From sequence record MH560358: a DNA stretch of 64,000 nucleotides. One strand, 5' to 3'. This stretch comes from Escherichia virus KFS-EC. Position numbers and translations under genes: made by a program. How positions within the stretch are numbered: position 1 is the stretch's first letter; each line of letters opens with the position of its first letter. The notes beneath the pieces were generated by a model. It did not search any database, was not told the origin of the DNA, and worked only from the letters and a program-made list of their open reading frames with translations. Below are positions 1-64,000 of this stretch, one piece after another.

Positions 1-147
1 GCAGGAAAAGACGAAATGCGGATCGCCTCCGAAATATTCCGAAAGGAATTAGATGAATTGGGGGAAGAATACGCGCCCGTGGTAATATATGACGGTGCAA
101 ACGGCATCGAAGAATATAGGCCGCGTGAAGGTCTAACAATGATATAA
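1..147 (+). CDS. 3' end of upstream gene (partial); terminase large subunit gp17 expected by T4 synteny
   Basis: Frame 1 is open from the window edge to TAA at 145-147 and sits directly upstream of gene 18 as gene 17 does in T4; fragment too short for motif confirmation. Confidence 0.35.
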   Translation, partial: AGKDEMRIASEIFRKELDELGEEYAPVVIYDGANGIEEYRPREGLTMI

Positions 148-150
148 ATA
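143..150 (+). promoter_or_regulatory. T4-type late promoter (TATAAATA) upstream of gene 18
   Basis: Exact TATAAATA about 30 nt upstream of the gene 18 ATG, overlapping the stop of the upstream ORF. Confidence 0.6.
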
Positions 151-181
151 CGATAATGCATAAAAAGATGAGGAAATTCTA

Positions 182-2185
182 ATGACTCTATTATCACCGG
201 GTTTCGAAACGAAAGAAACTACTCTCTCCACTACCATTGTGCAATCTGCGACTGGTCGCGCTGCACTGGTAGGTAAATTCCAATGGGGTCCAGCTTTCCA
301 GATTATTCAAGTAACTAATGAAGTTGAATTAGTTAATAAATTTGGTCAGCCGGATAATAACACCGCAGACTATTTCATGAGCGGGGCTAACTTCCTCCAG
401 TATGGCAATGACCTGCGTGTTGTTCGTGTATTGAATAAAGAAAAAGCGAAAAACGCAACTGCCCTAGCTGGTAACGTCGAGTTTGAAATCACAAACGAAG
501 GTTCAAACTATGAAGTAGGCGATACCATCAAGATTAAACATAACCGTCAAGATATTGAAACGGCTGGTAAAGTAACTAAAGTTGATGGTGATGGTAAAGT
601 TAAGGGCGTATTTATCCCAACTGGTAAAATTATCGCTCACGCTAAAGCAATCGGTGTATATCCAGAACTTGATGGCGGTTGGACGGCAGAGTTCACTTCT
701 TCGTCAGGTAACGGTAGTGCGGCGCTGTCAGTAACTAAAATTGTTACTGATTCCGGTCTTCTGTTAACGGATCTGGAAACTTCCCGCGCCAATATCACAA
801 ATCAGACTTTCTTGACTAAACTCCAGAAGTATGATATGCCAGCGGTAAGCGCGATCTATGCTGGTGAGATTGGCAACTCGCTGGAAGTTGAAATTCTGGC
901 ACGTAGCGCGTTCAGTGGCGCGGTAGCACCTGAATTAACTATGTATCCGTTCGGCGGAACTCGTGCCGCAGCACGCAACCTGATTCCATATGCACCGCAG
1001 AATGATAATCAATATGCATTTATTGTTCGTCGCGATGGTGTTGTGGTAGAATCCTATGTACTGTCTACTCTGAAAGGGGATAAAGACGTATACGGCAATT
1101 CTATCTACATGGACGACTTCTTTGCTCGTGGTTCTAGCCAGTACATCTATGCAACCGCTCAAGGGTGGGTAGATGGTTTCAGTGGTATTATCTCTCTTGC
1201 TGGTGGTGTTTCTGCTAACGAAGCAACGACTGGTGGAGTTGGTGCTGATCCGTTCATCGGTGCGATGATGCAAGGTTGGGATCTGTTTGCTGAACGAGAA
1301 TCTATTCACGTAAACCTGTTGATCGCTGGTGCATGTGCTGGCGAAGGCGATGCGTTCTCTACCGTACAGAAACATGCTGTTTCCATCGGTGATGAGCGTC
1401 AGGATTGCTTAGTAATGGTTTCTCCGCCGCGTAGCACTGTTGTTAATATTCCGGTGACTACCGCAATTGATAACCTGATTGCATGGCGCGAAGGTTCAGG
1501 AAACTATAATGAAAACAACATGAACATTAATACCACTTACGCGGTTATTGATGGTAACTACAAATATCAGTATGACAAATACAACGACGTAAACCGTTGG
1601 GTTCCGTTGGCTGCTGATATTGCTGGTTTGTGCGCTCGCACTGATGCTGTATCCCAGCCGTGGATGAGTCCGGCAGGTTATAACCGTGGTCAGATCATGA
1701 ACGTGGTTAAACTGGCAATTGAGCCTCGCAAGGCGCACCGCGATCGTCTGTATCAGGCCGCAATTAACCCGGTAATCGGTGCTGGTGGTGAAGGGTTTAT
1801 CCTGATGGGTGATAAAACCGCTACGACTGTTCCTAGCCCGTTTGACCGCATTAACGTTCGTCGTCTGTTTAACATGCTGAAAAAGAATATCGGCGATTCA
1901 AGCAAATACAAACTGTTTGAAAACAACGATAACTTTACTCGCGCTTCCTTCCGTATGGAGGTTTCGCAATATCTCAGCACGATTCGCTCTCTGGGTGGCA
2001 TTTATGACTTCCGAGTACAATGCGACACCACGAATAACACGCCGGATGTAATTGATCGTAACGAATTTGTTGCTAGTATGTTCATCAAACCAGCAAAATC
2101 GATCAACTATATCATGCTCAATTTCACTGCTGTTGCAACTGGTTCTGATTTTGACGAAATTATCGGTCCAGCTAACCAGGCATAA
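182..2185 (+). CDS. 18: Tail sheath protein gp18
   Basis: 667 aa ORF recognisably similar to T4 gp18 along its length; followed by gp19 as in T4. Confidence 0.95.
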   Translation: MTLLSPGFETKETTLSTTIVQSATGRAALVGKFQWGPAFQIIQVTNEVELVNKFGQPDNNTADYFMSGANFLQYGNDLRVVRVLNKEKAKNATALAGNVEFEITNEGSNYEVGDTIKIKHNRQDIETAGKVTKVDGDGKVKGVFIPTGKIIAHAKAIGVYPELDGGWTAEFTSSSGNGSAALSVTKIVTDSGLLLTDLETSRANITNQTFLTKLQKYDMPAVSAIYAGEIGNSLEVEILARSAFSGAVAPELTMYPFGGTRAAARNLIPYAPQNDNQYAFIVRRDGVVVESYVLSTLKGDKDVYGNSIYMDDFFARGSSQYIYATAQGWVDGFSGIISLAGGVSANEATTGGVGADPFIGAMMQGWDLFAERESIHVNLLIAGACAGEGDAFSTVQKHAVSIGDERQDCLVMVSPPRSTVVNIPVTTAIDNLIAWREGSGNYNENNMNINTTYAVIDGNYKYQYDKYNDVNRWVPLAADIAGLCARTDAVSQPWMSPAGYNRGQIMNVVKLAIEPRKAHRDRLYQAAINPVIGAGGEGFILMGDKTATTVPSPFDRINVRRLFNMLKKNIGDSSKYKLFENNDNFTRASFRMEVSQYLSTIRSLGGIYDFRVQCDTTNNTPDVIDRNEFVASMFIKPAKSINYIMLNFTAVATGSDFDEIIGPANQA

Positions 2186-2219
2186 TCAGTAAATTAGCAT
2201 AGATTAAAAGTTAAATCAA

Positions 2220-2238
2220 GCGGGGAGAAAATCCCCGC
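2220..2238 (+). terminator. GC stem-loop (GCGGGGAgaaaaTCCCCGC) after gene 18; weak terminator or attenuator
   Basis: Perfect inverted repeat directly after the gene 18 stop; downstream T-tract is poor, so probably partial readthrough into gene 19. Confidence 0.35.
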
Positions 2239-2258
2239 TCTATTAAGGAATATCAATT

Positions 2259-2753
2259 ATGGCACTCGATTTGAATGATATTACACGCGGTTTCGAGTCT
2301 GGCGATTTTGCTCGTCCTAACCTGTTTGAAGTTGAGATCCCGTATCTGGGGCAAAACTTTAAGCTGATGTGTAAGGCTGCGACTGTCCCGGCTGCTACCG
2401 TAGAAAAAATTGCTATAGGCTATCAAAACCGTAAAATTAACATCGCTGGCGACCGTGTATACGACGACTGGACCATCACTGTATTCAACGATGACGCACA
2501 CAAGATCCGTGATGCTATCGTTGCATGGAGCGATCAGACACACGGCACTGGTTCGGCGATCACGGGTGCAACTCCTGCACAATATAAGAAACAAGCTATT
2601 GTTCGTCAACTTAACCGTAACACCGAATCAACTAGCGAAAAAACATTGTACGGTATTTTCCCGACCAACGTTGGTGAAGTAACCCTCGATTGGGAACAAA
2701 ACAACGAAGTTGAAACGTTTGAAGTTACTTTTGCTATCGATTGGGTAGAATAA
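2259..2753 (+). CDS. 19: Tail tube protein gp19
   Basis: 164 aa; motifs GFESGDFARPNLFEVEIPYLGQNF and NRKINIAGDR match T4 gp19 closely. Confidence 0.95.
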   Translation: MALDLNDITRGFESGDFARPNLFEVEIPYLGQNFKLMCKAATVPAATVEKIAIGYQNRKINIAGDRVYDDWTITVFNDDAHKIRDAIVAWSDQTHGTGSAITGATPAQYKKQAIVRQLNRNTESTSEKTLYGIFPTNVGEVTLDWEQNNEVETFEVTFAIDWVE

Positions 2754-2765
2754 ATATATTATCAT

Positions 2766-2784
2766 GCGGGGAGAAGTTCCCCGC
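2766..2784 (+). terminator. GC stem-loop (GCGGGGAgaagtTCCCCGC) after gene 19
   Basis: Same palindrome family as after gene 18; weak T-tract. Confidence 0.3.
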
Positions 2785-2811
2785 CTAATTTCTCCCAATT
2801 CGAGGTGAATA

Positions 2812-4377
2812 ATGTTTAGTAGATTAAAAATGCTTGCGCGTTGGGCTGATTTTGACAACGACAAATACGAAGAACAAATTAAAGATAAAGCAGAGTCTAT
2901 CGCCGCACCTAAAAACAATGATGGTGCTACGGAAGTAGAAATTAATGATAATTTACCTGCTAGCGCGTGGAACTCTCTTACCCAGCAATTTTACAGCACC
3001 GACCAGAAAATCAGCACAACTAAGCAATTAGTTAACACATATCGCGGTTTGATGAATAACCATGAAGTCGAAAACGCTGTACAAAATATCGTTAACGATG
3101 CGATTGTATTTGAAGAAGGTCATGAAGTTGTTTCATTAAATCTTGAGGCGACTGGCTTTAGTGAATCTGTAAAAGAGCGCATTCATGAAGAATTTAAAGA
3201 TCTTTTAAACACTATCCAGTTTGATAGGCGCGGTCAGGATATGTTCCGTCGCTGGTATGTCGATTCGCGTATTTTCTTCCATAAAATCATCGGCAAAAAT
3301 CCAAAAGATGGTATCGTAGAATTACGCCAGCTTGACCCACGTAATCTTGAATACGTTCGAGAGATCATTACAGAAGACACACCGGAAGGTAAAATTTATA
3401 AAGCAACGAAAGAATATTTCATTTACACTGTAGGCAATAGCTCTTATTGCGCAGGTGGTCAAGTATTCTCTCCTAATAGTCGCGTTAAAATCCCGCGTAG
3501 TGCTATTACATACGCTCACAGCGGCTTGATGGATTGTGATGATAAATATATCATTGGTTATTTGCATCGGGCTGTTAAGCCAGCAAACCAGCTTAAATTG
3601 TTGGAAGACGCAATGGTCGTTTATCGTATCACGCGTGCACCGGAACGCCGAGTGTTCTTTATTGATACCGGAAACATGAACAACCGCAAGGCTGCACAGC
3701 ACATGAACTCAGTGGCACAGTCTTTTAAAAACCGCGTTGTTTATGATGCATCGACTGGTAAACTTAAAAACCAGCAAGCAAATCTATCAATGACAGAGGA
3801 CTACTGGTTACAGCGTCGAGATGGTAAAGCAATAACCGACGTTACTACTTTACCCGGTGCATCCGGTATGAGTGATATCGATGATATTCGCTACTTTAAC
3901 CGTAAATTGTATGAAGCGTTGCGTGTACCATTGTCACGCAGTAATCTCTCCGATGCTAATATGGTGATCGGTGGTGACGGTTCAGAAATTACTCGCGATG
4001 AGTTGGAATTTTCGAAATTCATTAGAACTCTGCAATCACAGTTTTCGGAAGTATTGCGCGATCCTCTGAAATATAATCTGATTCTCAAAAATGTAATTAC
4101 GGAAGACGATTGGGATCGTGAAATAAATAATATCAAGGTGGTTTTCCATCGGGACTCTTATTATACAGAAGTTAAAGACGCGGAAATTTTAGAACGTCGA
4201 ATCGGTCTAATCGAACGTATTACACCTTACATTGGTAAATATTTCTCTAACCAGACAGTGATGCGTGACATTCTGAAATATACCGATGACCAGATGGACA
4301 CCGAGAAGAAACAGATCGAAGAAGAAGCGAACGATCCGCGCTTTAAACAAACTCCCGATGAAATAGAGGATTTTTAA
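2812..4377 (+). CDS. 20: Portal vertex protein gp20
   Basis: 521 aa ORF in the gp20 position between gp19 and gp67, size as T4 gp20. Confidence 0.9.
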   Translation: MFSRLKMLARWADFDNDKYEEQIKDKAESIAAPKNNDGATEVEINDNLPASAWNSLTQQFYSTDQKISTTKQLVNTYRGLMNNHEVENAVQNIVNDAIVFEEGHEVVSLNLEATGFSESVKERIHEEFKDLLNTIQFDRRGQDMFRRWYVDSRIFFHKIIGKNPKDGIVELRQLDPRNLEYVREIITEDTPEGKIYKATKEYFIYTVGNSSYCAGGQVFSPNSRVKIPRSAITYAHSGLMDCDDKYIIGYLHRAVKPANQLKLLEDAMVVYRITRAPERRVFFIDTGNMNNRKAAQHMNSVAQSFKNRVVYDASTGKLKNQQANLSMTEDYWLQRRDGKAITDVTTLPGASGMSDIDDIRYFNRKLYEALRVPLSRSNLSDANMVIGGDGSEITRDELEFSKFIRTLQSQFSEVLRDPLKYNLILKNVITEDDWDREINNIKVVFHRDSYYTEVKDAEILERRIGLIERITPYIGKYFSNQTVMRDILKYTDDQMDTEKKQIEEEANDPRFKQTPDEIEDF

Positions 4378-4617
4378 ATGAAACAATTTATCGAAGCAAT
4401 TAAAACTCGCGATCTAACGCTGATCGAAAAAGAATTTGATAAGATCATGGAGGCTAAAAAAGCCCAGATCATCGAATCACAGCGTGTCGAAATCGCATCC
4501 AGTATCATGATCGAAGGTGAAGAAGAAAAAGACCGCGATGATGAAGATATGGATTATGAGGACGACGAAGACGAAGATCGCAAAGACGATAAAAAAGATA
4601 AAGAAGACGACGAATAA
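4378..4617 (+). CDS. 67: Prohead core protein gp67
   Basis: 79 aa, strongly acidic C-terminus, starts directly at the gp20 stop, T4 position of gene 67. Confidence 0.75.
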   Translation: MKQFIEAIKTRDLTLIEKEFDKIMEAKKAQIIESQRVEIASSIMIEGEEEKDRDDEDMDYEDDEDEDRKDDKKDKEDDE

Positions 4618-4629
4618 TAGGAAGCCAAC

Positions 4630-5037
4630 ATGATTAAAGATTTTACTCCTAAAGCTGACTTAGAAACTTTTCTGCCGGAAGCACAGGAAAAATTGGACAT
4701 GTTGGCTATGTTTGAGTCAGAAGAACTATTGAAAATCGTTGAAGGTATCTCCGAGGATGAGCCGGAACTGGCGGTAGCAATGCTGTCTATCATCGACGGA
4801 ATTACTGTAAATGAAGCAATGGTTAAACATGTAAACGCACGCGGGGAAGTTGCACGTAAGAAAGATCGCAAAACCCGTGAGCGTAATGCTTACATGACTA
4901 CTGGCCTAAGCAAAGCTAAACGCCGTCAAATTGCCCGTCGTGCTGCAAAAACCAAACGTGCAAATCCATCTATCGAACGTCATGCGGAACGTAAGCGCAA
5001 AAAAGCAATGCGTAAACGTAAGGCGTTAGGATTATAA
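4630..5037 (+). CDS. 68: Prohead core protein gp68
   Basis: 135 aa with highly basic C-terminus, T4 position of gene 68. Confidence 0.75.
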   Translation: MIKDFTPKADLETFLPEAQEKLDMLAMFESEELLKIVEGISEDEPELAVAMLSIIDGITVNEAMVKHVNARGEVARKKDRKTRERNAYMTTGLSKAKRRQIARRAAKTKRANPSIERHAERKRKKAMRKRKALGL

Positions 5038-5048
5038 CAGGAAACAAC

Positions 5049-5744
5049 ATGGAAAAGAACGAATTACTGATCGAACAATGGGGCGTTCCTTGTGCTCGCG
5101 GTAGTTCGTCATTGCTTGAATCATTTGATGATAAGGCTACAGGAAATCTCTATATTCAAGGGATTTTCCTGCAAGCCGAAACGGTAAACCGCAATAAACG
5201 CTGGTATCCTCGCAGTGTTCTAGAAAATGCGGTTACTAAATACATACATGAACAAGTTGAGACACATCAAGCTCTAGGCGAACTTAATCACCCAGCAAGA
5301 GCAATGCCAGATCCATCTAATGCTTGCATCATAATTGAAAAATTATGGTGGGAAGGTAATAACGTGATGGGTAAAGCCCGTGTTATTGAAGGGGATAAAG
5401 GCGCAGGTGATAAACTTGCTGCACTGATTCGCGCTGGCTGGATTCCTGGCGTTTCCTCCCGTGGGTTGGGTCGGTTGAAAGACTCTGGTCGCGGATACAA
5501 TATTGTACAGGAAGGTTTTGTGTTGACGGTTGGTGTTGATGTTGTATGGGGTCCGAGCGCACCTGATGCGTGGGTAACTCCTGTTGTTGAGTCAACGGAT
5601 AGCGATTCTAGCGCGTCAGACGCACCAGAAAGCGATAAAACCGAAAAAGTGACTAACCCTACAGCCTCACAACAAAACATCGTAGAATTGAATAATAGCG
5701 CGTTTATGGCGCTCGCAGAAGCGTTATCTAAACGCTATAAATAA
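5049..5744 (+). CDS. 21: Prohead core protease gp21
   Basis: 231 aa; position between 68 and 22; conserved stretches such as ELNHP and GVSSRGLGR as I recall for T4 gp21. Confidence 0.85.
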   Translation: MEKNELLIEQWGVPCARGSSSLLESFDDKATGNLYIQGIFLQAETVNRNKRWYPRSVLENAVTKYIHEQVETHQALGELNHPARAMPDPSNACIIIEKLWWEGNNVMGKARVIEGDKGAGDKLAALIRAGWIPGVSSRGLGRLKDSGRGYNIVQEGFVLTVGVDVVWGPSAPDAWVTPVVESTDSDSSASDAPESDKTEKVTNPTASQQNIVELNNSAFMALAEALSKRYK

Positions 5745-5775
5745 TAACGTCGTTATCAACAAGAAGGTTATAACC

Positions 5776-6570
5776 ATGCTTAAAGAAATGCTGCTCGAAG
5801 AAGCAAAACAGATCACCGTAGACGTTGCTCTCGATGACCTGTTTGAATCCGTCGAACTGTCGCCGGAAGTAAAAGAAAATTTTGGTACTATCTACGCTCA
5901 GGCGGTAAAAGCTAATGCTGTTGCTCTGGCAGAAAGCCACATTGAAAAAATCGCCGCTAAAGCCGATGAACTGGTAGAATCAAAGGTCGAAGAAGCACGC
6001 ACCGAGATTGAAACCAAACTGTACGAAGATGCAGATAAATTCCTGAATCACTTAGGCGCTAAATGGCTGGCAGAAAATAAAGAAGCCGTTACCCGTAATA
6101 TTAAAGCGGATCTGTGCGAATCCCTGATTGGTTCTCTGAAAGATGTTTTCGTTACTCACAATGTTGTAGTACCGGAAGAATCTGTAGACGTTGTTGCTGA
6201 ACTTGACGAAGCACTCAAAGAAGAAAAAGAAAAAACCTCTGAACTCTTTGATGCCAAACTGCAACTTGAAAGCGAAATTCGTGGCATGAAGCGCGAACAA
6301 GCGATCAATGAAAGCACTCGTGATCTTTCCGATACTCAGAAAGAAAAAGTAACCGCGCTGATTGAAGGTCTGGAATATAGCGAAACTTTCGATAAGAAAT
6401 TAACTGCAATTGTCGAAATGGTTGCTAAGAAAGAAGACAAACCAGCGAAGATTGAAGAATCACTAAATACTGATGCCGACAAGCTGAATGTTATTGCAGA
6501 AGCTGTCGAAGAATCAGAGAAAAAGGCAACTGTAGATTCCGGCGTATCCCGCTACCTGAATTTCATCTAA
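5776..6570 (+). CDS. 22: Prohead core scaffold protein gp22
   Basis: 264 aa acidic coiled-coil-like protein; N-terminus MLKEMLLEEAKQI...VALDDLFESVELSPEVKENFG matches T4 gp22. Confidence 0.85.
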   Translation: MLKEMLLEEAKQITVDVALDDLFESVELSPEVKENFGTIYAQAVKANAVALAESHIEKIAAKADELVESKVEEARTEIETKLYEDADKFLNHLGAKWLAENKEAVTRNIKADLCESLIGSLKDVFVTHNVVVPEESVDVVAELDEALKEEKEKTSELFDAKLQLESEIRGMKREQAINESTRDLSDTQKEKVTALIEGLEYSETFDKKLTAIVEMVAKKEDKPAKIEESLNTDADKLNVIAEAVEESEKKATVDSGVSRYLNFI

Positions 6571-6588
6571 TGTAATTCAAATCTACTT

Positions 6589-6596
6589 TATAAATA
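6589..6596 (+). promoter_or_regulatory. T4-type late promoter (TATAAATA) upstream of gene 23
   Basis: Exact TATAAATA about 35 nt upstream of the gp23 ATG. Confidence 0.65.
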
Positions 6597-6629
6597 CTTT
6601 AGGTTAACAACAAACAAGGTTTAAAGAAC

Positions 6630-8216
6630 ATGAAAACTACCAAAGAACTGATGGAAAAATGGTCCCCGCTGCTGGAAAACGAAAAACTGCCGGAAATCGC
6701 AACTGCGTCTAAGCAGAAACTGGTTGCTAAAATTCTGGAATCTCAGGAAGCGGATTTTGCTGTAGACCCGATCTATAAGGATGAAAAAGTTGTTGAAGCA
6801 TTCGGTGGCTTTATCGCAGAAGCCGAAGTTGCTGGCGACCACGGTTATGACGCATCTCAGATCGCGGCTGGTCAGACTACTGGTGCAATCACCAACGTAG
6901 GTCCGGCTGTTATCGGTATGGTTCGCCGTGCTATTCCTAACCTGATCGCATTTGATATTTGTGGCGTTCAGCCGATGAGCACTCCGACTAGCCAGATCTT
7001 TGCAATCCGTTCTGTATACGGTCCAGATCCGCTGAAATCTGGTGCTCGCGAAGCATTCCATCCGATGTATGCACCTGATGCGTTCCATAGCTCTCTTGCT
7101 GCTAAAGGTGCAACTGTAGGTTCACCAACTGGTACTGCATTCGCTAAACTAACTCTCAGCACTCCGATTGAAGCAGGTGATATTGTACACCACACCTTCG
7201 CAGAAACTGGCATTGCATATCTGCAAAACGTTACCGCAGGACAAGTAACCCCGACCCAAGCTGGCAGCGAGTCAGATGATGAAGTTGTCATGAAGCTGAT
7301 GGAAGAAGGTAAACTGGCTGAAATCGCTTTCGGTATGGCTACTTCCATTGCCGAAATTCAGGAAGGCTTTAACGGTTCCAGCAATAACCCGTGGGCTGAA
7401 ATGTCAATGCGTATTGACAAACAGGTTGTTGAAGCGAAATCTCGCCAACTGAAAGCCCGTTACTCTATCGAAGTTGCGCAGGATCTGCGTGCTGTACACG
7501 GTATGGATGCTGACGCTGAACTGAATGCTATCCTGGCTAACGAAGTTCTGCTGGAAATCAACCGTGAAATCGTTGACGTCATCAACTTTACCGCTCAGGT
7601 TGGTAAGACTGGTATGACTCAGACCGTTGGTTCTAAAGCTGGTGTATTTGACCTGCAAGATCCGATCGATACTCGCGGTGCTCGTTGGGCTGGTGAATCC
7701 TTCAAATCTCTGATCTACCAGATCGACAAAGAAGCTGCTGAAATCGCTCGTCAGACTGGTCGCGGTGCTGGTAACTTTGTTATCGCTTCCCGTAACGTTG
7801 TAAACATTCTGGCTTCTGCTGATCAGGGTATCAGTCTTGCTATGCAGGGTGCTGCAAAAGGTCTGAATACCGACACCACTAAAGCTGTTTTCGCTGGTGT
7901 TCTGGCTGGTAAGTACAAAGTATTCATCGACCAGTATGCTCGTCAGGACTACTTCACCGTAGGTTACAAAGGCGATAACGAAATGGATGCTGGTATCTAC
8001 TATGCTCCGTATGTTGCTCTGACTCCGCTGCGTGCAACTGATCCGCAGTCTTTCCACCCGGTTCTGGGCTTCAAGACTCGCTACGGCATCGGTATTAACC
8101 CGTTTGCAGACAGCAAATCCCAGGCACCGTCCGCTCGCATCACCTCCGGTATGTTGAGCAAAGACAGCGTAGGTAAAAACGCATACTTCCGTCGTGTATG
8201 GGTTAAAGGTTGCTAA
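6630..8216 (+). CDS. 23: Major capsid protein gp23
   Basis: 528 aa, extensive similarity to T4 gp23, flanked by 22 and 24. Confidence 0.95.
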   Translation: MKTTKELMEKWSPLLENEKLPEIATASKQKLVAKILESQEADFAVDPIYKDEKVVEAFGGFIAEAEVAGDHGYDASQIAAGQTTGAITNVGPAVIGMVRRAIPNLIAFDICGVQPMSTPTSQIFAIRSVYGPDPLKSGAREAFHPMYAPDAFHSSLAAKGATVGSPTGTAFAKLTLSTPIEAGDIVHHTFAETGIAYLQNVTAGQVTPTQAGSESDDEVVMKLMEEGKLAEIAFGMATSIAEIQEGFNGSSNNPWAEMSMRIDKQVVEAKSRQLKARYSIEVAQDLRAVHGMDADAELNAILANEVLLEINREIVDVINFTAQVGKTGMTQTVGSKAGVFDLQDPIDTRGARWAGESFKSLIYQIDKEAAEIARQTGRGAGNFVIASRNVVNILASADQGISLAMQGAAKGLNTDTTKAVFAGVLAGKYKVFIDQYARQDYFTVGYKGDNEMDAGIYYAPYVALTPLRATDPQSFHPVLGFKTRYGIGINPFADSKSQAPSARITSGMLSKDSVGKNAYFRRVWVKGC

Positions 8217-8302
8217 TATAAGCCAATTCCTGAAAAACTCCGGTCGGGTGAAATACCCGACTTATCATAAACCTTATGACAGTGTAAAGTGTTAATTCCA
8301 AA

Positions 8303-8331
8303 GGGAAGACTCGAAAGGGTCTTCCCTTTTT
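8303..8331 (+). terminator. Rho-independent terminator after gene 23
   Basis: GGGAAGAC-tcgaaag-GTCTTCCC hairpin followed by TTTTT. Confidence 0.7.
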
Positions 8332-8347
8332 GCGTATTATAACCTGT

Positions 8348-8355
8348 TATAAATA
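8348..8355 (+). promoter_or_regulatory. T4-type late promoter (TATAAATA)
   Basis: Exact TATAAATA immediately downstream of the gp23 terminator, ahead of two small ORFs. Confidence 0.5.
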
Positions 8356-8531
8356 AGGTTGCAAGCCTATATTCTATTGGGAGCGAAAATCGATACACAC
8401 AACAAAGACAGGAAGATGCGGAACATCGGTGGGTTGCTAGCCTAAATCCGGTGGATATGATATGTGATTTCTTTTGATGCTGGATTTATTAAAACACAAC
8501 AAACAATTCCACCAATTTTCGTAGTAACTGC

Positions 8532-8684
8532 ATGGCAAAGGGACCAATGAATGAAATGAGCGTTCATGTTGATATTGGGTCGGATAGATTTGGTAGATAT
8601 ACAGATCTGGTGTATGCCGACCTTGTTATGACATTCCAGCGTGACGCTAGCGATAATTTTTGGTTTTGGTACGCTGTTCCCTGA
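8532..8684 (+). CDS. Hypothetical small protein (50 aa)
   Basis: ATG-initiated 50-codon ORF between genes 23 and 24; weak ribosome binding site. Confidence 0.25.
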   Translation: MAKGPMNEMSVHVDIGSDRFGRYTDLVYADLVMTFQRDASDNFWFWYAVP

Positions 8685-8716
8685 ATTAACCCAAAATTCT
8701 CCATAAGGAGGAATGC

Positions 8717-8869
8717 ATGAGTAAGAAAGAAAACAGCTATGTTATGACTCGTAAGGAATACAACGAATTGATGTTAGCATTAGCTTATGCAATTATTCGT
8801 TCTGATCATGCAATTAATCTGGTAAACAAAGTTAACCGTAGCGTTGATAATGTTTCTAGGAAGAAGTAA
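8717..8869 (+). CDS. Hypothetical small protein (50 aa)
   Basis: ATG preceded by AGGAGG at good spacing; ends just before a hairpin terminator. Confidence 0.45.
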   Translation: MSKKENSYVMTRKEYNELMLALAYAIIRSDHAINLVNKVNRSVDNVSRKK

Positions 8870-8879
8870 GTTTATTTTT

Positions 8880-8901
8880 GGAATCCTTCGGATTCCTTTT
8901 T
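8880..8901 (+). terminator. Rho-independent terminator
   Basis: GGAATCC-ttcg-GGATTCC hairpin followed by TTTTT. Confidence 0.65.
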
Positions 8902-8908
8902 CTTTTTG

Positions 8909-8916
8909 TATAAATA
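8909..8916 (+). promoter_or_regulatory. T4-type late promoter (TATAAATA) upstream of gene 24
   Basis: Exact TATAAATA; it lies inside the ORF-track extension of gene 24, which argues that the real start is the downstream ATG. Confidence 0.65.
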
Positions 8917-8953
8917 TGATATATCCATTAAGGCAAATACAGGATTCATAAGC

Positions 8954-10195
8954 ATGACTCATATTTTTACTGAACTGTTGCGGGAATCTACTTCCTCAGT
9001 AGCTAACCAGACAGCGCGACCGCAACTATTATCATTAACTCGCGCGGTAAACAACCTGATTTTCTCTGATCTGGTAGCAATCCAACCAACGGATCAACCA
9101 GTATCTGCATTGTACGGCCTACGTTATCTTAATCGTGATGGTCAGATGACTTTCCGAACTGCTGCAACCTACGGTGGCGCGGCTGGTGATCGCACAGAGA
9201 TTGAAGAGTTTTCAAAAGAAAAATCTTATGACGAAGGCGCACTGTTCAAATCAGGCGATGTTGTATACGAAGTTGTGACCGCTGGTACAGTCGGTGAAGA
9301 TGCCGAAACTCCAGAATCTGCGATCTTTAAAGGCGTAATGACAAACAAAATTCGTTTCTATAGCGATTGTGCATCGGTAGAATACTTTGAAGATAAAAAC
9401 ACCGAAATTGTGTCTACCTCTATGCAGTTTGACAAGTGGCAAGTTAATGTAGGTTCTCGTAAACTGAAAACCTCGTTCACCACTGAATTAATGCAGGATC
9501 TTGAGGCAAGCCAAATCAACTCTGAAAACTCTGTAATTGATCTTCTGGCTACTGTTGCTTCCGAAGAGATCAACAAAGATATTATTCAGAAGTTGATCAC
9601 TGTATCATCTCGCTATAAAATTAAAGGGATCACCCCTGATGGCGTACTTTCTCTCGTTAGCGTTCAGGATGCACCATCACAAGCGCGTGAACTTTACCGC
9701 TATGCTTGCGAGATGAGCAATCAAATGTTGCGGACTTCCTCCTTTGCTGGTACATACGTTTTGGCGTCTTCTCGCGTGGTTGGCCTCCTGCAATCATCCG
9801 GTTGGATGGAAGAAACCGACAATGCTCTAAGCGAAGGTCGTCTACGTTGCGGTCTGGAAGTGTACGCAGACACGACAACACCTTTCGATTATATGCTCGT
9901 TGGTTGTAAGCACATGATCGGTGATATGGAGAGTGTAGGTTCTCTGTTCTACTCCCCATATACAGAAGCCGACGGCGCTGGCGCGTATAAGAGCGTAATT
10001 GACCCTAATAGCTTCCAGCATCATGTAGCTATTATGAATCGTTATTCACTCTCTGTCAACCCATACACATCAAAAGTTGATCAGGAAGAACACCAGGTCA
10101 TCAAGGGTGACGATTGGGGTAAAATGGCTGGACGTTCAGAAATGTCCTACATTTTAGGAATCGAACTGCCACCACTTGAGATTGACAACGCTTAA
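8954..10195 (+). CDS. 24: Capsid vertex protein gp24
   Basis: Similarity to T4 gp24 begins at the internal Met (MTHIFTELLREST); the track start at 8906 is probably TTG and overlaps the late promoter. Confidence 0.9.
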   Translation: MTHIFTELLRESTSSVANQTARPQLLSLTRAVNNLIFSDLVAIQPTDQPVSALYGLRYLNRDGQMTFRTAATYGGAAGDRTEIEEFSKEKSYDEGALFKSGDVVYEVVTAGTVGEDAETPESAIFKGVMTNKIRFYSDCASVEYFEDKNTEIVSTSMQFDKWQVNVGSRKLKTSFTTELMQDLEASQINSENSVIDLLATVASEEINKDIIQKLITVSSRYKIKGITPDGVLSLVSVQDAPSQARELYRYACEMSNQMLRTSSFAGTYVLASSRVVGLLQSSGWMEETDNALSEGRLRCGLEVYADTTTPFDYMLVGCKHMIGDMESVGSLFYSPYTEADGAGAYKSVIDPNSFQHHVAIMNRYSLSVNPYTSKVDQEEHQVIKGDDWGKMAGRSEMSYILGIELPPLEIDNA

Positions 10196-10783
10196 CTAAA
10201 TATCTAACCAAGACAAGTCAGATCCGCCCAAGATTTTTTCGACGGCGGATCTATTTTCTTGATGATATAAGTTAAAACATGGTATCCCATGTCTACGGGC
10301 AACATAAACAGCAATTCTAGTTCCTCCCGAAACGATTCCATTAACTTCTTTCGCCCAGAATATCACACAATCTACAGGATCATCAAGTGTCTCACCTAAG
10401 ACTTGAGCAACATTTCTAGAAAACAGATTTTGCATGTATAACGGTATAGAACGAGGATTATCATAAACGTGTTCTAATTCATCCATCGCCAGATTTTTTT
10501 GTTCTAAGGTTTGCCATGCAATCACATCATGACCGTTATGCTTGTGGTCATAAAACTTCCAATTTGGAATGAAAATTTTTCTATACTCTGGATCGTAATA
10601 CTTCATGAAAGCATTGTCCATACCGTAAGCCCCTCCAGAATGCGCTACAACGCGATTTTCTGACAATACCCTCCCAATGGTACTAGCCATTATCAAAATG
10701 TCGCTAGGCGCTTTTCTAGAGCCGATTAAAGCACATCTACGAAGTGGTTTTACTCCAAATAGATCTTGTAACTGGTCAAACAT
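10196..10783 (-). CDS. DprA/Smf-like Rossmann-fold protein
   Basis: 195 aa with GSR...HSGGAYGMDNAF resembling the DprA signature (GSR...SGxAxGxD); strong GGAGG ribosome binding site; occupies the position where T4 has rnlB. Confidence 0.5.
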   Translation of the reverse strand: MFDQLQDLFGVKPLRRCALIGSRKAPSDILIMASTIGRVLSENRVVAHSGGAYGMDNAFMKYYDPEYRKIFIPNWKFYDHKHNGHDVIAWQTLEQKNLAMDELEHVYDNPRSIPLYMQNLFSRNVAQVLGETLDDPVDCVIFWAKEVNGIVSGGTRIAVYVARRHGIPCFNLYHQENRSAVEKILGGSDLSWLDI

Positions 10784-10935
10784 AATATTTCCTCCATAGA
10801 AAGCAATATCATACTACAAGTTAATAACAAATACAAGTATCCGCGTAGCGGAAGCGAGCACAGCGAGCAATAAAACACTTCCAGTAATTGATTAATAAAT
10901 GTTCGAAACAAATTTTTATTATTCTATAAGATAAG

Positions 10936-10961
10936 TCTTCGTTTTGATCATAATTTAATCA
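10936..10961. repeat. 26-nt direct repeat copy 1 (TCTTCGTTTTGATCATAATTTAATCA)
   Basis: Identical copy found about 150 nt away in the same non-coding region. Confidence 0.7.
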
Positions 10962-11085
10962 TACATGTAAAAAACTACACAAAAGGATATCGCTTCGCGA
11001 ACTCCTACGGAGTATAACATTTGTGTTACAATATGTAGTGATTAATAATTAACCAAAGATACATTTTCTATGTTCTAAAGATCTT

Positions 11086-11111
11086 TCTTCGTTTTGATCA
11101 TAATTTAATCA
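11086..11111. repeat. 26-nt direct repeat copy 2
   Basis: Identical to copy 1; both are followed at similar distance by ACATGTAAA. Confidence 0.7.
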
Positions 11112-11162
11112 AACAGTATTAATATTGTGCACATGTAAACTAAAATTATGTTAATAACAGAT

Positions 11163-11188
11163 ACAAAAAGCCGCCCCTAAGGACGGCT
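11163..11188 (-). terminator. Rho-independent terminator downstream of the 11197..11634 gene
   Basis: Hairpin AGCCGtCC-ttag-GGGCGGCT with a U-tract on the minus strand. Confidence 0.55.
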
Positions 11189-11196
11189 AATGTTAA

Positions 11197-11634
11197 TTAT
11201 TTGTTGATAACGATCTGATTTCGGCGAATGGTAACATTACTCTTAGAGATGATCAGATCATCCGGCACTACGTTAGTTTTGTATGGCTGGAAGCGAACAA
11301 GCATCTGATTGCGTTTAGACCCTTCCTTAATCTTGATTTCCATCTGGATATTGTTGCCTACGTGAGCAACCGCAATTTCACCTTTATTCTCATAGACCCA
11401 CTTGCTGGTAACGTCTCCCGCAAAAGCCTTAATAACTTGCAATGCTTCGTCGTATGCGGTAGAGCTGTGAACTTTCAGAAGGCCAGCCGTAGCAAGACGG
11501 GAGCAGGTGATCGCCGGAGATTGCCAAACATCAACATTAATTTGCTCAATCAGCGTAACACCGCCCTGATCAACTGCTTTGAATGCTTCGAACATTGCCT
11601 TTTTCATTGCTACGTGGTTTTTACGGAATTTCAT
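11197..11634 (-). CDS. Hypothetical protein (145 aa)
   Basis: ORF with normal codon usage in a minus-strand gene series; no motif recognised. Confidence 0.55.
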   Translation of the reverse strand: MKFRKNHVAMKKAMFEAFKAVDQGGVTLIEQINVDVWQSPAITCSRLATAGLLKVHSSTAYDEALQVIKAFAGDVTSKWVYENKGEIAVAHVGNNIQMEIKIKEGSKRNQMLVRFQPYKTNVVPDDLIISKSNVTIRRNQIVINK

Positions 11635-11680
11635 AATTAGTCACCTCTATTGATTAGTTATTCAGAATATTAATTACAAA

Positions 11681-11956
11681 TCAGGACATTGCCCGTTTGA
11701 ATGCGTCCATTATAACAGTGTTATTTGGCATGTCAACACGTTTTTGAACTTTATTTTTAAATTTTTTGTTGATGTGGTGTTTACGATAAACAACCTTTTC
11801 ACGGTTGGCGTAAGCCTCTCGTGCATCTTTTACCATCAACCATGCCTTAGCCGCATCTTGTCCGCTGATCCCGCCAATCTTTTTAGCAATATCAACAAAA
11901 TTAAGACCGTGGTCTTCGCGTAGCATGTAAACCATTAACGCTGTTTTCTTGTCCAT
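11681..11956 (-). CDS. Hypothetical protein (91 aa; longer 127 aa alternative starts at 12064)
   Basis: Internal ATG at 11956 overlaps the stop of the upstream membrane-protein ORF in a TGATG arrangement typical of coupling. Confidence 0.45.
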   Translation of the reverse strand: MDKKTALMVYMLREDHGLNFVDIAKKIGGISGQDAAKAWLMVKDAREAYANREKVVYRKHHINKKFKNKVQKRVDMPNNTVIMDAFKRAMS

Positions 11957-12153
11957 CACTTCGCCCCATTGACGATTAACAGGATAGTGATCAGCACCGG
12001 AAACTGGATCATGACAGTACCAATAAACCGGATAAACGCATTTTCTGACTTCCACACATGACATGCGACTAGCTGATAGACCATTGTTGCAACCAAAGCC
12101 AGAAAATACATCTCGATTGGTGCTTCTTTGATCAATCGTACAATCTCATTCAT
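11956..12153 (-). CDS. Small hydrophobic membrane protein (65 aa)
   Basis: ATG start; strongly hydrophobic sequence predicted to span the membrane. Confidence 0.45.
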   Translation of the reverse strand: MNEIVRLIKEAPIEMYFLALVATMVYQLVACHVWKSENAFIRFIGTVMIQFPVLITILLIVNGAK

Positions 12154-12279
12154 ACTTCACCTCATACATTCATAAACACAACAACGAATAATACAGTAAC
12201 AGTTATTAAAGCCATTTTCAACCCCATATTCATAATATTTTCTTCGCCTCACTATGACAGTAGCATGTCGATGCGTGCC

Positions 12280-12307
12280 ATTATAGGCATCTAAATCGCT
12301 CTGTCAA
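12280..12307 (-). promoter_or_regulatory. Sigma70-like early promoter (TTGACA / TATAAT)
   Basis: Minus-strand TTGACA, 16-17 nt spacer, TATAAT between hoc and the 12153 gene. Confidence 0.45.
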
Positions 12308-12312
12308 GCACT

Positions 12313-12343
12313 AAAAACAAAAAAGCCACCCCGAAGGATGGCT
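12313..12343 (-). terminator. Rho-independent terminator downstream of hoc
   Basis: AGCCATCC-ttcg-GGGTGGCT hairpin followed by a U-tract on the minus strand. Confidence 0.7.
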
Positions 12344-12354
12344 GATAGATTTCA

Positions 12355-13581
12355 TTAAGCAGGATGCGTTTCACGAATGCGTAGAACTCGATCTGACGTC
12401 TCTCGGTCCAGTTTATGGAACTCTTTGGAATGATACATGAAACCATTGCGAGATTCCATGCAAGTGCAATCACTATATTTTTCTTCCGCTGCCGCGATTG
12501 TCTCCAGATCTTTGGCGTACTTGCTGGTAGAATAAACTTCTCGGTCACGCCACTCTAACCCAGCCTTATTGTATTTAACGATCTCGTCAAATACCCACCA
12601 TCCAATGTAGATAAATGAAGTTTTGCGCCACGGGATCGGGTGTACGTAACGAAACATTTTATGAAGAGATTCAACAACTTCCATTGAACATTTTCTGCTT
12701 GCACTTGATGCAACTTCTACTGTTTCCTCTTCGATCTGTTGATATAGTTTAGCAACACACCAGAATTTGGCTGTGTCATCGTAAGTAGCACGCTCTTTGA
12801 ATAGATGACCGTCTGGCATGATAGAAAATCCTTCCAGTGCTTCGCCGTCCTCACTACCGATCAGAGTCGGTGACGGTTGCCCTTCGCGCTGCAAATACCA
12901 GTTATGTTTGATCGTCAATTTAGGCATACCGCTAGAATCGCCTACAATGTCCTCTGACACAACATAATTAAGTAAGATCTCCTTACCTAGTGCCACGGTC
13001 TTTGATTCCACCACATCCTGATCTACGTTCATTGTTGCCAGCATGATTTTAGTCGATGCGCTATCGGCTGAATCTTCCGACTCACCCCACACTTTTACAG
13101 TATACACGCCGTTTTTATCTGCTGTAAATTCTTTGATTGTAATATTCTGTTTTGTGTCTATAACTTCTTCGCCCTTACTCCAACTATAATGTAGTTCATA
13201 GTTGTCTGCTGGAGTCTTCCCACCCGAAAATTTTACTGTTGCATGTAATTCTACGTCTTTTTGTGATGATACGTAGAAATGCGGCGGTTCGGTGATATTT
13301 ACGATTAATTCAGCTTCTTCCATGAGGAAAACGTCAGATTCTACTGATGTCGTCGTATCGGTATCTTGTACCGTTACTTTATAGCTACCCGCATTTTCAC
13401 TTGTTGCGTCTGCTACAGTTAGCGTAGCTGTGCTATTTTCATGCGGTTGGTCGTCTTTTGTCCATGTATATGTCAAATTGCTGGGTAATGGTTCGTCACC
13501 CGTTACAGTCGCCGTTAAGGTGAAACCATCGCCAGCAAGAAAACATCTTTTGTCAGATTTAATTGATACTGTGAAAGCCAT
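12355..13581 (-). CDS. hoc: Outer capsid decoration protein Hoc
   Basis: N-terminal Ig-like repeats; C-terminus YVHPIPWRKTSFIYIGWWVFDEI...ESRNGFMYH matches the T4 Hoc capsid-binding domain. Confidence 0.85.
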   Translation of the reverse strand: MAFTVSIKSDKRCFLAGDGFTLTATVTGDEPLPSNLTYTWTKDDQPHENSTATLTVADATSENAGSYKVTVQDTDTTTSVESDVFLMEEAELIVNITEPPHFYVSSQKDVELHATVKFSGGKTPADNYELHYSWSKGEEVIDTKQNITIKEFTADKNGVYTVKVWGESEDSADSASTKIMLATMNVDQDVVESKTVALGKEILLNYVVSEDIVGDSSGMPKLTIKHNWYLQREGQPSPTLIGSEDGEALEGFSIMPDGHLFKERATYDDTAKFWCVAKLYQQIEEETVEVASSASRKCSMEVVESLHKMFRYVHPIPWRKTSFIYIGWWVFDEIVKYNKAGLEWRDREVYSTSKYAKDLETIAAAEEKYSDCTCMESRNGFMYHSKEFHKLDRETSDRVLRIRETHPA

Positions 13582-13750
13582 ATAAAGCCACTCCCATAGA
13601 AAATCCGAATTTAATTAATTGAAATAGTTGATTGCCATCAACCAGATAACCATTGCGAGATTCCAATACATGAGTATTAGAATAGTGATGCAACGAGGCC
13701 GAAATAGTATCGATCTCGTCTGGGTATTTGTTCTGTTTGATGTAATACAT
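13559..13750 (-). CDS. Hypothetical 63 aa ORF with Hoc C-terminus-like ESRNGY motif (possible gene remnant)
   Basis: Contains YYIK...ESRNGYLV resembling the last part of the Hoc capsid-binding domain; overlaps the hoc start; no ribosome binding site; same frame as upstream gene but separated by two stops. Confidence 0.25.
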   Translation of the reverse strand: MYYIKQNKYPDEIDTISASLHHYSNTHVLESRNGYLVDGNQLFQLIKFGFSMGVALYGFHSIN

Positions 13751-13846
13751 TGATTTTGTTAGACATGTAGTATCCTCTTTTTAATTGCATAACGGAACTA
13801 CAATTAAAATTATAACAAATATTTCACAACTTTTATCACCCAAAAA

Positions 13847-14572
13847 TTACTTGAGTGTGTGGAATTGGCTATGTTTAGTCTCTCGCACCTTGACAGACCC
13901 ATCGCGTTTGATATAATAGATCAGTGACTTGAGGGTGTCGTGTACATACGCGTGCGGGAAACGCTCTGGATACTTCTTCCAATCTGGAGTATTAACGATC
14001 CAGTCGAAAATCCACCACGGGCAGGAGTAGTAACCACGACCGCCACCGATCAAGCAAATGGTCGGACGGAAGCCAGTAAGATCGCAAAATGAATCAGTGT
14101 CATGTGCTGGGGAACGATGCTCTGCTTCGTTAGAGAAAATGTTGGCTACCGGAGATTCCACTTTAACTTCCGGTGCTTCTTCAACATCTGACTTAACTTC
14201 TTCGACCACTGGTTCAACTGCTGGAGATTCTTCTTTTGTTTCTTCAATGGCGATCTCAGGTTCTTTCATTGCTTCAACCAGAGACGGATCAACTTCGTCG
14301 AATACCACTTTATCATCTGCGGTGTCTGCTGCCAGAATAAGATCGTTAATACTGGTTCCTTCTGCCGGAGTTTCTTCTTCCATTTCGGAAGCCAGTTTAG
14401 TTAATTCGGTTTCTACGAACTCGATCATGTTCTCTAGTGATAAAGTCTTTTTGACCTTAATATCAAATTGTTTTGCGTAGTCAGCTAATTCTGTTTTAGC
14501 TGTTTTCTGTGCTTCTTTGTCGTCGGACGCCGCAATAGCGCGGAGTTCTTCGAAATATTCTTTATCAAACAT
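13847..14572 (-). CDS. Hoc C-terminal-domain-like protein with acidic low-complexity N-terminal half (inh position)
   Basis: C-terminal CPWWIFDWIVNTPDWKK...YYIK resembles the Hoc capsid-binding region; N-terminal half is Glu/Pro/Val-rich; occupies the T4 inh position. Confidence 0.5.
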   Translation of the reverse strand: MFDKEYFEELRAIAASDDKEAQKTAKTELADYAKQFDIKVKKTLSLENMIEFVETELTKLASEMEEETPAEGTSINDLILAADTADDKVVFDEVDPSLVEAMKEPEIAIEETKEESPAVEPVVEEVKSDVEEAPEVKVESPVANIFSNEAEHRSPAHDTDSFCDLTGFRPTICLIGGGRGYYSCPWWIFDWIVNTPDWKKYPERFPHAYVHDTLKSLIYYIKRDGSVKVRETKHSQFHTLK

Positions 14573-14598
14573 GTTATTCTCCTGATTGGGGGTGTTTG

Positions 14599-14606
14599 TA
14601 TAAATA
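14599..14606 (+). promoter_or_regulatory. T4-type late promoter (TATAAATA) upstream of uvsW
   Basis: Exact TATAAATA about 35 nt upstream of the uvsW ATG. Confidence 0.5.
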
Positions 14607-14642
14607 TTTGTATACTGTATTTATTGAGTGAGGCTATTCGCT

Positions 14643-16145
14643 ATGCAAGATATTAAAATTCACTTTCTGAACTACTCCCATGTTCAAATTGAATGTAGCG
14701 ATTCAATTTTATTAGAAATGCGAGATTATTTTAGTTTTGAAGTCGAGGGAGCGCGGTTTCAAAAAAGATTTAAGTATGGTGGATGGGATGGGCGTATTCG
14801 TCTTTTAGATTACAACGGAAAGCTGCCAATCGGCCTAACTAAAACCGTGGGAATCTTCGCTAAAAATATGGGCTATAGCGTATGGGTAGATCCTCGCTTA
14901 TTCGAAAAAGAACAAGTTACAGAAGAAGAAATTACAAAATGGTGTAATGACTTAGAATTATATTCCGGTGCTAACAGGATCACCCCGCATTGGTATCAAT
15001 CAAAGGCTGTCTTTGAAGGTATCCATCATAAACGCCGTATGTTAGTTTTGCCTACGTCCGCTGGTAAATCTGCGATTGCTTGTATGTTGTCTCGCTGGTA
15101 CTTAGAGAACTACGAAGGGAAAGTGCTGATCATCGTTCCTACCACGTCGCTAGTGCTGCAAATGCGTGATGATTTTGTTGATTATCGCCAGTTTCCGTAT
15201 GAAGCAATTCATACTATCATGAGCGGTACTAGTAAACACGTAGGTGATCGCCTGATCGTTGTTAGTACGTGGCAATCAGCATGTAAACAGCCTCGTGAGT
15301 GGTTCCAACAATTTGGGATGGTAATTGTTGATGAATGTCACAAAGCCACTGCTAAAAACCTGCTAAACATCGTTACTGATATGGCTCATTGCCAATTTAA
15401 GATCGGCATGACTGGTTCCCCTCGTGACGGGAAAGCTAACATGATGCAGTATGTCGGGCTTTTCGGTGATATTTCCAAGATCGTGAGTATTGACCGCCTG
15501 ATGGAAGAAGGGCAGGTGACAAAACTGAAAATTAACTGTCTTTTCCTTCGTTATACCGATGAGGAATGTAGCGCGGTTAAGGGGCGAGAATATGCGGAAG
15601 AGATCAAGTATATTACGTCTAACCCACGACGAAATAAGTTTGCTTGTAATTTGGCGCTAAAACTCGCTAAGAAGGGCGAAAACGTATTCCTTATGTTCCG
15701 CAATACTAAGCACGGAAAACTTATGTATGACGCGTTACAGAAGGTACACGACAAGGTTTATTATATTGACGGTGGAGTTAAGACAGAAGAACGTGATGAA
15801 TTTAAGAAAATGGCGGAGGGTGACACCGGGATCATTTGTGTTGCGTCTTATGGTGTATTCTCTACTGGTGTTTCAATTAAGAATTTGCATCATGTTATTT
15901 TCGGTCATCCAGTGAAGGAATCAACTATCGTTCGTCAGAGTATCGGTCGTGCATTGCGTAAACATGGTTCGAAAGACATTGCAACGGTCTGGGATCTTAT
16001 AGATCATCTGGCGGTGAAGACAAAGAGCAAGAATGCTAAGAAACAGTTTAGCCACCTTAATTATGCTCTTAAACATGCGCTTGAAAGAATAAAAATTTAT
16101 AACACCGATCGATTCGAATATGTCACGAAAACAATCGAGATTTAA
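14643..16145 (+). CDS. uvsW: UvsW DNA/RNA helicase
   Basis: Start moved to MQDIKIHF to match T4 UvsW (MDIKVHFHDF); GTGAGG ribosome binding site; helicase motifs (LPTSAGKS, DECH). Confidence 0.9.
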   Translation: MQDIKIHFLNYSHVQIECSDSILLEMRDYFSFEVEGARFQKRFKYGGWDGRIRLLDYNGKLPIGLTKTVGIFAKNMGYSVWVDPRLFEKEQVTEEEITKWCNDLELYSGANRITPHWYQSKAVFEGIHHKRRMLVLPTSAGKSAIACMLSRWYLENYEGKVLIIVPTTSLVLQMRDDFVDYRQFPYEAIHTIMSGTSKHVGDRLIVVSTWQSACKQPREWFQQFGMVIVDECHKATAKNLLNIVTDMAHCQFKIGMTGSPRDGKANMMQYVGLFGDISKIVSIDRLMEEGQVTKLKINCLFLRYTDEECSAVKGREYAEEIKYITSNPRRNKFACNLALKLAKKGENVFLMFRNTKHGKLMYDALQKVHDKVYYIDGGVKTEERDEFKKMAEGDTGIICVASYGVFSTGVSIKNLHHVIFGHPVKESTIVRQSIGRALRKHGSKDIATVWDLIDHLAVKTKSKNAKKQFSHLNYALKHALERIKIYNTDRFEYVTKTIEI

Positions 16146-16150
16146 TAAAT

Positions 16151-16174
16151 AGGGGCTTTAATGCCCCTTTATTC
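16151..16174 (+). terminator. Rho-independent terminator after uvsW
   Basis: AGGGGC-tttaat-GCCCCT hairpin followed by TTATT. Confidence 0.6.
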
Positions 16175-16188
16175 TACGGAGATTAAAA

Positions 16189-16425
16189 ATGATTAGCTTT
16201 AAACGTTTTTTGGTTGAGGCCGCTATTGACGGTTTCATGCGTAAGATTTATTCTTGTAATACTATCGAGGGATTAAATGAACTTGAGGCATATTATGAGA
16301 AGCGCAAGAAAGAAACAGAATTGAAACCTGCTGATGATATTTCGATCCGTGATGCCATCGCCGGACGCCGTAAGCAATTGGAAGCGGACAACGAGCCAGA
16401 AGAGGAGCCGGAAGAAGATTTTTAA
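16189..16425 (+). CDS. uvsW.1: UvsW.1 small protein
   Basis: 78 aa ORF directly downstream of uvsW, as T4 uvsW.1. Confidence 0.75.
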   Translation: MISFKRFLVEAAIDGFMRKIYSCNTIEGLNELEAYYEKRKKETELKPADDISIRDAIAGRRKQLEADNEPEEEPEEDF

Positions 16426-16430
16426 GATAT

Positions 16431-16455
16431 AAAAAAGCCCCATCAATGATGGGGC
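16431..16455 (-). terminator. Rho-independent terminator for minus-strand uvsY transcription
   Basis: GCCCCATCA-a-TGATGGGGC hairpin with U-tract on the minus strand, in the convergent gap. Confidence 0.6.
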
Positions 16456-16488
16456 AAAATAAACCAATTAAAATCGGTTATCAACAAA

Positions 16489-16665
16489 TTACATTAACAG
16501 CATTGTTTGCTCTACGAGTTGTTCTTGTTCTTCGCCGTTCGCATCTTCACTAATCGAACGTTCTGTTACTAGCTGTAAGCAGTAGCCAGTGTGAACAACG
16601 CCGTTTTCTGTCTGGACGGCTAACGCATCCTCGACAGGTTGTTTACAACAAATACAGATTTTCAT
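16489..16665 (-). CDS. Small CxxC protein (58 aa), uvsY.-2-like by position
   Basis: ATG-initiated ORF MKICICCKQP...; ribosome binding site GCAGGAGGAAT; lies directly downstream of uvsY; not in the ORF track because under 60 aa. Confidence 0.45.
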   Translation of the reverse strand: MKICICCKQPVEDALAVQTENGVVHTGYCLQLVTERSISEDANGEEQEQLVEQTMLLM

Positions 16666-16686
16666 AAAAATTCCTCCTGCATGTAT

Positions 16687-17094
16687 TTAGCGTCCAGATT
16701 CCAGCATACGCAATTCTATAGCATTCTTGATCGCAAATCCACGAGATTTAACGATATCAAGTGCGCGACCAGCAAAATCCATTACCATCTGGTAATATGC
16801 AATTTTCGTATCAAGCGGTAAGATCTCGTCGTCTGCTGCCATGACAACTTTCAATTCTGATTTCTCATATTCAGCGCGACACCAGTCATCACTACGGTTA
16901 GTGTAAAAGTCAAGACGATTTTTCATAGCCTTTTTCTTTTTAGCCTCAAGAGCAATCGTCTCTCTTTTCGCCTCGCTGTAAATCCTTAACCACTTTGAGT
17001 ATACTACCGGATTATTCAGCGCCTCCCATTGCAACTTAGTCGCATCGATCTTCATGTCAGCTTCTAATTGTTCTTTCAAATCGTTTAGGTCCAT
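16687..17094 (-). CDS. uvsY: Recombination mediator UvsY
   Basis: 135 aa; alignable with T4 UvsY (KSRGFAIKNAIELRMLESG versus KSRGFAIKHIQDMRAFEAG). Confidence 0.9.
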   Translation of the reverse strand: MDLNDLKEQLEADMKIDATKLQWEALNNPVVYSKWLRIYSEAKRETIALEAKKKKAMKNRLDFYTNRSDDWCRAEYEKSELKVVMAADDEILPLDTKIAYYQMVMDFAGRALDIVKSRGFAIKNAIELRMLESGR

Positions 17095-17141
17095 AATATC
17101 CCCTTATTCACACTAAGACCTATATCATATCACACACAAAA

Positions 17142-17528
17142 TCACTTTGCAAGTCTTATGCGTAGTTGTTCAAGATCATCTGGGTTATCTATTACTGAAA
17201 AGTAGATTGATACTATGATCGAGTTGTCATCATACTGCGGAGTTACTTCTACTGTCAGGTTTCGGACCCGTGGTTCATAGTTTCGGATCGCCTCATTGAT
17301 GTTTTTTGATAAGGTATCCACTGTCAGTGGGTTCATGTTCTCAAACAGTGATTTATTGAGATCGCATCCAAACAGTGGATCAAATGGACGAGATCCCTTG
17401 CGAGTAGTCACGATCAGTAGAATAGAATCCTTAACCGCTTTAATCCCTATGTTCTTTTTAACGTCGTTATTCCACGATCTGGATATATTGAGATCCAAAT
17501 CAGTATACATCTGATTAATAGTTGCCAT
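17142..17528 (-). CDS. 25: Baseplate wedge subunit gp25
   Basis: Start moved to MATINQMY to match T4 gp25; TTRKGSRPFDP and SVIDNPDD motifs conserved. Confidence 0.9.
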   Translation of the reverse strand: MATINQMYTDLDLNISRSWNNDVKKNIGIKAVKDSILLIVTTRKGSRPFDPLFGCDLNKSLFENMNPLTVDTLSKNINEAIRNYEPRVRNLTVEVTPQYDDNSIIVSIYFSVIDNPDDLEQLRIRLAK

Positions 17529-17536
17529 GTTATACC

Positions 17537-18166
17537 TCAAAGAATTTTAAGGAAACTGGATAGACCTGATAATGAATATACACCAGATTCCCCGCATTCG
17601 CACTTGATCGGTACTGCCAGCGTGATTTGATTTCTTGTTAGCTCGTCGATCACTTCTTCCACTTTATCCGTGGTAAGCATATCCAGCACGCGGTCAAAGT
17701 CCTGTGCGTTCAGGTCGTCTATATTGAATTGCTGATCTCCGATCACGATATATTCGATACATGCAATTACCATCTGCATAATATCAACATCTTCTGTAAA
17801 CTTAGGTTGACGAAATTTGATTTTTACTTGCCCTAAGTCCAGAATATACGGTTCAACTTCTGGTATCTGTGTGCGTGAAACATCAAGAGAGTATACTTTC
17901 TCTTTATTGCATACACCACACACCCAAGTAGCATCAAATTTCATCTTATTGAGGCTGTGACACCATAAGAGAAGAAAAATATATTCTGCTTCGCATTTCT
18001 CTAGCTCTAATGCATTGATCCCCGTACATTCATGTATGATCTCTATAACAACCTCTGACAGCTTGCCAGTCTCTTTTGCTGCTACCAGTTTTTGAAATTC
18101 GCCGAAGGTGAAAGCACGGGCGTGTATCAACTTTTCGCCTAATTGGATCTTGAACAAGTATTGCAT
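17537..18166 (-). CDS. 26: Baseplate hub subunit gp26
   Basis: 209 aa ORF in the gp26 position, divergent from 51. Confidence 0.8.
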   Translation of the reverse strand: MQYLFKIQLGEKLIHARAFTFGEFQKLVAAKETGKLSEVVIEIIHECTGINALELEKCEAEYIFLLLWCHSLNKMKFDATWVCGVCNKEKVYSLDVSRTQIPEVEPYILDLGQVKIKFRQPKFTEDVDIMQMVIACIEYIVIGDQQFNIDDLNAQDFDRVLDMLTTDKVEEVIDELTRNQITLAVPIKCECGESGVYSLSGLSSFLKIL

Positions 18167-18208
18167 AATAAAACACCCTTTATAAACACATAGAATTATT
18201 TAGTATTT

Positions 18209-18216
18209 TATAAATA
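18209..18216 (+). promoter_or_regulatory. T4-type late promoter (TATAAATA) upstream of gene 51
   Basis: Exact TATAAATA about 20 nt upstream of the gp51 ATG in the divergent 26/51 intergenic region. Confidence 0.65.
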
Positions 18217-18236
18217 CCCGAAAGGGGGATTATACC

Positions 18237-19007
18237 ATGAATATTATCCGAATAAAACTACCGGAAGGTGTGCAGAGATTTAAACCATTCACGGTAAAAG
18301 ATTATAGAGATTTCCTTCTGGTGTCAACTGAAATTAAGATGAATCCAGAAGAAGAACAAACGATTCTTGATGAGCTATTAGAAGAAATATATCCAGACGT
18401 AGATCCGGCATTTCGTGAATATATTTTCCTGAATGTCTTTACTAGTTCAATTGGTAAAACTAAGATACCGCTTTGTTTTACTTGCCCGACTTGCAACAAA
18501 GAAAGAAGAATGTTGCTTAACTTACAGGTTGAAGCCCTAAAACCAATCGTTCTAGAGGCCGCAGGGCTTAAAATAACTTTCCGGTATGTTAAACCATCAA
18601 CCGACTATGCAAAAACGTTTCTGGATGCGATAGAGCGTGTATCTGATGGTATTAATGATTATCTATGGACTGAATTACCGGAAGAAGTTAGAGAACAGGT
18701 TATCGATTCAATCTCATTTGCTGAATTTGAAGAAGTTGTCAAGCAGATGCACACAATCAAGATCGAACAAAAGATATCTTGTTGTGAAAGTCATGACCTG
18801 AAATACATAGGTCTTCTTCCATTATTCAAATTGTTGTTGAATCCAGATGAGTTATTCATCTTTTATCGAATAAACCATCTATTGGCAAAATCAAATTATT
18901 CTATCAGTGATCTTATGGATATGTTACCCGTCGAGAGAAACATTGCACTGACACTGGTCGAGAAAGACGTAAAAGAGGCAAATAATGCAAAGAACGGGGT
19001 TTCCTAA
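18237..19007 (+). CDS. 51: Baseplate hub assembly protein gp51
   Basis: 256 aa; position and size as T4 gp51. Confidence 0.8.
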   Translation: MNIIRIKLPEGVQRFKPFTVKDYRDFLLVSTEIKMNPEEEQTILDELLEEIYPDVDPAFREYIFLNVFTSSIGKTKIPLCFTCPTCNKERRMLLNLQVEALKPIVLEAAGLKITFRYVKPSTDYAKTFLDAIERVSDGINDYLWTELPEEVREQVIDSISFAEFEEVVKQMHTIKIEQKISCCESHDLKYIGLLPLFKLLLNPDELFIFYRINHLLAKSNYSISDLMDMLPVERNIALTLVEKDVKEANNAKNGVS

Positions 19008-20094
19008 TGTCTCAATAAAACTTTATCAGGATTATGAGGCATTTCTAAATCATCGCTTTATAGAATTGGGCGCTACCTTTGTTACAATGACTCTGCGTGA
19101 TTCGATTCGTGGGGTGAACGAAGGATTGTTGCAATTCTATGATAATAAGGCGATGCATACAAAATTAAACGGGAGAGAGATCATTCAGATTTCGCTATCC
19201 ACTGCTAATACAGATGAAGTGTTTAACCGAATCTATGGGATCTCTCATAGTAATGTAACAATTGACCAAAAATCCGACAACATTTTAACATTCCAGTTAA
19301 AGAGCTATCACGAATCATTAAACCTTAAATTTTCTCGCTCATTGACAAATAACGCGGTTAATAACGTAACTAGCATGATTGATGCCATCTATAAGGAAGT
19401 TCCTTTATGGAAACCTACTATAAAGGGTGATAACGTTGTTATTCCTCGTTGTCCGTGGGTTAGTACCATAAATGACTATATGGATTTTGTGAGGGCATAC
19501 GGGCAAAGCGTAGAAACCGAGTCTTTCGTGTATTGCTGGGAAGATTTTGATGGTATAACGATCGCTGGACACGATACAATATTAAAAAATGAGCCAATAC
19601 CAGCTATAATCTGTGAGCCTAGACTCATGGGGCAGTTTATTGATATGTCGCCTAATCTGATGGTTTTTAATTTCGAGTGGCAGACTAAGAGCAATGCTAA
19701 AGTTAAAAATTCATTTAGCAATGTGACATACACAACTATTGATTTTGTTACTAAGCAGTATAATAAAATTATTGTTGGTAATGGGGATAATATTGCACAC
19801 TTTGCTCATGGTGGCGCTTATGGCGATTTAACTTATAAGAATGCGTTTTTGGAAGGTTCTAAACTTGCCACAATAGAACAATATGATTCATATGCTACCG
19901 CCGTGTGTCACGGTAATTTTTCGTTGCGCCCCGGCATGGTTATTCGATTCTTTGATGAGAAGCAACAAGCACGCAATGATTTTATTGTTGACGAAGTGGT
20001 GCATGAAATTAGCCGAGAGCAATCATTAACTCACCTGTATATGATCGGTAATAGCGAAGAATTACAGGAAGTCAACTTTGAAGGTAAGATATAA
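18985..20094 (+). CDS. 27: Baseplate hub subunit gp27
   Basis: N-terminus MQRTGFPNVSIKLYQDYEAF matches T4 gp27. Confidence 0.85.
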   Translation: MQRTGFPNVSIKLYQDYEAFLNHRFIELGATFVTMTLRDSIRGVNEGLLQFYDNKAMHTKLNGREIIQISLSTANTDEVFNRIYGISHSNVTIDQKSDNILTFQLKSYHESLNLKFSRSLTNNAVNNVTSMIDAIYKEVPLWKPTIKGDNVVIPRCPWVSTINDYMDFVRAYGQSVETESFVYCWEDFDGITIAGHDTILKNEPIPAIICEPRLMGQFIDMSPNLMVFNFEWQTKSNAKVKNSFSNVTYTTIDFVTKQYNKIIVGNGDNIAHFAHGGAYGDLTYKNAFLEGSKLATIEQYDSYATAVCHGNFSLRPGMVIRFFDEKQQARNDFIVDEVVHEISREQSLTHLYMIGNSEELQEVNFEGKI

Positions 20095-20612
20095 TGACAG
20101 AAACTAAACCTATGTTAAAATTTGTTGTTCCTGTAAAAAAAATAGAGATAAACGGGAAACATATCAAGATCCCAAAAATGGGGATTAAGCAACATCGATT
20201 ATTAAAAGATGTTCGTAGCTGTGATGAAACATTAAAGATTCTTCTTGATTCAATCTGTCCTGGGTTAAACGCTGCCGAGTCTGAATTGGTTATGCTTAAC
20301 CTTTGTGCGTTTAATGGTAAGTGTCTGGAAGAAAAAGATGGTCTTAAGCTGTCTGATGTGTATATTTGTACAGAGACTGAATTTACTTTAAATGGTAAAG
20401 TCTTTAAATTTAAAAATCCAATGTATACTTCTGACCCCATTATCGATGACGCTGATTTCTTGAGTCATCATTATCACGATCCTAGCGTAGACTTCCATGA
20501 TTTCCCAGCTTTTATTATGGATTGGGCTACAGGATTAAGAAAAACTATTGCACTGGATACACCGGAAGGTACTATCTATGGTGGAATTAACATATTGGAT
20601 CGCCTATCATGA
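20094..20612 (+). CDS. 28: Baseplate hub distal subunit gp28
   Basis: 172 aa, overlapping start with the gp27 stop, T4 synteny. Confidence 0.8.
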   Translation: MTETKPMLKFVVPVKKIEINGKHIKIPKMGIKQHRLLKDVRSCDETLKILLDSICPGLNAAESELVMLNLCAFNGKCLEEKDGLKLSDVYICTETEFTLNGKVFKFKNPMYTSDPIIDDADFLSHHYHDPSVDFHDFPAFIMDWATGLRKTIALDTPEGTIYGGINILDRLS

Positions 20613-22342
20613 ATGACGCATTAACATCATTTCGCGGGATGCGCAAGGAAGCGGAAGAAAACCCGATTGATAAACTTAACAAATTAGATAAACTTGATTC
20701 TATTGATAATTTGCAAGCCGCTACCGAATTGGTGGCTGAGACAGTGGAACAAAAATCTAATGAAGTTGTTGGTGCGGTAGAGGATAACACCGCAGCCAAT
20801 GAATTGACGGCAGAAAATACACAATCTACCGCTGGCAATACCCAAAAAACTTATGAAGAATTGCAAAAACTCAATAATTTCTCTTCTCAGATGAATGAGA
20901 AATTACGTGGTTTTGGTGTTATGATGGAACGTAGATTTGGTGTTGTCAGTAAAATGGCTAGCGGTATTGGTGCGATTGAAGAAGCATTGAAAAAACCGGA
21001 ACAACCGCAAACAATGCCATCACCTCAGCCAGTTTTGCCTACTGTGCCGGAACAGCCTAATAATGACAACTATCAAGGTCTTCCAAAGAAAAAACCAGAT
21101 GTTGAGGAACGGAAGAAAAAGAACGCCACAGATAAGCGTAATGCAGATTCTATGGAAAATCTTCTTAAAGTTGTTCGTGGAGGATTTAAAGAAACCATAG
21201 GTATCTCTAATAAGGTCTTAGGGATGTTATTTAAGATCACTTTGACCGCTATGGCAGAAGCCGCAAAATGGGGTGCTATTTTGATGGGTATTGTTTTTGT
21301 CATTGATACCCTGATGGTTCATTTCAGATATTGGAGCGATTTATTCGAGACAAAGTTCAGTGAATTTATGGATAAGGCCGGAGAATGGGCTGGTCCTATT
21401 AGCGATATTTTAACTACTGTTCGTCAGGTTCGAGATTATTGGTCTAAAGGCGAATATGGGGAGTTAATTAAATCTCTTGTTATGGGTATTGGTGATGCAT
21501 TCTATAAAACCTTTATCCAACTTGATCGAATTATCACTACTGGTATTGCTAAAATTCTTCGCATGATCCCTGGTATGGGTGATTATGCCGATAAGTTAGA
21601 ATATGGTGCTTTAAAATCTGCTGTCGCTCAAGGCTATACGCCAAATGAAAGAGAACTCGAATTAATGGATAAGATCGAGTCTGAACACGAAGAAGACAAA
21701 TATGGAGAGCGCACAGGATGGACAGGAAAAGCCCGTGATATTGGCGAAGCTATTGGGGATTCTATTAAGGATAAAGTTAACGAAGGTCTTGTTAGTCTGG
21801 GCTGGAGAGATCAAAAGGATGTTGACGCAGAGAAACGACAAGAAGAATTAAAACGCGGGGAATATAAGTCTGTTTCTGCTGAACAACGATCTGCTAGTCG
21901 TAAACTTAGAATTAAAAGCGAGGGCGCGATCAATAATATTAATGAAGTTATGGAGAATTTGAGCGGTGACTATGACAAAGAAAGAATGGGAGAGTTGAAA
22001 AAGGATATTGATGTTTACCGTGAGCAAGTTCAAGATCCTACATTAGTTGAAAGTGATCGTTCTCAGTTAGAGCGTCTTATTGAAAAATTTGATGAGATGT
22101 ATGCTGATAAAACTAAGGGTGTGGTTCCAACTAATCCTGTTCCTGCAACTGAAACGGAAACAGCAAAACAAGCGGAACGTACTGAACAAATGCAGAAACA
22201 AGCTGCAATCCAGCAACAAACGACAAATCAGACCTCAAACGTAAATAATACACAAATTGTAACAAACAATAGAACTATTAAACAGGGTGCACCAACAACT
22301 AGAATTGATGCTCCCGGTACAATTAATATGGGGAACTTTTAA
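20609..22342 (+). CDS. 29: Baseplate hub / tail length determinator gp29
   Basis: 577 aa, size and position as T4 gp29. Confidence 0.8.
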   Translation: MNDALTSFRGMRKEAEENPIDKLNKLDKLDSIDNLQAATELVAETVEQKSNEVVGAVEDNTAANELTAENTQSTAGNTQKTYEELQKLNNFSSQMNEKLRGFGVMMERRFGVVSKMASGIGAIEEALKKPEQPQTMPSPQPVLPTVPEQPNNDNYQGLPKKKPDVEERKKKNATDKRNADSMENLLKVVRGGFKETIGISNKVLGMLFKITLTAMAEAAKWGAILMGIVFVIDTLMVHFRYWSDLFETKFSEFMDKAGEWAGPISDILTTVRQVRDYWSKGEYGELIKSLVMGIGDAFYKTFIQLDRIITTGIAKILRMIPGMGDYADKLEYGALKSAVAQGYTPNERELELMDKIESEHEEDKYGERTGWTGKARDIGEAIGDSIKDKVNEGLVSLGWRDQKDVDAEKRQEELKRGEYKSVSAEQRSASRKLRIKSEGAINNINEVMENLSGDYDKERMGELKKDIDVYREQVQDPTLVESDRSQLERLIEKFDEMYADKTKGVVPTNPVPATETETAKQAERTEQMQKQAAIQQQTTNQTSNVNNTQIVTNNRTIKQGAPTTRIDAPGTINMGNF

Positions 22343-23400
22343 TGAAAATTAGTGTTATCAATGATGCCGTTGATAGCTTTAAAGCGGGGGTTAAAACCTC
22401 CGCTGGTTTTACCTCAAAAAATAAAGGGAAAACATTAACCGCTCAATTCCCCGCTGAACGTGCTAGCGGTAATGATGCTAGCGGTTATTATATCAACGAC
22501 TTATATAATAATGGTCTGTTATTCACTGCATACGATTATACATCTCGTACTACTGGTTCGTTGCGTGATTTCAGGAAAAAGAAAAATGTTGCTAGCGGTT
22601 TTGGCGGTAGCGTTAATATCGCTGGTTTTGATTTAAATTTGGGTGGGAGAAATGCTGCATTTGACCGAGAGGCAATTGCTAATATTCTTCTTCCTCGTAG
22701 TCAATCTGACGTTGACGCTGCCAGCCATAAGTTTAATGATGTTGGTGAATCTGTTATTTCTCGCGGCGGTGGTACTTTAGGCGGTGCTCTTTCTAATATG
22801 GCATCTACTGCCGTTTTTGGTGGTATCGAAAGTATTACTGGTGGATACCTTGCCGATCACGGTGAACAGATTTATAATACTGCGCGAAGCATGTATGCGG
22901 GTGCTGACGCACGAACGAAAAACTACGTATGGCATCTAACCCCACGTAGTATTGAAGACCTTCGCAATATTCTGATCATATACGAAACGTTTTTAGAATT
23001 GTCTTATGGTTCTAGTGGTATTTCCAGCACCGCAAAAGAATTAAAAGCGGAAGTTGATGCGTGGTATAAAAATACACTATTGAGAAAATCCACTCCAGAG
23101 GAAGCGAAGAGAAATGATACTCTGTTTGAAGGGATCACCGATTTTCTATCAAACGTAATTACTGTATCTAACCCGACAATATGGATGATCTCTAACTTCG
23201 GCAAGCGTACATCGTTTGAAGGGCGTAGCGATGCATTTGGTCCCGCTCAGATCTCAAGTGTACGTCTGGACAAGTCGCCTGATGGTAAGTTTAATGGCCT
23301 TGCTATTTCTCCTAACTTGCCGAGTACCTTTGTTCTGGAAGTATCATTTAGAGAGATCTTGACACTTTCCCGTGGTACTATATTTGGGAGTGCGGCATAA
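22342..23400 (+). CDS. 48: Baseplate tail tube cap gp48
   Basis: 352 aa, T4 synteny. Confidence 0.8.
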   Translation: MKISVINDAVDSFKAGVKTSAGFTSKNKGKTLTAQFPAERASGNDASGYYINDLYNNGLLFTAYDYTSRTTGSLRDFRKKKNVASGFGGSVNIAGFDLNLGGRNAAFDREAIANILLPRSQSDVDAASHKFNDVGESVISRGGGTLGGALSNMASTAVFGGIESITGGYLADHGEQIYNTARSMYAGADARTKNYVWHLTPRSIEDLRNILIIYETFLELSYGSSGISSTAKELKAEVDAWYKNTLLRKSTPEEAKRNDTLFEGITDFLSNVITVSNPTIWMISNFGKRTSFEGRSDAFGPAQISSVRLDKSPDGKFNGLAISPNLPSTFVLEVSFREILTLSRGTIFGSAA

Positions 23401-24332
23401 TGTTTGATTTAAATGACTTTAACGAACAAGCCGCTAACCTTGACTTTCAGCGATCTAACTTATTCAGCGTGGCATTTGCCACCACTCCAAGTAATAAGAC
23501 ACAAGCGATCCTAGAAAGTATGGGCGGTGCGGTATATGATATTATACCAAATGCATTAAATGACTATTTCGGGATTACTCGTGGTGATTATACTGACGCA
23601 TTAACAAATCTTGCTGTACAGGGTGTTAGGCGTGCTGTTGATTCATCTGGTGTCAAAAAGTATCTTTTAGGTGCAATGTCATCCCGCGTAGTTCAATCTC
23701 TTCTGGGGCAATTTGATGTTGGTACGTATGCTCTTGACTGGTTCAATATGGCATATAAGACAAGCGGTCTTCTGGTGTATGCTGTTAAGGTTCCAGAAAA
23801 CAGATTGAATTATGAAATGGACCGCAATCACAATGCACCAAACATTCGAATTACCGGACGTGATTTTGACCCGCTTGTATTGAGCTTTAGAATGGACTCT
23901 AGCGCATCAAACTATAGAGCAATGCAGGATTGGGTTAACTCAGTAGAAGACCCAGTTACAGGGCTTCGTGCGCTTCCTGTTGACGTTGAAGCAGATATTC
24001 AGGTTAACTTACATAACCGAATGGGAGTTCCTCACACGATCATGATGTTTAATGGTTGTGTTCCTGTTGGTGTGAGTGCACCGGAATTAAACTATGAAAA
24101 CAACAACGAAATCACAACATTCGATGTTACTTTCGCATATCGTTCTATGCAAACTGGTGCTGTAGGAGAGCAAGCCGCGCGAGAATGGATTGAGGATAAG
24201 GCAATAAACGCAATAACAAACACTTTCGGCAATAATTTACTTGATAGTGGGTTATCTGCTGCTGGTAATGCTTTATCGCGTCTAAATGGCGTTGGTGGGC
24301 GTGTGGTGAATACTGTCACTAACTGGTTCTGA
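23400..24332 (+). CDS. 54: Baseplate tail tube initiator gp54
   Basis: 310 aa; strong similarity to T4 gp54 (NRLNYEMD, RALPVDVEADIQVNLH). Confidence 0.9.
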   Translation: MFDLNDFNEQAANLDFQRSNLFSVAFATTPSNKTQAILESMGGAVYDIIPNALNDYFGITRGDYTDALTNLAVQGVRRAVDSSGVKKYLLGAMSSRVVQSLLGQFDVGTYALDWFNMAYKTSGLLVYAVKVPENRLNYEMDRNHNAPNIRITGRDFDPLVLSFRMDSSASNYRAMQDWVNSVEDPVTGLRALPVDVEADIQVNLHNRMGVPHTIMMFNGCVPVGVSAPELNYENNNEITTFDVTFAYRSMQTGAVGEQAAREWIEDKAINAITNTFGNNLLDSGLSAAGNALSRLNGVGGRVVNTVTNWF

Positions 24333-24342
24333 TGAACGAAAG

Positions 24343-24370
24343 GCGGGGATTATCCCCGCCTTTTTATTTT
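24343..24370 (+). terminator. Rho-independent terminator after gene 54
   Basis: GGCGGGGAttaTCCCCGCC hairpin followed by TTTTTATTTT; overlaps the stop of the convergent lipoprotein gene. Confidence 0.7.
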
Positions 24371-24834
24371 GCTAAATCATTGCAATATTTTAGTGCCTTA
24401 GTTTGAAATTCTGCGCTGTTAAGTTCTTCATAACGGTCATAATCACCGTTTAATGCTGCCTTTCTTGCTTCTTGCTCTATCTGCATGTCAGACATGATAA
24501 TACAGCGATCCCGCGCTTTCATCTTCTCAAGTTGTATAGACTCTTCTTTCTGCTTGCGCAATTCTTCTTGACGCTTCTTTTCTTCTTGTGCTTCTTTGAT
24601 TGCATCCTTGAACATCTGCGTTTGTGGTGCTAAACCAACTTTAACGCGATCCACGTCTCGACGTTCCATTTTAGAAATAAAGCACGATTCGATCTGATCA
24701 TCACTTGCATATGCTGCTTTACATTCACGAAGCAAGAAAACCGGATCTGATTTAGCATTCATCATAGCTTCCATGTTGGCACAACCAGTAAGCATGAATG
24801 CAGCCGCAAGACCAATCAGTTTAATCATTTTCAT
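24364..24834 (-). CDS. Putative lipoprotein (156 aa)
   Basis: N-terminal signal peptide with lipobox LTGC; charged coiled-coil-like remainder; ATGA overlap with the upstream ADP-ribosyltransferase gene. Confidence 0.55.
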   Translation of the reverse strand: MKMIKLIGLAAAFMLTGCANMEAMMNAKSDPVFLLRECKAAYASDDQIESCFISKMERRDVDRVKVGLAPQTQMFKDAIKEAQEEKKRQEELRKQKEESIQLEKMKARDRCIIMSDMQIEQEARKAALNGDYDRYEELNSAEFQTKALKYCNDLAK

Positions 24835-25655
24835 TTAGTCACCTCACCGAAAATTGTAAATTGTCTACGATTCTCATCGCCGAAAGATTCTACTACGTCG
24901 TTTACCTTGACGCAAGTCCCGCGCGGTAAAATTACTTCACATTCGCAAGGGTTCCATGCAATTGACCCAACAACAAAACCTTTATGATCTTTTACGTCAA
25001 TTACCCATGATACATTACAAGAATGTTGCATCTTTCCGGTCATTGATTCATATCGATTCTCACAATAAAGGCTAGTGCTGTTTGATAGCCATCCTCCAAA
25101 GATGATTGGTGTCATGCTGGTTGACACAAAGTTTTTAAAGGTAAATTCCTTATCTTCAATAATACGCTCTATTGTCTGAATGTCAAGATGTTGACCGCGA
25201 TAAAGAGTACCGTTTAACTTTTCGGTTTTATCCATGACACAATCCATCAAATCGACAATCTCTGATATCTCATCGGTCATGTCTTCTTCCCCTAAGAGAG
25301 CACCATTTACCCATTCGTATTGCTCAGACACATAATCACAGATTGCATTATATTCTGCTGGTGTTATGTTGTTATGTTTGTAATGTTTGAATACATTATC
25401 TCCAAAGTCTTCGGAGTGTACTTCATACATCACATTAATGATTTTCTTGACAAATCCATAATCTTGTGTCTCACGCTCAAGGAAGCGGATAACCTTCACA
25501 TAATCATCAAAGTTAATCTGATCGCTGATCATCTCAGTGATCATGTAACCATTAATCCCCTCAATGTCATATGTTTCGATGTAATTATCCATACGTTCCA
25601 TCATTGATTCGCGTGATTCTTCTGAAAGACGAAAATCCTGTAATTTCTTGAACAT
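24831..25655 (-). CDS. ADP-ribosyltransferase, Alt/Mod-like paralogue (274 aa)
   Basis: C-terminal half carries the R-S-E triad context (LYRG...FVSTS...CECEVILPRG) shared with the Alt catalytic domain. Confidence 0.65.
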   Translation of the reverse strand: MFKKLQDFRLSEESRESMMERMDNYIETYDIEGINGYMITEMISDQINFDDYVKVIRFLERETQDYGFVKKIINVMYEVHSEDFGDNVFKHYKHNNITPAEYNAICDYVSEQYEWVNGALLGEEDMTDEISEIVDLMDCVMDKTEKLNGTLYRGQHLDIQTIERIIEDKEFTFKNFVSTSMTPIIFGGWLSNSTSLYCENRYESMTGKMQHSCNVSWVIDVKDHKGFVVGSIAWNPCECEVILPRGTCVKVNDVVESFGDENRRQFTIFGEVTK

Positions 25656-25673
25656 TTTAAGCCTCCCATATAA

Positions 25674-25710
25674 CAGAAAACGGGGCTAGTATAAAACTAG
25701 TCCCCGTTTT
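25674..25710 (-). terminator. Imperfect hairpin between alt and the ADP-ribosyltransferase paralogue
   Basis: CGGGGCTAG...CTAGTCCCCG stem flanked by T/A tracts on both sides. Confidence 0.4.
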
Positions 25711-25733
25711 AGTCAACCATTATTTCTTAAAAA

Positions 25734-27785
25734 TTACATTTTAAATTTATCTGGCATTGCGTCTACAGATACCAGATCAGCGATAAGCTGACGTAGAGTT
25801 GCCTTATCTGCTTTCTTACGTTCGGTTTTAGCTTCGCTAATGAAGCTGGAGAAAGACAGGTCAGAAGCAGGTTTAACAACACCTTCACGGATGAATGCAT
25901 CACCGTCCGCGATCATCTCGCCAGATTCTTGTAATGCTGCCAGTTCATTTTTGTTCATAATATGTGCCTCAATGTAATAAGTTTCTTGTGAATCCGTCGA
26001 TGCCGTAGCACGAGTTACCGTATCAAAGGATAACACAACACCGCGAGGAAGTAAAATCTCGCATTCTTTGTAAGCAAATGCTTTGTTACCTACTGGCAAG
26101 ACAGGGAGGTTTTCCGCGCCAGCAATGGAGAAAGCAACATTAGCGCCACCTTCACCACGAGAGCCAGCCATAGAATCAACACCAGCAACGGCACTAGCCA
26201 CGTTTGCATTCCAGCCGCCAAAAATGTTAGGTGCAAGGGAAGTGCTCACATAGTTTTTAAAGTAAAACGCTTTTTGCTTACGTGCAGTTTCCCACATTTG
26301 CGACCGGAAGTCCATACCACGATACAGAATAGTACCCGGATCAAGTTTAACGCCATAGTTGGAGAAGGCATTATCCAGTGCATCGCACATCTTGACCAAT
26401 TCTTCTGGATCTGAGATGCCTTCAAACTCTTCCAGCTTACGGTCGGTTAGGAAGTTGTTCATATTGATGTATGCTGCATCGGCATATTCGCTCAACACAA
26501 AACCTTCCGCGCCTGGCAGATCAAGATCAATATCTGCCATCATTTCACCCATGTTGCTAGCAATTGCTTCAAACATACCGGAAGCAACATTACGTAGGGC
26601 ATCGGTTTTAATCTGGGTGATGTGACTACGCAGCATTTCAGCTTTTACATCTGCTGGCATAGACTGGTCTACTCGAACCATTGCTAGGGCGGTGATCTTG
26701 TTTTCGAATACTTCCTCGCTCATGATTTCTTTTAAGCGTTTGATTGATGCTGCGATAACTTCCGCAGACAACGGATCATATTGATCCTGAACTTTTACCA
26801 GTTCGCTTACTGCGTATTTTGCATCGGCTTCGCTTTCAAAAATAGTACGCATGAAACCATAGCGAGTGATAATATCACTTGTCCAGTCATTCAGAGAACG
26901 GGCGGTTGAACGTTCTAAGGCTTGACGATCAATCAGAGTATTAAACTGTTTCTTAGGTTCGGCTTCGGTGATATCTTCTTCCGGTTTAAGATTAATTTTT
27001 TCTGGATGATTCACATAGTCGCTGTTATAGGTCGCTTGAGTTTTCAGCATTTCTTCTTTAGTCAAACGAGATTTAGCCGCTACGCGTTGTTCCGCTTCCG
27101 CGTTTCGTTCTTCTTCTGACACAAGACTAGCCGCATACGCCTCATCTTTAGTCAGTGATTCACCAGTAGCCTTAGATACCCAGCGATCACCTAAATCACT
27201 TTCTACTTTAGTGAACAAGGATTCATCAAGTTTAATCCCTTTAATCTTATCAATCGCCATACCGCGACGCTTGACAACAACTAAAGCGATCTTTTTGCTG
27301 GTCATTACTTCCTGCTGGAATACTTCAAACTTCGGTGTACGACGCACCAAACGCTCTATAACGCGCTTAACCAGTTCGGTCTTACCTTTCATGCGGGATA
27401 CGTTAAAACGGAACATAACAGCGTCTAATTGCGCTTTACGGGCTGTTTCCATAACCACATCAAAAGCACTTGCCATGACTGCAATCGGGTTATCGCCTAG
27501 ACCATTTTTAAGCTGTACAATACGACCGCTTTTGTTCATTTCGCACAGTACAACATGTGCGGTCTTGTCACCCATACGAATGATTTTAGGTGTTTTGTTG
27601 GTGAAGTTACAAAGACGGACAATCACATCTTTATCGCGTGTCTGTACTGCAAAAAGCTGTTTAGGATTCTGCTTAGGCTTTAAGCACTGTACAGGAGCAA
27701 TACTGCCAAAGTTTTCTTCCTCTTCCGTCAACAGCCATTTCTCGAAAGATTCAATCATTAGATCGTCGATTTCTAAGTTAAACAT
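25734..27785 (-). CDS. alt: ADP-ribosyltransferase Alt
   Basis: 683 aa (T4 Alt is 682); C-terminal domain with ILYRG...YVSTS...ECEILLPRG. Confidence 0.9.
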   Translation of the reverse strand: MFNLEIDDLMIESFEKWLLTEEEENFGSIAPVQCLKPKQNPKQLFAVQTRDKDVIVRLCNFTNKTPKIIRMGDKTAHVVLCEMNKSGRIVQLKNGLGDNPIAVMASAFDVVMETARKAQLDAVMFRFNVSRMKGKTELVKRVIERLVRRTPKFEVFQQEVMTSKKIALVVVKRRGMAIDKIKGIKLDESLFTKVESDLGDRWVSKATGESLTKDEAYAASLVSEEERNAEAEQRVAAKSRLTKEEMLKTQATYNSDYVNHPEKINLKPEEDITEAEPKKQFNTLIDRQALERSTARSLNDWTSDIITRYGFMRTIFESEADAKYAVSELVKVQDQYDPLSAEVIAASIKRLKEIMSEEVFENKITALAMVRVDQSMPADVKAEMLRSHITQIKTDALRNVASGMFEAIASNMGEMMADIDLDLPGAEGFVLSEYADAAYINMNNFLTDRKLEEFEGISDPEELVKMCDALDNAFSNYGVKLDPGTILYRGMDFRSQMWETARKQKAFYFKNYVSTSLAPNIFGGWNANVASAVAGVDSMAGSRGEGGANVAFSIAGAENLPVLPVGNKAFAYKECEILLPRGVVLSFDTVTRATASTDSQETYYIEAHIMNKNELAALQESGEMIADGDAFIREGVVKPASDLSFSSFISEAKTERKKADKATLRQLIADLVSVDAMPDKFKM

Positions 27786-27853
27786 TTTATATCCTCTAGT
27801 TGATAACCTATAAACCTATATTTATGAAAACGGGGATTAACGCCCCCTTTTTA

Positions 27854-28066
27854 TTATAATGCACCATCAAGCAATTGCTCTAAGGTGTATCCTGAATAGT
27901 CTTTTTCAATCAGGATATATTTTCCTACTCGTTTAATACAACCACGCATTTCAACGTATTCTGCGTAGTTGATGGTACGAGTTGTTCCATCTTCCAGTAA
28001 TGCAGTACCGATTTCGTTAATGCGGTCATAAGTTACGTCGGTAATGATGATTTCGATGTTAGCCAT
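27854..28066 (-). CDS. Hypothetical protein (70 aa)
   Basis: Start moved to internal ATG (MANIEIIITD) with TAAGGAGT ribosome binding site; the track start lies inside the promoter. Confidence 0.5.
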   Translation of the reverse strand: MANIEIIITDVTYDRINEIGTALLEDGTTRTINYAEYVEMRGCIKRVGKYILIEKDYSGYTLEQLLDGAL

Positions 28067-28102
28067 TTGATACTCCTTAGTAGTTCGTTTCGGTATGTGT
28101 GC

Positions 28103-28131
28103 ATTATAGGGGATCACCGATCCCCTGTCAA
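28103..28131 (-). promoter_or_regulatory. PeSL-type early promoter (TTGACA, GGGGATCggtGATCCCC, TATAAT)
   Basis: Minus strand: -35 TTGACA, 17-nt spacer that is a perfect GC palindrome, -10 TATAAT, then conserved leader ending in a ribosome binding site. Confidence 0.6.
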
Positions 28132-28138
28132 CAACTTT

Positions 28139-28657
28139 TTAGTTATTTTTTAATTGTTCATCTTGCAATAATGCAATCACATGCTGGCGATGTTCTTCCG
28201 ATTGAGGTACACCGAAAAAGTTTGTTTTGTAGAAATACTCTAATCGGTCTTCTCGTGTGCTCTCTTCCATCATGATCGCGGGTAGTCCGAGATTTCGGAA
28301 ACGTCGCTTTTCTGCTGGCGTAAAATCACTGTAATACAACATAGAATCATCATTACAAGCAATGCTAAACTCATCTTTCATAAAGGAGAATATTGCGTTT
28401 AAACGCTGTTTACCGTCCACGATTTCGATCTCATAGCGAGAGCCATCATCAATCTTAGCCATTGCGATAGCACCAACCGGAAAATCATTAATCAGGTTTT
28501 CGATAAACATACGTTTGTTTTCGGTGTCCCATACCAAAGGACGCTGATAATCTGGGTTCATGTTGATATAGCCATCTTCTAACCATGCTTCGTAAACAGA
28601 GATGACAAAGTTTTTAGTATTGGTATAGTAACGGCGTTTAGGCGTTAAACGGTTCAT
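28139..28657 (-). CDS. ParB-like / DUF262-like protein (172 aa)
   Basis: DYQRPLVW and DGKQRL motifs typical of the DUF262 ParB/Srx-fold domain; ATG placed 1 nt after the upstream stop. Confidence 0.55.
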   Translation of the reverse strand: MNRLTPKRRYYTNTKNFVISVYEAWLEDGYINMNPDYQRPLVWDTENKRMFIENLINDFPVGAIAMAKIDDGSRYEIEIVDGKQRLNAIFSFMKDEFSIACNDDSMLYYSDFTPAEKRRFRNLGLPAIMMEESTREDRLEYFYKTNFFGVPQSEEHRQHVIALLQDEQLKNN

Positions 28658-28658
28658 G

Positions 28659-28991
28659 TTATAGTCTCCTGAATGGATCATCACGTAAATCAATATCTTT
28701 TAAGAACTCATCCCATGAATGGCGGATATTGTTCTTAATTCTCCAGATAAGCGCAGGGATTGAACGCTCTCCCATCTGGAAGTATGGATCATATGATCCG
28801 TATGACCAATATGCTACTACAATTCCACAATCAGCGCAATAGTATTCTATTTCACTTGCTGGCGACCAAAGTCCATCAATATGATCGGTGATCTTGCTTT
28901 CGATGTTATGGCTATGACAATCAGGGCAACGGATGCAATGACCTTGTTTATCGTAATTTGACGTTAGAGAATACTTAAACAATCTCATCAT
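28659..28991 (-). CDS. Zinc-ribbon protein (110 aa)
   Basis: CIRCPDCHSH ... YYCADCG, two CxxC pairs; ATGA overlap with the upstream methyltransferase-like gene. Confidence 0.5.
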   Translation of the reverse strand: MMRLFKYSLTSNYDKQGHCIRCPDCHSHNIESKITDHIDGLWSPASEIEYYCADCGIVVAYWSYGSYDPYFQMGERSIPALIWRIKNNIRHSWDEFLKDIDLRDDPFRRL

Positions 28992-29704
28992 GGATCCTTA
29001 TTTGCTTCAAATACTGCCTTTGCGAATCCTCGCGGGGTAAGTGACCTGATAGTCTTTGTTTTCGTTCCTTTCCCGCCTAGCTTAGAATGCTGTTTACTGT
29101 ACCCTTTATTAATCTGCACCGGTTTCTTTTCTGGCATTATAAAGCCTTGTCCGGTCCATAAGCAAGTCTTTTTTGGGTACATATCACGGGCGGCAATATA
29201 CTCAGGAAACGTAGGATGCTTATCATCTTCCGGCAAATAACCGCCATATTCCCACGGATGGAACATGTAATCAGGCTTACGCCACATGCTAGAGATAACG
29301 CTTACAGGATTCTCTATCATGTAGGGAACTCCTAGCCATTCACCCAAATAAGCGGTTATTTTAGCTGCCCGTACATCATGAACTTGAATCAATGGTCCTT
29401 GTTCTAGTTTCTTTCGTTCAAAGTGCGCAGCGCCACTAACAGCTAAATTGGTGCACGGTGGGAATGCAAAGATAATATCCGGTTTCCCCCATTCAAGGTC
29501 CATTGCTCTTTCCAGCCAGTTCAAATCAACCCAGGTGTTTACATAGGTAATGTTTTGATGTTCAAATCGGGTATTATATTTTTTGTATGTACCGTGGTCG
29601 CCATCGTCAGCATTAAAGCAGATCACCTTATGACCCGCTTTAGCCCATTCTAACCCCATTATCCCCGATCCGTCAAAGTTGCAGAATATTAATTTTTGTT
29701 TCAT
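28988..29704 (-). CDS. Cytosine-C5 methyltransferase-fold protein, minimal (238 aa)
   Basis: Motif I FCNFDGSGIMG, motif IV DIIFAFPPCTNLAVSG (PC catalytic dipeptide), motif VI YMIENPVSV (ENV-like), C-terminal TPRGFAKAV (motif IX/X-like); no room for a conventional target-recognition domain. Confidence 0.6.
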   Translation of the reverse strand: MKQKLIFCNFDGSGIMGLEWAKAGHKVICFNADDGDHGTYKKYNTRFEHQNITYVNTWVDLNWLERAMDLEWGKPDIIFAFPPCTNLAVSGAAHFERKKLEQGPLIQVHDVRAAKITAYLGEWLGVPYMIENPVSVISSMWRKPDYMFHPWEYGGYLPEDDKHPTFPEYIAARDMYPKKTCLWTGQGFIMPEKKPVQINKGYSKQHSKLGGKGTKTKTIRSLTPRGFAKAVFEANKDP

Positions 29705-29946
29705 ATACTCCCCTTTAATCCAACACAGATTTTAGAAGGTTCTTTGCCGTGCCACATTAAGTAAAGTCCGTTAATGCGGCCTTGTTTTGTATATGATTCT
29801 TTTCTGATCTTCTTATAGTGTCGTGTTTCCTCAGCCGATTGTTTAGAATACCAATCATAAAGGAAGATGAACAAAGGCCACCCATTAGCGGCCTTAATGC
29901 AGTTATTCAAAAATTCCTTATTGCGTTTAATTAATTTTCTTTTCAC
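29701..29946 (-). CDS. Hypothetical protein (81 aa)
   Basis: Start (possibly GTG) overlaps the upstream stop; basic N-terminus and hydrophobic WPLFIFLYDWY segment. Confidence 0.4.
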   Translation of the reverse strand: MKRKLIKRNKEFLNNCIKAANGWPLFIFLYDWYSKQSAEETRHYKKIRKESYTKQGRINGLYLMWHGKEPSKICVGLKGSI

Positions 29947-30194
29947 GCTGCCCCCATTGGTTTGATAGTAACAGAATCTAAAAGACCTTTGTTAGCCAGT
30001 TCGCGGCAAGTTTTCAGATCCGCAACTTCCCAGCCAGCCGCAATCAGGTTATCGATTAGGCTGTTAGCAACTTCTTCGCTCATGAAAGAGCACTGTTTGC
30101 CGATGGTGTAGCGTACACGCTGTAATTTCAGTTTACGGAAGCCTTTAACGTTCAGGTCTTTAGCGATTTTCTTTGCGGTTTCGATGTTAGCCAT
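29943..30194 (-). CDS. Hypothetical protein (83 aa), first gene of coupled operon
   Basis: ATG with ribosome binding site directly downstream of a PeSL promoter. Confidence 0.5.
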   Translation of the reverse strand: MANIETAKKIAKDLNVKGFRKLKLQRVRYTIGKQCSFMSEEVANSLIDNLIAAGWEVADLKTCRELANKGLLDSVTIKPMGAA

Positions 30195-30234
30195 TGTTTG
30201 ATTCTCCTAAGTGGTATCTCGTCTTGATGGTTGT

Positions 30235-30264
30235 ATTGTAGGGGGAGTTATCCTCCCCTGTCAA
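30235..30264 (-). promoter_or_regulatory. PeSL-type early promoter (TTGACA, GGGGAGGataaCTCCCCC, TACAAT)
   Basis: -35/-10 hexamers bracketing an 18-nt GC palindrome; leader almost identical to that at 31139-31173. Confidence 0.55.
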
Positions 30265-30278
30265 CACTTTTTATAAAA

Positions 30279-30446
30279 TTATTTGTTAATTTCTGGTGCG
30301 TTGCTAGGATAGTAACCTTCTTTAACTCCGAGATATTTCGCAACCATCCCTACAATCTTCTGTGCTACTACAATGTCAAATTTCAGATAATCTTCGCCGT
30401 GGGTTTCAATGATATATGCTTCACATGCTGCTTTAGTCTCGAACAT
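30279..30446 (-). CDS. Small protein (55 aa), copy 1 of duplicated gene
   Basis: ATG ORF MFETKAACEAYIIETHGEDYLKFDIVVAQKIVGMVAKYLGVKEGYYPSNAPEINK, about 90 percent identical to the 33560..33727 product; under 60 aa so absent from the track. Confidence 0.5.
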   Translation of the reverse strand: MFETKAACEAYIIETHGEDYLKFDIVVAQKIVGMVAKYLGVKEGYYPSNAPEINK

Positions 30447-30479
30447 TTTGATTCTCCTATTTCGTTTCGTTATGTGTGT

Positions 30480-30508
30480 ATTATAGGGGATCTCCCGATC
30501 CCCGTCAA
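30480..30508 (-). promoter_or_regulatory. PeSL-type early promoter (TTGACG, GGGGATCgggagATCCCC, TATAAT)
   Basis: Palindromic spacer between -35 and -10 on the minus strand. Confidence 0.55.
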
Positions 30509-30522
30509 CAACTTTTTTAAAA

Positions 30523-30804
30523 TTATTCGTGATTAGTTTCGATGTTGTGCATTTTGCACCAGTTCAGCCAATCACCCAGATCCTGATAGTTAATGCTTTT
30601 ATCTGCTGCCATCGTTTTTGTCTTGATACCCATATGTGCGTTATGAGTAAGCATTTTTACAGTGAACTCAATTTTATCACCTTTAGCTTTAACATCAACC
30701 AGTTTGGTCCACTGGCTACCAGCGCCGCGAATGTTCATACCAACGATGTTTCCGATGTATGCTTCTTTGTTTTTCAGGATTTCGGTTGCTTTGATGAATT
30801 TCAT
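30523..30804 (-). CDS. Hypothetical protein (93 aa)
   Basis: ATG ORF with upstream promoter and conserved leader. Confidence 0.5.
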   Translation of the reverse strand: MKFIKATEILKNKEAYIGNIVGMNIRGAGSQWTKLVDVKAKGDKIEFTVKMLTHNAHMGIKTKTMAADKSINYQDLGDWLNWCKMHNIETNHE

Positions 30805-30837
30805 TTTTGATTCTCCAGTTCGTTTCGGTATGTGTGT

Positions 30838-30866
30838 ATTATGCTATGTTCTTACTTTGGTGTCAA
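30838..30866 (-). promoter_or_regulatory. Sigma70-like early promoter (TTGACA / CATAAT), no palindrome
   Basis: Same -35 and conserved leader (ACACACATACCGAAACGAAC) as the PeSL promoters but a non-palindromic spacer. Confidence 0.5.
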
Positions 30867-30874
30867 CAACTTTT

Positions 30875-31144
30875 TTAGATATTTTCAGAAATAAATTTTA
30901 AAACTTGACGTAAATGTTTCTCATCTTTGATAGTCGCCGGAAGTTCTTCTTTTACTTCCTGTGCAAGATAGATATTTCCGTTCCAAGTGAAAGATCCGTC
31001 TTCGTTTACGCGATAGCTGAACATCCACTCGCAATCATTTTCGATTTCATATACACACAGAAGGGTGTAATCGTTAAAGTTATTGATTTCAAGGTCGAAG
31101 CCGTGACGTTTTGCAAAGTTGGTAGTGGTTTTAGTCAGCGCCAT
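30875..31144 (-). CDS. Hypothetical protein (89 aa)
   Basis: ATG ORF; 5' leader nearly identical to that of the 29943..30194 gene. Confidence 0.5.
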   Translation of the reverse strand: MALTKTTTNFAKRHGFDLEINNFNDYTLLCVYEIENDCEWMFSYRVNEDGSFTWNGNIYLAQEVKEELPATIKDEKHLRQVLKFISENI

Positions 31145-31184
31145 TGTTTGATTCTCCTAAGTGGTATCTCGTTTCGATGTGTGT

Positions 31185-31213
31185 ATTATGCTATAGGCGT
31201 GATTTGGTGTCAA
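31185..31213 (-). promoter_or_regulatory. Sigma70-like early promoter (TTGACA / CATAAT)
   Basis: -35 and -10 with 17-nt spacer on the minus strand. Confidence 0.5.
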
Positions 31214-31235
31214 TGCCTTTTTTAAAATTTTATGC

Positions 31236-31262
31236 AATAAAAAGCCGACGCTAAGGTCGGCT
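31236..31262 (-). terminator. Rho-independent terminator downstream of the 31270..31578 gene
   Basis: AGCCGAC-gctaag-GTCGGCT hairpin with U-tract on the minus strand. Confidence 0.6.
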
Positions 31263-31269
31263 AATAAAA

Positions 31270-31578
31270 TCATTTAGACAAATAATCATTCTGTGCAATC
31301 CGGTCGGCGTATGCTGGTGTTATGTCAATCGCCAACACTTTAACGCGTGCTTTCTTGCGACCTGGGTTTTCTCGTAACCAGTGCTCATGACCGTGAACAT
31401 TTTTATACTGAGATGCTTCTTCGAAGGTACGGATCGGACCTGGGTAATCAGCGTAAAGGATCTCTAGGTCATCGGTGATGTAAAAATATACATCATAATT
31501 ACTGTTCTCTAGTTTAAGCAGAGAGTTGCGAAATTGTGGTAAATTCTCGCGGGTAAATTCAACTACAAGATTTTTCAT
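31270..31578 (-). CDS. HxHW-VLAVDV family small protein (102 aa), paralogue 1
   Basis: Signature YFYITDD ... HGHEHWL ... VLAIDI shared with five neighbouring ORFs. Confidence 0.55.
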   Translation of the reverse strand: MKNLVVEFTRENLPQFRNSLLKLENSNYDVYFYITDDLEILYADYPGPIRTFEEASQYKNVHGHEHWLRENPGRKKARVKVLAIDITPAYADRIAQNDYLSK

Positions 31579-31628
31579 AGTGATATCCTCATTCAGATAG
31601 ATTAAAAGGGGGCTTAACGCCCCGTATA

Positions 31629-31916
31629 TTAAAACAGTCCTTCCTGTACACCGTAGTAGAGTTCGTCGCTGATAATTTCATTAATGCGACGGTGTGCATA
31701 TTCCTGATTTGCGAAGTTGTCAGCAAGTTCTACTTTAGTTTCGCCGTCATGAGTCCATTTAGTGATAACTTTACCATCTGCAAATTTGAAGTTGAACTCT
31801 TTAGCTACTGCATCGCGTACCAGACGTGCGAACTTGTTGTTACGGATTGCATTATCGGTTTCGTGTGCAGCGTGAGCGAATTTGTTAACTTTCAGAGTGA
31901 TAGTAATGTATGCCAT
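31629..31916 (-). CDS. Hypothetical protein (95 aa), related to the 34945..35256 product
   Basis: Shares ...VR.A.AKEFN.K... segment with the 34945..35256 ORF. Confidence 0.5.
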   Translation of the reverse strand: MAYITITLKVNKFAHAAHETDNAIRNNKFARLVRDAVAKEFNFKFADGKVITKWTHDGETKVELADNFANQEYAHRRINEIISDELYYGVQEGLF

Positions 31917-31962
31917 AATTTGATTCTCCTAGTTAGAAAGTGTATCTCGTTTCGATGGGGAT

Positions 31963-31991
31963 ATTATGCTATATCCCCGATCCGGTGTCAA
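31963..31991 (-). promoter_or_regulatory. PeSL-type early promoter with palindrome overlapping the -10
   Basis: TTGACA, 17-nt spacer, CATAAT; GGGGATAT...ATATCCCC inverted repeat spans the -10 region. Confidence 0.5.
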
Positions 31992-31997
31992 CACTTT

Positions 31998-32276
31998 TTA
32001 TAAAATAATTTTTTGATATTTTTCTATGATGTTTGTGTAGGTCACGTCAACCGCTAGCACCGTTGCTTCGAATCCACCGTTTAACCAATGGCTATGATCA
32101 TGATCGTGAAAGAAACCTAGACCAGTACGAAGACCTTCTTTATATTCGGCGCGTACATTTAGATCATCATCGATAAACAGATAAAACCATGAATTTTTAC
32201 TAGGATTGATGATACAACCTTTCAGATTAGGGAGAATATCACGACTAAGAATAAACTTATCACCTACTTTGAACAT
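31998..32276 (-). CDS. HxHW-VLAVDV family small protein (92 aa), paralogue 2
   Basis: Start moved to ATG (MFKVGDKF) with GAGGA ribosome binding site; motif FHDHDHSHWL ... VLAVDV. Confidence 0.55.
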   Translation of the reverse strand: MFKVGDKFILSRDILPNLKGCIINPSKNSWFYLFIDDDLNVRAEYKEGLRTGLGFFHDHDHSHWLNGGFEATVLAVDVTYTNIIEKYQKIIL

Positions 32277-32280
32277 AATA

Positions 32281-32601
32281 TTAGTCCTCACTTATAAGGT
32301 CAAACCAATTGTTTTTCGCATAATGCTTAATGCGTGCTTGATCTGCTTCCGCTGGTGATAGATTCCATGCAACCACTACAACTTCTGACGCATCGTCATC
32401 CGTTTCTGATACCCAATGATTGTGATTCATACAGTTATTTGCTATCGAGTGAGCAAATGATTTCATCACTGGAGACGTATAATCATAGTAACGGATTTTC
32501 AGATTTTCATCAACATACAAGTAGATCGTATAAGGTTTATATTCAGTAACCAGTAACAGACAGTTACGCAATTCTGGGAAAATCTTTTTAGTTAATTTCA
32601 T
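32281..32601 (-). CDS. HxHW family small protein (106 aa), paralogue 3
   Basis: Start moved to ATG (MKLTKKIF) one nt after the upstream stop; motif NHNHWV ... VVVVAWN. Confidence 0.5.
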   Translation of the reverse strand: MKLTKKIFPELRNCLLLVTEYKPYTIYLYVDENLKIRYYDYTSPVMKSFAHSIANNCMNHNHWVSETDDDASEVVVVAWNLSPAEADQARIKHYAKNNWFDLISED

Positions 32602-32602
32602 T

Positions 32603-32821
32603 TTATAATCCTCGGTCTCGGCTATAGTACACGGTACGCCATACAATTTCATGTTTCGTGTCGCTCCAGCACACGATCTCATTTACTCTTAAATCTTTGT
32701 TATCAACAAAAGATGAACATTGTGACGCTTCTTTCATCATTTTATCTGCTGTTTTCTCATCAAATACAGCACAGATTTCTTTATACACTCGATAATCTTT
32801 GAATTGACTCTGAATACCCAT
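32603..32821 (-). CDS. Hypothetical protein (about 72 aa), member of a two-gene paralogue pair
   Basis: SQFKDYRVYKEI...KMMKEASQCSSF parallels SKFKEYKAYQQI...KMMEDASKCPSF in the next ORF; start uncertain (41-nt overlap with upstream gene). Confidence 0.45.
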   Translation of the reverse strand: MGIQSQFKDYRVYKEICAVFDEKTADKMMKEASQCSSFVDNKDLRVNEIVCWSDTKHEIVWRTVYYSRDRGL

Positions 32822-33044
32822 AATTAACACCATTCCAACCAATTGTTTTTGAGAAAACGTTTATCCACTGTTGAGTGTAGCATGTTTCTTTCCATGATAC
32901 AATACGAGTGGAATAATGGTTTTTGTTTCCAGAAAAGGACGGGCATTTTGATGCATCTTCCATCATCTTTTCGGCGAACTCTGGTGCGTATACTCGCAGG
33001 ATCTGTTGATATGCTTTGTATTCTTTAAATTTGCTCATAATCAT
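32781..33044 (-). CDS. Hypothetical protein (87 aa), member of a two-gene paralogue pair
   Basis: ATG ORF; paralogue of 32603..32821. Confidence 0.45.
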   Translation of the reverse strand: MIMSKFKEYKAYQQILRVYAPEFAEKMMEDASKCPSFSGNKNHYSTRIVSWKETCYTQQWINVFSKTIGWNGVNYGYSESIQRLSSV

Positions 33045-33303
33045 TCACTACCTTATCAGCTTCTTTTGTTGTTTTTACATCAACTGCGATAACTCGTAAA
33101 GGTTCGTCATGGTTCCACCAGTGGTCATGAATATCAGCTTGTGATTTATCACCAAAGGAATCACGAATATCATTTTTACATTTATAGCTAATGTGACCTT
33201 CATAGTCAACATAAAGGTAATTATCGAAAATCGGCGTTTTTAAGATCATACCGAAAAATCTTTCTTTGTGTGTCTTATCCAGCGTTACAGTAATTCGCAT
33301 CAT
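33025..33303 (-). CDS. HxHW-VLAVDV family small protein (92 aa), paralogue 4
   Basis: Motif YLYVDYEG ... IHDHWW ... VIAVDV. Confidence 0.55.
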   Translation of the reverse strand: MMRITVTLDKTHKERFFGMILKTPIFDNYLYVDYEGHISYKCKNDIRDSFGDKSQADIHDHWWNHDEPLRVIAVDVKTTKEADKVVNDYEQI

Positions 33304-33315
33304 AATATATTCCTC

Positions 33316-33495
33316 TTAGAAAGGGATGGTCATTTCTTGAGCTTGTACATTCTCGTTAGGATTAAACTTCATCCAACCGATATTGTCTACCAGCATATGT
33401 ACATTTTTATCATATCCTACGTGAGTAGTCAACACTAAATGTGCTTTACCTTCAACGATGATTTCCATGTACTTCTGAACTTCGATAGCTTTCAT
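33316..33495 (-). CDS. Small protein (59 aa)
   Basis: ATG ORF MKAIEVQKYMEIIVEGK... with conserved leader and ribosome binding site; under 60 aa. Confidence 0.4.
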   Translation of the reverse strand: MKAIEVQKYMEIIVEGKAHLVLTTHVGYDKNVHMLVDNIGWMKFNPNENVQAQEMTIPF

Positions 33496-33559
33496 TTTGA
33501 TTCTCCGTTTGTTGTCTTGATGGGAGTATCTTACTACTCCCTTTAATCATTGTCAACTA

Positions 33560-33727
33560 TTATTTGTTAATTTCCGGTGCGTTGCTCGGATAGTAACCTT
33601 CTTTAACACCTAGATATTTTGCAACCATTCCGGTGATCTTCTGTGCTACTACGATATCGAATTTCAGGTAGTCTTCACCGTGGTTTGCTACAATGTATGC
33701 TTCGCATTCTGCTTTAGTCTGGAACAT
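33560..33727 (-). CDS. Small protein (55 aa), copy 2 of duplicated gene
   Basis: Start moved to ATG (MFQTKAECEAY); near-identical to the 30279..30446 product; preceded by PeSL promoter. Confidence 0.5.
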   Translation of the reverse strand: MFQTKAECEAYIVANHGEDYLKFDIVVAQKITGMVAKYLGVKEGYYPSNAPEINK

Positions 33728-33761
33728 TTTTGATTCTCCTATATCTCGTTGGTATGTGTGC

Positions 33762-33790
33762 ATTATAGGGGATCGGTGATCCCCTGTCAA
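33762..33790 (-). promoter_or_regulatory. PeSL-type early promoter (TTGACA, GGGGATCaccGATCCCC, TATAAT)
   Basis: Same architecture and almost the same palindrome as the promoter at 28103-28131. Confidence 0.6.
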
Positions 33791-33795
33791 CAACT

Positions 33796-34089
33796 TTATA
33801 ATGCTTTATATGCGTATTTCATAAATTTGTCTGCCACTTCATTGGCATGTTCAGATTCTACGCCTGATTCGAGAACAATAGCTAGGTCGGTTTCGTCATT
33901 CCCGCCGTACCAATGATTTGATGTTCGATTTTTTTCAATTGGAAATTGGTCACTTTTATCTGTGCGACAAAATACATCTAAATGCTCGTCGATGTAAAAG
34001 ATCCAATCTTCATAAAGAATAACGGTATTAGCAAGATTTTTATTGCCTTCAACGAAAGGTTCGGCTACAAACAAATTAGTATGTTCCAT
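33796..34089 (-). CDS. HxHW-related small protein (97 aa), paralogue 5
   Basis: Start moved to ATG (MEHTNLF) with GAGGAAA ribosome binding site; motif IFYIDEH ... SNHWY ... LAIVLE. Confidence 0.45.
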   Translation of the reverse strand: MEHTNLFVAEPFVEGNKNLANTVILYEDWIFYIDEHLDVFCRTDKSDQFPIEKNRTSNHWYGGNDETDLAIVLESGVESEHANEVADKFMKYAYKAL

Positions 34090-34105
34090 AGTATTTTCCT
34101 CAAAA

Positions 34106-34297
34106 TTATACAGCTTCGTAAACTTCCCAATGTCCAACACCAGCACGCTTAACGAAAAGGTTTTCTTTGATGTTATTCATAAACGTCTGGATGGATTTAA
34201 TGCGGTTTGAAGGTTTCCATTCTTCGTTGGCATTGCGTCGATACATCATAACATTACCAGTTCGCTTATATTCAGCAACCATTTTAAGACCACACAT
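34106..34297 (-). CDS. Hypothetical protein (63 aa)
   Basis: ATG with GAGGA ribosome binding site. Confidence 0.45.
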   Translation of the reverse strand: MCGLKMVAEYKRTGNVMMYRRNANEEWKPSNRIKSIQTFMNNIKENLFVKRAGVGHWEVYEAV

Positions 34298-34354
34298 AAT
34301 ATTATCCTCAATTTGTGGGAGAGTATTACCCCTCCCAATGATTGTTATGTTATA

Positions 34355-34675
34355 TCACACAAAATGGCGTGTCAATGCTTCTTTTGCGGTTCCGCTAAGA
34401 CTTTCGATCTCGCCTGGCATAACATCAACCGCCAGAACTTCTACAACATCCTCGGACCCTAACCAGTGAGTATGACCTTTGTAGAACTTGATAACCAGAC
34501 TACCTTCCTCGTCCCATTTAACGCTATCGCTAGCCCACCACACATCACCGTCGATAAAGTTGATGTAAAGCACACTACGCCACATTGAATTAATTACTTT
34601 CAATACTGCGCCTTTCATCTCTTCCACGGTATGGTCTTCCATTTTGAAGACCTCACCTACCTGAACTTTTGCCAT
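34355..34675 (-). CDS. HxHW-VLAVDV family small protein (106 aa), paralogue 6
   Basis: Motif YINFIDGD ... GHTHWL ... VLAVDV. Confidence 0.55.
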   Translation of the reverse strand: MAKVQVGEVFKMEDHTVEEMKGAVLKVINSMWRSVLYINFIDGDVWWASDSVKWDEEGSLVIKFYKGHTHWLGSEDVVEVLAVDVMPGEIESLSGTAKEALTRHFV

Positions 34676-34692
34676 TTAGTCACCTCTCTTTA

Positions 34693-34872
34693 TTACATAA
34701 CACTCACGCCAGCCGTTGAAAGTTGATGTTTCAACTGAGCATTTTCTGCTACCGTCAAATCAATGATTTCTTGTGACGCTGCAATCATATAGCCATTGGT
34801 GATATTGTTTTGCATCAGTTCAATGGTTTCTTCGTTGTAGCGGATTTTAGCGATGATTTCGTTGAAGTTCAT
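34693..34872 (-). CDS. Small protein (59 aa)
   Basis: ATG ORF MNFNEIIAKIRYNEETIELMQ... downstream of PeSL promoter; under 60 aa. Confidence 0.4.
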   Translation of the reverse strand: MNFNEIIAKIRYNEETIELMQNNITNGYMIAASQEIIDLTVAENAQLKHQLSTAGVSVM

Positions 34873-34906
34873 AATTGATTCTCCTAGTTCGTTTCGGTAT
34901 GTGTGT

Positions 34907-34936
34907 AGTATAGGGGAGTTTAACCTCCCCTGTCAA
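34907..34936 (-). promoter_or_regulatory. PeSL-type early promoter (TTGACA, GGGGAGGttaaaCTCCCC, TATACT)
   Basis: Palindromic 18-nt spacer between -35 and -10. Confidence 0.55.
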
Positions 34937-34944
34937 CAACTTTT

Positions 34945-35256
34945 TTAAAGTTTTTCCATGATAACGGTCATAATTACATCTTCTGCGCGAGCGGTCAGAT
35001 TATCAGCGTCAGCATGTGGGCGGTTGGTTGTTACAGAGATAACACCGTTGCGCACTGGTTTGATATTGATATCAAGATGATCCGCGAAACGTTCGCCAGT
35101 TACAGAATGAATTTTGGTGTTAAATTCTTTTGCCAGTGCCTTGCGAACTTCACGAATCAGGATAGCGTTTTTCAGTTGGTTCTCCGCGCTCATGGTCTTC
35201 TGGGTGTTCATGGTTCCGTCGAAGTCAATCATTGGCAGCGTTACGATGTATTTCAT
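34945..35256 (-). CDS. Hypothetical protein (103 aa)
   Basis: ATG ORF downstream of PeSL promoter; related to the 31629..31916 product. Confidence 0.5.
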   Translation of the reverse strand: MKYIVTLPMIDFDGTMNTQKTMSAENQLKNAILIREVRKALAKEFNTKIHSVTGERFADHLDINIKPVRNGVISVTTNRPHADADNLTARAEDVIMTVIMEKL

Positions 35257-35301
35257 TTTTGATTCTCCGTTTAAGAAAGTGTGTTTCGTTTTGATGTGTG
35301 T

Positions 35302-35330
35302 AGTATAGGGGATACGTGATCCCCTGTCAA
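35302..35330 (-). promoter_or_regulatory. PeSL-type early promoter (TTGACA, GGGGATCacgtaTCCCC, TATACT)
   Basis: Palindromic 17-nt spacer. Confidence 0.55.
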
Positions 35331-35343
35331 CAACTTTTTTGAA

Positions 35344-35688
35344 TTATTTTTTCATGAGCTTAATGGCTTCTTCCATAGCCAGCACATTTCGATAGTTAGG
35401 GTATCGTGTTAGATCGTCATACATTCGCTTAAGGGTGGAAACTTCCTCAAACTCTGGGTTTTCTAGATACAGTTGAACAAATTGTTTCTCTACCATCTCG
35501 GCTTTTAGCTTGTCTGCTTGTTCCTGTTCATATGATTTCGTTGGACCCAACACCAACAAAATGATAAAGGTGATCAACGGGCTAATGATCAATGATAGGA
35601 TAACATAACCGATAACGCTACGGTTTAAACGGCTTGCATACATGCCTACCAGGAAAACAAAAAGGATATAGATAAACAGAAAGAACAT
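35344..35688 (-). CDS. Membrane protein (114 aa)
   Basis: Two hydrophobic helices in the N-terminal half followed by a charged tail. Confidence 0.5.
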   Translation of the reverse strand: MFFLFIYILFVFLVGMYASRLNRSVIGYVILSLIISPLITFIILLVLGPTKSYEQEQADKLKAEMVEKQFVQLYLENPEFEEVSTLKRMYDDLTRYPNYRNVLAMEEAIKLMKK

Positions 35689-35695
35689 ATAATGG

Positions 35696-36169
35696 TTACT
35701 CCTTATTTTCGCGCTCGTACTTTTCGAAATAAAATTCTACTGGCTGGTCATGAATTGACAGCAAGCCAAAGCGTTTAGCCGCTCGCAATCCCATATTGCG
35801 CTGAATGTACTTCTGGAAGTTCTCGCGTATACACTTACGCCAGTATTCTAAGCCCATACAGCTTTTATAAAGATTGCATTGCACACACGCCGGATTCATG
35901 TTATCAAGTATATCATGTTCCGGTTTATGCATTCCTACAACCTTATACTTCCACGATCCATCATCATTACGGGCAATTCGTCCATTTTCATCATAGACTA
36001 CCTTTGAGCGTCGCAATACTGGTTTGATGTGGTCTGCGTGCCAGCGATCCCCTAGTTCCTCGCCACAATAGGCACAGCGTCCACCATATTTCATTTTCAG
36101 GATCTGGCGTTGCTCTTTCTTTGACAATTTTTTAGGTTTAGGGGCTTTCGACCCTTCATTATCACACAT
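35696..36169 (-). CDS. HNH endonuclease (157 aa)
   Basis: CAYCGEEL ... HADHIKP ... NMNPACVQCNLYK, classical HNH/His-Me finger with zinc ligands; start overlaps the ligase stop. Confidence 0.7.
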   Translation of the reverse strand: MCDNEGSKAPKPKKLSKKEQRQILKMKYGGRCAYCGEELGDRWHADHIKPVLRRSKVVYDENGRIARNDDGSWKYKVVGMHKPEHDILDNMNPACVQCNLYKSCMGLEYWRKCIRENFQKYIQRNMGLRAAKRFGLLSIHDQPVEFYFEKYERENKE

Positions 36170-37658
36170 CGAATACCTCTTTTACTGTATTTGCAGTGGT
36201 CTTGTCGTAGCGAATACGTTTGATGATCGGGAGAAATAAAGAGAACTCCGGTTCATCTTCTTTACGTGATTTGCTGCGAATGTACCCGTTGCATGTCATC
36301 TCAATGACTTTTCCAATCAGGTTATGACGGTCAGCCCATAACATTTCTCGGTCTAGTTCATTTCGACGATCGAACGGAATTACACGTTCAATACCATCAT
36401 CACCTTTTTCGGTTGTGGTGTCGGTTAATCCCGATCCGGTGTTAGTCATCATTCGTCCGCACGCACTACGGACAGTAAAACCGCCTACCTTATTAGGATC
36501 TTTACTATGCGGATATACATCAACAATTTCAGCGTCGAAGTCAATCACTTCTTTAAATTTAACCTGATCTTTACTGCGACGATCTTCAAATACACCATGT
36601 AAATTTTTAAGGATAATACCTTCTAAGCCCATGTTTACATAGCGATGATATACTTCGCGAGCTTCATCGATATTGTTAACTACAGTATTTTCGATTATCT
36701 GAACACGAGGATCGTTAAGTTCTTCAACAATCTGTTTTAGTTCTTCGAATCGATCTTTATATTGCTTCGTTGCTTTCTCGTTTCCGTAATACACATCACG
36801 GTCGATAACATCCCAGACAGTATAAACAATACATTGGGCTTCTTCTTTTGGAATAGTTCCTTTAAGTGATTTGTTGAGGATACCATTTCCGGTCTGACGG
36901 TCTGCAACAACGGATTCTTTTACTGCTTCCGCTACTGGCGTTAATGGCATTTCCTCTTCTTCAAATATCCATGACAGAGTACCATCATAAACGCTTTCAA
37001 CGAAGTTCTGCGCTGGTGTTTGCGAAAGGGTAGGCATATATACCAATTCGCCATCTAGAACAATTCCACGGCCTCGTAGACGCTCTAAAACCGCAAACAA
37101 ATCATCAAGTCCCTGATAGGTATTACCTGAACGGGTATAGATTGCTAATGTTTCCCCGTCAATATCAGCCATACCACGAGCGCCATCGCTTTTAAGTTGT
37201 GCATACGCCGGATACTTGATATTAGCAATAGTCTTATCAGAACATGACGATGCAAGGTGGCACGGCTGCTGGGGGATCAGTTTCTTCCATACCTTGTTTG
37301 CGGTGGTAGCGGAACAACCGCATTCCAAATCACGATTCAGGACCATCATTGCAACTTTAGCATCATCTTCTGACAAGCAGGTCAGAGTATCGGTAACTAG
37401 CTGTAATGCTGCGTTACCAGTTACTTGACGCGTGGCAAGTTTATTTTTAAAGACCTGTAATGCACCGGATAAAGACAATACAGACGAATAACGCGATGGT
37501 TTATCGTATTTCTTTACGCCAAACGTAACCTGTTTGCAATATGCCAGATAAAAGCATTCTTTCAGCGTTTCATTGCTCGCGGATTCTTTCAGGATCTTTT
37601 CTTTCAGCGATGTTTTGTCTGTTGCTGCAAGCTGGTTAATGATATTAAGAATTGACAT
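36162..37658 (-). CDS. 30: ATP-dependent DNA ligase gp30
   Basis: Motif I KSDGAR and similarity to T4 DNA ligase; start moved to ATG (MSILNI) with GAGGTGA ribosome binding site. Confidence 0.9.
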   Translation of the reverse strand: MSILNIINQLAATDKTSLKEKILKESASNETLKECFYLAYCKQVTFGVKKYDKPSRYSSVLSLSGALQVFKNKLATRQVTGNAALQLVTDTLTCLSEDDAKVAMMVLNRDLECGCSATTANKVWKKLIPQQPCHLASSCSDKTIANIKYPAYAQLKSDGARGMADIDGETLAIYTRSGNTYQGLDDLFAVLERLRGRGIVLDGELVYMPTLSQTPAQNFVESVYDGTLSWIFEEEEMPLTPVAEAVKESVVADRQTGNGILNKSLKGTIPKEEAQCIVYTVWDVIDRDVYYGNEKATKQYKDRFEELKQIVEELNDPRVQIIENTVVNNIDEAREVYHRYVNMGLEGIILKNLHGVFEDRRSKDQVKFKEVIDFDAEIVDVYPHSKDPNKVGGFTVRSACGRMMTNTGSGLTDTTTEKGDDGIERVIPFDRRNELDREMLWADRHNLIGKVIEMTCNGYIRSKSRKEDEPEFSLFLPIIKRIRYDKTTANTVKEVFDV

Positions 37659-38124
37659 TTTCACCTCGTTTTGTTAAACGTTCACGAATATCATTGAGGA
37701 TACTACAAAATTCCGATTCAGTCAATATAGTCTTTAACGGATCAGTTCCACCTATGCTATGACGTAATTTCTTATTTCCGGTAGCGAGTAATGCTTTACA
37801 AAATTCTGGGTTATTCCGTGCCATCGTAACAAATGCCAGATGTACCAGTCTGTAATAATGCTCACTCATTCGATGAATCGGGCGACCCTGAAAATATAAC
37901 ATGTGATTCTCAATCTTTTCAGATCTTCCGGTTCTTTTTGCTTTGCCACCGTGCATCAAAAAGATTTCTCTTTGTCTCTGAGGGTTCTTAAATCTTAGCC
38001 CCTGTAAAAATCCTTCTGTGCTGTTAATATCGCAACCAAATAGACGGAATGGTCTTTTATTGAAATTACTCAATTCACCCGATGGATAAGGTCCACCCGC
38101 ATAGATATCAATTTCAGAAGTCAT
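37645..38124 (-). CDS. NADAR / YbiA-like (DUF1768) protein
   Basis: IYAGGPYPSGELSNF ... STEGFLQGLRF ... KALLATGNKKL parallels E. coli YbiA (INFYS...GDFSNF ... SEHYFQAQKF ... RALLLATAPAKL). Confidence 0.6.
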   Translation of the reverse strand: MTSEIDIYAGGPYPSGELSNFNKRPFRLFGCDINSTEGFLQGLRFKNPQRQREIFLMHGGKAKRTGRSEKIENHMLYFQGRPIHRMSEHYYRLVHLAFVTMARNNPEFCKALLATGNKKLRHSIGGTDPLKTILTESEFCSILNDIRERLTKRGENVNS

Positions 38125-38278
38125 TGAAACTAATCTCGCTAATCAGAGAGAACGGATCATAATCGTCATTAGGAATATCGATAGTAATCGAATGAGGATT
38201 TACCCATACACCAAACTGGTCTTCATCGGTGAATACTTCGGTATGGATTTCGTGGATGTTTACATTCATAGTTTTCAT
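38114..38278 (-). CDS. Small protein (54 aa)
   Basis: ATG with AGGAA ribosome binding site; stop overlaps the start of the NADAR-like gene; under 60 aa. Confidence 0.35.
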   Translation of the reverse strand: MKTMNVNIHEIHTEVFTDEDQFGVWVNPHSITIDIPNDDYDPFSLISEISFNDF

Positions 38279-38320
38279 AATAAAATTCCTTAATAATCAA
38301 TAACTTACAAAATCATATAG

Positions 38321-38349
38321 CCAAAATATAGGCGGGATTATTTCCCGCC
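38321..38349 (-). terminator. Hairpin terminator downstream of gene 31
   Basis: GGCGGGAttattTCCCGCC with an A/T-rich tract on the minus strand. Confidence 0.45.
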
Positions 38350-38360
38350 GTTTAAAATCA

Positions 38361-38684
38361 TTAACCGTAAACTACAACAATATTCTGTTTGTGTGTTACA
38401 GTCCATTTCAGATCGATCTCTTCTTCCTTCTTAACGCCATTAATAACGTCTGGATGAGGAACTTTATTAAGTTTCCCATGAGGAAGCAATACAGTCTTGC
38501 CCAGCAATTCTTTATCAACGTTATCACCGATATCAATAATCTTACCGACTAAAGGAATCTCTCCCATAGTTCGTTTTTGCTCGATGATAATACCAAAATC
38601 GCTCTTTACTTCGGTCCCTGCGCTTTCCGCTTTAGCTTCAATGATCACATAGTCACCAAGTGCTTTAGGAGTTTTAACGGTCAT
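38361..38684 (-). CDS. 31: Co-chaperonin gp31 (GroES-like)
   Basis: 107 aa; GDYVII and VPHP motifs as in T4 gp31; AAGAGGT ribosome binding site. Confidence 0.75.
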   Translation of the reverse strand: MTVKTPKALGDYVIIEAKAESAGTEVKSDFGIIIEQKRTMGEIPLVGKIIDIGDNVDKELLGKTVLLPHGKLNKVPHPDVINGVKKEEEIDLKWTVTHKQNIVVVYG

Positions 38685-38720
38685 AATTTTCTTACCTCTT
38701 CAATTCATCTCAATAGTAAA

Positions 38721-39332
38721 TTATTTATATTTCGCGACCTTTGGATTTCTCCGCAGACCGGAATGTATTTGCGCTATACAACAATAAGAAACATTAAACA
38801 TATCAGCTATAATTTGCTTCTTAACTTTTCCTTTAAGCCGCATTATTTCTTCGACTTGCGCATTTGTCAGTTTTGCCCGTGAGTGGTTTTCACCGACATT
38901 GTTATTGAGTCCAGTTCTAAATGAATGTCTCATATTTTCTAGTAAGGTTACTATTTCTAGATTCCACACATAATTGCAGGTTTTTACACCATTGATGTGA
39001 TTAACCTCAAGTCCGGTAACGTCTCCTAGAAATGCATTTGCTACAAGTCGATGTATCTTTTCGGCTTTAACTGAGATTTTACCATTGTCTTTTTGTTTTG
39101 ACAATGTTGAATAATAATATCCATATCGGTCTAAAATTGGTTTTATTATTTTACCAGCACGTTTTTGTTTTACGAGCTTAATATTACCGGGAGAAACTTC
39201 TCTATAAAATTCGATACTTCGGTCAATAGATCTCAATCTACCATAATTAGAGATTTCATACCACGGATAACCTACAGCTTGTCTCCATTCTTCCGGCGCT
39301 GGTAATACGATATTATCATCTTTTGTTTCCAT
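38721..39332 (-). CDS. HNH homing endonuclease (NUMOD4-like N-terminus + HNH_3)
   Basis: WYEISNYGRLRS NUMOD4-like segment and HRLVANAF...VNHINGVKTCNYVWNLE HNH_3 segment; free-standing between gene 31 and cd. Confidence 0.65.
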   Translation of the reverse strand: METKDDNIVLPAPEEWRQAVGYPWYEISNYGRLRSIDRSIEFYREVSPGNIKLVKQKRAGKIIKPILDRYGYYYSTLSKQKDNGKISVKAEKIHRLVANAFLGDVTGLEVNHINGVKTCNYVWNLEIVTLLENMRHSFRTGLNNNVGENHSRAKLTNAQVEEIMRLKGKVKKQIIADMFNVSYCCIAQIHSGLRRNPKVAKYK

Positions 39333-39334
39333 TG

Positions 39335-39655
39335 TCAACTACCACCGTAAATTTCTACGATCTGTGCTGGAGTCAGCCCGTCTACATTAATCAGACTATC
39401 AAGCCCAAAACTACGGAAACCTTCAACTGCAATTTCATATACTGGCAAAGATGTTTCTGATTCTTTACGCGGTTTTTCAACATTAGGAACTAACCACTTT
39501 TCGTATGTTTCGAAAGGCATCAGTGCCGGATCTCGCGTGGCGATCATCTCGCGGACAGTACCATCTTTCTTAGTAAACTGCAAAGAGTGAGTACCGACCG
39601 AAAACATTTTCTTTAGTGCTTCACGAAGTGCGATATTATCAATTTGTTCGGTCAT
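39335..39655 (-). CDS. Hypothetical protein (106 aa)
   Basis: Start moved to ATG (MTEQID); overlaps the end of cd. Confidence 0.5.
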   Translation of the reverse strand: MTEQIDNIALREALKKMFSVGTHSLQFTKKDGTVREMIATRDPALMPFETYEKWLVPNVEKPRKESETSLPVYEIAVEGFRSFGLDSLINVDGLTPAQIVEIYGGS

Positions 39656-40154
39656 TATCAATACCCTTCAAATCAGTCAATAATGCTTTTGGAATACGCG
39701 TGATCGTAATATCTGCATTATTCAGAATATCAGCCCAATCACGCCCACCATTTCGATCATATGTGTCGCAATAGTATAGATGTTTAATTCCACTGTTTGC
39801 AATTGCTTTAGCGCAATCTGGACACGGTGAAGCAGTACACCACATACTAGCGCCTTCAATCGATACACCGCTACGGGCAGCAAACAAAATAGCATTTAAT
39901 TCAGCGTGGATCTCGTTTTTCTGTGACCATGCACTATGCTCTGGTCGTTTTTCTGGGATCATTTTGCCGTCATCATCCAGCCAACCGCTTTTATGTGCAT
40001 GACAGCTACAATTTATTTGCCCTGCTGGAGTTCCGTTAAATCCAGTAGAAATGATTCGCCCGTCTTTTTCGATCAGTGCGCCTACCTTCCACGAAACACA
40101 TTTAGAGTTCTTTGCGATCAGATAGGCGATCTGCATGTAAGTTTGTGACAACAT
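39639..40154 (-). CDS. cd: dCMP deaminase
   Basis: HAELNAIL and CTASPCPDCAKAI zinc-binding motifs of cytidine/dCMP deaminases. Confidence 0.85.
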   Translation of the reverse strand: MLSQTYMQIAYLIAKNSKCVSWKVGALIEKDGRIISTGFNGTPAGQINCSCHAHKSGWLDDDGKMIPEKRPEHSAWSQKNEIHAELNAILFAARSGVSIEGASMWCTASPCPDCAKAIANSGIKHLYYCDTYDRNGGRDWADILNNADITITRIPKALLTDLKGIDNDRTN

Positions 40155-40175
40155 AATATAATCCTCACATATTAA

Positions 40176-40379
40176 TTAACCGTATACGCGAAAGTATTCT
40201 ACTGATCCGTCGCTATACTGTTTTACATTGAATGTATTCACACCATGATTATTTCTCATGATGACATATACACTGCGACGTTCATCGCTAAACGGCATAA
40301 CTGGCGCTGGTTCAATATCAACACTAAAACCACGTTTAGCAAGTGCTTCGCCTAATTGCTTGAGTTTATCGGTAAACAT
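40176..40379 (-). CDS. Hypothetical protein (67 aa)
   Basis: ATG overlapping the pseT stop (TAATG). Confidence 0.45.
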   Translation of the reverse strand: MFTDKLKQLGEALAKRGFSVDIEPAPVMPFSDERRSVYVIMRNNHGVNTFNVKQYSDGSVEYFRVYG

Positions 40380-41278
40380 TAAAATTCTCCGTAGTTAACC
40401 TGAAAACATTCTACACCAATTGAGCGGTACATGTCAACCACTTGATCACGGTCATCTACCGCCAAAACAACATGATAACGCGGTGCAATTTCAGAGAAGA
40501 AGATCTCTTTCTTCACTTCATGATCAGGACGACGATCATTAGTTTCACGTTGAAAGTGATCACTAGGTTCAATACCCTGTTCACGCAACCATTGCAGAGT
40601 ATCTTCTTCGCAAACATCCTCACGCCCTGAGCATGTGATGATACGATAACCATTATCACGATACAGTTTAAGCATTTCGATCACTTGCGGACGCGGTTTA
40701 TCTTCTTTGACCTTTGTCCAGTCAAACGGATGACGACCGCCCTTATCCGCTAATGTCCCATCAATATCAAAGATCACTGCCTTTGGCAGCATGGTATTCG
40801 GTTTGTATACTTCTTGACCCATATATTCCTGCATCAGATAAAATTGGTTGCGCAAATGAGAAAGTGGGATTGCTTTCTCTCCGCGATAGAAATTACGTTT
40901 CTTTAGTGTCTCAAATGATTCATTGAACACTTGTTCAGTATACACCGCGTTAAATTCTTTTGCAAGTTCTTTGTAGAATACACGATGTTTTTCTTTCAGG
41001 TTAGTATCAGAGATAATGATACTTAATCCGCGTGATAGAGTCTCACGAGCAATCATTCTCTGAATAGACTCTACCAGCTTTTCTTTTTCCTTAGTATACT
41101 TGTATTTCAAATGTGAGTCAACACCAAACAACATAAGACGAAGGTCATCACGATTCACATTACGATAATTACTAAACCGGTTACATGTTTCCATAGCCCA
41201 TGTAGTTTTACCAGACCCAGAACAACCAACGGTTAAAATCACTTCACATTTCGGCATTATTTCTCCTTCGGTTTGCAC
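40379..41278 (-). CDS. pseT: Polynucleotide 5'-kinase / 3'-phosphatase PseT
   Basis: Walker A GCSGSGKTT, HAD motif VIFDIDGTLA, overall similarity to T4 PseT. Confidence 0.9.
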   Translation of the reverse strand: MQTEGEIMPKCEVILTVGCSGSGKTTWAMETCNRFSNYRNVNRDDLRLMLFGVDSHLKYKYTKEKEKLVESIQRMIARETLSRGLSIIISDTNLKEKHRVFYKELAKEFNAVYTEQVFNESFETLKKRNFYRGEKAIPLSHLRNQFYLMQEYMGQEVYKPNTMLPKAVIFDIDGTLADKGGRHPFDWTKVKEDKPRPQVIEMLKLYRDNGYRIITCSGREDVCEEDTLQWLREQGIEPSDHFQRETNDRRPDHEVKKEIFFSEIAPRYHVVLAVDDRDQVVDMYRSIGVECFQVNYGEF

Positions 41279-41709
41279 CGTTCCTCATTAAGTTCTTTGC
41301 GATAATAACACATGATCAACTTACTTTCAAGTGTATATCTCTTAATATCCGCAAGCCAGACTCTAAATTTTTGGGAGTCCTCCCACGACATAGAAACTCT
41401 AGGTTTACCGTCTATTGTATCCACTTTCAGGTCAATGTCAACTTTTTCTATTGGTGCTGGTAGTGAAGGATGTAATTTCGGTTCCTGTGAATAATGGTCC
41501 ATTGTACACGAAGAAAGCGCAAATACAATAGGCACAGCGAAGACGTGGATTATGGCGGTCTGGAAATTCTTATGTGCTTTCTTAAACATCCAGTGTATCA
41601 CGAAAATTGAAAACACCATCAGGATAATAATGCTTGCACCTATCCACAGATAATCAACCAGATTAAAATTGCTTATCTGCTCTTGTGTAGGCAATATTTC
41701 TATGCTCAT
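41257..41709 (-). CDS. Membrane protein (150 aa)
   Basis: Two N-terminal hydrophobic helices; ATGA overlap with the upstream gene. Confidence 0.5.
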   Translation of the reverse strand: MSIEILPTQEQISNFNLVDYLWIGASIIILMVFSIFVIHWMFKKAHKNFQTAIIHVFAVPIVFALSSCTMDHYSQEPKLHPSLPAPIEKVDIDLKVDTIDGKPRVSMSWEDSQKFRVWLADIKRYTLESKLIMCYYRKELNEERCKPKEK

Positions 41710-42029
41710 TTAGTAGCCTCCCTTAACTCTTCGGTAAACTCCTTAAATGAATCATTAAGCTGTTTCTCTACCAACTTGGGTTTTTGTGCTACTACATAGC
41801 CTCGTGTAGCGTCTTTCATTGCTTTGTTTTGTTCTTCTGCAAACTTAGTTCTTATTCCGTGCATCTCTTTTTGCAGCGAGTCTACAATCTTCATCTTCTC
41901 ATCGGTCTTTTTCTTATACTCTGTAAATTCCTGATTCAGTCGATCTACCTCCTTTTTATTTTCCCACCACATATTGCCACCTACCCCCAGCAATACAGAG
42001 ATGATAACAATGTATATCAGCTTTGACAT
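41706..42029 (-). CDS. Membrane-anchored protein (107 aa)
   Basis: Start moved to ATG (MSKLIYIVII) because the track start is TTG; single N-terminal hydrophobic helix then charged coiled-coil. Confidence 0.45.
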   Translation of the reverse strand: MSKLIYIVIISVLLGVGGNMWWENKKEVDRLNQEFTEYKKKTDEKMKIVDSLQKEMHGIRTKFAEEQNKAMKDATRGYVVAQKPKLVEKQLNDSFKEFTEELREATK

Positions 42030-42042
42030 ATTACCCCCAACG

Positions 42043-42067
42043 ACAAAAGGCGGGGAACTAGCCCCGC
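42043..42067 (-). terminator. Rho-independent terminator downstream of rnlA
   Basis: GCGGGGaactaGCCCCGC hairpin with U-tract on the minus strand. Confidence 0.6.
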
Positions 42068-42073
42068 TTATTA

Positions 42074-43243
42074 TTACCAATCAATCTTATCAGCCGGAAT
42101 CAGTTTCTTATAATTCCGTAGATAGTAAGTTTTCATTGAATCCAGAATACGGTCATAATCAAGACCATCAAATGCAATCATCAGACACATGAAAATATAT
42201 GCTTGTGCATCACCATGTTTACGTGATTCGATAGTCGCATTTGATGCATATGTCTTTCTGTCTTCTCCCGCGTGTGCGTTATAAAATTCTGTTGCTGTCG
42301 TGAAGGCATTGCGAAGAATAGACCTGAATGCTTCCTCGAATAGCTCGATTCTTTCCAGTGCTTCCGGTTCGCCTTCATATGCAGCACGCAAATCATCGGT
42401 TTCGCTTTCTACGACATAGTAGATCAGGTTATTAGGAAACATCGATGTGTTTTTAATGTTATGCACACCAATATACCATTCACTCTTCACTTTGAACAGT
42501 TGACCGTCTTTAGTGCGTGCAACAATTCCTTCGATACCTTCTGCGGTCCGAACTTCGTCAAGAATATTGCTAAAACGCGCTGAATCAACCTGTAACGCAT
42601 TTACCAGATGAGGACGTAGGATTGCGTCAGCAAATAGCATTTGATGCGGTACGTACTCTCCTGTGACGTTATGACGTACATTCAGAAGTGTTAGCGACGG
42701 TTCAGAATATTCTACAACAATTCGGTTGCTGGGCGCTGTATATTCAAAGTTGAAAGTATAATCAGACCCAATATCAGCAATCTTAGCGCGTAGATCCGCA
42801 TACTTCTCTGAATACAGAAGACCGTTTGCTCTCTCTGCCTGGCTTGAGTACAAGGCCGCTTTAGACTTCAACTGAACATAGCCGTTATCAATGTAGGTGC
42901 TTACTAGACTACCGTCCATTTTGTCCATGACCATTTCCACATCTTCCGGCTTAAAGCGAGCGCGATCATTCTCGCCTAAATTAAAAAACTTCTCCATAGG
43001 ACGAGATGCAATGCGGACTGGTCGGTCTTTATCGTCAATTTCAAACATGATCCCGCGACACTCTAACGCATCTGGTTTATTCCACATTTCAGGTTTGCTC
43101 AAGTACAGATAGCTAAAAATGCGCATACGGGTTTGCATCGCCGTAATTTCATCTTTGTAATAGAACGTATCAGATCCGTCACATAGTGCCATCAGATTTT
43201 TGAACAATGCTAAAACTTTTTTGTTGTTTTCTTTTGTTGACAT
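42074..43243 (-). CDS. rnlA: RNA ligase 1 (RnlA)
   Basis: ALECRGIMFE..RPVRIASRPMEKFFNL matches T4 RnlA nearly exactly. Confidence 0.9.
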   Translation of the reverse strand: MSTKENNKKVLALFKNLMALCDGSDTFYYKDEITAMQTRMRIFSYLYLSKPEMWNKPDALECRGIMFEIDDKDRPVRIASRPMEKFFNLGENDRARFKPEDVEMVMDKMDGSLVSTYIDNGYVQLKSKAALYSSQAERANGLLYSEKYADLRAKIADIGSDYTFNFEYTAPSNRIVVEYSEPSLTLLNVRHNVTGEYVPHQMLFADAILRPHLVNALQVDSARFSNILDEVRTAEGIEGIVARTKDGQLFKVKSEWYIGVHNIKNTSMFPNNLIYYVVESETDDLRAAYEGEPEALERIELFEEAFRSILRNAFTTATEFYNAHAGEDRKTYASNATIESRKHGDAQAYIFMCLMIAFDGLDYDRILDSMKTYYLRNYKKLIPADKIDW

Positions 43244-43640
43244 AATTTGTGTTCCATTCTGGTTTAAATTTGGTGATCAAAACAGGTTCTTCGATATCGG
43301 CAGTGCTTATAATATCCTTACCTGTTGGATTTTCTATGCACAACTCAAAGCACTGGCGGTAATAGAATGTTACTATCTTCCCTTCCTCTAGCGCCTTATG
43401 AATATTCTTACTCTTGCGAGTATCTGCCGTTGGTGTTTGTCTGTTAATGCTCGTCCGGTAATAATTGATCCGCTTTCTGAGATTGATAGTCTGACCAATG
43501 TATACCAGTTCATCATCAACCGCAATAGCATAAAGAACATTTAAACGGTTTTTCTGAGGAGGTAGAATCACATCACCATCTTTACACTCTAAACATGAAT
43601 ATTTAACGAATCCATAGTTTTCTATTAGCTCATTAATCAT
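43179..43640 (-). CDS. denA: Endonuclease II (DenA), GIY-YIG family
   Basis: NVLYAIAVDDELVYIGQTINLRKRINYYRT matches T4 DenA; C-terminal extension overlaps the rnlA start. Confidence 0.85.
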   Translation of the reverse strand: MINELIENYGFVKYSCLECKDGDVILPPQKNRLNVLYAIAVDDELVYIGQTINLRKRINYYRTSINRQTPTADTRKSKNIHKALEEGKIVTFYYRQCFELCIENPTGKDIISTADIEEPVLITKFKPEWNTNYVNKRKQQKSFSIVQKSDGTM

Positions 43641-43665
43641 TATCCTTTCCTCACGTCACAACAAA

Positions 43666-43683
43666 GGCGGGATTTCTCCCGCC
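43666..43683 (-). terminator. GC hairpin downstream of the 43691..44089 gene
   Basis: GGCGGGAtttcTCCCGCC; flanking U-tract is short. Confidence 0.35.
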
Positions 43684-43690
43684 CACCTTA

Positions 43691-44089
43691 TTAACTTTCC
43701 AGAATATCGCGAGCTTCGTTACGATCCTTGATGATTTTCAAGACAAATTCCAGTTTTTCTTTGTTCAGCGTTCCATTTTCCATTGCTTCTTTGACGGTAA
43801 ACACTCCGCCACCTTGCCCGTATACAGTGACAGTGATTTCACCTAACATCGTGGTATGAAAACCGCCAATTTTCGGTGATTCGAAAGAAACAATTACCTC
43901 GCGAACAGTATTACCGTCGTTGATTTCTGAGAGGGTAATGTCGTTTTTGTAGGCGGTTGCTTTAACCATACGGATCAGCATAGTCTGATCTGGGGAGATG
44001 GTCATTTTGTCCATTGTATGTTGCAATGCAGCGTAACCGAAAACTTTAACGAAGTCCAGAACGTCTTTGCGAGTTTGAAATTTAATCAT
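43691..44089 (-). CDS. Hypothetical protein (132 aa)
   Basis: ATG ORF downstream of PeSL promoter. Confidence 0.5.
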   Translation of the reverse strand: MIKFQTRKDVLDFVKVFGYAALQHTMDKMTISPDQTMLIRMVKATAYKNDITLSEINDGNTVREVIVSFESPKIGGFHTTMLGEITVTVYGQGGGVFTVKEAMENGTLNKEKLEFVLKIIKDRNEARDILES

Positions 44090-44115
44090 CTTGATACTCC
44101 TTAGTTGTTTTGGTA

Positions 44116-44150
44116 TGGGAGTATCTTACTACTCCCGTGATATGCTGTCA
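44116..44150 (-). promoter_or_regulatory. PeSL-type early promoter (GGGAGTAtcttacTACTCCC palindrome)
   Basis: TTGACA at 44145-44150 with a GC-clamped palindrome covering the -10 region. Confidence 0.45.
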
Positions 44151-44159
44151 ACTGCTTTT

Positions 44160-44309
44160 TTATGCAACCGCAAACATCAACATTTGAACATTCTTGGCTG
44201 TCTGGCTTTCAAAGTTCTGACATTCTTTGATAATGTCCTCTACTTTCTCGCCGGAGATCTCCGCGTAAGTTTCGATTGCCATTTTCAGTACCGCGTCAAA
44301 GTTGTTCAT
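44160..44309 (-). CDS. Small protein (49 aa)
   Basis: ATG ORF MNNFDAVLKMAIETYAEISGEK... between two PeSL elements; conserved leader and ribosome binding site. Confidence 0.35.
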   Translation of the reverse strand: MNNFDAVLKMAIETYAEISGEKVEDIIKECQNFESQTAKNVQMLMFAVA

Positions 44310-44341
44310 TTGATTCTCCTTAAAGTGTATTTCGTTTCGAT

Positions 44342-44376
44342 GGGGGTATATTACTACCCCCGTTTCATGCTGTCAA
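44342..44376 (-). promoter_or_regulatory. PeSL-type early promoter (GGGGGTAtattacTACCCCC palindrome)
   Basis: TTGACA followed by palindrome overlapping the -10. Confidence 0.45.
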
Positions 44377-44595
44377 CTACTTTTTAATGACAAGTTCGAA
44401 TTTTGCTACCTTGCGTCCTCGTTTATTGAAAGCAACCCACGGACGGTTTTCAATGTAGAACAATTCTTCGCCAATAATGAATACTGGCTGATTGTAAAGG
44501 CGACCCATCAGGTCACGCTGGCGAATGGTAGTAGATTCGTATACTTCGCCTACTACAAAGTGCTTGCTGATAGAGTCGGTGCAAGTAAATTTCAT
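44377..44595 (-). CDS. Hypothetical protein (72 aa)
   Basis: ATG ORF; stop abuts the next promoter. Confidence 0.5.
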   Translation of the reverse strand: MKFTCTDSISKHFVVGEVYESTTIRQRDLMGRLYNQPVFIIGEELFYIENRPWVAFNKRGRKVAKFELVIKK

Positions 44596-44622
44596 TTTGA
44601 TTCTCCTTTGTTTCGTTTCGAT

Positions 44623-44657
44623 GGGGGTATATTACTACCCCCGTTATTCAGTGTCAA
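44623..44657 (-). promoter_or_regulatory. PeSL-type early promoter (GGGGGTAtattacTACCCCC palindrome, second copy)
   Basis: Palindrome identical to the one at 44342-44361. Confidence 0.45.
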
Positions 44658-44664
44658 CTACTTT

Positions 44665-44883
44665 TTACTTGTTGTATTCATTCCACCATTGGGTTAGCTT
44701 ATCAATTATTTTTGTGTTTCTATCCAACTTCTCCCACCGTTTTCTAGGGTTTATCAACCGGAATAGGTAAGGTGTACTTGTTAAGTGAACTCGGTCAATG
44801 TAGTGATTGATGTACTGCTTTTCGATTCTAAGTTTCATCTTTTTACGATGAAAATATGCAATGACTTGTTCTTCTGTTTCCAT
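44665..44883 (-). CDS. Hypothetical protein (72 aa)
   Basis: ATG ORF with upstream sigma70-like promoter. Confidence 0.5.
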   Translation of the reverse strand: METEEQVIAYFHRKKMKLRIEKQYINHYIDRVHLTSTPYLFRLINPRKRWEKLDRNTKIIDKLTQWWNEYNK

Positions 44884-44905
44884 ATGTTCCTCCGTTTCGA
44901 TGTGT

Positions 44906-44934
44906 ATTATGCTATGGCAAGATCAGATTGTCAA
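44906..44934 (-). promoter_or_regulatory. Sigma70-like early promoter (TTGACA / CATAAT)
   Basis: -35 and -10 with 17-nt spacer. Confidence 0.5.
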
Positions 44935-44944
44935 CACCCAATAA

Positions 44945-44970
44945 CAAAAAAGTCGCCACTATGGGCGACT
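44945..44970 (-). terminator. Rho-independent terminator downstream of the HAD-like gene
   Basis: AGTCGCC-actatg-GGCGACT hairpin with U-tract on the minus strand. Confidence 0.6.
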
Positions 44971-44981
44971 TTGAACAAACA

Positions 44982-45458
44982 TTAATCATGACCGTGATTT
45001 GCAATATCCGCTCGCGTCTTATCTTTGTGATTTCCTACGTCAAAGACACGATAACCATTTTCACGCAAAACTTTAATCACTTCTGGGTTATCCTCAAAGA
45101 CTCCGACAACTTCATCTTTATCAAAGGATTTAATTACCTCTAATTTGATGTGATAGTCTTTACGGGAATCGGTACGGCCTCTCATAAAGATTTTATCAAA
45201 ACACACCCCGTTAGAAATTAACCAATCAATTGTTTCCATGTAAGCATGTGAACTTCGTCCGGTGAGGATGTAAATCAAATGCCCGTTGTCTGAAAGAGCA
45301 TTAATAACACGAATTACATCGTAAATGGGGGAATCTCCCCCACATGCCTTGTTATATTCGATCCATGACTCGACTTTATCAAGATTTTCGGTTGGCATCT
45401 TTGCTAGTCGATGTGTTGGATCTGTGATCGTAAAATCTAAATCGACAAAATATATCAT
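44982..45458 (-). CDS. HAD-family phosphatase-like protein (158 aa)
   Basis: DLDFT (DxDxT) motif I near the N-terminus and ILTGR motif; resembles the phosphatase half of PseT. Confidence 0.55.
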   Translation of the reverse strand: MIYFVDLDFTITDPTHRLAKMPTENLDKVESWIEYNKACGGDSPIYDVIRVINALSDNGHLIYILTGRSSHAYMETIDWLISNGVCFDKIFMRGRTDSRKDYHIKLEVIKSFDKDEVVGVFEDNPEVIKVLRENGYRVFDVGNHKDKTRADIANHGHD

Positions 45459-46618
45459 AGATATTTCCCGAATCGGTTGTAGTCTTCGTCTGTTAAATCG
45501 GTATTAACCTGAGATACCAGATACATAATCTCTACTTCCTGCGCTGCATTCTGTACTTCGTCAGAGTTCAACCATTTACGCATCCACGGTAACGGATGAC
45601 GACGAACACTAAACGGGCTTTTCAGTCCGGCAGCACGCATACGGGAATCTGCCAGGTATTCTACATAGGTTTTCAGAATTTCCGGTGACAAGCCAGGAAT
45701 TGCCCCCATTGCGAATAAGTGATCTACCCATTCTTTTTCTTGCTCGACAACATCCAGAAAGATTTTCGTTGCTTCGCCTTCAAGTTCTTCCGCAATCTGT
45801 TTCCACTCATCACCATCAGCCCCCGTTTGCCATTGACGAATAATGTATTGTGTTCCTTTTAAGTGAAGTTGTTCATCACGCGCAATAAATTTCATGATCT
45901 TCGCGTTACCTTCCAGCAAACCACGTTCGGCAAAGCTGAAAGTACATGCAAAAGACACATAAAAACGGATTGCTTCCAGTGCATTAACGCAATGCATACA
46001 CAGATAGAGTGAGTCCATCAGATTGCGTTTAGTTTCTTCCACGTACGAAATGCTATCAGAATATGCATCAAGGTCAAATTCATTTTCAGAAGAACGACTA
46101 AAACTTTCTTTAGCGTCCTCGTATTCACGGATTTTCACCAGAACATCATCATAATATTGCCCGATAGATTCCGCTCGCTTCATGATAGCAGGGTTATCGA
46201 TGATCTGGTCGAACTCACTAGCCGGATCAATGAAACAGTTACGCATAATGTGTGTATAGCTTCGGCTATGAATCGTTTCGCTGAATGTCCATGTTTGCAA
46301 CCATGTATCGAGAGTTGGATCAGATACAATTGGACCAAATGCTGCGGACGGTGCGCGACCTTGAATAGAATCAAGTAATGTCTGATACTTCAAGTTTTCA
46401 GTAAAGAAACGCTTTTCAACGTCACCCATATTAAGATATTGAATGCGGTCGGTTGCAAGTGAAATTTCTTCTGGACGCCAGAAAAATGACAGAGATTTTT
46501 CAATTAATTCTTCAAATACTTGATGACGCTGAATATCATAGCGAGCGATACCCAACCCACTACCCAGAAACATCGGTTCGTTCATAATATCAACATGTTC
46601 GCGGTTAAATACGCTCAT
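45455..46618 (-). CDS. nrdB: Ribonucleotide reductase small subunit NrdB
   Basis: 387 aa, similarity to T4 NrdB; uninterrupted (no intron). Confidence 0.9.
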   Translation of the reverse strand: MSVFNREHVDIMNEPMFLGSGLGIARYDIQRHQVFEELIEKSLSFFWRPEEISLATDRIQYLNMGDVEKRFFTENLKYQTLLDSIQGRAPSAAFGPIVSDPTLDTWLQTWTFSETIHSRSYTHIMRNCFIDPASEFDQIIDNPAIMKRAESIGQYYDDVLVKIREYEDAKESFSRSSENEFDLDAYSDSISYVEETKRNLMDSLYLCMHCVNALEAIRFYVSFACTFSFAERGLLEGNAKIMKFIARDEQLHLKGTQYIIRQWQTGADGDEWKQIAEELEGEATKIFLDVVEQEKEWVDHLFAMGAIPGLSPEILKTYVEYLADSRMRAAGLKSPFSVRRHPLPWMRKWLNSDEVQNAAQEVEIMYLVSQVNTDLTDEDYNRFGKYL

Positions 46619-46633
46619 TAATTCACCTCACTA

Positions 46634-46801
46634 TCACTTTTTAACACAAAAGAACTTAGTATTTCTGTTTATTTCGCTATCCTGCTGCAATTCCTGCACA
46701 GCTTCAAAACAATTTTGATGTGATGAAAACTCTACGCTGGTAACAGTTCCTTTATTATATACGCCTACGCTAACGGAAAGTAATAACCATATTGTAGCCA
46801 T
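46634..46801 (-). CDS. Small protein (55 aa) with hydrophobic N-terminus, paralogue B
   Basis: ATG ORF MATIWLLLSVSVGVYNKG...; start overlaps the upstream stop (TAATG). Confidence 0.4.
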   Translation of the reverse strand: MATIWLLLSVSVGVYNKGTVTSVEFSSHQNCFEAVQELQQDSEINRNTKFFCVKK

Positions 46802-46974
46802 TAGTTCACCTTCTGCTTTTCAACACAGTACAGATTCATAAAGCGTTTATTGTCTTCGCGGATAACCTCGCGAGCTTTAACGCAATCCTGCTTTGTTGCA
46901 AACTCAATGCTTGACATATTTCCGTAATTATACATTGAATTGCTGATTGCAATCAATAACCATACAGTAGCCAT
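46801..46974 (-). CDS. Small protein (57 aa) with hydrophobic N-terminus, paralogue A
   Basis: ATG ORF MATVWLLIAISNSMYNYG...; TAATG coupling at both ends. Confidence 0.4.
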   Translation of the reverse strand: MATVWLLIAISNSMYNYGNMSSIEFATKQDCVKAREVIREDNKRFMNLYCVEKQKVN

Positions 46975-47141
46975 TATTCGACAACCTCAAAGCATTTATC
47001 ATCAGGAAGAATAGCCCATTCTACGCCATATTCATCCTCAACGTAGTAGCAAGCCCCATCATGTCGAGCATCATATTCATCACCGACAACAAAGCTATCA
47101 GCTAGCTCAAAATCTACAGCAACACATTTTAATTTGGTCAT
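46974..47141 (-). CDS. Small acidic protein (55 aa)
   Basis: Start moved to ATG (MTKLKCVAVDF) with GTGAGGA ribosome binding site downstream of a PeSL promoter. Confidence 0.45.
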   Translation of the reverse strand: MTKLKCVAVDFELADSFVVGDEYDARHDGACYYVEDEYGVEWAILPDDKCFEVVE

Positions 47142-47172
47142 AATAAAATCCTCACTTGTTTTTGATGGTTGT

Positions 47173-47201
47173 ATTATAGCGGGGATTTCTCCCCGCGTCA
47201 A
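47173..47201 (-). promoter_or_regulatory. PeSL-type early promoter (TTGACG, GCGGGGAgaaaTCCCCGC, TATAAT)
   Basis: Palindromic spacer between -35 and -10, directly downstream of the nrdA stop. Confidence 0.55.
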
Positions 47202-47209
47202 CACTTATT

Positions 47210-49453
47210 TTACAGCTTGCAAGATGAGCACTCGCTAGCGTCTTCCGTACCATCTGCACCGTCGCGAACGTTCGCATAATACAGGGTTTTCAGACCGTAA
47301 TATTGAGCAAACAGCATATCATCTAACACATCAGCAATATCGACTTTACCAGTCTTATAAGTGCTTGGATCGTAGGATGTATTGGAACTAATCGCCTGAT
47401 CTACAAACTTCTGCATGATCGCTGCCAGTGTCAGATAAGGCTTGTTACCTTTCTTGATCAGTGTCCAAAGCAGGTCAATAACATCAGCATTATTCTCTAC
47501 GTTCGGAATAACCTGATTAAATTGCCCTTCTTTCGATCCTTTAACCGATACAATCCCGCGAGGCGGTTCAATACCGTTTGTGCTGTTAGATACCTGAGAA
47601 GACGACTCACAAGGCATCAGCGCCGAAAGCGTACTGTTACGAATGCCATATTTTTTCAGGTCTTCGCGCAGTTCTTCCCAATCCATCTCATACACCGGAT
47701 CAACCAGTTCATCTACTGTCTTTTTGTACCAGTCGATAGGCAGTTCACCGCGACCATAGCGTGTTTCGTGCATCAGTTCGCAAGCACCCTTCTCTTTAGC
47801 CAGTCGCACACTAGCCTTAATCAGAGCATATTGCAAGCGTTCAAACGTTTTATGCGTAAACTCGTTAGCGTCTTCATATGTGAAGAAATTATCTGCTAGA
47901 TATGATGCAAAGTTAGTAACACCAATACCCAGAGAGCGACGTTTTTTGGCTGTCAGAGCTTGTTCTACAGGATAATCCTGATAATCTAACAGGTTGTCAA
48001 GTGCACGCACCATAACCATAGCAATGCGTTCTACTTCTTCCATATTTTCGATATCAAAGTTTCCTAAAACATATGCTGCCAAAGTGCATAGGCTGATCTC
48101 TGAATCATCACGACCCATCGGTTTTGTTGGCAGAGCAATTTCACAACACAGGTTAGATTGTTTAATCGGTGCTACATTACGAATAAACGCCCCGTGATTG
48201 TTCATGTTGTCTGTGAACGTTGGGTAGATTCGACCAGTGTTAAAACGTTCAATTGCCACCGCTAAAAACAGGTCTTCGGCTTTAACACGAGTTTTACGAA
48301 CACTCGGATCTTTTTCCAGTTTTTCGTAAAGCTGGCGGAAACCTTCCTCATCTCGGAAGTATAGATCCCACAACAAGCCACCCGCAACATCTGGACTAAA
48401 CAGAGTAATGTAATCCCGTTTAAGGAATCGCTCTACCATCAGGTTATTAATCTGTACGCCGTAATCAAGATGACGAATGCGGTTATCTTCCACCCCCTTA
48501 TTGTTCTTTAACACAATCAGACTTTCAAACTCTAAATGCCACATTGGGTAATAGAGTGTCGCTGCCCCGCCACGAATACCGCCTTGTGAGCATGACTTAA
48601 CGGCAGTCTGAAAATGTTTCCAGAATGGGATAACGCCAGTATGACGAACTTCACCATGCCCGATCTTAGATCCTTCCGCGCGAATCATACCAGCATTGAT
48701 ACCGATGCCAGCACGCTTGCTAATATACTTGATGATTGCATTTGCTGTTTCGTTGATGCCCTGCAATGAGTCATCACTTTCAATCACCACACACGAACTA
48801 AATTGGCGTGTTGGGGTACGCACACCTGCCATAATCGGAGTAGGCAGAGAGATTTGCTTATTCGCAACAGCATTATAAAAATCAATCACATGTTCAAGTC
48901 GATTTTCTGTCTCTTCTTGATGCAAGCACATACCGATCAGCATATACGCAAATTGCGGTGTTTCAATGATTTTCTTAGTGCTGCGATCCTGAACAAGATA
49001 TTTCTCTTTTAACTGCATCGCACCAGCATAGGTCATTTTAAAATCAAGTTTATGGTCGATGAATTTCTCCAGATATTCCACTTCTTCACGGGAATATTTT
49101 TGCAGAATTTCGCGATCATATTTTCCGGTTGCAATATTACGCTCAATATGGCTATAAAAATCAATAGGTTGGAATTGACCGTATACTGATTTACGAAGCG
49201 CGAACATTGCAAGGTTACTTGCTACATATTGATAATCAGGTGTTTCTACAGTAATGTTATCTGCGGCGACCTTAATCAATACTTTCTGGATATCATTGGT
49301 AGACATACCTTCTGTCAGAAGTGGTTCAACCATATCAAACAATTCATATGGATCAACGTTATGACCTTCGGCTGCCGCTTCCAGAATTTTCATTACTTTT
49401 TCTTTTTCAAACGGAACAGTCAGACCGGAAGACTTAACAACATTTTTAATCAT
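47210..49453 (-). CDS. nrdA: Ribonucleotide reductase large subunit NrdA
   Basis: 747 aa, class I RNR alpha with C-terminal CSSC redox pair. Confidence 0.9.
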   Translation of the reverse strand: MIKNVVKSSGLTVPFEKEKVMKILEAAAEGHNVDPYELFDMVEPLLTEGMSTNDIQKVLIKVAADNITVETPDYQYVASNLAMFALRKSVYGQFQPIDFYSHIERNIATGKYDREILQKYSREEVEYLEKFIDHKLDFKMTYAGAMQLKEKYLVQDRSTKKIIETPQFAYMLIGMCLHQEETENRLEHVIDFYNAVANKQISLPTPIMAGVRTPTRQFSSCVVIESDDSLQGINETANAIIKYISKRAGIGINAGMIRAEGSKIGHGEVRHTGVIPFWKHFQTAVKSCSQGGIRGGAATLYYPMWHLEFESLIVLKNNKGVEDNRIRHLDYGVQINNLMVERFLKRDYITLFSPDVAGGLLWDLYFRDEEGFRQLYEKLEKDPSVRKTRVKAEDLFLAVAIERFNTGRIYPTFTDNMNNHGAFIRNVAPIKQSNLCCEIALPTKPMGRDDSEISLCTLAAYVLGNFDIENMEEVERIAMVMVRALDNLLDYQDYPVEQALTAKKRRSLGIGVTNFASYLADNFFTYEDANEFTHKTFERLQYALIKASVRLAKEKGACELMHETRYGRGELPIDWYKKTVDELVDPVYEMDWEELREDLKKYGIRNSTLSALMPCESSSQVSNSTNGIEPPRGIVSVKGSKEGQFNQVIPNVENNADVIDLLWTLIKKGNKPYLTLAAIMQKFVDQAISSNTSYDPSTYKTGKVDIADVLDDMLFAQYYGLKTLYYANVRDGADGTEDASECSSCKL

Positions 49454-49499
49454 ATTACCTCACTTCATATTTTAGCAGGAACAAGTTTATCCTCCATAT

Positions 49500-49530
49500 T
49501 GGGGGGCTTTCGCCCCCCCTTTTGTTTATA
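49500..49530. other. GC stem-loop (GGGGGGCtttcGCCCCCC) at the td / nrdA junction
   Basis: Perfect 7-bp G/C stem at or overlapping the td stop; T-tract lies on the plus-strand side, so orientation and function are ambiguous; coordinates approximate. Confidence 0.3.
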
Positions 49531-50761
49531 CTGCCATTTGAGCGGTGATTGCTGGATGGCTTTGATAGTTGTGAATTTTAAAATCTTTCGGAGTCTTTGT
49601 CAATACCTCATCTAAAGATTTAAATTCCGGCAACTCAATTGTTGGTTTATCAAACGGAACACGGCTTAACTGTTCCATAACTTGATCAAAATGGTTTTTG
49701 TAAATGTGGCAATCCCCACACTGATAAACCAGTTCGCCAACTTCTAACCCGCAAATCTTCGCGATGATATGCGTTAACAGTGCATAGCTCGCTACGTTGA
49801 ACGGATTCCCTAAAAAGAGATCATTCGAACGCATGAAAAATAAACAACTCAATTTGTTGTCGTTGGAAACATAAAACTGTACCATCGGATGACATACACC
49901 TAACACAGCATTATGCGTTTCCTGTACGTTCCATGAATCAATGATAATACGACGACTATACGGATCATTCTTGATCATGTCAATAACTTTTTGTAACTGG
50001 TCTTCCCAAATCTTCGGGCGATAGACATATTCTTCATCGTCTTTAGTGCTTGATGTGTCTACGTCCATACTAACAAACATCGTGGTATCTGGTGCTAAAA
50101 TATCCCCGCCCAGATAATCACTATCAAGCAGATAACCGAAATAACCATCATCTACCCATTCCTGGAATCCCCACAAGCAATATGCATCATTAACAAAATT
50201 AGATTGAGTCTTCCAGTGGTCTGCTACTAAGAATAGATTATATTCAGAATCAAACTCTTCATAACGCATACCACGCCAGATAGCACATAAACGGTCTTCT
50301 GTGTCATTGGTTGGCGTAAAGTCTTCTACCCACGGGTGCTTAAATGTATGTGTATATTTGCTCTTAACGCGCTTAATTTTGATTTCACCATGTGGATGAA
50401 TCGGTTTGCGTCGCCACGCCATACCATACATATTGCCGACATTATAACCATTGAATCGCAAAGGATTCTTTTCTTTCATATCAAGACAGTTACCGCGCCA
50501 AATGTCGAAGGCTTCTTCGTCAAACTGACCGCGTGTAATTTCCTGTAAGCGACGGCGGTCAAGTGATCCCTCCATAAACCATAGCAACTCGCCAATTATA
50601 GAGGCTGTAGCCATCTTTTTAGTGGTCAGTAATGGGAAACCCTTGCTTAAATCGATTCGCATCTCCGCGCCGAATTTAGAGAGCGTACCTACCCCCGTGC
50701 GGTCTTCACGAGGACAGCCATTATCAAGAACATCACGCAATAGTTTCAAATATTCTTTCAT
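49526..50761 (-). CDS. td: Thymidylate synthase with large internal insertion
   Basis: N- and C-terminal blocks match ThyA / T4 Td (DRTGVGT, DPYSRRIIIDSWNV, HPAITAQMAV); about 130 extra residues between the WRR and EDQLQ blocks. Confidence 0.85.
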   Translation of the reverse strand: MKEYLKLLRDVLDNGCPREDRTGVGTLSKFGAEMRIDLSKGFPLLTTKKMATASIIGELLWFMEGSLDRRRLQEITRGQFDEEAFDIWRGNCLDMKEKNPLRFNGYNVGNMYGMAWRRKPIHPHGEIKIKRVKSKYTHTFKHPWVEDFTPTNDTEDRLCAIWRGMRYEEFDSEYNLFLVADHWKTQSNFVNDAYCLWGFQEWVDDGYFGYLLDSDYLGGDILAPDTTMFVSMDVDTSSTKDDEEYVYRPKIWEDQLQKVIDMIKNDPYSRRIIIDSWNVQETHNAVLGVCHPMVQFYVSNDNKLSCLFFMRSNDLFLGNPFNVASYALLTHIIAKICGLEVGELVYQCGDCHIYKNHFDQVMEQLSRVPFDKPTIELPEFKSLDEVLTKTPKDFKIHNYQSHPAITAQMAV

Positions 50762-51002
50762 CCCACATCACCTTTTTCTTATTGATTGCTTTCTTACGCA
50801 GTTTTGCTACTGTCTCGTCAATGTCTATAAAGATAACACCACGGTCGAATATAGTAGCAGGTCTTGATATATCGCTATTTTCTTGCACAGGAAGCCATGA
50901 TGCGCTAGCTTCATCATAGAGATATTGTAAACCGTAATAATCTACGGCTACTGCGTAGTTTTCACTGGTAGCCGTCCATAATTGAATAATACCGACTTTC
51001 AT
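50733..51002 (-). CDS. Hypothetical protein (89 aa)
   Basis: Start moved to ATG (MKVGIIQLW); 3' end overlaps the td start by 29 nt. Confidence 0.4.
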   Translation of the reverse strand: MKVGIIQLWTATSENYAVAVDYYGLQYLYDEASASWLPVQENSDISRPATIFDRGVIFIDIDETVAKLRKKAINKKKVMWDERIFETIA

Positions 51003-51094
51003 TATTGTTCCCGTCCGCAATGTAAACACCGACTACCAGCAAACATCAAAGATTCACCACAATGTTTGCACTCATAATCTGTCAGAATTTTCAT
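51002..51094 (-). CDS. Zinc-ribbon micro-protein (30 aa)
   Basis: ATG ORF MKILTDYECKHCGESLMFAGSRCLHCGREQ; TAATG overlap with the downstream gene. Confidence 0.3.
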   Translation of the reverse strand: MKILTDYECKHCGESLMFAGSRCLHCGREQ

Positions 51095-51095
51095 G

Positions 51096-51665
51096 TTACA
51101 CCTTCTTACGTTCTAAAATTTGTTCGCTGATCAGGTAATCATCAAGGAAGTAACTATGTTCTTCTTTTGTTGCAAAGTCAAAATATAATTCCTGAATCAT
51201 TTCCTTAGAGATCCCAACATCATATTCGAACGGATCATTAATTCCTGCTCGTTGAACATATGTTAACACAATACGATCCGAAAAGTCAACCGCTTTTTCA
51301 ATCAGGGAAGGTCCGCCGATAACACTTACCAAACCTTGCGTTTTCTCTAGGGCTTTTAACAGATCCTTCAATTCAATTCCAGTATACACATCAGGTTGGT
51401 CGCCGTTTTTAGCTTTCGGTTCTGGCTTGTTGGTATCGGTGCTAACAACCACATTCAAACGTCCCCAAAGTGCTTTAGGCAGACTTTCAAAGGTATTGCG
51501 TCCCATTACTACCGCAGAAAAATCAACCTCGCCAATAGTGCGGATTTGAAAGTTTTCCATATCTTTTTTGATTGGACGACCCCACGGTAAACCGCCTTTA
51601 AAACCAAAAGCCCAATTTTCATCCGACATTTTAGTGTTACCAATCGCAAATACACATTGAATCAT
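51096..51665 (-). CDS. frd: Dihydrofolate reductase
   Basis: GGLPWGRPIKKDMENF matches the T4 Frd motif GLPWGRVKKDLQNF. Confidence 0.85.
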   Translation of the reverse strand: MIQCVFAIGNTKMSDENWAFGFKGGLPWGRPIKKDMENFQIRTIGEVDFSAVVMGRNTFESLPKALWGRLNVVVSTDTNKPEPKAKNGDQPDVYTGIELKDLLKALEKTQGLVSVIGGPSLIEKAVDFSDRIVLTYVQRAGINDPFEYDVGISKEMIQELYFDFATKEEHSYFLDDYLISEQILERKKV

Positions 51666-51681
51666 AATATATGATCTCCTA

Positions 51682-52011
51682 TTAAATCAGTTTAAAGAAG
51701 TTTTCGTTTACATTTTCTTCGGTGATTGCTGTCTTAAATTCAGTCCCATCATCAGGAGAAACATAATAGCGTTCGGAATAATCACGCCACATTTTCAGTA
51801 AGCTGACACCGACATTGACACCGTTTTCCCAGAAACGGAATACAATTTTATGTGCGGTGTAACGATAATCACTTTGAATCAAGCTACCATCACCGCGACG
51901 GGATTCATAAACAGTAATACATTCACGGTTAGCGGCTTTAAGGCATTCTTCAATAGTGCCGCACGAGATAATACTTACTTTTTCATCTACGATTTGTTCT
52001 ACAGTCCACAT
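51682..52011 (-). CDS. Hypothetical protein (109 aa)
   Basis: ATG ORF downstream of an early promoter. Confidence 0.5.
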   Translation of the reverse strand: MWTVEQIVDEKVSIISCGTIEECLKAANRECITVYESRRGDGSLIQSDYRYTAHKIVFRFWENGVNVGVSLLKMWRDYSERYYVSPDDGTEFKTAITEENVNENFFKLI

Positions 52012-52042
52012 AATATAGTCCTCTCTTTGTTTCGATGTTTGT

Positions 52043-52070
52043 ATTATACATCATCTGTGTTCGGCGTCAA
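52043..52070 (-). promoter_or_regulatory. Sigma70-like early promoter (TTGACG / TATAAT)
   Basis: -35/-10 with 16-nt spacer. Confidence 0.45.
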
Positions 52071-52396
52071 CCTTTTTGTTCCATGAAAAGCGGTGCTGTT
52101 TCTTCTTTCAGTTTAATAACTAGCGCGGAAACTTCATCAAGAAAATCTTTTTCCATATGAGCAAGCATTGATTTAGAATCTTTGATGACTCTCAAAGAAT
52201 ATTCACTTAGATTTCCTTTTCCTAACAATAATGCGGGACACACACTATGTGGGATCTCGATTTCATGATATTCACTCATAGTATAATATTTGTGAATTTT
52301 TAAATCTATATTTCTTCGTTGTACGTCTACATCAGCAATGACATACAGACGTTCGATTTTATCACTTTTTTGAGAAAGGGTAGCATTCAAAAACAT
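52067..52396 (-). CDS. Hypothetical protein (109 aa)
   Basis: ATG ORF downstream of an early promoter. Confidence 0.5.
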   Translation of the reverse strand: MFLNATLSQKSDKIERLYVIADVDVQRRNIDLKIHKYYTMSEYHEIEIPHSVCPALLLGKGNLSEYSLRVIKDSKSMLAHMEKDFLDEVSALVIKLKEETAPLFMEQKG

Positions 52397-52425
52397 TGTT
52401 AATCCTCCGTTGTTTCGATGTGTGT

Positions 52426-52453
52426 ATTATACATTACCACATCAGCATGTCAA
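52426..52453 (-). promoter_or_regulatory. Sigma70-like early promoter (TTGACA / TATAAT)
   Basis: -35/-10 with 16-nt spacer, just downstream of the gene 32 terminator. Confidence 0.45.
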
Positions 52454-52478
52454 CACCTTTTTCATAAAATTTTAGGCA

Positions 52479-52505
52479 ATAAAAAAGCCTCCCCGAAGGA
52501 AGGCT
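52479..52505 (-). terminator. Rho-independent terminator downstream of gene 32
   Basis: AGCCTTCC-ttcg-GGGAGGCT hairpin with U-tract on the minus strand. Confidence 0.7.
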
Positions 52506-52515
52506 TTAAAATTCA

Positions 52516-53484
52516 TTACATCCCTAACAGAGCGTCAAGATCATCCAGATCAGAAGCGGAGGAAGTACCGCCACCCAGGTCCAGAGATGCCATCAGGTCA
52601 TCAGCGGAAGAACTCGACGCTGCGATAGCTGCGGTAGAAACAGACGCGGCGATAGCTGAGGTAGTGCCAGCATCGAATGCATTCATCTGTGCGTCAAAAT
52701 CGTCAAGCTGGCTGTTAATCGCTGCCGCAGCACTGGAAGCCGCCGCACCAGCTACCATAGAAACGCCCATAGTTTTCTTAAATTTGGTTTCCAGTTCATC
52801 GAACGGTTTAAACTGGCTAGGCGCTACAATCTCACCCAGATCAACCATGTTTTCCATCAGATATTTCTGATATGCTTCGTCTTCAATCTTCGGAAGCTGT
52901 GATTGCTGCATGAAACGAGAATCATCATAGTTCTGGTGTTTATCAACCTTCTTAGCTTTCAGGAGGAAGTTAGCACCGGAGAACACACAAGTTACATCTA
53001 CCGGAACTTCGCCCATATCGGTATTCACGTTCACCATTGCAACGATCTTATCATAAATTTTCTGACCGAAGCGGAATTTGAATACATTACCTTCATTTTC
53101 TGGTGCTTGAGGATCTTTCAGTACCAGAATATTTGCGTAGTAAGAGGCTTTACGCTTAATCAGTTGCCATTCGGTTTTATCGGTATTGTACAGGTCTTTT
53201 TCGTTAATATATTTGCACACAGGGCAAGAATCAAAATCACCGTGGGTGCTTGAGCAGTTTTCCCAATACCATTTACCATTAACTTTGAAGGAATGGTTTA
53301 CCAGTTTCACAATCGGCAGACCGTCTTCTGTCTTAGACGGCAGGAAGCGAATCAGGGCTTCACCGTTACCTGCTGCATCAGTCTTAATCTTCCACTCTTT
53401 CGGGTCTTCTTTGGAGAAACCGTTGCCACCTTTCAGTGCGGCCAGTTGAGCTTGCAGTTTGGAAGAATCTTGGCGTTTAAACAT
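52516..53484 (-). CDS. 32: Single-stranded DNA-binding protein gp32
   Basis: Start moved to MFKRQ (T4 gp32 starts MFKRK); strong similarity including the zinc-binding region and acidic C-terminus. Confidence 0.9.
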
Positions 53485-53544
53485 ATTCACTATTCCTTCT
53501 TTTGATTAATTTACTAGACTATTATACAGATTTAAATTTACTTG

Positions 53545-54225
53545 TCAACTATTTGTTTCGGCTTTTAATTGAGATATTTCTTTACACTCTTTAACTACTT
53601 TAACAAATAATGCTCTTGCTTTTGCGGCGTCAATAACAAGTAGTTTCTTGTACGCCTTCATTTTAACACTATAAGTTTGCCAAATCAAGTCTTTGGCTAC
53701 CTTGTCGTGTGCGTCGATTATATTTAGAAAGCTATCTAACAACATAAACGACTCAAACGATATAATCCGATTTTGCAGTAGTTTAAAGATACCGCTAGTT
53801 TCGGTTGCGGGATTGTATGTAATTAGCTCTTTAAGAGTAACCCCGCGTTTCTCTGAGAAGTATACCAGACTTTTAATGTCATCGTCAAATCGTGTTGCCG
53901 CATCAGTGATTTTACCGATGTACTCCATGTAAAACCCGTATGCGTCAACATCAGTGATTTCACCTACCCATGCATCGGTATTAGCTACCAGATTGCTTAG
54001 GAATAGGAAGTATAATTCTCTTAGATTGTACTTTTCCGCTAATTTTGCGAAATAATACTTATCTCTGCGTTTATTGAATGCGGCATTAGACAACCGCATC
54101 CTCCAATTGTATTTTACGCAATCATAACGCCCGTTCATATGAGCTTTCATCATGCAATATAACATATACACAGATTTAGCATTAATTCGCATATCTGGAT
54201 CTGGAGGAAGACGGTTTCTGATCAT
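53545..54225 (-). CDS. 59: Helicase loader gp59
   Basis: 226 aa; similarity to T4 gp59 (KSVYMLYCMMKAHMNGRYD, FLSNLVANTDAW). Confidence 0.9.
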   Translation of the reverse strand: MIRNRLPPDPDMRINAKSVYMLYCMMKAHMNGRYDCVKYNWRMRLSNAAFNKRRDKYYFAKLAEKYNLRELYFLFLSNLVANTDAWVGEITDVDAYGFYMEYIGKITDAATRFDDDIKSLVYFSEKRGVTLKELITYNPATETSGIFKLLQNRIISFESFMLLDSFLNIIDAHDKVAKDLIWQTYSVKMKAYKKLLVIDAAKARALFVKVVKECKEISQLKAETNS

Positions 54226-54234
54226 ACATACCCC

Positions 54235-54489
54235 TTAAATATCGAGAGTGTTGGTCGGTTCGTCGATCACTCCCTTCCTGAGCGTTCTATTTACTATACA
54301 TTCTTGTGTGATCTTGTCAATAATGGACACCGGAATATACTTCTGATAGTGACCATATTCGATAGAGTTTTCCTCTACAAACTGCGTTGTCGCTTCAAGA
54401 TAAGTCAATCCCTTTTCAACAACCAGTTTTTCGATTGCAAGACCGTTTGCTGTTTTGTTCGCGGCTTTTACCGCATGTTCATTAAGCAT
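54235..54489 (-). CDS. 33: Late transcription accessory protein gp33-like (by position)
   Basis: Small acidic protein between dsbA and 59 as in T4; start moved to ATG 5 nt after the dsbA stop; sequence not verified. Confidence 0.45.
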   Translation of the reverse strand: MLNEHAVKAANKTANGLAIEKLVVEKGLTYLEATTQFVEENSIEYGHYQKYIPVSIIDKITQECIVNRTLRKGVIDEPTNTLDI

Positions 54490-54757
54490 TGAACACCCGA
54501 TCATAGAGTTCTACCGCTTCGTCGCGTTCTGCTTCGAAGGTTTCTCGCTGTTGCTGGTGATACAGTTTAAACAGAATGCCCCACATTTTACCATCTACGC
54601 CTAATTCTTCTTTAGCACGCTGTTTGATCTCTTTGATCTTATCGCCATATGCTTCTTGAATGGTTTTCTGATCACTGGCTTCTTTAATCAGTTGTGCCAG
54701 GGTATTTCCGTGCACTGCTTCGTCAAATACTACTTTTTCTTTTTTCTGTTCAGTCAT
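54482..54757 (-). CDS. dsbA: dsDNA-binding protein DsbA
   Basis: 91 aa; FDEAVHG ... ELGVDGKMW ... ELYDRVF align with T4 DsbA. Confidence 0.8.
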   Translation of the reverse strand: MTEQKKEKVVFDEAVHGNTLAQLIKEASDQKTIQEAYGDKIKEIKQRAKEELGVDGKMWGILFKLYHQQQRETFEAERDEAVELYDRVFNA

Positions 54758-54761
54758 AATA

Positions 54762-55358
54762 TTAACCCTCTTTCGTCATTAATTGAAAACCACGTTCAGC
54801 TTTTGAAATTTCGCTAGGACTTAAATCGTCACCAACATATTCTAGCATCATTTCTCGGATAATGTCAAGTGCTTTTTCATCACCTGATTTTAACTCGAAC
54901 TCAAGTTCATAGTGAGCCTCTCCCATTCTTTCGCCGACTTTGCAATAATAGAAAGTGTCTTTGCACATTTCCACTATAGCACCCTCAAGGTCAAGTGTCA
55001 ATGACTTGCGGTATGTCATTACTTGAAGTAAAGGAACGATAAGGTCGGAGTTTACGCCTAGACTATCAACATAGTGATAGAAATCATCCGTTGTTGAAAA
55101 AGTAATTTCTTCTCGGTTGAAGAGTCCAGATTCACTATCACCTATTTTGACCATGATCAATGATCTATTAACGTCAAGTCGAGCATAAATTCCTTTTCGA
55201 CGTAGTGCATGATCTTCGGTATCATAATAAAATTCGTGTTTTAGAGTGTTAGCACGATCTACTAGATTGTACCCGTCATACATTGCTACCCACAAATCAC
55301 AGATTGTTTCGACGCCAATTTGTGAGTGTGCATAGTATTTTAATTCAAGTTCTTTCAT
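54762..55358 (-). CDS. CYTH-domain (triphosphate tunnel metalloenzyme-like) protein
   Basis: N-terminal ELELK (ExExK), FYYDTEDHALRRKGIYARL and C-terminal YELEFELK match the CYTH signature. Confidence 0.55.
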   Translation of the reverse strand: MKELELKYYAHSQIGVETICDLWVAMYDGYNLVDRANTLKHEFYYDTEDHALRRKGIYARLDVNRSLIMVKIGDSESGLFNREEITFSTTDDFYHYVDSLGVNSDLIVPLLQVMTYRKSLTLDLEGAIVEMCKDTFYYCKVGERMGEAHYELEFELKSGDEKALDIIREMMLEYVGDDLSPSEISKAERGFQLMTKEG

Positions 55359-55368
55359 ATGTCAACCC

Positions 55369-56316
55369 TTAGAACTCACCAATTTTCTGCAACATTTTAA
55401 CCAACGCATTTGTTACAAAATAGTTATAAATTTTACCGCGTGGTGCTGGTTTAGATTTTTCCCATGCTAACAAAATTTCATATTCGATGTTATCGGGAAT
55501 AAATTCGAAATCAATAAGTTCGCGGTTTTCGTCAAAGCGTCGTGCTTCTTCCTCTGTCATCAAAGACTTTGGATCTTCGGCATCGAAAATTTGCTCTAAC
55601 CATTTGGTTGCAATTGGTTTAGCCCTTTCTCCTTCCAGTCGTGAGATAATGAAATCACTACGGCACTTGATAGAAGCTACACCGTCTTTTGCGTCACCCT
55701 TAACACATTTTACCATAAGGTCTTTGTAAGGGCTACCATATTTGCATTTCTTCCACGCTTTCTGTACTGGCGCCCACTGTTTCACGTTTTTGTATTTGTG
55801 CAACTGTGTGTAGTCACCATCGCCTGAGTTGATCAGCACCTGGCGACCTTCGACAGAAAACTTTTTAGTTAATACAGCGATTATATCATCTGCTTCAACT
55901 TTGTCAACCTTAATAACGTGATAAGGCATGTTCTCTTTAAACTCTTCGGTGATCTTATTGATCGCAGCAAAGATCATCTCCCAATCACGCGGATCTGCGT
56001 CTCGTTTTTCCTTACGGTTGCGTTTATAGTAAGGGGCGATATCACGTCGCCAGTAACCTTTGCTTGAATCAAAAGCAAGTACCGTAATAGGGTATTGCTC
56101 TTTGAATTTTGTCATATTATAACGCATGGTGTCAAGGATAAGATGACGGATCATGCCTTCATTAATAGGATCTTCCGGTTTAAAGGTATGTGAGATAGTA
56201 GCAATCATAAGCTGCGACATATCAATCAAATGCACACCTTCCGGCAGTTTATCTTCTGGATCATCAAAGAAATCATTAAGTGTAGCGGTAGTTTTTGTAA
56301 ACGGGTTATACGTCAT
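55369..56316 (-). CDS. rnh: RNase H / 5'-3' flap endonuclease
   Basis: 315 aa; similarity to T4 RNase H (RHLILDT, GDGDYTQLHKY, GKIYNYFV). Confidence 0.9.
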   Translation of the reverse strand: MTYNPFTKTTATLNDFFDDPEDKLPEGVHLIDMSQLMIATISHTFKPEDPINEGMIRHLILDTMRYNMTKFKEQYPITVLAFDSSKGYWRRDIAPYYKRNRKEKRDADPRDWEMIFAAINKITEEFKENMPYHVIKVDKVEADDIIAVLTKKFSVEGRQVLINSGDGDYTQLHKYKNVKQWAPVQKAWKKCKYGSPYKDLMVKCVKGDAKDGVASIKCRSDFIISRLEGERAKPIATKWLEQIFDAEDPKSLMTEEEARRFDENRELIDFEFIPDNIEYEILLAWEKSKPAPRGKIYNYFVTNALVKMLQKIGEF

Positions 56317-56318
56317 AA

Positions 56319-56504
56319 TTAAGTTCTCTCCACTCTCACAACAACATATTCGCCAAACGAGTTAGATACTTCACGATCATACCCGTATTTCTCCATAACT
56401 CGCAGAATTGCATTGTTTAATTCGGCACGGAAATAATTGTAATCCTTATCTGGGATTCTGTCAACTATCCATTTTGCACCGTCTGACAAATCAACTTTAA
56501 CCAT
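56319..56504 (-). CDS. Hypothetical protein (61 aa)
   Basis: ATG ORF immediately upstream of rnh. Confidence 0.45.
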   Translation of the reverse strand: MVKVDLSDGAKWIVDRIPDKDYNYFRAELNNAILRVMEKYGYDREVSNSFGEYVVVRVERT

Positions 56505-56510
56505 AATATA

Positions 56511-57092
56511 TCATCCTCTTTTTGGAAAATTTAAATAAGCATACTCGCCAACTATTTCATGTGCTGCACGGTCATAAGCCTTAGCCGCCTCAACTTCTGT
56601 CTCAAAGTATCCTAGATGTATATTCTTTCGATTGATAACAATATACGCCTTCCACGGCTTTTTCTTGCTTGGTGATAATGATACACCTTTATATTTGCTA
56701 TGGCAAGCCTTTTTCTTTGAGACGTTAAACTGATTTTGCTGTTCGGTTGCTTCTCTCATGTTTGACGGTCTATTGTTAGTTTTGTCTTGGTCTATGTGAT
56801 CTATTCGTTCAACCTGAGTACCATACTCTAAAAACCAGACAACTCTATGTACAAACAGATTAAGTTTATGACCATTGTTGTAAAATGTAAAGTATAAATA
56901 TCCTTCTTTATGGAGACATACCCTTACCACATCACCTTTTTTGTATATGGACCCTTCTTTTCGGAATCCAGCAGCTACAGAATCCTTTAAATGGTATAAT
57001 ATTCCATCGACATGATAGAATCTACCTTTTATCGCTTTCTGTGTCTCGATATCCCAAAATTTTGTTTTTGCCACAACAAACACCACACACAA
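56511..57092 (-). CDS. HNH-AP2 homing endonuclease
   Basis: HNH_3 segment (HRVVWF...IDHIDQDKTNNRPSNM) followed by AP2-like DNA-binding segment (YKGVS...KPWKAYIVINRKNIHLGYFETEVEAAKAYDRAA). Confidence 0.7.
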   Translation of the reverse strand: MCVVFVVAKTKFWDIETQKAIKGRFYHVDGILYHLKDSVAAGFRKEGSIYKKGDVVRVCLHKEGYLYFTFYNNGHKLNLFVHRVVWFLEYGTQVERIDHIDQDKTNNRPSNMREATEQQNQFNVSKKKACHSKYKGVSLSPSKKKPWKAYIVINRKNIHLGYFETEVEAAKAYDRAAHEIVGEYAYLNFPKRG

Positions 57093-57126
57093 TAAATAAT
57101 TTCATATTATAACAGGAGACCCAATA

Positions 57127-60100
57127 ATGGCAGATTTTTCTCAACATTTCAAGGCCACCTTTGGCTTTGACGCTGGTAATGAAAAGGTCGTCAATGTAGC
57201 ATACGCAGATAAAAACACATCAACGGATGCGGTCAACGTTGAATTTTTCAATTACCATAATGGTATTACTCAGTATGACACAACTCGCGGTTATGATCAA
57301 TACGGAACTACAATCTATCAAAACCGTCCGTATTATGCAAAAGAAGATATCACAAAGCCAGCAGGTGATTTTGACCCGACTAAATGGCAAGCACTGCGCA
57401 CGGACCCACGTTGGGATTATATTGCAGCAACTTCCGGTGATACTCCTTTAAAGTCTGGTGATTATATCGCAGCAGATGGTCAATTTGCAAACTTGACTTT
57501 CTCGATGCCAACTAAACCAGCAGAGGGAGACACTATAACAGTAAAAGATATCGGTGGCAAGTGTGGTGTTAACGAATTATCGTTCTTGAGTTCAGGACAT
57601 GAGTTTTACCATAACGGTAATGTGTATAACCGAAAATGGTATTGCACTACCCCGTATGCAATGAACTATTTCATCTTTGTTCGGAATCGTTGGCATGTTT
57701 ATCAGACGGGAACAGAGCCGCGCGGTGTGTACGCACAGCCAGCGATTGATGCTATTCAAATGCAGAATGGTGATCAGGTATTTCGTCGTAGTTCGTTGGG
57801 TAATATTACCTTAGTGCTTCCTAAGTTTGCCAACAATGGCGACATGATCCAGACTACAGACCTTGACGGATTAACCGCAACCAACCACGTTACGGTTAAA
57901 GTTCATGAGCACGCAGAAGAACAATCAATTGGCACGTCCGGTCTAAAAGAGATTATTGGTAAGCGTAGCGGTCATGGTGTATTCATCTTTGACAAGACGG
58001 AAAACTTATGGCGTTTGTGGGATGGTGATCAGTCTGTTCGTCTTAAACCGATCATCGATGACACTCGCTTGCAACCTAATAGCTATGTTGCTGTATTTGG
58101 TGGTCGTGATGTTACTCTGACGCTGCCAACCAATGTCGAGCCGGGTGATCGTATTCAAGTTTCTATGCAGTATATGCACGGAAACCAGAATTGCCGTATT
58201 ATCACCCCCACAGAGGATACAAAAATCCTTATGCCGAAAAACATGGTTCAGTTTCCGAAGCGTAGCGAGTACCCATTCAACGGGACCGACACATGGAAGG
58301 AAGTGTCTGAATTGTCGTTCAATGCGGCTAGTGATTATGTACCTTATCTGGAGTTCTCTTATTCAGAAGGTGATGATGGTAAGAAATACTGGTTGGTGGC
58401 ACACGCTCATCCGATCGTAGAACGAGTAGATCCGACTCGTAAAGCGCGTGTCGGTGTAATTGCACTGGCTACCCAGACTGAAACGAATAAAAACCATGAA
58501 GAGAATCCTAGCGACGAAGTTGCAGTAACACCAAAAATGCTGGCTAATAAAACAGCCAACGAAACTCGACGCGGTATTGCTCGCATTGCGACTCAAGCGG
58601 AAACGCATCAAGATACTGGTTCCAACTTCATGGATGATGTTATCGTTACGCCTAAAAAGTTAAATGACTGTGTTGCTACCGAAGCCCGTCGTGGTGTGAT
58701 GGAAATTGCAACCCAGCACGAAACCAATGAAGGTTTAGACGATACCCGCGCTATTACTCCTAAGAAATTAGAAGAACGTCGCGCTTCCGAAGATTTAGCT
58801 GGTATTGCTGAAATTGTTCAGGCTGGCGGTAGTGCTGCCGCTCGACGTGGCGAAGCTGGTACAGGGATCTATAACATCAACGACCATGCTAAAATTGTTA
58901 CTCCACAAAACATCAACGAAGTCAAGGCGACAGAAACTTCCCGTGGTGTTGGCTATCTGGCAACTGACGCGGAAGTGCAAGGGGCTACAGAATCAACCCC
59001 GCAAGATGCTTTACTAATCACGACTCGCACGCTAACGAAACGTACTGCTACCGAATCGCGCACTGGTATCGCTGAAATTGCAACCCAGGAAGAAACAAAC
59101 TTAGGTCAAAGTGATAACCATATCATCACGCCTAAAAAGCTGCATACTCGCCGCGCAACGGAAACTTTACATGGTTTAGCAGAAATTGCAACTCAGCCGG
59201 AATTTGATGCAGGTCTTGATGATGCTCGCATTTCTACCCCATTGAAGATTAAAACCTTCTTTGAGAATGCACAGCGTTTGAAAGTAGATCCGACTCAGGG
59301 GCTTAACCTTACTGGTGATTTGTGGCAAGGTATCATGATCAGCGGTCTGGATGCAACCGAAGACACAAAAGGTGTCGCTAAAGTTGCTACTACTCAGCTT
59401 ACGGATGCTGGTCAAGATGATACTACAATCATCACGCCTAAAAAGCTGCAAGGCAAAAAAGCCACCGAAGGTAAAGAAGGTATTATCCGCGTTGGTACTC
59501 AAGACGAAACCGTCGCTGGTACTATGGACAATGTAGCAATTTCGCCTAAAAACTTCAAATATGTTGTTCAGACAGAAGAAACATGGCAAGCAACGGAAGC
59601 CCGTCGCGGATTCCTGAAAGTAGCAACACAAGAAAACTGTTTTGTTGGTGATAATCTGCAAGGTTCTACTCAAGAGCTTGATGAATATCAGCATGATGGG
59701 ATTGCGGTAACTCCGAAAGGATTAAACTACGCACTTGCTAATTTCTTACCTAAAATGGCAACCGCTCAGAATAGTTTGAAATTGGGTAACGTAGAGGCCG
59801 CTAAATGGGCGCGTAGAGACATTGACCAGACCATTGAGAGCAATTACACGTTTAATAAAAACGTTAACTTGAAGGGCGATTTAGAGTGCTTAAAATCCGG
59901 TTCCTTTGAAACTCTGTTTGTGACTAAGAACTCGACTGACGATCCGAGTAATGGTCATCTGGTATTGGGTGAGCGTGGAGTTGACGGTCACACCGGAATT
60001 ACTCTGCATGGCACAACCTTGTCAGAAGGTATGGAAAACTCATGGTCTATTATCGTTGGTGGTACTGGAACGGCGCAAGCAGTTAATAGTGATGCTATCG

Positions 60101-60867
60101 CTTTCTGTAAGATTGACGATTCTGGATCTGTTGAGCATTATGCCTTTGCTATGGAACGTGACGGCGATGCGTTAGCATATAGAGACTTCATAGCAGGTCG
60201 TAACCTGTATGCGAAACAAGGCGGTTTATATATTGTAGACCACGCCAATCCGGCAATGACTCGCTCTACAGACGGTATGTTGAATATCGGTCACGGTGGA
60301 AGTGTTAACATCAAAGCCGGTTATCAGAATCTGACTACAGAGATCGCAGGACAGAAATACCAGATCGTTCACGCAGGAAACGCAGACGAAGTTCTCGACC
60401 GTCAGTTTGTCAAGAATGCTGGCGATACGATGACCGGAAAGCTGATTATGGATAATGCGCCTATTGTTTCTGTTAAGCATGAGGCTATCGCGGCAACCGC
60501 TCCGGCAATCGGTAACATCGGTTTCTGGAACATGCGAGTAACTACCCAAAACATCAAAGAAACCTATCCAGAGAAGAAAAACGGCACATTGATGCAATGG
60601 GGTACTGATGAAAACGGCCTTACCCAAATCTGGTCGCCTGATGGTACTCATAAGCATTATATCCGTTCCGGTACAGATGGTCAATGGACCGCATGGGGCG
60701 AAATTTACACCAAACAGAACAAGCCTACCGCTCAGGAAATCGGGGCAGTTGTTGCCGAAGGTGGATTGATGAACTCTATGACGGTTCGTGACTGGATCAA
60801 GGTTGGTAATGTTAAAATTATTGCCAATAATCTGACTCGTACCGTAGATTTTATCTGGGAAGACTAA
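57127..60867 (+). CDS. 34: Long tail fibre proximal subunit gp34
   Basis: 1246 aa; N-terminus similar to T4 gp34 (PTRGY, RALRTD); position after rnh. Confidence 0.85.
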   Translation: MADFSQHFKATFGFDAGNEKVVNVAYADKNTSTDAVNVEFFNYHNGITQYDTTRGYDQYGTTIYQNRPYYAKEDITKPAGDFDPTKWQALRTDPRWDYIAATSGDTPLKSGDYIAADGQFANLTFSMPTKPAEGDTITVKDIGGKCGVNELSFLSSGHEFYHNGNVYNRKWYCTTPYAMNYFIFVRNRWHVYQTGTEPRGVYAQPAIDAIQMQNGDQVFRRSSLGNITLVLPKFANNGDMIQTTDLDGLTATNHVTVKVHEHAEEQSIGTSGLKEIIGKRSGHGVFIFDKTENLWRLWDGDQSVRLKPIIDDTRLQPNSYVAVFGGRDVTLTLPTNVEPGDRIQVSMQYMHGNQNCRIITPTEDTKILMPKNMVQFPKRSEYPFNGTDTWKEVSELSFNAASDYVPYLEFSYSEGDDGKKYWLVAHAHPIVERVDPTRKARVGVIALATQTETNKNHEENPSDEVAVTPKMLANKTANETRRGIARIATQAETHQDTGSNFMDDVIVTPKKLNDCVATEARRGVMEIATQHETNEGLDDTRAITPKKLEERRASEDLAGIAEIVQAGGSAAARRGEAGTGIYNINDHAKIVTPQNINEVKATETSRGVGYLATDAEVQGATESTPQDALLITTRTLTKRTATESRTGIAEIATQEETNLGQSDNHIITPKKLHTRRATETLHGLAEIATQPEFDAGLDDARISTPLKIKTFFENAQRLKVDPTQGLNLTGDLWQGIMISGLDATEDTKGVAKVATTQLTDAGQDDTTIITPKKLQGKKATEGKEGIIRVGTQDETVAGTMDNVAISPKNFKYVVQTEETWQATEARRGFLKVATQENCFVGDNLQGSTQELDEYQHDGIAVTPKGLNYALANFLPKMATAQNSLKLGNVEAAKWARRDIDQTIESNYTFNKNVNLKGDLECLKSGSFETLFVTKNSTDDPSNGHLVLGERGVDGHTGITLHGTTLSEGMENSWSIIVGGTGTAQAVNSDAIAFCKIDDSGSVEHYAFAMERDGDALAYRDFIAGRNLYAKQGGLYIVDHANPAMTRSTDGMLNIGHGGSVNIKAGYQNLTTEIAGQKYQIVHAGNADEVLDRQFVKNAGDTMTGKLIMDNAPIVSVKHEAIAATAPAIGNIGFWNMRVTTQNIKETYPEKKNGTLMQWGTDENGLTQIWSPDGTHKHYIRSGTDGQWTAWGEIYTKQNKPTAQEIGAVVAEGGLMNSMTVRDWIKVGNVKIIANNLTRTVDFIWED

Positions 60868-60900
60868 TTAAAGGGGGCGAAAGCCCCCTATGGGGTTATT

Positions 60901-62040
60901 ATGACACAAGAGATAGAATTACGCAATACTGGAATTAAGTTTGCGCATTTCGACGAAGACTCCGCGACATTTACAAGCATTTCAGAAAACAACTCTGTGA
61001 TGTATAAGCTGGAAGTGCGCGGATCTAATGCGGATTCTTCCAAACCAGCAAGGATTAGATTTAATGGAGTGGAGATCGTCGGGACTGGCTATGAAACTGG
61101 CCTAAATTTTAAAGTTCTTACTCCAACTGGAAAACTACACGAAGAAAAGGTATTCTATGGTCGCGGTGCTGTTTTGGCAATGCGTGATTATCTTTCTTTG
61201 TTGAAAGGTGACTATATCATTGCGATGGCAACGCATGGAGAATTGTTTGCAGATCCGATAAGTGATGTTGTATTTTCTAAGATGGGATCTGTATCATTCC
61301 CGAATCACATTTTGTTACAGCAAATTCCTCGTGTATCCTATGCAGCAATTTATTCTACTAAAATGGGTAAAATTGTGTGCGAAGGGATGCAAGCAACGCA
61401 CGGAGAAGGTCAAGATTCGTCTATACAAATTGAGAAGGTTTATGATACTATAGATGATCTTGCGGTCACAGGAACACCACAACGATTTTTAGATTATCCG
61501 GTTGAGTATGTTAGCGAAGATGCCGAACATTTCGAGCTAATACAATGGCCTCATGATGAGATCAGCGCACCACTTGAATATTTTAACATAAAGGCAGGTG
61601 ACAAACTATCAATATCCTTTGAATTGTTCCGTGATAGTGCCGCAGCCGCAGCCAACGTAACAGCGCGTTTCTATCACAACTACTTCACTGATGGACAATA
61701 TCAAACTGGCGTTCGTTATAATGCCAGCCAGAAAGATCAATGGGAAAAGTTTGAAGCCGTCTATACCGTACCGGAAGGAGTTGATAGTGTTGCCACTGGT
61801 TGTATCAGATATCCAACCAACTCAAATGAAGGTATTGTTAAAATTAGAAACATACTAATAACGCCGATCAGTGGAGTCGTCAAAACTACTGGTCCTACTT
61901 CATTTGGTGTTAATGGTGTTAGAACAACTCATATTCAGGATAACGGTGATTTTACTAACCCTGTAATGAGTCTTCTTAAACTGCCTAGAGATAATAAACA
62001 CATCACATCCAACAACTTTAAAGAGTTCGATGTTGATTAA
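60901..62040 (+). CDS. 35: Long tail fibre hinge connector gp35
   Basis: 379 aa between 34 and 36 (T4 gp35 is 372 aa); assigned by synteny. Confidence 0.7.
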   Translation: MTQEIELRNTGIKFAHFDEDSATFTSISENNSVMYKLEVRGSNADSSKPARIRFNGVEIVGTGYETGLNFKVLTPTGKLHEEKVFYGRGAVLAMRDYLSLLKGDYIIAMATHGELFADPISDVVFSKMGSVSFPNHILLQQIPRVSYAAIYSTKMGKIVCEGMQATHGEGQDSSIQIEKVYDTIDDLAVTGTPQRFLDYPVEYVSEDAEHFELIQWPHDEISAPLEYFNIKAGDKLSISFELFRDSAAAAANVTARFYHNYFTDGQYQTGVRYNASQKDQWEKFEAVYTVPEGVDSVATGCIRYPTNSNEGIVKIRNILITPISGVVKTTGPTSFGVNGVRTTHIQDNGDFTNPVMSLLKLPRDNKHITSNNFKEFDVD

Positions 62041-62051
62041 CATTTTTAACA

Positions 62052-62080
62052 AGCCGATCCTCGTGGTCGGCTTTATTTTT
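62052..62080 (+). terminator. Rho-independent terminator after gene 35
   Basis: AGCCGAtCC-tcg-GGTCGGCT hairpin followed by TTATTTTT. Confidence 0.55.
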
Positions 62081-62202
62081 ATACAGTTGGTTAAAACATA
62101 ACCAAAACGAAGAAAGATCTTTAGAATAATAGAAAATTTGTTTCGGTTAAAAAATAGTCAGTGCCTACGGCACGTCGCGAAGCGATATTTTGTTAACATT
62201 CT

Positions 62203-62210
62203 ATAAATAC
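62203..62210 (+). promoter_or_regulatory. T4-type late promoter (TATAAATA) upstream of gene 36
   Basis: Exact TATAAATA about 32 nt upstream of the gp36 ATG. Confidence 0.65.
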
Positions 62211-62242
62211 TCGGAACTATAACTAATTTTTGAGGTTACTTT

Positions 62243-63733
62243 ATGGCAGATTTGAAACATGGATCTACTGTAGGCGGATCTCCCATTTGGACGCAAGGAA
62301 ACTTGACGATCCAGCCAGCGGGGGATCAGCTTTTCTACAAAGGTCATAAAATCTATACCGCTTTTGATAAACCTTCGGCTGCCGATTTTGATGCTGTTAG
62401 TGCTAAAGACGGTGGCACATTTCAAAAGCAGGTCCATTTTGAGGAAGGTTTAAGCGTCGGTAGTGCATCGGCTGGAGAAACCAAAAAGAACGGGATCTTT
62501 AAAGGAAATAGTGATGCGGCTAACTTTGATGGTGTAAGTTGGGGTTTCCATTCGTGGAAATCTATTGGTTTTGTTAATGCTCGTGATGATGTTATCATGG
62601 CTTATATTGACACTACCACAGGTGATTTTAAAACTAAAGGGACTATCGAAGGGACAACCATTAAAGACACAGGTCAACGCGTCTATAGCCCTGTTAATAA
62701 ACCAACGAATAATGATTTAGATTTGGTGTCTCGTCGCGGTGATACCCTCACAGGAACATATAATTTAAACACTGTCACTGTTAAACTATCGGTTGATTCG
62801 AAATTAATTGCAAGGGAACGTGATTTAATTAATTTTGATGCGACTAAGATCTATTATGGTAACGTTCTTGATACGTTGGTCTTCCGAAGTAAAGATGAGC
62901 CTACCATTTTTGTTAATGGCAGAGAAGGTCGTTTTTATCACACCAACAATAAACCAACTAAAGCCGATGTTGGGCTAGGCAATGTCACCAATGATGCACA
63001 GGTTAAACGTGCTGGTGATATTATGGAAGGTAACTTGCAAGCGCCTAGAATGTTGGCGACAAACGATCCGGCTGGTCCTAATGAATTGGTTCGTTTGAGC
63101 TACTTTGAGAGAAAATCAATGGTAGCAAATCCAACCATCATAGGAAACGTTGATTGGAACACTCTTATTAATCGCGGTATCTATCGTGTGGAAAATGCTG
63201 GGTCAGGTACTAATAAACCGTCTGATAGCTATTATAACGGCGTTTTGATGGTATATCGCCCAGAAGATGCGGTCGGTACTCGTCGAATTGTTCAGGTGTA
63301 TTATCCTGAATCTATTGACCATCCGATGTGCTGGCGTTCGTGTTCTAATGAATCATGGACTGCATGGAACTATGTAGATCACCGTAAATTGGCTGATATT
63401 CGCTATGTTAACGTAACTGGAGATACCATGACAGGACCGTTAACTGTTCCGGCTGCAAACGGTGTTAGCACAGCTAGAGGTGCATATAATGGTGATAACT
63501 ACTATGCTGGGTTAAATAGTGCCGATGGCACGGCTATGATTCACCGTATCAGCGATATTAAAGCCACTGAAAAATTGGGTATTACACATGATTCGAAAGC
63601 TGTTTTCGTTAAATCGCGTGGAAATACTCAAGCCACCGACCGCTATGAACTTTACCACGAAGGGCATAAACCTACCCCTGCCGAAGTTGGCGCGGTTCCG
63701 CTCAATGCGGTAATTGATTTTGGTACTTTCTAA
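62243..63733 (+). CDS. 36: Long tail fibre distal connector gp36 (extended, 496 aa)
   Basis: N-terminus MADLKHGSTVGGSPIWTQGN matches T4 gp36, but the protein is more than twice the T4 length. Confidence 0.75.
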   Translation: MADLKHGSTVGGSPIWTQGNLTIQPAGDQLFYKGHKIYTAFDKPSAADFDAVSAKDGGTFQKQVHFEEGLSVGSASAGETKKNGIFKGNSDAANFDGVSWGFHSWKSIGFVNARDDVIMAYIDTTTGDFKTKGTIEGTTIKDTGQRVYSPVNKPTNNDLDLVSRRGDTLTGTYNLNTVTVKLSVDSKLIARERDLINFDATKIYYGNVLDTLVFRSKDEPTIFVNGREGRFYHTNNKPTKADVGLGNVTNDAQVKRAGDIMEGNLQAPRMLATNDPAGPNELVRLSYFERKSMVANPTIIGNVDWNTLINRGIYRVENAGSGTNKPSDSYYNGVLMVYRPEDAVGTRRIVQVYYPESIDHPMCWRSCSNESWTAWNYVDHRKLADIRYVNVTGDTMTGPLTVPAANGVSTARGAYNGDNYYAGLNSADGTAMIHRISDIKATEKLGITHDSKAVFVKSRGNTQATDRYELYHEGHKPTPAEVGAVPLNAVIDFGTF

Positions 63734-63739
63734 TATTAG

Positions 63740-63764
63740 CGGGGATTATCTCCCCGCTTTTCTA
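63740..63764 (+). terminator. Hairpin terminator after gene 36
   Basis: GCGGGGAttatcTCCCCGC followed by TTTTCT. Confidence 0.5.
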
Positions 63765-63803
63765 AATAATATTATTCTAATAACCGTTTAAGGATTTTAT
63801 AAA

Positions 63804-64000
63804 ATGGCAGATTTAAACAGAATCCAGTTTAAACGCACTAGCGCAGCCGGACGTAAACCGGATGCTGGTACGATGAATCCGGGAGAGTTGGCAATTAACT
63901 TAGCAGACCAATATCTGCTTACAAAAAATGATGGTGGGCAAATTGTTAATTTAAGCTGCCCTCCAGTTTATGACAAGAGCGTTAATGTAAAAGGTCGTGT
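63804..64000 (+). CDS. 37: Long tail fibre distal subunit gp37, N-terminal fragment (runs off window)
   Basis: MADLNRIQFKRTSAAGRKP...GELAINL matches the T4 gp37 N-terminus. Confidence 0.7.
   Translation, partial: MADLNRIQFKRTSAAGRKPDAGTMNPGELAINLADQYLLTKNDGGQIVNLSCPPVYDKSVNVKGR

Follow-up and report, generated by a model that had tools for sequence, protein, structure and literature searches.

The minus-strand gene that converges on gene 24 in Escherichia virus KFS-EC encodes a small protein that sequence comparison places beside DprA, in a separate sister family of the SLOG superfamily that keeps the DprA base/ssDNA pocket and has neither SAM nor DML1 domain. Our best explanation, tentatively held at somewhat less than an even chance, is that it is a clamp-tethered, DprA-clade SLOG protein that would bind ssDNA and assist the reversal of base damage, above all DNA ADP-ribosylation. 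The gene and its 'DprA-like' label were already in the databases, and the theme of its domain fusions was noted in 2022. What is new is that the family is a sister clade of DprA and not YpsA-like, carrying the pocket motifs and scoring below the DprA family thresholds, that the gene accompanies rnlB rather than replacing it, and that a T4-like subclade ends in a tail of the type found on clients of the sliding clamp gp45.

The stretch of DNA analyzed (64,000 nucleotides of sequence record MH560358, hereafter the window) belongs to a Krischvirus of the RB49/GEC-3S group, its positions 8000-13000 matching more than 50 sequenced phages at 97.6-98.5% identity. The first-pass annotation, made from the letters alone, had described a 195 aa ORF with a GSR...SGGAxGxD signature and a strong ribosome binding site, directly convergent on gene 24 with adjacent stop codons. 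All of these elements are present (Table 1): the stop codon of the ORF (10196-10198) abuts the TAA of gene 24 (capsid vertex), which ends at 10195, the signature reads G21-S22-R23 and S49-G-G-A-Y-G-M-D56, and GGAGG precedes the ATG by 7 nt. A non-coding gap of 413 nt (10784-11196) extends from the start of the ORF to the upstream ORF (11197-11634), with 385 nt between the terminator-like hairpin and the DprA-like ORF. A promoter search in this gap gave neither a sigma-70-like site 5' of the start nor a minus-strand TATAAATA, and Rfam gave no match. Downstream of the terminator, the gap also holds an exact 25-nt direct repeat, GATTAAATTATGATCAAAACGAAGA, with minus-strand copies at 10936-10960 and 11086-11110, 150 nt apart. 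This sequence is absent from the rest of the window (chance expectation 0), matches nothing in Rfam and shows no recognizable promoter of the sigma-70 or late type. The repeat may have a regulatory role or reflect a duplication.

Table 1. Features of the DprA-like gene and of its upstream region in the window.
Feature	Position	Strand	Basis
CDS, single-domain DprA-like SLOG protein	10196..10783	-	ATG start, 195 aa + stop; ORF list, PHROG 768, AF2 model
Linker and tail G186-G-S-D-L-S-W-L-D-I195, candidate gp45-binding motif	10199..10228	-	Beyond PHROG profile (ends at 187); pLDDT 77, then 47
G153-G-T-R-I-A158, phosphate/base loop	10310..10327	-	Position of LOG PGGxGTxxE, Glu replaced by Ala158; aligned with HpDprA GSMSSA
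L120-F-S-R123-N124, DprA motif 2 ([FLY]-x-x-R-[ND])	10412..10426	-	R123 invariant; PMC3950713
S49-G-G-A-Y-G-M-D56, glycine-rich loop (SGGALGVD in HpDprA)	10616..10639	-	HpDprA alignment; G50 and D56 invariant
G21-S22-R23, DprA motif 1 (G-[STA]-R; Arg52 pocket 'switch' in HpDprA)	10715..10723	-	Aligned to HpDprA GTR
Shine-Dalgarno GGAGG	10791..10795	-	7 nt 5' of ATG; read directly from sequence
Terminator-like intrinsic hairpin closing the hoc-side upstream genes	11169..11188	-	Terminator scan; annotated as terminator in GEC-3S

The protein matches PHROG 768 with an E-value of 1.3e-60, residues 15-187 aligning with profile positions 4-181 of 191. The name of this group, 'DprA-like DNA recombination-mediator protein', is an annotation and not a function shown by test; the RefSeq orthologue in GEC-3S already bears it, and our literature search found no experimental work on the family. 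The ORF occurs at 95% identity or more in 57 Krischvirus records, and tblastn retrieved family matches in 1,352 phage records covering many hosts. Given this distribution and the PHROG match, the ORF is not a chance reading frame, and the family, whose spread among related phages the first-pass annotation had proposed to check, is widespread. An exhaustive HMM search yielded 4,319 clusters at 50% identity, mostly of stand-alone proteins of ~180 aa. The earlier call of a DprA/Smf-like protein was right in kind, as judged by motifs, fold and PHROG 768, but the protein belongs to a separate sister family. Pfam DNA_processg_A (PF02481), the model proposed for checking that call, does give a weak match of 22.3 bits, which covers residues 15-60 only and lies under the gathering threshold of 29.6 set for a domain of ~205 residues, while the NCBIfam equivalog TIGR00732 scores 14.4 bits against a cut-off of 191. 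Among 150 family members, 107 have a weak Pfam DprA match (best E-value 8e-7). The sole other SLOG Pfam model matched in this set is LDcluster4 (19 members), and no member matches PF10686 through its own domain.

An AF2 model built with 32 homologues (pLDDT 94.1, pTM 0.89) has a Rossmannoid core of five strands and poorly ordered last ten residues. It displays the features of the SLOG superfamily, namely a three-layer Rossmannoid fold, glycine-rich loops after strands 1 and 2, and the helix with the conserved Arg. Using Foldseek, the top nine matches were all chains of Helicobacter pylori DprA (HpDprA; E-value 3e-5, TM about 0.5); the superposition covers only about 130 residues, and the segment ~74-112 differs. 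The record of Winklervirus LC53 cites HHpred for 'Mycobacterium phage D29 Gp61'; the fold-search matches listed contained no PDB entry of that kind. In BFVD, proteins of YAcAr/DUF2493, the other SLOG family common in viruses, were clearly more distant (TM 0.42-0.46) than members of the family are from each other (0.65-0.78). The 195 residues form one domain in the model and have no further Pfam matches, with no accessory N-terminal SAM or C-terminal DML1/winged-helix domain.

In the HpDprA-ssDNA structure of Wang et al., a flipped thymine is held in a pocket, and two DprA-defining pocket motifs were proposed and examined by mutagenesis, G-[STA]-R (R52) and [FLY]-x-x-R-[ND] (F140, R143, N144), in contrast to the LOG motif PGGxGTxxE (PMC3950713). 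Motif 1 corresponds in HpDprA to G50-R52, in the loop after the first core strand, and motif 2 to F140-N144, in the pocket helix. Six residues of the window protein (G50, D56, R123, G153, G154 and T155) are invariant in the 150 diverse homologues, and eight more (G21, S22, R23, S49, A52, G54, N124 and A158) are conserved in at least 90% of them. Where LOG proteins have PGGxGTxxE with its catalytic Glu, the window protein reads S-G-G-T-R-I-A158. Since both pocket motifs are present, the LOG Glu is replaced and the curated DprA thresholds are not reached, we place the protein beside DprA and not within it. A LOG-like nucleotide hydrolase, the competing assignment raised in the first-pass annotation, was rejected: there is no Pfam LOG match, the catalytic residue is changed, and a profile of the 150 sequences searched against the PDB is significant for DprA chains alone (1.3e-5, with LOG at 0.07 and MCP at 0.65). 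As a whole, the initial interpretation is partly supported.

The C-terminal tail suggests a link to the sliding clamp. In T4, the gp45-binding motif LDFLF has been established experimentally at the end of gp43 (EKASLDFLFG) and in a loop of DNA ligase (EPEGLDFLFD) (PMC6212786), and the C-termini of gp55 and gp33, hydrophobic and acidic, can be exchanged for one another (PMC2988020). Among the gp45 ligands named in these two papers, none is a DprA-like or SLOG protein. After a Pro/Gly-rich linker, orthologues of the window protein in enterobacterial T4-like phages end in SLDFLI, TLDFLYD, NLDFLM, DLDWLL or SLDDLF, with TLDFLW in Slopekvirus, SLDWLF in Bragavirus, PFDIFKL in Winklervirus LC53 and RFDIFSL in Jiaodavirus. 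The tail is SLDHLFSDS in an IMG/VR contig matching Serratia phage Muldoon (L023) and SLDWLGI in a relative 71% identical to the window protein. In Krischvirus, gp43 ends in SLTDLFDI and gp55 in SLDQFYEIEN, and gp43 tails from 24 T4-like contigs read SLFDMFDF, SLTDLFDI, SLEDFFDI, SLADLFDF and similar. Where both proteins were recovered, the type of the DprA-like tail tracks that of gp43 (PFDIFKL with LFDMFDF, RFDIFTLE with LFDMFEM, DLSWLDI with SLTDLFDI).

A regular expression for clamp tails, checked on independent gp43 tails (eight of nine matched), was found in 6 of 45 non-redundant phage clusters, all of them enterobacterial T4-likes, against a background of 0.64% of ORF tails from the same loci (binomial p about 4e-7). 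It supersedes an earlier expression that was designed with the data already in view and gave 7 matches against 2.7 expected. The tail of the window protein, DLSWLDI, fails the checked expression; it shares a hydrophobic pair and a terminal -DI with its own gp43. The tail is absent from family members of Pakpunavirus, phi92-like, Aeromonas, Acinetobacter and marine phages and of bacteria, and neither Rnl2 nor NADAR has one. Binding to gp45 thus appears probable for the enterobacterial T4-like subclade and, because its own tail has diverged and escapes the expression, plausible for the window protein itself. At the other end of the protein, DQLQDLFG (residues 2-9, 10757-10780) resembles the bacterial beta-clamp motif QL[SD]LF and T4 LDFLFG. 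It was rejected as a clamp motif, as it is not conserved in relatives of 57-71% identity and forms a well-packed helix in the model, and the resemblance is probably due to chance.

The same type of tail was seen in an enzyme encoded outside the window, the Dam-like methyltransferase BN201_0144 of GEC-3S (75645-76484; L015:25645-26484). This protein extends 29 residues past its PHROG profile and closes with TLSDLFDI, a sequence that nearly reproduces the end of gp43 and shares with DLSWLDI the hydrophobic pair and -DI; it is a candidate clamp-tethered enzyme.

The most telling evidence on function comes from domain fusions, all of them within single ORFs. In the set of the 150 best representatives, the DprA-like domain is joined to NADAR (P0070, P0146, P0176), to NADAR, YAcAr and LDcluster4 in giant proteins (P0040, P0042), to DUF4326 (P0160) and to RecJ (DHH-DHHA1-OB; P0164). 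Bacterial genomes encode DarT1-type NADAR-domain-YAcAr proteins (L112 and three relatives), Macro-domain-NADAR (L171) and domain-Macro (L140) combinations, and fusions to DUF4326 (L121) or to a PD-(D/E)XK nuclease (L162). The domain is also embedded in giant IMG/VR ORFs of 1,269 to 3,405 aa (L045:414-10631, L095:3051-12221, L041:5319-9128, L082:5643-9983), in one of which it is followed by DUF7831 and DUF4326 (L095) and in another preceded by a sub-threshold AlkB-like 2OG-Fe(II) match (L082). Pfam matches outside the domain are otherwise nearly nil in these ORFs, which are likely polyvalent proteins with many uncharacterized domains.

Viral SLOG-Macro-NADAR-DUF4326 fusions were noted before and were predicted to process or sense soluble ADPr derivatives (Iyer et al., 2022; PMC9503650). 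NADAR enzymes have since been shown to strip ADP-ribose from guanine in ssDNA, and the T4 NADAR protein gp30.3 (AdfN) defeats DarTG1 (PMC11543638, PMC11125620, PMC11825919). A homologue of gp30.3 (39% identity over 151 aa) is encoded on the minus strand of the window at 37675-38118, and the most frequent fusion partner is therefore present as a separate gene in the same phage. GEC-3S also has a homologue of the weakly Macro-like gp016 of PaP1, a phage in which the gene order is Prs-NadV-Macro-x-x-DprA-like domain. We also clustered neighboring genes without bias, using 80 loci from viruses, which make up 48 non-redundant clusters, and 80 from bacteria, which make up 36. No universal partner gene was found, the recurrent neighbors being lineage-restricted (Rnl2 in 6 clusters, NadV in 4, Macro in 3), and the top recurrent small neighbors had no Pfam match. 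DarT was not found beside the fused bacterial genes, whose neighbors were a Phd/PIN pair and dNMP kinases.

Together, the DprA pocket, the clamp-type tail and the fusions to enzymes working on damaged or single-stranded DNA (NADAR, DarG-type Macro, RecJ, PD-(D/E)XK and possibly AlkB) suggest a function on ssDNA. The pocket would hold one flipped-out ssDNA nucleotide, and the short flexible C-terminal tail would dock on gp45; this tether could bring the protein to replication forks and nicks, where it would bind exposed ssDNA. There, it may serve as the nucleic-acid-recognition partner, less probably a catalytic one, of base-damage-reversing enzymes, with ssDNA ADP-ribosylation by DarT-type host toxins as the main target. 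Such enzymes (NADAR, Macro, DUF4326) are found fused to the domain elsewhere, and here NADAR and Macro-like homologues have genes of their own; a link to the reversal of DNA ADP-ribosylation would make the protein a counter-defence accessory at replication forks. A bolder version is conceivable and seems to us unlikely: a DprA-derived 'reader', and new client of the clamp, would flip template bases at the fork into its pocket, recognize ADP-ribosylated or bulky bases left by DarT-like toxins, and then pass them on to NADAR/Macro hydrolases or itself excise or reverse them.

Some of the same observations could fit the function proposed in the first-pass annotation, a classical recombination mediator whose dimer would coat ssDNA, load UvsX or host RecA and supplement UvsY, with the tail placing it at stalled forks. 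DprA is the nearest characterized family and the motifs of its ssDNA pocket are conserved, the RecJ and PD-(D/E)XK nuclease fusions would suit the processing of recombinational ends, and a Dda-like helicase gene is the neighbor in a Vibrio phage. We give this possibility a minor share of the probability.

Similarly doubtful is the reading that follows from Iyer, Burroughs, Anantharaman and Aravind (2022), in which the SLOG pocket would bind or cleave a free NAD+/ADP-ribose derivative, such as a cADPR-type signal or an ADPr by-product, and the protein would act as a sponge or N-glycosidase against Thoeris-like or NADase defences. NADAR and DarG-type Macro domains have meanwhile proved to act on DNA that carries ADP-ribose. 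Moreover, the family is nearer to DprA than to ThsA, YpsA or YAcAr, the LOG catalytic Glu is absent, and a clamp-type tail along with RecJ and PD-(D/E)XK fusions is hard to reconcile with an enzyme for free nucleotides.

The genomic position of the gene bears on another alternative. The T4 order 24> <rnlB <24.2 <24.3 <hoc compares with 24> <DprA-like ORF <145-aa ORF <24.3-like (DUF2774) <small ORFs <hoc in the window. This match in gene order confirms that the ORF occupies the place of T4 rnlB, as first suggested, and the accompanying remark that rnlB itself is missing was also correct, as tblastn (E<0.1) detected no Rnl2 homologue, either in the window alone or in the composite Krischvirus genome formed by adding GEC-3S 1-88.5 kb and 151-163.4 kb to it. 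The 24.3-like gene (11681-11956, minus strand) encodes a DUF2774 protein (Pfam E-value 4e-29) with 38% identity to T4 gp24.3, and its presence makes the block from rnlB to hoc otherwise syntenic with T4; a longer ORF call for it (11681-12064) probably starts too early. The DprA-like gene is nonetheless not a replacement of rnlB, since both genes stand in tandem in four sister genera. They overlap by 1 nt in Winklervirus and Jiaodavirus and by 11 nt in Slopekvirus, and two small ORFs separate them in Bragavirus. Winklervirus, Bragavirus and Jiaodavirus have the pair convergent on the gene 24 region (with one hypothetical ORF between in the last), and no capsid gene lies within the stretch examined at the Slopekvirus locus. 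T4 has only rnlB, and Krischvirus only the DprA-like gene.

Such pairing could mean that the protein is an accessory in RNA repair, a partner of Rnl2 with affinity for ssRNA or RNA:DNA ends. The Rnl2 gene lies ahead of the DprA-like gene in these four T4-like genera, overlapping or close to it, and is its immediate upstream neighbor in 6 non-redundant clusters. We regard this as quite improbable, given that Krischvirus has the gene without Rnl2 and T4 has Rnl2 without the gene. The adjacency is limited to related Straboviridae, where it may be inherited synteny, and no linkage or fusion to Rnl2 occurs elsewhere among the neighbor clusters and bacterial loci. Other settings are found in an Acinetobacter phage, where the gene lies near gene 56, and in an Aeromonas phage, where it adjoins a conserved gene for a protein of ~480 aa preceding gene 55. 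This protein (PHROG 2467, no Pfam match) adjoins gene 55 both in Aeromonas phage phiAS4 (ORF0229, L006:4546-5985), where its gene overlaps the stop codon of the DprA-like gene, and in GEC-3S (BN201_0044, L014:27713-29182).

Two database labels mentioning RNA ligase were encountered. The orthologue in phage Skers (MW748999.1, L007:2693-3280) was deposited as 'putative RNA ligase' and has no ligase similarity, the label having apparently been transferred by synteny with T4 rnlB. In GEC-3S, BN201_0127 (L015:11090-11554), which adjoins genes for a tail fiber chaperone and a dNMP kinase, bears an 'RNA ligase' label that is doubtful, as its 154 aa are far too short for Rnl1 or Rnl2 and tblastn gave no match to Rnl2.

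Least probable is that the protein stands in for ShosA/PsyrA, DprA-like antitoxins with ssDNA and RecA as binding partners, and thereby prevents toxins of the ShosT/PsyrT type from acting in the infected cell, since the PADLOC matches (18-21 bits) are generic, cover only 45 residues that every DprA-like protein shares and do not surpass the DprA match itself, the SAM domain and C-terminal helix needed for ShosA stability are absent, the neighbors are capsid genes and small ORFs with no adjacent PRTase toxin gene, and the NADAR, Macro and DUF4326 fusions would be left unexplained.

The family is found in 1,352 phage records and forms over 4,300 protein clusters at 50% identity, which makes it very common, and its members are routinely labelled 'DprA-like recombination mediator' on the strength of ~45 aligned residues. 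If the preferred reading, clamp tethering with reversal of DNA ADP-ribosylation, is correct, this label misstates their biology, the replisome clamp becomes tied to the removal of ADP-ribose from DNA, and the short list of gp45 clients gains one more entry. To our knowledge, AdfA, AdfN (NADAR) and DarG-like mimics are the only counter-defences against DNA ADP-ribosylation known so far. If instead the protein is a genuine loader of UvsX or RecA, T4-type recombination would have a second mediator. Either outcome would correct or justify thousands of database annotations. A true 'reader' would amount to a so far undescribed step of phage counter-defence, and it would suggest that the DprA pocket was ancestrally a device for base inspection.

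Compared with known systems, the window protein differs from ShosA/PsyrA in lacking a SAM domain, a partner toxin gene and any specific sequence affinity to them, and from LOG phosphoribohydrolases (PF03641), which act on cytokinin riboside 5'-monophosphate, in its conserved Ala158 in place of the catalytic Glu and in the absence of a Pfam LOG match. With the viral SLOG proteins of the NAD+/ADPr network (Iyer et al., 2022) and the YAcAr/DUF2493 family (PF10686), it shares a stand-alone SLOG domain in phages and the fusions to NADAR, Macro and DUF4326, and YAcAr and the DprA-like domain even co-occur in the same polyvalent proteins (P0040, L112). It nevertheless belongs to a family separate from the YAcAr/YpsA-like proteins (PF10686, DUF1273), its nearest characterized relative being DprA and not YpsA. 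Relative to H. pylori DprA (4LJK/4LJR; PF02481), it is a phage-encoded single domain of 195 aa, without SAM or DML1/winged-helix, in a family recurrently fused to ADP-ribose hydrolase domains and with a T4-like subclade that carries a clamp-binding-type tail. To the gp45 clients (gp43, gp55, gp33 and DNA ligase), the likeness lies in a candidate binding motif, hydrophobic and acidic, at the extreme C-terminus behind a flexible linker; DLSWLDI in the window protein is a diverged version, whereas the orthologue tails SLDFLI, TLDFLW and FDIFSL match the T4 LDFLF and RB69 LFDMFDF types.

Follow-up and report, generated by a model that had tools for sequence, protein, structure and literature searches.

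A Hoc-type capsid-binding domain predicted in the Inh protein, and the scar of a deleted large hoc paralogue, in the inh-hoc locus of a Krischvirus

The window, that is, the whole analysed stretch of 64,000 nucleotides of Escherichia virus KFS-EC (record MH560358), contains at positions 12355-14572 an orthologue of the T4 inh gene encoding a Hoc-type C-terminal domain, a large hoc paralogue reduced to a scar, and an intact hoc gene; docking of Inh on the capsid is deduced from the residues kept in its C-terminal domain. The region was once a row of three late genes, inh, large hoc and hoc, each ending in the same type of capsid anchor. All features described below lie on the minus strand.

The region belongs to a Krischvirus (RB49-like): it is 99% identical to Shigella phage Sf20 throughout and matches 57 Krischvirus records. 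The gene order uvsW / inh / ORF / hoc is that of T4 and of Sf20. The three open reading frames listed in an earlier, sequence-only reading of this DNA are present as described: hoc (12355..13581, 408 aa), ORF63 (13559..13750, 63 aa, with ESRNGY at residues 30-35) and the 241-aa gene (13847..14572, with CPWWIFDWIVNTPDWKK at residues 184-200). Of 32 viral loci, 28 have an Inh-type gene next to one of the Hoc type. The intergenic region between inh and large hoc (13767..13846) is invariant among 10 Krischviruses, with a nucleotide diversity of 0.000 as against a synonymous diversity of 0.036-0.043 in the flanking genes. The exact late promoter sequence TATAAATA is absent from the gene strand near inh or hoc; the nearest late-promoter-like sequence is AATAAATA, upstream of inh.

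Judged by its sequence, the 241-aa gene is the ordinary T4 inh gene, a full-length orthologue, and not a new hoc duplicate. BLASTP aligns its residues 1-241 with residues 1-226 of T4 Inh (43% identity, E 4e-52), the match to phrog_1051 covers positions 1-229 of 229 (E 1.4e-76), and precomputed Pfam annotation of an identical protein gives Phage_Inh_N (PF26097) and Phage_Inh_C (PF26098). The local copies of Pfam, which was without the PF26097 and PF26098 models, and of NCBIfam had no match for Inh or ORF63. The gene lies between uvsW and hoc, on the hoc strand, as in T4, and its pN/pS is 0.18. The suggestion that a different gene sits in the position that T4 uses for inh is therefore wrong, the gene in question being inh itself. 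A homologue search with full-length Inh yielded only near-identical Krischvirus proteins among its best 120 matches, and a PDB sequence search found no relative of Inh.

T4 Inh is annotated as 'inhibitor of prohead protease gp21 / minor head protein' and shares a three-part architecture with Inh of the window. The N-terminal part, residues 1-66 (14375..14572, Phage_Inh_N; phrog_1051 positions 1-61), is predicted to be a domain of three helices (AF2 pLDDT 89-98). It is followed by a linker of about 95 residues that is acidic and predicted to be disordered (residues 67-160, 14093..14374; pLDDT 56-76, pI 4.05, 28 D+E in 94 residues), and by a predicted C-terminal domain of 80 residues (residues 161-241 and the stop codon, 13847..14092, Phage_Inh_C), a diverged candidate capsid-binding domain of the Hoc type. 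The acidic low-complexity N-terminal half noted earlier is more exactly two parts, the confidently folded helical domain of residues 1-66 and the acidic linker. Compared with T4 Inh, the acidic linker is 15 residues longer, the loop in the C-terminal domain reads ETKHS instead of ETRNS, and the N-terminal motif is YFEE instead of YIAE. The local Pfam copy detected no Ig, PKD or other domain in the N-terminal part of Inh. The payload on the anchor is the helical domain and the acidic linker in Inh, and Ig-like domains in Hoc; having the Hoc anchor without the string of Ig-like domains, Inh is not a Hoc.

By profile and fold comparison, the C-terminal domain of Inh is remotely homologous to the capsid-binding domain of Hoc, an ancient and family-wide relationship, T4 Inh included. 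It is invisible to pairwise comparison: BLASTP of Inh against Hoc, in the window and in T4, is not significant (E 0.8-1.3; E 0.79 for the C-terminus of the 241-aa protein), and the sequence identity of the two domains is about 18%. A single-sequence phmmer search with the Inh C-domain against 1.84 billion representative proteins found 87 proteins, all of the Inh type and none of them Hoc; the search supplied a diverse alignment. Profiles built from 86 Inh representatives and 16 Hoc tails align with hhalign at a probability of 96.9% (E 2e-10) over 74 columns, Inh 165-241 against Hoc approximately 306-386. The score of this pair is 60, as against 6-8 for reversed profiles and at most 16.7 in 100 column shuffles. 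The Hoc-tail HMM matches all 86 Inh proteins (best score 35.5 bits), and the Inh_C HMM matches 33 of 33 Hoc tails. The Inh C-domain alone matches three Hoc PHROGs in register (E 0.0025-0.042), and T4 Inh likewise matches Hoc PHROGs (E 0.008). The proposed similarity of the C-terminal region to the Hoc capsid-binding domain is thereby borne out. Of the two findings that together would have spoken against the sequence-only reading, clear global homology to T4 Inh and the lack of a Hoc-like domain, only the first was made; T4 Inh itself carries the Hoc-like domain, as do all 86 Inh representatives.

The AF2 model of the Inh C-domain (pLDDT 92.9, pTM 0.83) has the order strand, strand, helix, short helix, long helix, strand, loop, strand, which is identical to the topology of Hoc. 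The fold of the Hoc domain has been described as a four-stranded sheet with three helices on top (PMC10385173). In a Foldseek search of 350,542 PDB chains the model ranked 8t1x_X first, with TMq 0.59, TMt 0.57 and an rmsd of 3.6 A over 84 columns; this chain is the C-domain of T4 Hoc bound to the gp23* capsomer. It was the sole match of the same fold, all other PDB chains having TM at most 0.27, and the full-length Inh model ranks it first as well. The Foldseek E-value of this match is just 0.36; the case rests on the rank, the TM-score and the agreement with the profile result. A BFVD search returned five Inh proteins first, and almost all of ranks 6-30 were Hoc-like (probability 0.97-1.0).

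The residues described for the binding of Hoc to gp23*, in the loop and the salt bridge (PMC10385173), can be followed through the 86 Inh sequences. The two tryptophans with which helix 1 begins, the Asp partner of the loop Arg and the loop E-(S/T)-R-N-(S/G) between the last two strands are kept. At the equivalents of T4 Hoc positions, W310 is found in 84 sequences, I315 in 79, and the D313 position is D in 62, E in 10 and Q in 11. In the loop, E355 is found in 84, S356 is T in 52 and S in 31, R357 is R in 77 and K in 5, N358 is found in 79, and the next residue is S in 80, not G. The equivalents of Y304, W309 and W310 are retained, and the DWK motif is common to the Inh C-domain and the Hoc anchor (T4 Hoc 281-376, PDB 8T1X; Fokine et al. 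2023, PMC10385173). The loop of the window protein is E-T-K-H-S; the change of N to H is also seen in 6 of 33 Hoc tails. The sheet-surface and loop residues of T4 Hoc with the largest peripheral gp23* contacts (Y293, H295, R300 and W306) are not conserved in Inh, where variable residues, T/N or a gap stand in their place. With a pI of 9.3 the C-domain of Inh is basic, and that of Hoc, with pI 5.1, is acidic (PMC10385173).

Since Inh keeps the residues that form and position the loop inserted by Hoc at the centre of the gp23* hexamer, it most likely docks through its C-domain on the capsomer of the major capsid protein gp23. It would then be a minor protein bound to the capsid, at sites of the Hoc type or in competition for them. 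The loss of the peripheral contacts and the basic character of the domain mean that the exact site, or the capsid state recognised, may differ from that of Hoc. The same two features also fit another possibility, with a smaller but still appreciable probability, that Inh resides inside the head and that its C-domain is an old shared fold in other use, for example in binding the gp21 protease, the scaffold or the inner surface of the capsid. Textbook and KEGG-style schemes do group inh with alt and the internal proteins (PMC13072308), which would conflict with a Hoc-like site on the outside. Moreover, [LIVM]-x-E occurs within the first 14 residues in 52 of the 86 Inh proteins, with the consensus M-x-D-x-x-[YF]-I-x-E. 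The internal proteins of T4 have a capsid-targeting leader with a gp21 cleavage site, which this motif resembles. However, the N-terminus of Inh in the window reads F-E-E and not I-x-E, and the most conserved positions of the C-domain are exactly those of loop insertion at the capsomer centre, E355, R357, N358, the D313 partner and the tryptophan pair, which is hard to square with an abandoned binding mode.

Docking on the gp23 capsomer may take a particular form, although we regard this as rather unlikely: built on a diverged Hoc anchor, Inh could be a ligand of a third kind at the capsomer centre, docking perhaps on proheads before expansion or on some of the capsomers only, and tethering there its acidic linker and helical domain. 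Either would be open to Inh because it has shed the peripheral contacts to which Hoc owes its specificity for expanded capsids. If so, the reported effect on the gp21 protease would be linked to the maturation state of the shell, Inh would be a 'minor head protein' at sites that Hoc leaves empty, and inh, large hoc and hoc would be an ancestral gene cassette, even in T4, in which a single anchor carries payloads that can be exchanged.

T4 is the tailed phage studied in most depth, yet few of its head genes are as poorly understood as inh, whose name rests on old genetics. A literature search found no structural or mechanistic paper on Inh, and none on its biochemistry or its relationship with Hoc; the 2023 paper on the Hoc structure does not mention Inh (PMC10385173). 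A Hoc-type anchor in the C-domain provides a concrete hypothesis for the location of Inh. The Hoc anchor serves as a platform for display; Inh would add to the payloads known on it, and engineered Hoc fusions could meet competition from Inh or from its anchor.

The second component of the locus is recognised by comparison with annotated GenBank records. Six records of sister phages, including JK32, SSG23, Brandy, UPWr_E1 and G2248, contain an intact large hoc gene (846-847 aa) encoding many Ig-like domains and the Hoc anchor, always in the order inh / large hoc / hoc. The 846-aa gene product of SSG23 starts with MSDKINILHQT and ends with KYPDEIETIAASLHHYSNTHVLESRNGYLVDGTQLF at the stop codon. 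In the window both ends of this gene are recognisable, in order and at the same locus (13619-13766). The 5' remnant (13731..13766) consists of 36 nt, the native ATG at 13766 and 11 codons, encoding MSNKINVLHQTE; the gene of UPWr_E1 starts with MSNKINVLHQTEGP. A strong Shine-Dalgarno box AAGAGGA (13779..13773) lies 6 nt upstream of this ATG. The 3' remnant (13619..13730) consists of 112 nt, the last 36 codons and the former stop codon, TAA having become CAA. Of 149 nt compared with the end and the downstream region of the intact gene of Brandy, 140 are identical (approximately 94%). The junction, GAA followed by CAAATACCC, is common to all scar-bearing phages examined. Reading from the native start through the junction is frameshifted and yields a 29-aa peptide (13677..13766), MSNKINVLHQTE continued by QIPRRDRYYFGLVASLF up to a stop. 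It is this frame that the record of phage JSE gives as a CDS, and its 54-aa equivalent is ORF168.1 of Phi1. Downstream lie a degenerate large-hoc terminator and the hoc ribosome-binding site GGAG (13582..13618), where the intact phages read GCCGACCTTCGGGTCGGCTTTT. At the old terminator, 13 nt are missing from the window, among them one arm of the hairpin; the G2248 record annotates this terminator.

An out-of-frame deletion of 2,312 nt destroyed large hoc in this genome, sparing 120 nt at the 5' end and 112 nt at the 3' end. A second deletion, of 75 nt between CAGAA repeats, and a separate loss of 9 nt trimmed the 5' remnant to 36 nt. The 5' remnant of Phi1 is 111 nt long, with 100 of 106 aligned nt identical to UPWr_E1. 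A long scar with the same junction was found in 12 records and the short scar in approximately 39, and an exact-pattern scan of IMG/VR for the scar returned two contigs only. Two Hoc-type proteins are found in Serratia phage Muldoon and Enterobacter phage PG7 (PMC10385173) and in the five Krischviruses named above; the JK32 record annotates both the long and the short gene as hoc. In these Krischviruses both genes stand side by side, whereas in the window the long copy is a frameshifted scar of 148 nt. The large Hoc is highly variable: its copies share 64-96% identity, while the genomes that carry them are about 97% identical elsewhere. The comparison indicates that in the ancestral state of the locus the RB49 group had two Hoc fibres, a long one with many Ig-like domains (846 aa), the highly variable one, and a short one (408 aa).

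ORF63 is an accidental frame over this scar, that is, a pseudogene remnant, and we do not expect it to yield a functional protein. Its residues 1-7 are read out of frame from the 5' remnant, residues 8-43 correspond to the last 36 codons of large hoc in their authentic frame, residue 44 (Q) stands where its stop codon was, and the rest runs through the former terminator and the hoc ribosome-binding site into the start of hoc. The resemblance to the Hoc tail noted earlier is real: ORF63 has 33% identity to the tail of the resident Hoc over 39 aa (E 8e-8), it matches three Hoc PHROG families (E 2.9e-6 to 4e-3), and in tblastn it falls inside annotated Hoc-like genes in approximately 250 other phage genomes. 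The source, however, is not the resident hoc but the separate 846-aa paralogue. The location of ORF63 directly upstream of hoc might have suggested a partial tandem duplicate of the hoc 3' end. The chance of this is practically negligible, given an identity of just 33% to the resident tail, DNA that is about 94% identical to the end of large hoc in Brandy, and upstream 36-111 nt that match the 5' end of the same gene.

There is no Shine-Dalgarno box before the ATG of ORF63. This ATG lies within native N-V codons, out of frame, 16 nt downstream of the strong SD-ATG that reads another frame. In the 12 long-scar (Phi1-type) records the ORF63 frame is closed by TAA and TAG and has no ATG. The anchor is incomplete as well: with only the last 36 residues of large Hoc, strands 1-2 and helix 1 with the tryptophan pair are missing, well over half of the domain. 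All of this makes it very unlikely that ORF63 is an anchor-only mini-protein co-opted from the remnant, for example for blocking or regulating Hoc sites. On the other hand, the ORF stays uninterrupted in every short-scar genome examined (approximately 39 records) and was called by several annotators, and it keeps the ESRNG loop and the flanking strands. The determinant of Hoc binding reportedly maps to this region (Sathaliyawala et al. 2010). The pattern of substitutions in the Hoc-tail frame shows no purifying selection on an ORF63 protein: pN/pS is 2.1, compared with 0.18 in inh, although the numbers are small (5 nonsynonymous changes and 1 synonymous), and one change, ESRNG to EYRNG in JSE, affects the motif itself. 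The nucleotide diversity of the scar, 0.013, is lower than the neighbouring synonymous diversity of 0.036-0.043, which counts somewhat in favour of the co-opted protein; the scar may be under some constraint as DNA or RNA, for instance in the role of hoc leader.

The scar explains an ORF that is inconsistently annotated in approximately 50 genomes. It also accounts for two families listed in PHROG with 'unknown function': ORF63 belongs over its full length to phrog_32100 (65 aa, E 8e-49), and phrog_19377 (54 aa) corresponds to the Phi1-type ORF168.1. The intact large Hoc matches phrog_19377 with its residues 1-34 and phrog_32100 with its last 37 aa (810-846), and each family seems to gather the remnants of one end of the deleted gene.

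The sequence-only reading had proposed duplication and domain swapping of a capsid-decoration module. The duplication is indeed recorded at the locus. A local swap is another matter: T4 Inh and all 86 Inh representatives have the Hoc-like domain, so that the relationship is old and family-wide. It is extremely unlikely that a recent, lineage-specific duplication and swap placed a second displayed decoration protein in the position of inh, with ORF63 as a by-product. The WW...DWK region and the ESRNGY motif are real, and Hoc anchors are known to have recombined with other payloads (PMC10385173; locus L034), but the 241-aa protein aligns with T4 Inh from end to end, and ORF63 derives from large hoc rather than from inh or the resident hoc.

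The resident hoc gene is intact. Its product of 408 aa has three Ig-like domains and a C-terminal capsid-binding domain at approximately residues 305-390 (phrog_1149, E 1.6e-81). Residues 1-303 match the crystal structure of RB49 Hoc, 3SHS (E 8.8e-183), and the tail 308-385 matches residues 289-364 of T4 Hoc. The 'head outer capsid protein' gp156 annotated downstream of hoc in phiS is an unrelated spurious ORF over the terminator/promoter region. Directly after the hoc stop codon there is a terminator-like hairpin (12324..12343) with an 8-bp stem containing 5 GC pairs, followed by a T-run, TTTTTTGTTTT; this hairpin is conserved in 10 Krischviruses.

The 2.35 kb region around these genes shares 99% identity with Shigella phage Sf20 and 96.7-98% with dozens of RB49-like Krischvirus phages (57 matching records). 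The genes of the locus are already known and annotated. On the minus strand hoc, a small ORF and inh follow each other, and uvsW points away from them on the plus strand; the order is that of T4. The three ORFs of the sequence-only reading were all found (408-aa hoc, 12355..13581; 63-aa ORF63, 13559..13750; a 241-aa ORF, 13847..14572), and the motifs it quoted are present in the 241-aa protein and in ORF63; its observation is confirmed, its interpretation in part. The assignment of hoc is unambiguous: the protein matches phrog_1149 (E 1.6e-81), the crystal structure of RB49 Hoc (3SHS) is matched by its residues 1-303, and its tail corresponds to T4 Hoc 289-364. Two ORFs make up uvsW, one of 505 aa for the helicase (14628..16145) and a separate one of 78 aa with the UvsW C-terminus (16189..16425, Pfam UvsW-1); the gene is annotated as split in the Sf20 record likewise.

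The 241-aa gene had been taken for a second Hoc-related gene in the place of T4 inh. Judged by homology, it is inh itself. Its alignment with T4 Inh is full-length (43% identity, E 4e-52), it matches all of phrog_1051 ('minor head protein inhibitor of protease'; E 1.4e-76), and it contains the Pfam pair Phage_Inh_N and Phage_Inh_C. Among ten Krischviruses its pN/pS is 0.18, indicating strong purifying selection. Global homology to Inh is thus clear, and a Hoc-like domain is present too, as T4 Inh and 86/86 Inh proteins carry an anchor of the Hoc type, that is, a counterpart of the domain at Hoc's C-terminus that binds the capsid. In the AlphaFold model, for which 86 diverse homologues were used, residues 1-66 form a confident three-helix domain (pLDDT 89-98), residues 67-160 a low-confidence acidic linker (pI 4.05), and residues 161-241 a confident C-domain (pLDDT above 96). 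The acidic, low-complexity character ascribed to the N-terminal half therefore applies to the linker and not to residues 1-66. The N-domain (14365..14572) also matches the last 50 residues of the unrelated phrog_3259 of unknown function (E 7e-7; E 6e-11 for T4 Inh), and because of this match it may be a shuffled module too.

Pairwise BLAST of Inh against Hoc gave no significant match. By eye, T4 Inh (WWIYQWI...DWK...IRETRNSSF) and T4 Hoc (WWVMDEI...DWK...VQESRNGYI) follow the same pattern. Inh-type proteins (87, mutual identity at most 50%, C-domain as query) and 33 Hoc tails were gathered, the tails from T4, the window and SSG23 in addition to 32 viral loci. In the comparison of profile with profile the probability is 96.9-97.1% (E 2e-10 to 7e-11), and the 74 aligned columns, Inh 165-241 against Hoc about 306-386, span essentially the entire domain. 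The real pair scores 60, against 6-8 for reversed profiles and at most 16.7 for 100 column-shuffled Hoc profiles. The Hoc-tail HMM matches 86/86 Inh proteins, the Inh_C HMM matches 33/33 Hoc tails, and the isolated C-domain and T4 Inh match three independent Hoc PHROGs in register (E 0.0025-0.04).

The C-domain modelled alone (pLDDT 92.9, pTM 0.83) has as its first match in the PDB 8t1x_X, the T4 Hoc C-domain (TM 0.57-0.59, rmsd 3.6 A over 84 columns), whereas all other PDB chains have TM at most 0.27. The full-length model ranks the same chain first. The Foldseek E-value is weak (0.36), and this match is insufficient alone; joined to the profile result, it is sufficient. Among predicted viral structures (BFVD) the top five are Inh proteins, and nearly every hit at ranks 6-30 is a Hoc-like decoration protein (probability 0.97-1.0). 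The suggested resemblance of the C-terminus to the capsid-binding domain of Hoc is thus borne out by the profiles and by the structure ranking. The suggested domain swap is not: Inh ends in a diverged Hoc-type anchor throughout the family, T4 included, and the relationship is ancient rather than specific to Krischvirus. In 28/32 viral loci an Inh-type gene adjoins a Hoc-type gene; it usually lies directly upstream and on the same strand, an arrangement consistent with the anchor having arisen by tandem duplication. The homology adds something new, modest yet real, on a T4 head gene that, though classical, is poorly understood, and it is open to direct experimental test.

The Hoc C-domain is a four-stranded sheet beneath three helices, and the sheet docks into a capsomer groove (Fokine et al. 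2023, PMC10385173). Helix 1 starts with W309 and W310, R300 makes a salt bridge with gp23, and the conserved loop E355-S-R-N-G359 lies at the capsomer centre, touching all six subunits; N358 bonds gp23 R344, and D313 holds R357 (PMC10385173). At the equivalent positions of 86 Inh proteins, W310 is retained in 84/86 and I315 in 79/86, while W309 is Y in 41/86 and W in 36/86, and D313 is D in 62/86, Q in 11/86 and E in 10/86. Within the loop, E355 is E in 84/86, S356 is T in 52/86 or S in 31/86, R357 is R in 77/86 or K in 5/86, N358 is N in 79/86, and G359 is S in 80/86; the window Inh has ETKHS. The equivalents of Y293, H295, R300 and W306 are unconserved. With a pI of 9.3 the C-domain of Inh is basic, in contrast to the acidic C-domain of Hoc (pI 5.1; PMC10385173).

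We consider it an evenly balanced possibility that the Inh C-domain docks on the major-capsid-protein capsomer in the mode of Hoc. Such docking would account for the label 'minor head/capsid protein' in some annotations, and would make Inh, large Hoc (the multi-Ig paralogue described below) and Hoc alternative payloads of a single anchor. The chief alternative, more doubtful though serious, is that Inh is internal to the head and the anchor fold has been redeployed. KEGG-type schemes list Inh as head-internal (PMC13072308). The Inh N-terminus points the same way, as a lead and not a test: 52/86 proteins have [LIVM]-x-E within the first 14 residues, with the consensus M-x-D-x-x-[YF]-I-x-E-L. 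The motif M-x-D-x-x-[YF]-I-x-E resembles the capsid-targeting leader and gp21 cleavage site of T4 internal proteins. The window Inh has YFEE instead (14546..14572).

ORF63 matches its own phrog_32100 (E 8e-49) and three Hoc PHROGs, and tblastn finds it in the tails of Hoc-like genes of about 250 phages. The most divergent full-length match is the end of an 846-aa ORF directly upstream of hoc in Shigella phage SSG23, encoding a multi-Ig Hoc that begins MSDKINILHQT and ends YVHPIPWRRTSFQYQGYWVLDEIDRCNREGLNWLEDFTHTKYPDEIETIAASLHHYSNTHVLESRNGYLVDGTQLF before the stop. This large hoc is intact in six records (SSG23, SFHK24, Brandy, JK32, UPWr_E1, G2248), with inh, large hoc and hoc following one another in every case; both genes were already named hoc by the authors of the JK32 record. 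Large Hoc proteins share 64-96% identity between genomes in which the adjoining genes share about 97%. Among ten Krischviruses hoc has pN/pS 0.78 against 0.18 for inh, and thus evolves fast; large hoc is more variable still. These sequence data suggest diversifying selection on the displayed Ig domains, or allele exchange.

From this comparison, a second, large hoc has left ORF63 behind as its scar. The minus strand of the window retains the native ribosome-binding site AAGAGGA (13779..13773) and the native ATG at 13766 with 11 codons, MSNKINVLHQTE, directly joined to the last 112 nt of large hoc (13730..13619). The primary deletion measures 2,312 nt relative to the UPWr_E1 allele, two more than a multiple of 3, and therefore puts the join out of frame: reading from the native start ends after 29 codons, with a stop at 13677. 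For the Hoc-tail codons the frame is open only from a chance ATG at 13750, which falls within native Asn-Val codons and lacks a Shine-Dalgarno sequence. The former stop TAA is now CAA, Q44 of ORF63.

The 57 matching records comprise 6 intact alleles, 12 long (Phi1-type) scars and about 39 short scars of the window type. The long scar has the same junction and keeps 75 nt more of the 5' end, which the window type has lost between CAGAA direct repeats; hence a small second deletion came after one ancestral deletion. In Phi1-type phages the ORF63 frame has TAA and TAG stops and no ATG, and the native large-hoc frame is the one annotated as ORF168.1 (54 aa). In ten phages the Hoc-tail frame has five nonsynonymous events and one synonymous (pN/pS 2.1), and in JSE ESRNG has become EYRNG. 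Annotation varies: ORF63 is called in Sf20, ELT3 and SAP, the 29-aa frame in JSE, and no gene in 011D4, JEP8 and Whisky. As residues 1-34 of the intact SSG23 protein match phrog_19377 and residues 810-846 match phrog_32100, these families of 'unknown function' appear to be pseudogene ends and not protein families. A functional ORF63 product is not expected; the scar is ordinary genome decay, and recognizing it tidies up the annotation.

Between the inh stop and the native large-hoc start lies an 80-nt spacer (13767..13846) that is invariant in ten phages, with flanking synonymous diversity of 0.036-0.043. Nucleotide diversity of the scar (0.013, ten phages) is also below neighbouring synonymous diversity, and for these reasons the scar DNA possibly retains a role as a leader of hoc. 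No exact late-promoter TATAAATA occurs on the gene strand in the vicinity of inh or hoc.

A promoter that matches the sigma-70 consensus perfectly (TTGACA, 16 nt with TG, TATAAT; 12/12) lies on the plus strand at 13890..13917, inside the 3' end of inh and pointing antisense through it toward uvsW. The surrounding 41 nt are invariant in ten Krischviruses. It might be an early uvsW promoter or a source of RNA antisense to inh. A second 12/12 sigma-70 promoter, on the minus strand at 12280..12307, just downstream of the hoc terminator (12324..12343), precedes small genes homologous to RB49 gp167 and T4 24.3; its phiS equivalent has one mismatch in the -35 element. The 65-aa gp156 of phiS (1358..1555 of its locus), annotated 'head outer capsid protein', is an unrelated ORF over the hoc terminator/promoter region. 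Its frame is closed in the window (12157..12354), and the annotation is probably an error.

Two IMG/VR loci (L034, 2986..4512; L010, 2971..3477) encode proteins with the Hoc anchor at the N-terminus and other domains after it, about 400 aa in the case of L034. The same arrangement, with a GDSL-like lipase domain, is found in Enterobacter phage PG7 (PMC10385173).

Follow-up and report, generated by a model that had tools for sequence, protein, structure and literature searches.

Phage-encoded ADP-ribosyltransferases (ARTs) are under active study, with RNAylation by ModB, the action of Alt on MazF and ART-based defence and counter-defence among the subjects, and the work has been concentrated on the three enzymes of T4. 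[quoted passage not shown] The first-pass annotation of the locus described here had given Alt, ModA and ModB as the ARTs of T4, a list that has to be extended for the T4 relatives by additional copies of alt: RB49ORF183c, 44RRORF188c and T4 alt.-1/alt.-2 have been recognized as paralogous duplications of this gene (Nolan et al. 2006, PMC1524935). A full-length alt.-2 is present in RB32, two full-length alts in Aeromonas phage Riv-10, and a split alt.-1/alt.-2 in T4-like contigs, the 415-aa second half of which keeps R, STS and ExE; this 415-aa T4-type alt.-2 occurs at at least 95% identity in about 400 phage records.

In GenBank, RB49p183 carries the note 'similar to C-terminal part of T4 Alt protein'. 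Given this annotation, the published paralogy (PMC1524935) and the frequency of tandem alt copies, a second ART beside alt is therefore not new, and its description as an alt copy dates from 2003–2006. Literature searches retrieved no experiment or functional study on RB49 ORF182/ORF183 or on the Krischvirus lipoprotein or ART. The present analysis concerns this short Alt paralogue, referred to as ART2, and the lipoprotein gene that overlaps it. The two genes probably form an early accessory operon, as judged from their sequences, encoding a non-packaged cytoplasmic ART that would modify the host and an independent envelope lipoprotein that possibly serves superinfection exclusion.

Gene order and source of the locus

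The window, i.e. the whole stretch of 64,000 nucleotides analysed (record MH560358, Escherichia virus KFS-EC), encodes a lipoprotein 100% identical to the KFS-EC protein that is named 'Lipoprotein' in UniProt. The region was matched at 90–99% nucleotide identity by 57 phage records, all of them RB49-like T4 relatives, and those with a checked taxonomy all belong to the genus Krischvirus. The gene order is the same as in RB49, with the baseplate genes 27-28-29-48-54 on the + strand and, running towards gene 54 on the − strand, the genes for Alt, ART2 and the lipoprotein (Table 1). The full-length alt, the product of which matches phrog_802 (E = 5e-179) and PF03496 (E = 1.9e-9), is the parent paralogue of ART2 and lies upstream of it across a spacer of 78 nt, and the stop codon of ART2 overlaps the start codon of the lipoprotein gene by 4 nt (AAATGAAAATG).

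Table 1. Genes, catalytic codons and putative regulatory elements of the alt–ART2–lipoprotein locus (positions are those of the window)
Feature	Position	Strand	Remarks
alt	25734..27785	−	683 aa; full-length Alt-type ADP-ribosyltransferase; RB49p184 alt
ART2 (short Alt paralogue)	24831..25655	−	274 aa; RB49 ORF183 (RB49p183, RB49ORF183c)
Lipoprotein gene	24364..24834	−	156 aa; RB49 ORF182 (RB49p182)
Lipoprotein signal peptide and lipobox	24781–24834	−	lipobox cysteine is Cys18
ART2 R153 codon	25197–25199	−	catalytic Arg
ART2 S178-T-S180 codons	25116–25124	−	S-T-S motif
ART2 E238-C-E240 codons	24936–24944	−	E-x-E motif
Hairpin upstream of alt	27847–27832	−	precedes CATAAATA
Late-promoter-like CATAAATA upstream of alt	27819..27826	−	directly after the hairpin
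Candidate σ70 early-type promoter TTGACT-17-TATACT	25688..25716	−	found by scan; −10 inside the spacer hairpin; A/T-rich stretch upstream
Hairpin followed by UUUUCU between alt and ART2	25677..25710	−	intrinsic-terminator-like element for alt transcripts
Bidirectional terminator hairpin	24338..24364		common to the operon (−) and gene 54 (+)

Homology, domain limits and catalytic residues of ART2

ART2 matched the Pfam family PF03496 (ADPrib_exo_Tox) over residues 82–266 with 59.3 bits (E = 4.3e-16), well over the curated cut-off of 23.4 bits, and PHROGs contains a family dedicated to it (phrog_15144, 'ADP-ribosyltransferase'). It was aligned by BLASTP with the adjoining Alt at E = 8e-17, and profile–profile comparison by hhalign placed its residues 69–273 on Alt 397–610 with a probability of 99.9% (E = 9e-35), a similarity which, at the level of sequence, lies far beyond chance. 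Residues 1–68 constitute a helical, unique N-terminus in which neither the PHROG scan nor hhalign (probability 0.2%) detected similarity to Alt, and Alt residues 1–396 and 611–683 have no counterpart in ART2, which thus departs from the full-length Alt architecture of a ~400-residue N-terminal region and a C-terminal tail. A signal peptide is absent from ART2. Homology to the Mod enzymes was not detectable by BLASTP, the values for ModA/ModB overall being 0.07–0.4 (E = 0.41 with T4 ModA and 0.069 with the RB49 Mod protein).

The elements of the R-S-E set, namely Arg, S-T-S and [Q/E]-x-E, were all found in ART2 and in the correct order, with LYRG at residues 151–154, FVSTS at 176–180 and EVILPRG at 240–246. 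A MAFFT alignment combined the ART2 and the Alt of the window with six relatives that have diverged to as little as 41% identity, with a T4-type alt.-2 and with one more truncated copy. Residues R153, S178-T-S180, E238 and E240 proved invariant across the ART2 lineages, T4-type alt.-2 and Alt, as did a Y...N...L helix motif N-terminal to E-x-E, and the catalytic residues are retained also in the metagenomic copy from lineage L020. Judged from this alignment, the catalytic set R-S-ExE is intact. Since E-x-E is the form found in arginine-specific ARTs, arginine mono-ADP-ribosylation is the chemistry to be expected of ART2. The structure model is compact and confident and has the ART fold; its best structural matches are toxins that are encoded together with immunity genes (Tre1/Tri1, Lmo0066). 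In profile, motifs and modelled fold, ART2 accordingly belongs to the PF03496 R-S-E (cholera-toxin-like/ARTC) mono-ADP-ribosyltransferases, with enzymatic activity as a prediction.

The first-pass annotation had recognized a 274-aa protein adjoining alt with the three motifs named above, had called it an Alt paralogue of the R-S-E type, and had seen an ATGA-type overlap with a gene for a signal-peptide/lipobox protein; all of this was borne out by the Pfam and hhalign matches, the modelled fold, the 4-nt junction and the invariant lipobox cysteine described below. The alignment that it proposed as a check for loss of the catalytic Glu or Arg revealed no such loss, and the structure prediction that it proposed returned the ART fold. 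Its view that the C-terminal half is Alt-like was right in kind and too narrow in extent, the similarity covering about three quarters of the protein (69–273) and leaving only ~68 residues unrelated.

Promoters and terminators

The hairpin in the spacer between alt and ART2 folds as RNA with −22.3 kcal/mol (z = −6.3), none of 200 shuffled sequences being as stable, and it is kept in six lineages with changed stem bases. The promoter-like site that overlaps it is marked as a promoter in the annotation of GEC-3S. Its TTGAC and TAT.(A/C)T elements are kept in lineages with an ART2 only 40–44% identical, and the block TTGAC(A/T)..AACGGGG....TTTTATACT..CCCCGTTTTCT in six lineages, metagenomic phages included. 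Early promoters of RB49 prefer G at −33 in the −35 region (PMC1524935), a preference with which the GTTGAC of the ART2 site agrees. Consensus and conservation together suggest that this site is an early-type σ70 promoter of ART2. The ribosome-binding site of ART2 is conserved as well, and no late-promoter motif (NATAAATA) was found in the 78-nt spacer upstream of the gene.

At the position homologous to the late-promoter-like CATAAATA of alt, the distant lineage L008 has AATAAATA and T4-like loci have TATAAATA, and the late-type motif NATAAATA is present at alt in three lineages. A late-type promoter at alt agrees with T4 Alt being synthesized late and packaged into the head (PMC9958956). On the other side of the operon, the terminator shared with gene 54 has a stem of 12 bp, 7 of them GC pairs, and is flanked by T-runs; GEC-3S carries it as an annotated terminator on both strands. 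The gene overlap, the single conserved promoter upstream and the single terminator downstream argue for co-transcription of ART2 and the lipoprotein gene. A further promoter-like sequence inside ART2, TTGACA-16-TATTAT (25186..25159), was treated as incidental because the codons L-D-I...R-I-I account for it, L008 lacks it and L016 has it at another position.

These signals bear directly on the idea that ART2 is a virion protein like Alt, made or kept late, taken into the head through a short N-terminal peptide that serves targeting or cleavage, and then injected together with the DNA. The cleavage of T4 Alt and the internal proteins by gp21 provides a precedent (PMC9958956), the N-terminus of ART2 is lined up by MAFFT with the first residues of Alt (MF..N..I), and it contains an L-x-E motif (MFKKLQDFRLSE); the motif (L/I)-x-E is, however, too short to be informative, and its position is not fixed across the ART2 lineages. 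Moreover, the whole N-terminal region of ~400 residues of Alt is missing, the gene is preceded by a conserved σ70-type promoter and by no late motif, and its transcript is probably shared with the gene of an exported lipoprotein. A virion location is accordingly rather unlikely. ART2 is probably not packaged, because it is devoid of Alt 1–396 and of the C-terminal ~70 residues and is preceded by an early-type instead of a late-type promoter.

Sequence, model and family of the lipoprotein

The N-terminus of the lipoprotein (MKMIKLIGLAAAFMLTGC) consists of a basic n-region, a hydrophobic core and the lipobox L-T-G-C; written as MKMIKLIGLAAAFM-LTGC18, it conforms to the pattern [LVI][ASTVI][GAS]C near residue 15–25 that marks bacterial-type lipoproteins, the substrates of Lgt and LspA. 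A strict lipobox scan of the window and the RB49 loci yielded this gene as the only fitting ORF of plausible size, the sole other match being an ORF of 43 aa at 60402–60533 (− strand). Under the Lol rule, alanine at +2 directs a lipoprotein to the outer membrane; as this residue is found at +2 here, the protein is predicted to be sorted there. G17 and C18 are invariant in 14 of 14 family representatives, and four additional cysteines (38, 51, 111 and 151), D60, G67 and G130 are likewise invariant across the family representatives. The AlphaFold2 model (pLDDT 87.5) consists entirely of helices, among them a central one of 58 residues that is K/E-rich and variable in length. C38 and C51 lie on adjacent helices in the model, as do C111 and C151, and the helix positions, taken with the invariance of the cysteines, suggest two disulfides in the periplasm.

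When 1.84 billion representative proteins were searched exhaustively with a profile, only 12 representatives of the lipoprotein (at 50% identity) were returned, and those examined were 155–175 aa long. The family corresponds to phrog_16112, listed with function unknown. Neither library nor fold searches found a relative of known function, no similarity in sequence or fold to Cor, Llp or T4 Sp was seen, and domain searches found no ARH, macro or other ADP-ribose-removing domain. By these searches the lipoprotein appears to be an orphan family.

Constancy of the gene pair and exchange of the lipoprotein

Krischvirus-type alt, ART2 and lipoprotein genes were each found in 57 records of the phage collection, and the ART2–lipoprotein pair in 57 of 57 isolate genomes, across which ART2 is 97–100% identical (34 records being identical at the protein level). 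The same arrangement, with a lipoprotein-family gene directly downstream of ART2 and upstream of gene 54, was observed in four metagenomic lineages (L008, L016, L019 and L020). ART2 is 40–44% identical to that of the window in L008, L016 and L020, in which the gene is complete; L019 contributed a C-terminal fragment and was left out of the identity figures. The two genes are at most 1 nt apart in all lineages and overlap by up to 8 nt. Tight coupling of the pair is common to all lineages examined. In L008, ART2 (44%), the lipoprotein (39%) and Alt (45%) have diverged from the window in step, which indicates a long vertical co-inheritance. Scanning of IMG/VR for further loci added only two near-identical contigs.

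Within this constant arrangement the lipoprotein itself has been exchanged. In eight Krischvirus genomes (Whisky, JK32, PHB13, E26, AV108, 011D4, G37-3 and PTE-Eco09) it is only 28–32% identical to that of the window, the ART2 of the same genomes being 98–100% identical; a closer look at two of them, Whisky and JK32, gave 99.4% identity for Alt. A sliding comparison gave ~98–100% nucleotide identity across alt and ART2, an abrupt fall to ~40–55% just past the lipobox codons, and a partial recovery inside gene 54. The signal peptide of Whisky is identical to that of the window, so that the mature part alone has been exchanged. The common allele is also more variable than ART2, with identities of 89–96% and indels in the K/E-rich helix. 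Such a sequence pattern is characteristic of cassettes on which diversifying or frequency-dependent selection acts.

This exchange weighs against reading ART2 and the lipoprotein as a functional two-component system, whether of the toxin–immunity kind or with the enzyme acting on the envelope pathway of the lipoprotein. The co-occurrence throughout the isolate genomes and the metagenomic lineages checked, a junction that is always −1 to 8 nt, and the resemblance of the ART2 model to toxins with immunity genes are what such a system would lead one to expect. Nevertheless, the replacement of the mature lipoprotein by a 28–32% identical allele beside an ART2 of 98–100% identity means that the two have not co-evolved and speaks against a specific protein–protein partnership; the two products are assigned to different compartments, ART2 having no signal peptide and the lipoprotein being exported; and the lipoprotein contains no domain that would remove ADP-ribose. 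Neither an adjacent ARH/macro hydrolase nor an active-site blocker in the same compartment, one of which would mark a toxin–immunity pair, was found at the locus. A two-component system is thus improbable, although strict co-occurrence and translational coupling could conceal a functional link. The pairing to which the first-pass annotation drew attention is real and conserved, but the sequence evidence points to physical linkage rather than to a functional protein pair. Least probable is that ART2 is a decaying, inactive remnant of an alt duplication, as could be thought of the split T4 alt.-1/alt.-2: tandem duplicates, full-length and split, are common beside alt in T4 relatives (PMC1524935), but all catalytic residues of ART2 are kept in lineages down to 40% identity, the protein is highly conserved in the 57 genomes, its model is compact and confident, and it has a conserved promoter and ribosome-binding site of its own.

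Proposed origin and functions of the operon

The reading given at the outset, an early two-gene accessory operon, is best set out as a sequence of steps. The operon would be a small accessory unit of Krischvirus-type T4 relatives that originated from a tandem duplication of alt. The copy would have dropped ~400 N-terminal and ~70 C-terminal residues, acquired a short new N-terminus and retained a complete NAD-binding catalytic domain of the arginine type (R / S-T-S / E-x-E). Host RNA polymerase would presumably transcribe ART2 within minutes of the onset of infection, and the enzyme, synthesized de novo, would mono-ADP-ribosylate host proteins in the cytoplasm, in host takeover or counter-defence. 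From the same early transcript would come the translationally coupled lipoprotein, which would be a Sec substrate, receive its lipid at Cys18, reach the outer membrane and adopt a helical, disulfide-stabilised fold in the periplasm. Its role would most likely be a separate one at the envelope, in superinfection exclusion or envelope protection, and not that of a partner of ART2. The paralogues may thereby be split in time, Alt being made late for the next host and ART2 early in the current one, a division that we infer from the sequence signals at the two promoters.

As to the lipoprotein, a part in conflicts at the envelope, superinfection exclusion being one example, is suggested tentatively by analogy, the protein being predicted to be exported and early and being fast-changing. 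Neither imm nor sp is annotated in RB49, and a comparison of T4 Spackle with ~97% of the RB49 genome and with the window detected nothing; there is therefore a vacancy for an exclusion function. The lipoprotein allele types A and B were compared with the identity classes of gp38, and each allele was found with both classes. The idea that the lipoprotein masks the receptor recognized by the adhesin of its own phage was consequently rejected, since this simplest model would have the allele follow gp38. The T4 gene alt.-3, at the equivalent position, was rejected as a counterpart, since it encodes a cytoplasmic DUF5498 protein of 96 aa without a signal peptide; the only phenotype known for alt.-3 is that of C-terminal extension mutants that escape CmdTAC (PMC11618068).

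A bolder version, in which ART2 is an independently evolved early ART that takes the place of ModA in a genus with a single Mod-type gene, nearer to ModB, its pairing with the fast-evolving lipoprotein an 'inside-outside' module of early takeover, and the lipoprotein the founder of a T-even exclusion class that replaces Imm and Sp, is given only a slight chance. If it were true, modification of cytoplasmic proteins and closure of the envelope would proceed from one transcript.

Of the observations made here, three are considered new. The ART2–lipoprotein module is invariable in the 57 isolates and in four divergent metagenomic lineages. A conserved, apparently early-type promoter is built into the terminator of alt, implying that the paralogues are split in time. 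The lipoprotein seems to be an orphan, swappable cassette that evolves independently of ART2. These findings add to the accessory biology of a known phage group, leave current concepts unchanged and provide leads for experiments within known kinds of phage biology. ART2, a compact Alt-type protein of 274 aa without the packaging part, is 97–100% conserved in a genus with uses in phage therapy; it lends itself readily to biochemistry and may reveal new host substrates. The late-type promoter of alt and the early-type promoter of ART2 offer a clean and testable case of a duplicated effector split in time, and two sharply different lipoprotein alleles in near-identical phages are typical of genes in phage–phage or phage–host conflict.

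Comparison with known systems

Small size, export, expression by lytic phages and variability among close relatives are features that the lipoprotein has in common with the T5 Llp and phi80/N15 Cor lipoproteins and T4 Spackle. For ART2, one close system is T4 Alt, the head-packaged, arginine-specific member of the Alt/VIP2 family, which has a homologous catalytic domain at the same locus with the same R / STS / ExE residues and the same PIIFGGW and EVILPRG blocks. ART2 differs from it in lacking Alt 1–396 and the C-terminal ~70 residues, in its new N-terminus of 68 residues, and in its position behind a predicted σ70 early-type promoter, whereas alt is preceded by a late-type one. The T4-type alt.-1/alt.-2 and the second alts of RB32 and 44RR/Riv-10 are likewise tandem duplicates between alt and gene 54. 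They are, however, in independent states of truncation (full-length in RB32 and Riv-10, split in T4-like contigs), are only ~32% identical to ART2, and are followed not by a lipoprotein gene but by alt.-3 (DUF5498, 96 aa, no signal peptide). In contrast to the bacterial R-S-E toxins (Tre1, Lmo0066, Vis, C3, VIP2/iota), ART2 is phage-encoded and has neither a delivery domain nor an adjacent immunity gene of the ARH type. T4 ModA and ModB resemble ART2 in its predicted lifestyle, that of a small, early, non-packaged ART expressed from a host-type promoter, but they show no detectable sequence relation to it, ART2 belonging to the Alt/VIP2 branch. The ARTs of RB49 are Alt, ART2 and the product of one Mod-type gene, nearer to T4 ModB (E = 8e-11) than to ModA (E = 2e-6); the genus thus possesses three ARTs, as does T4, with the third of a different origin.

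Divergence and length variation at the lipoprotein gene

In the eight genomes carrying the alternative lipoprotein allele, the divergence extends, perhaps only through linkage, into the end of baseplate gene 54, which converges on the lipoprotein gene; their gp54 shows 86.5% identity, compared with 99.7% for that of RB49, and is changed most in the last ~40 residues. The lipoprotein itself varies in length: the allele of the window has 156 aa, most relatives have 161 aa, and a single one reaches 172 aa. This difference corresponds to short indels around residues ~80–95, in a K/E-rich central helix.

Putative transcription signals and short genes around alt

A near-consensus σ70 motif is found inside the gene of ART2, the short Alt paralogue, and precedes the start codon of the lipoprotein gene by ~330 nt. 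It is probably incidental, since it arises from the codons for L-D-I...R-I-I of ART2 and only some of the lineages compared conserve it. Upstream of alt there is a series of short early-type transcription units, including that of an 87-aa ORF located downstream of a perfect σ70 promoter. The DGKQR-type motif in the product of the 184-aa ORF may resemble DUF262/ParB-like nuclease domains. In the window, alt is preceded by a terminator-like hairpin followed by a late-promoter-like motif; a distant metagenomic lineage and T4-like phages have this layout before their alt genes too, the motif there reading AATAAATA or TATAAATA.

Features of the alt–ART2–lipoprotein region and its flanks
Feature	Position	Strand	Remark
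Divergent end of gene 54	24207-24332	+	eight alternative-allele genomes
Variable stretch in K/E-rich helix of lipoprotein	24560-24600	-	short indels
TTGACA-16-TATTAT	25159-25186	-	within ART2 coding sequence
Hairpin, then CATAAATA	27819-27847 (hairpin 27847-27832)	-	5' of alt
87-aa ORF	27854-28117
TTGACA-17-TATAAT	28103-28131	-	12/12 σ70 consensus
184-aa ORF	28139-28693	-	RB49p187 position

Comparison with RB49 and T4-type phages

The RB49 annotation (loci L018, covering RB49 1-50000, L024 and L025) lists just one mod gene, which lies between srd and gene 56, and none of motA, asiA, imm, sp and gene 42. The 415-aa product of alt.-2, the tandem alt duplicate of T4-type phages (loci L011:3183-5248 and L006:2747-4804; protein P0048), retains the catalytic R, STS and ExE and occurs at ≥95% identity in ~400 Tequatrovirus records, so that T4 relatives may possess a fourth, unstudied ADP-ribosyltransferase besides Alt, ModA and ModB.
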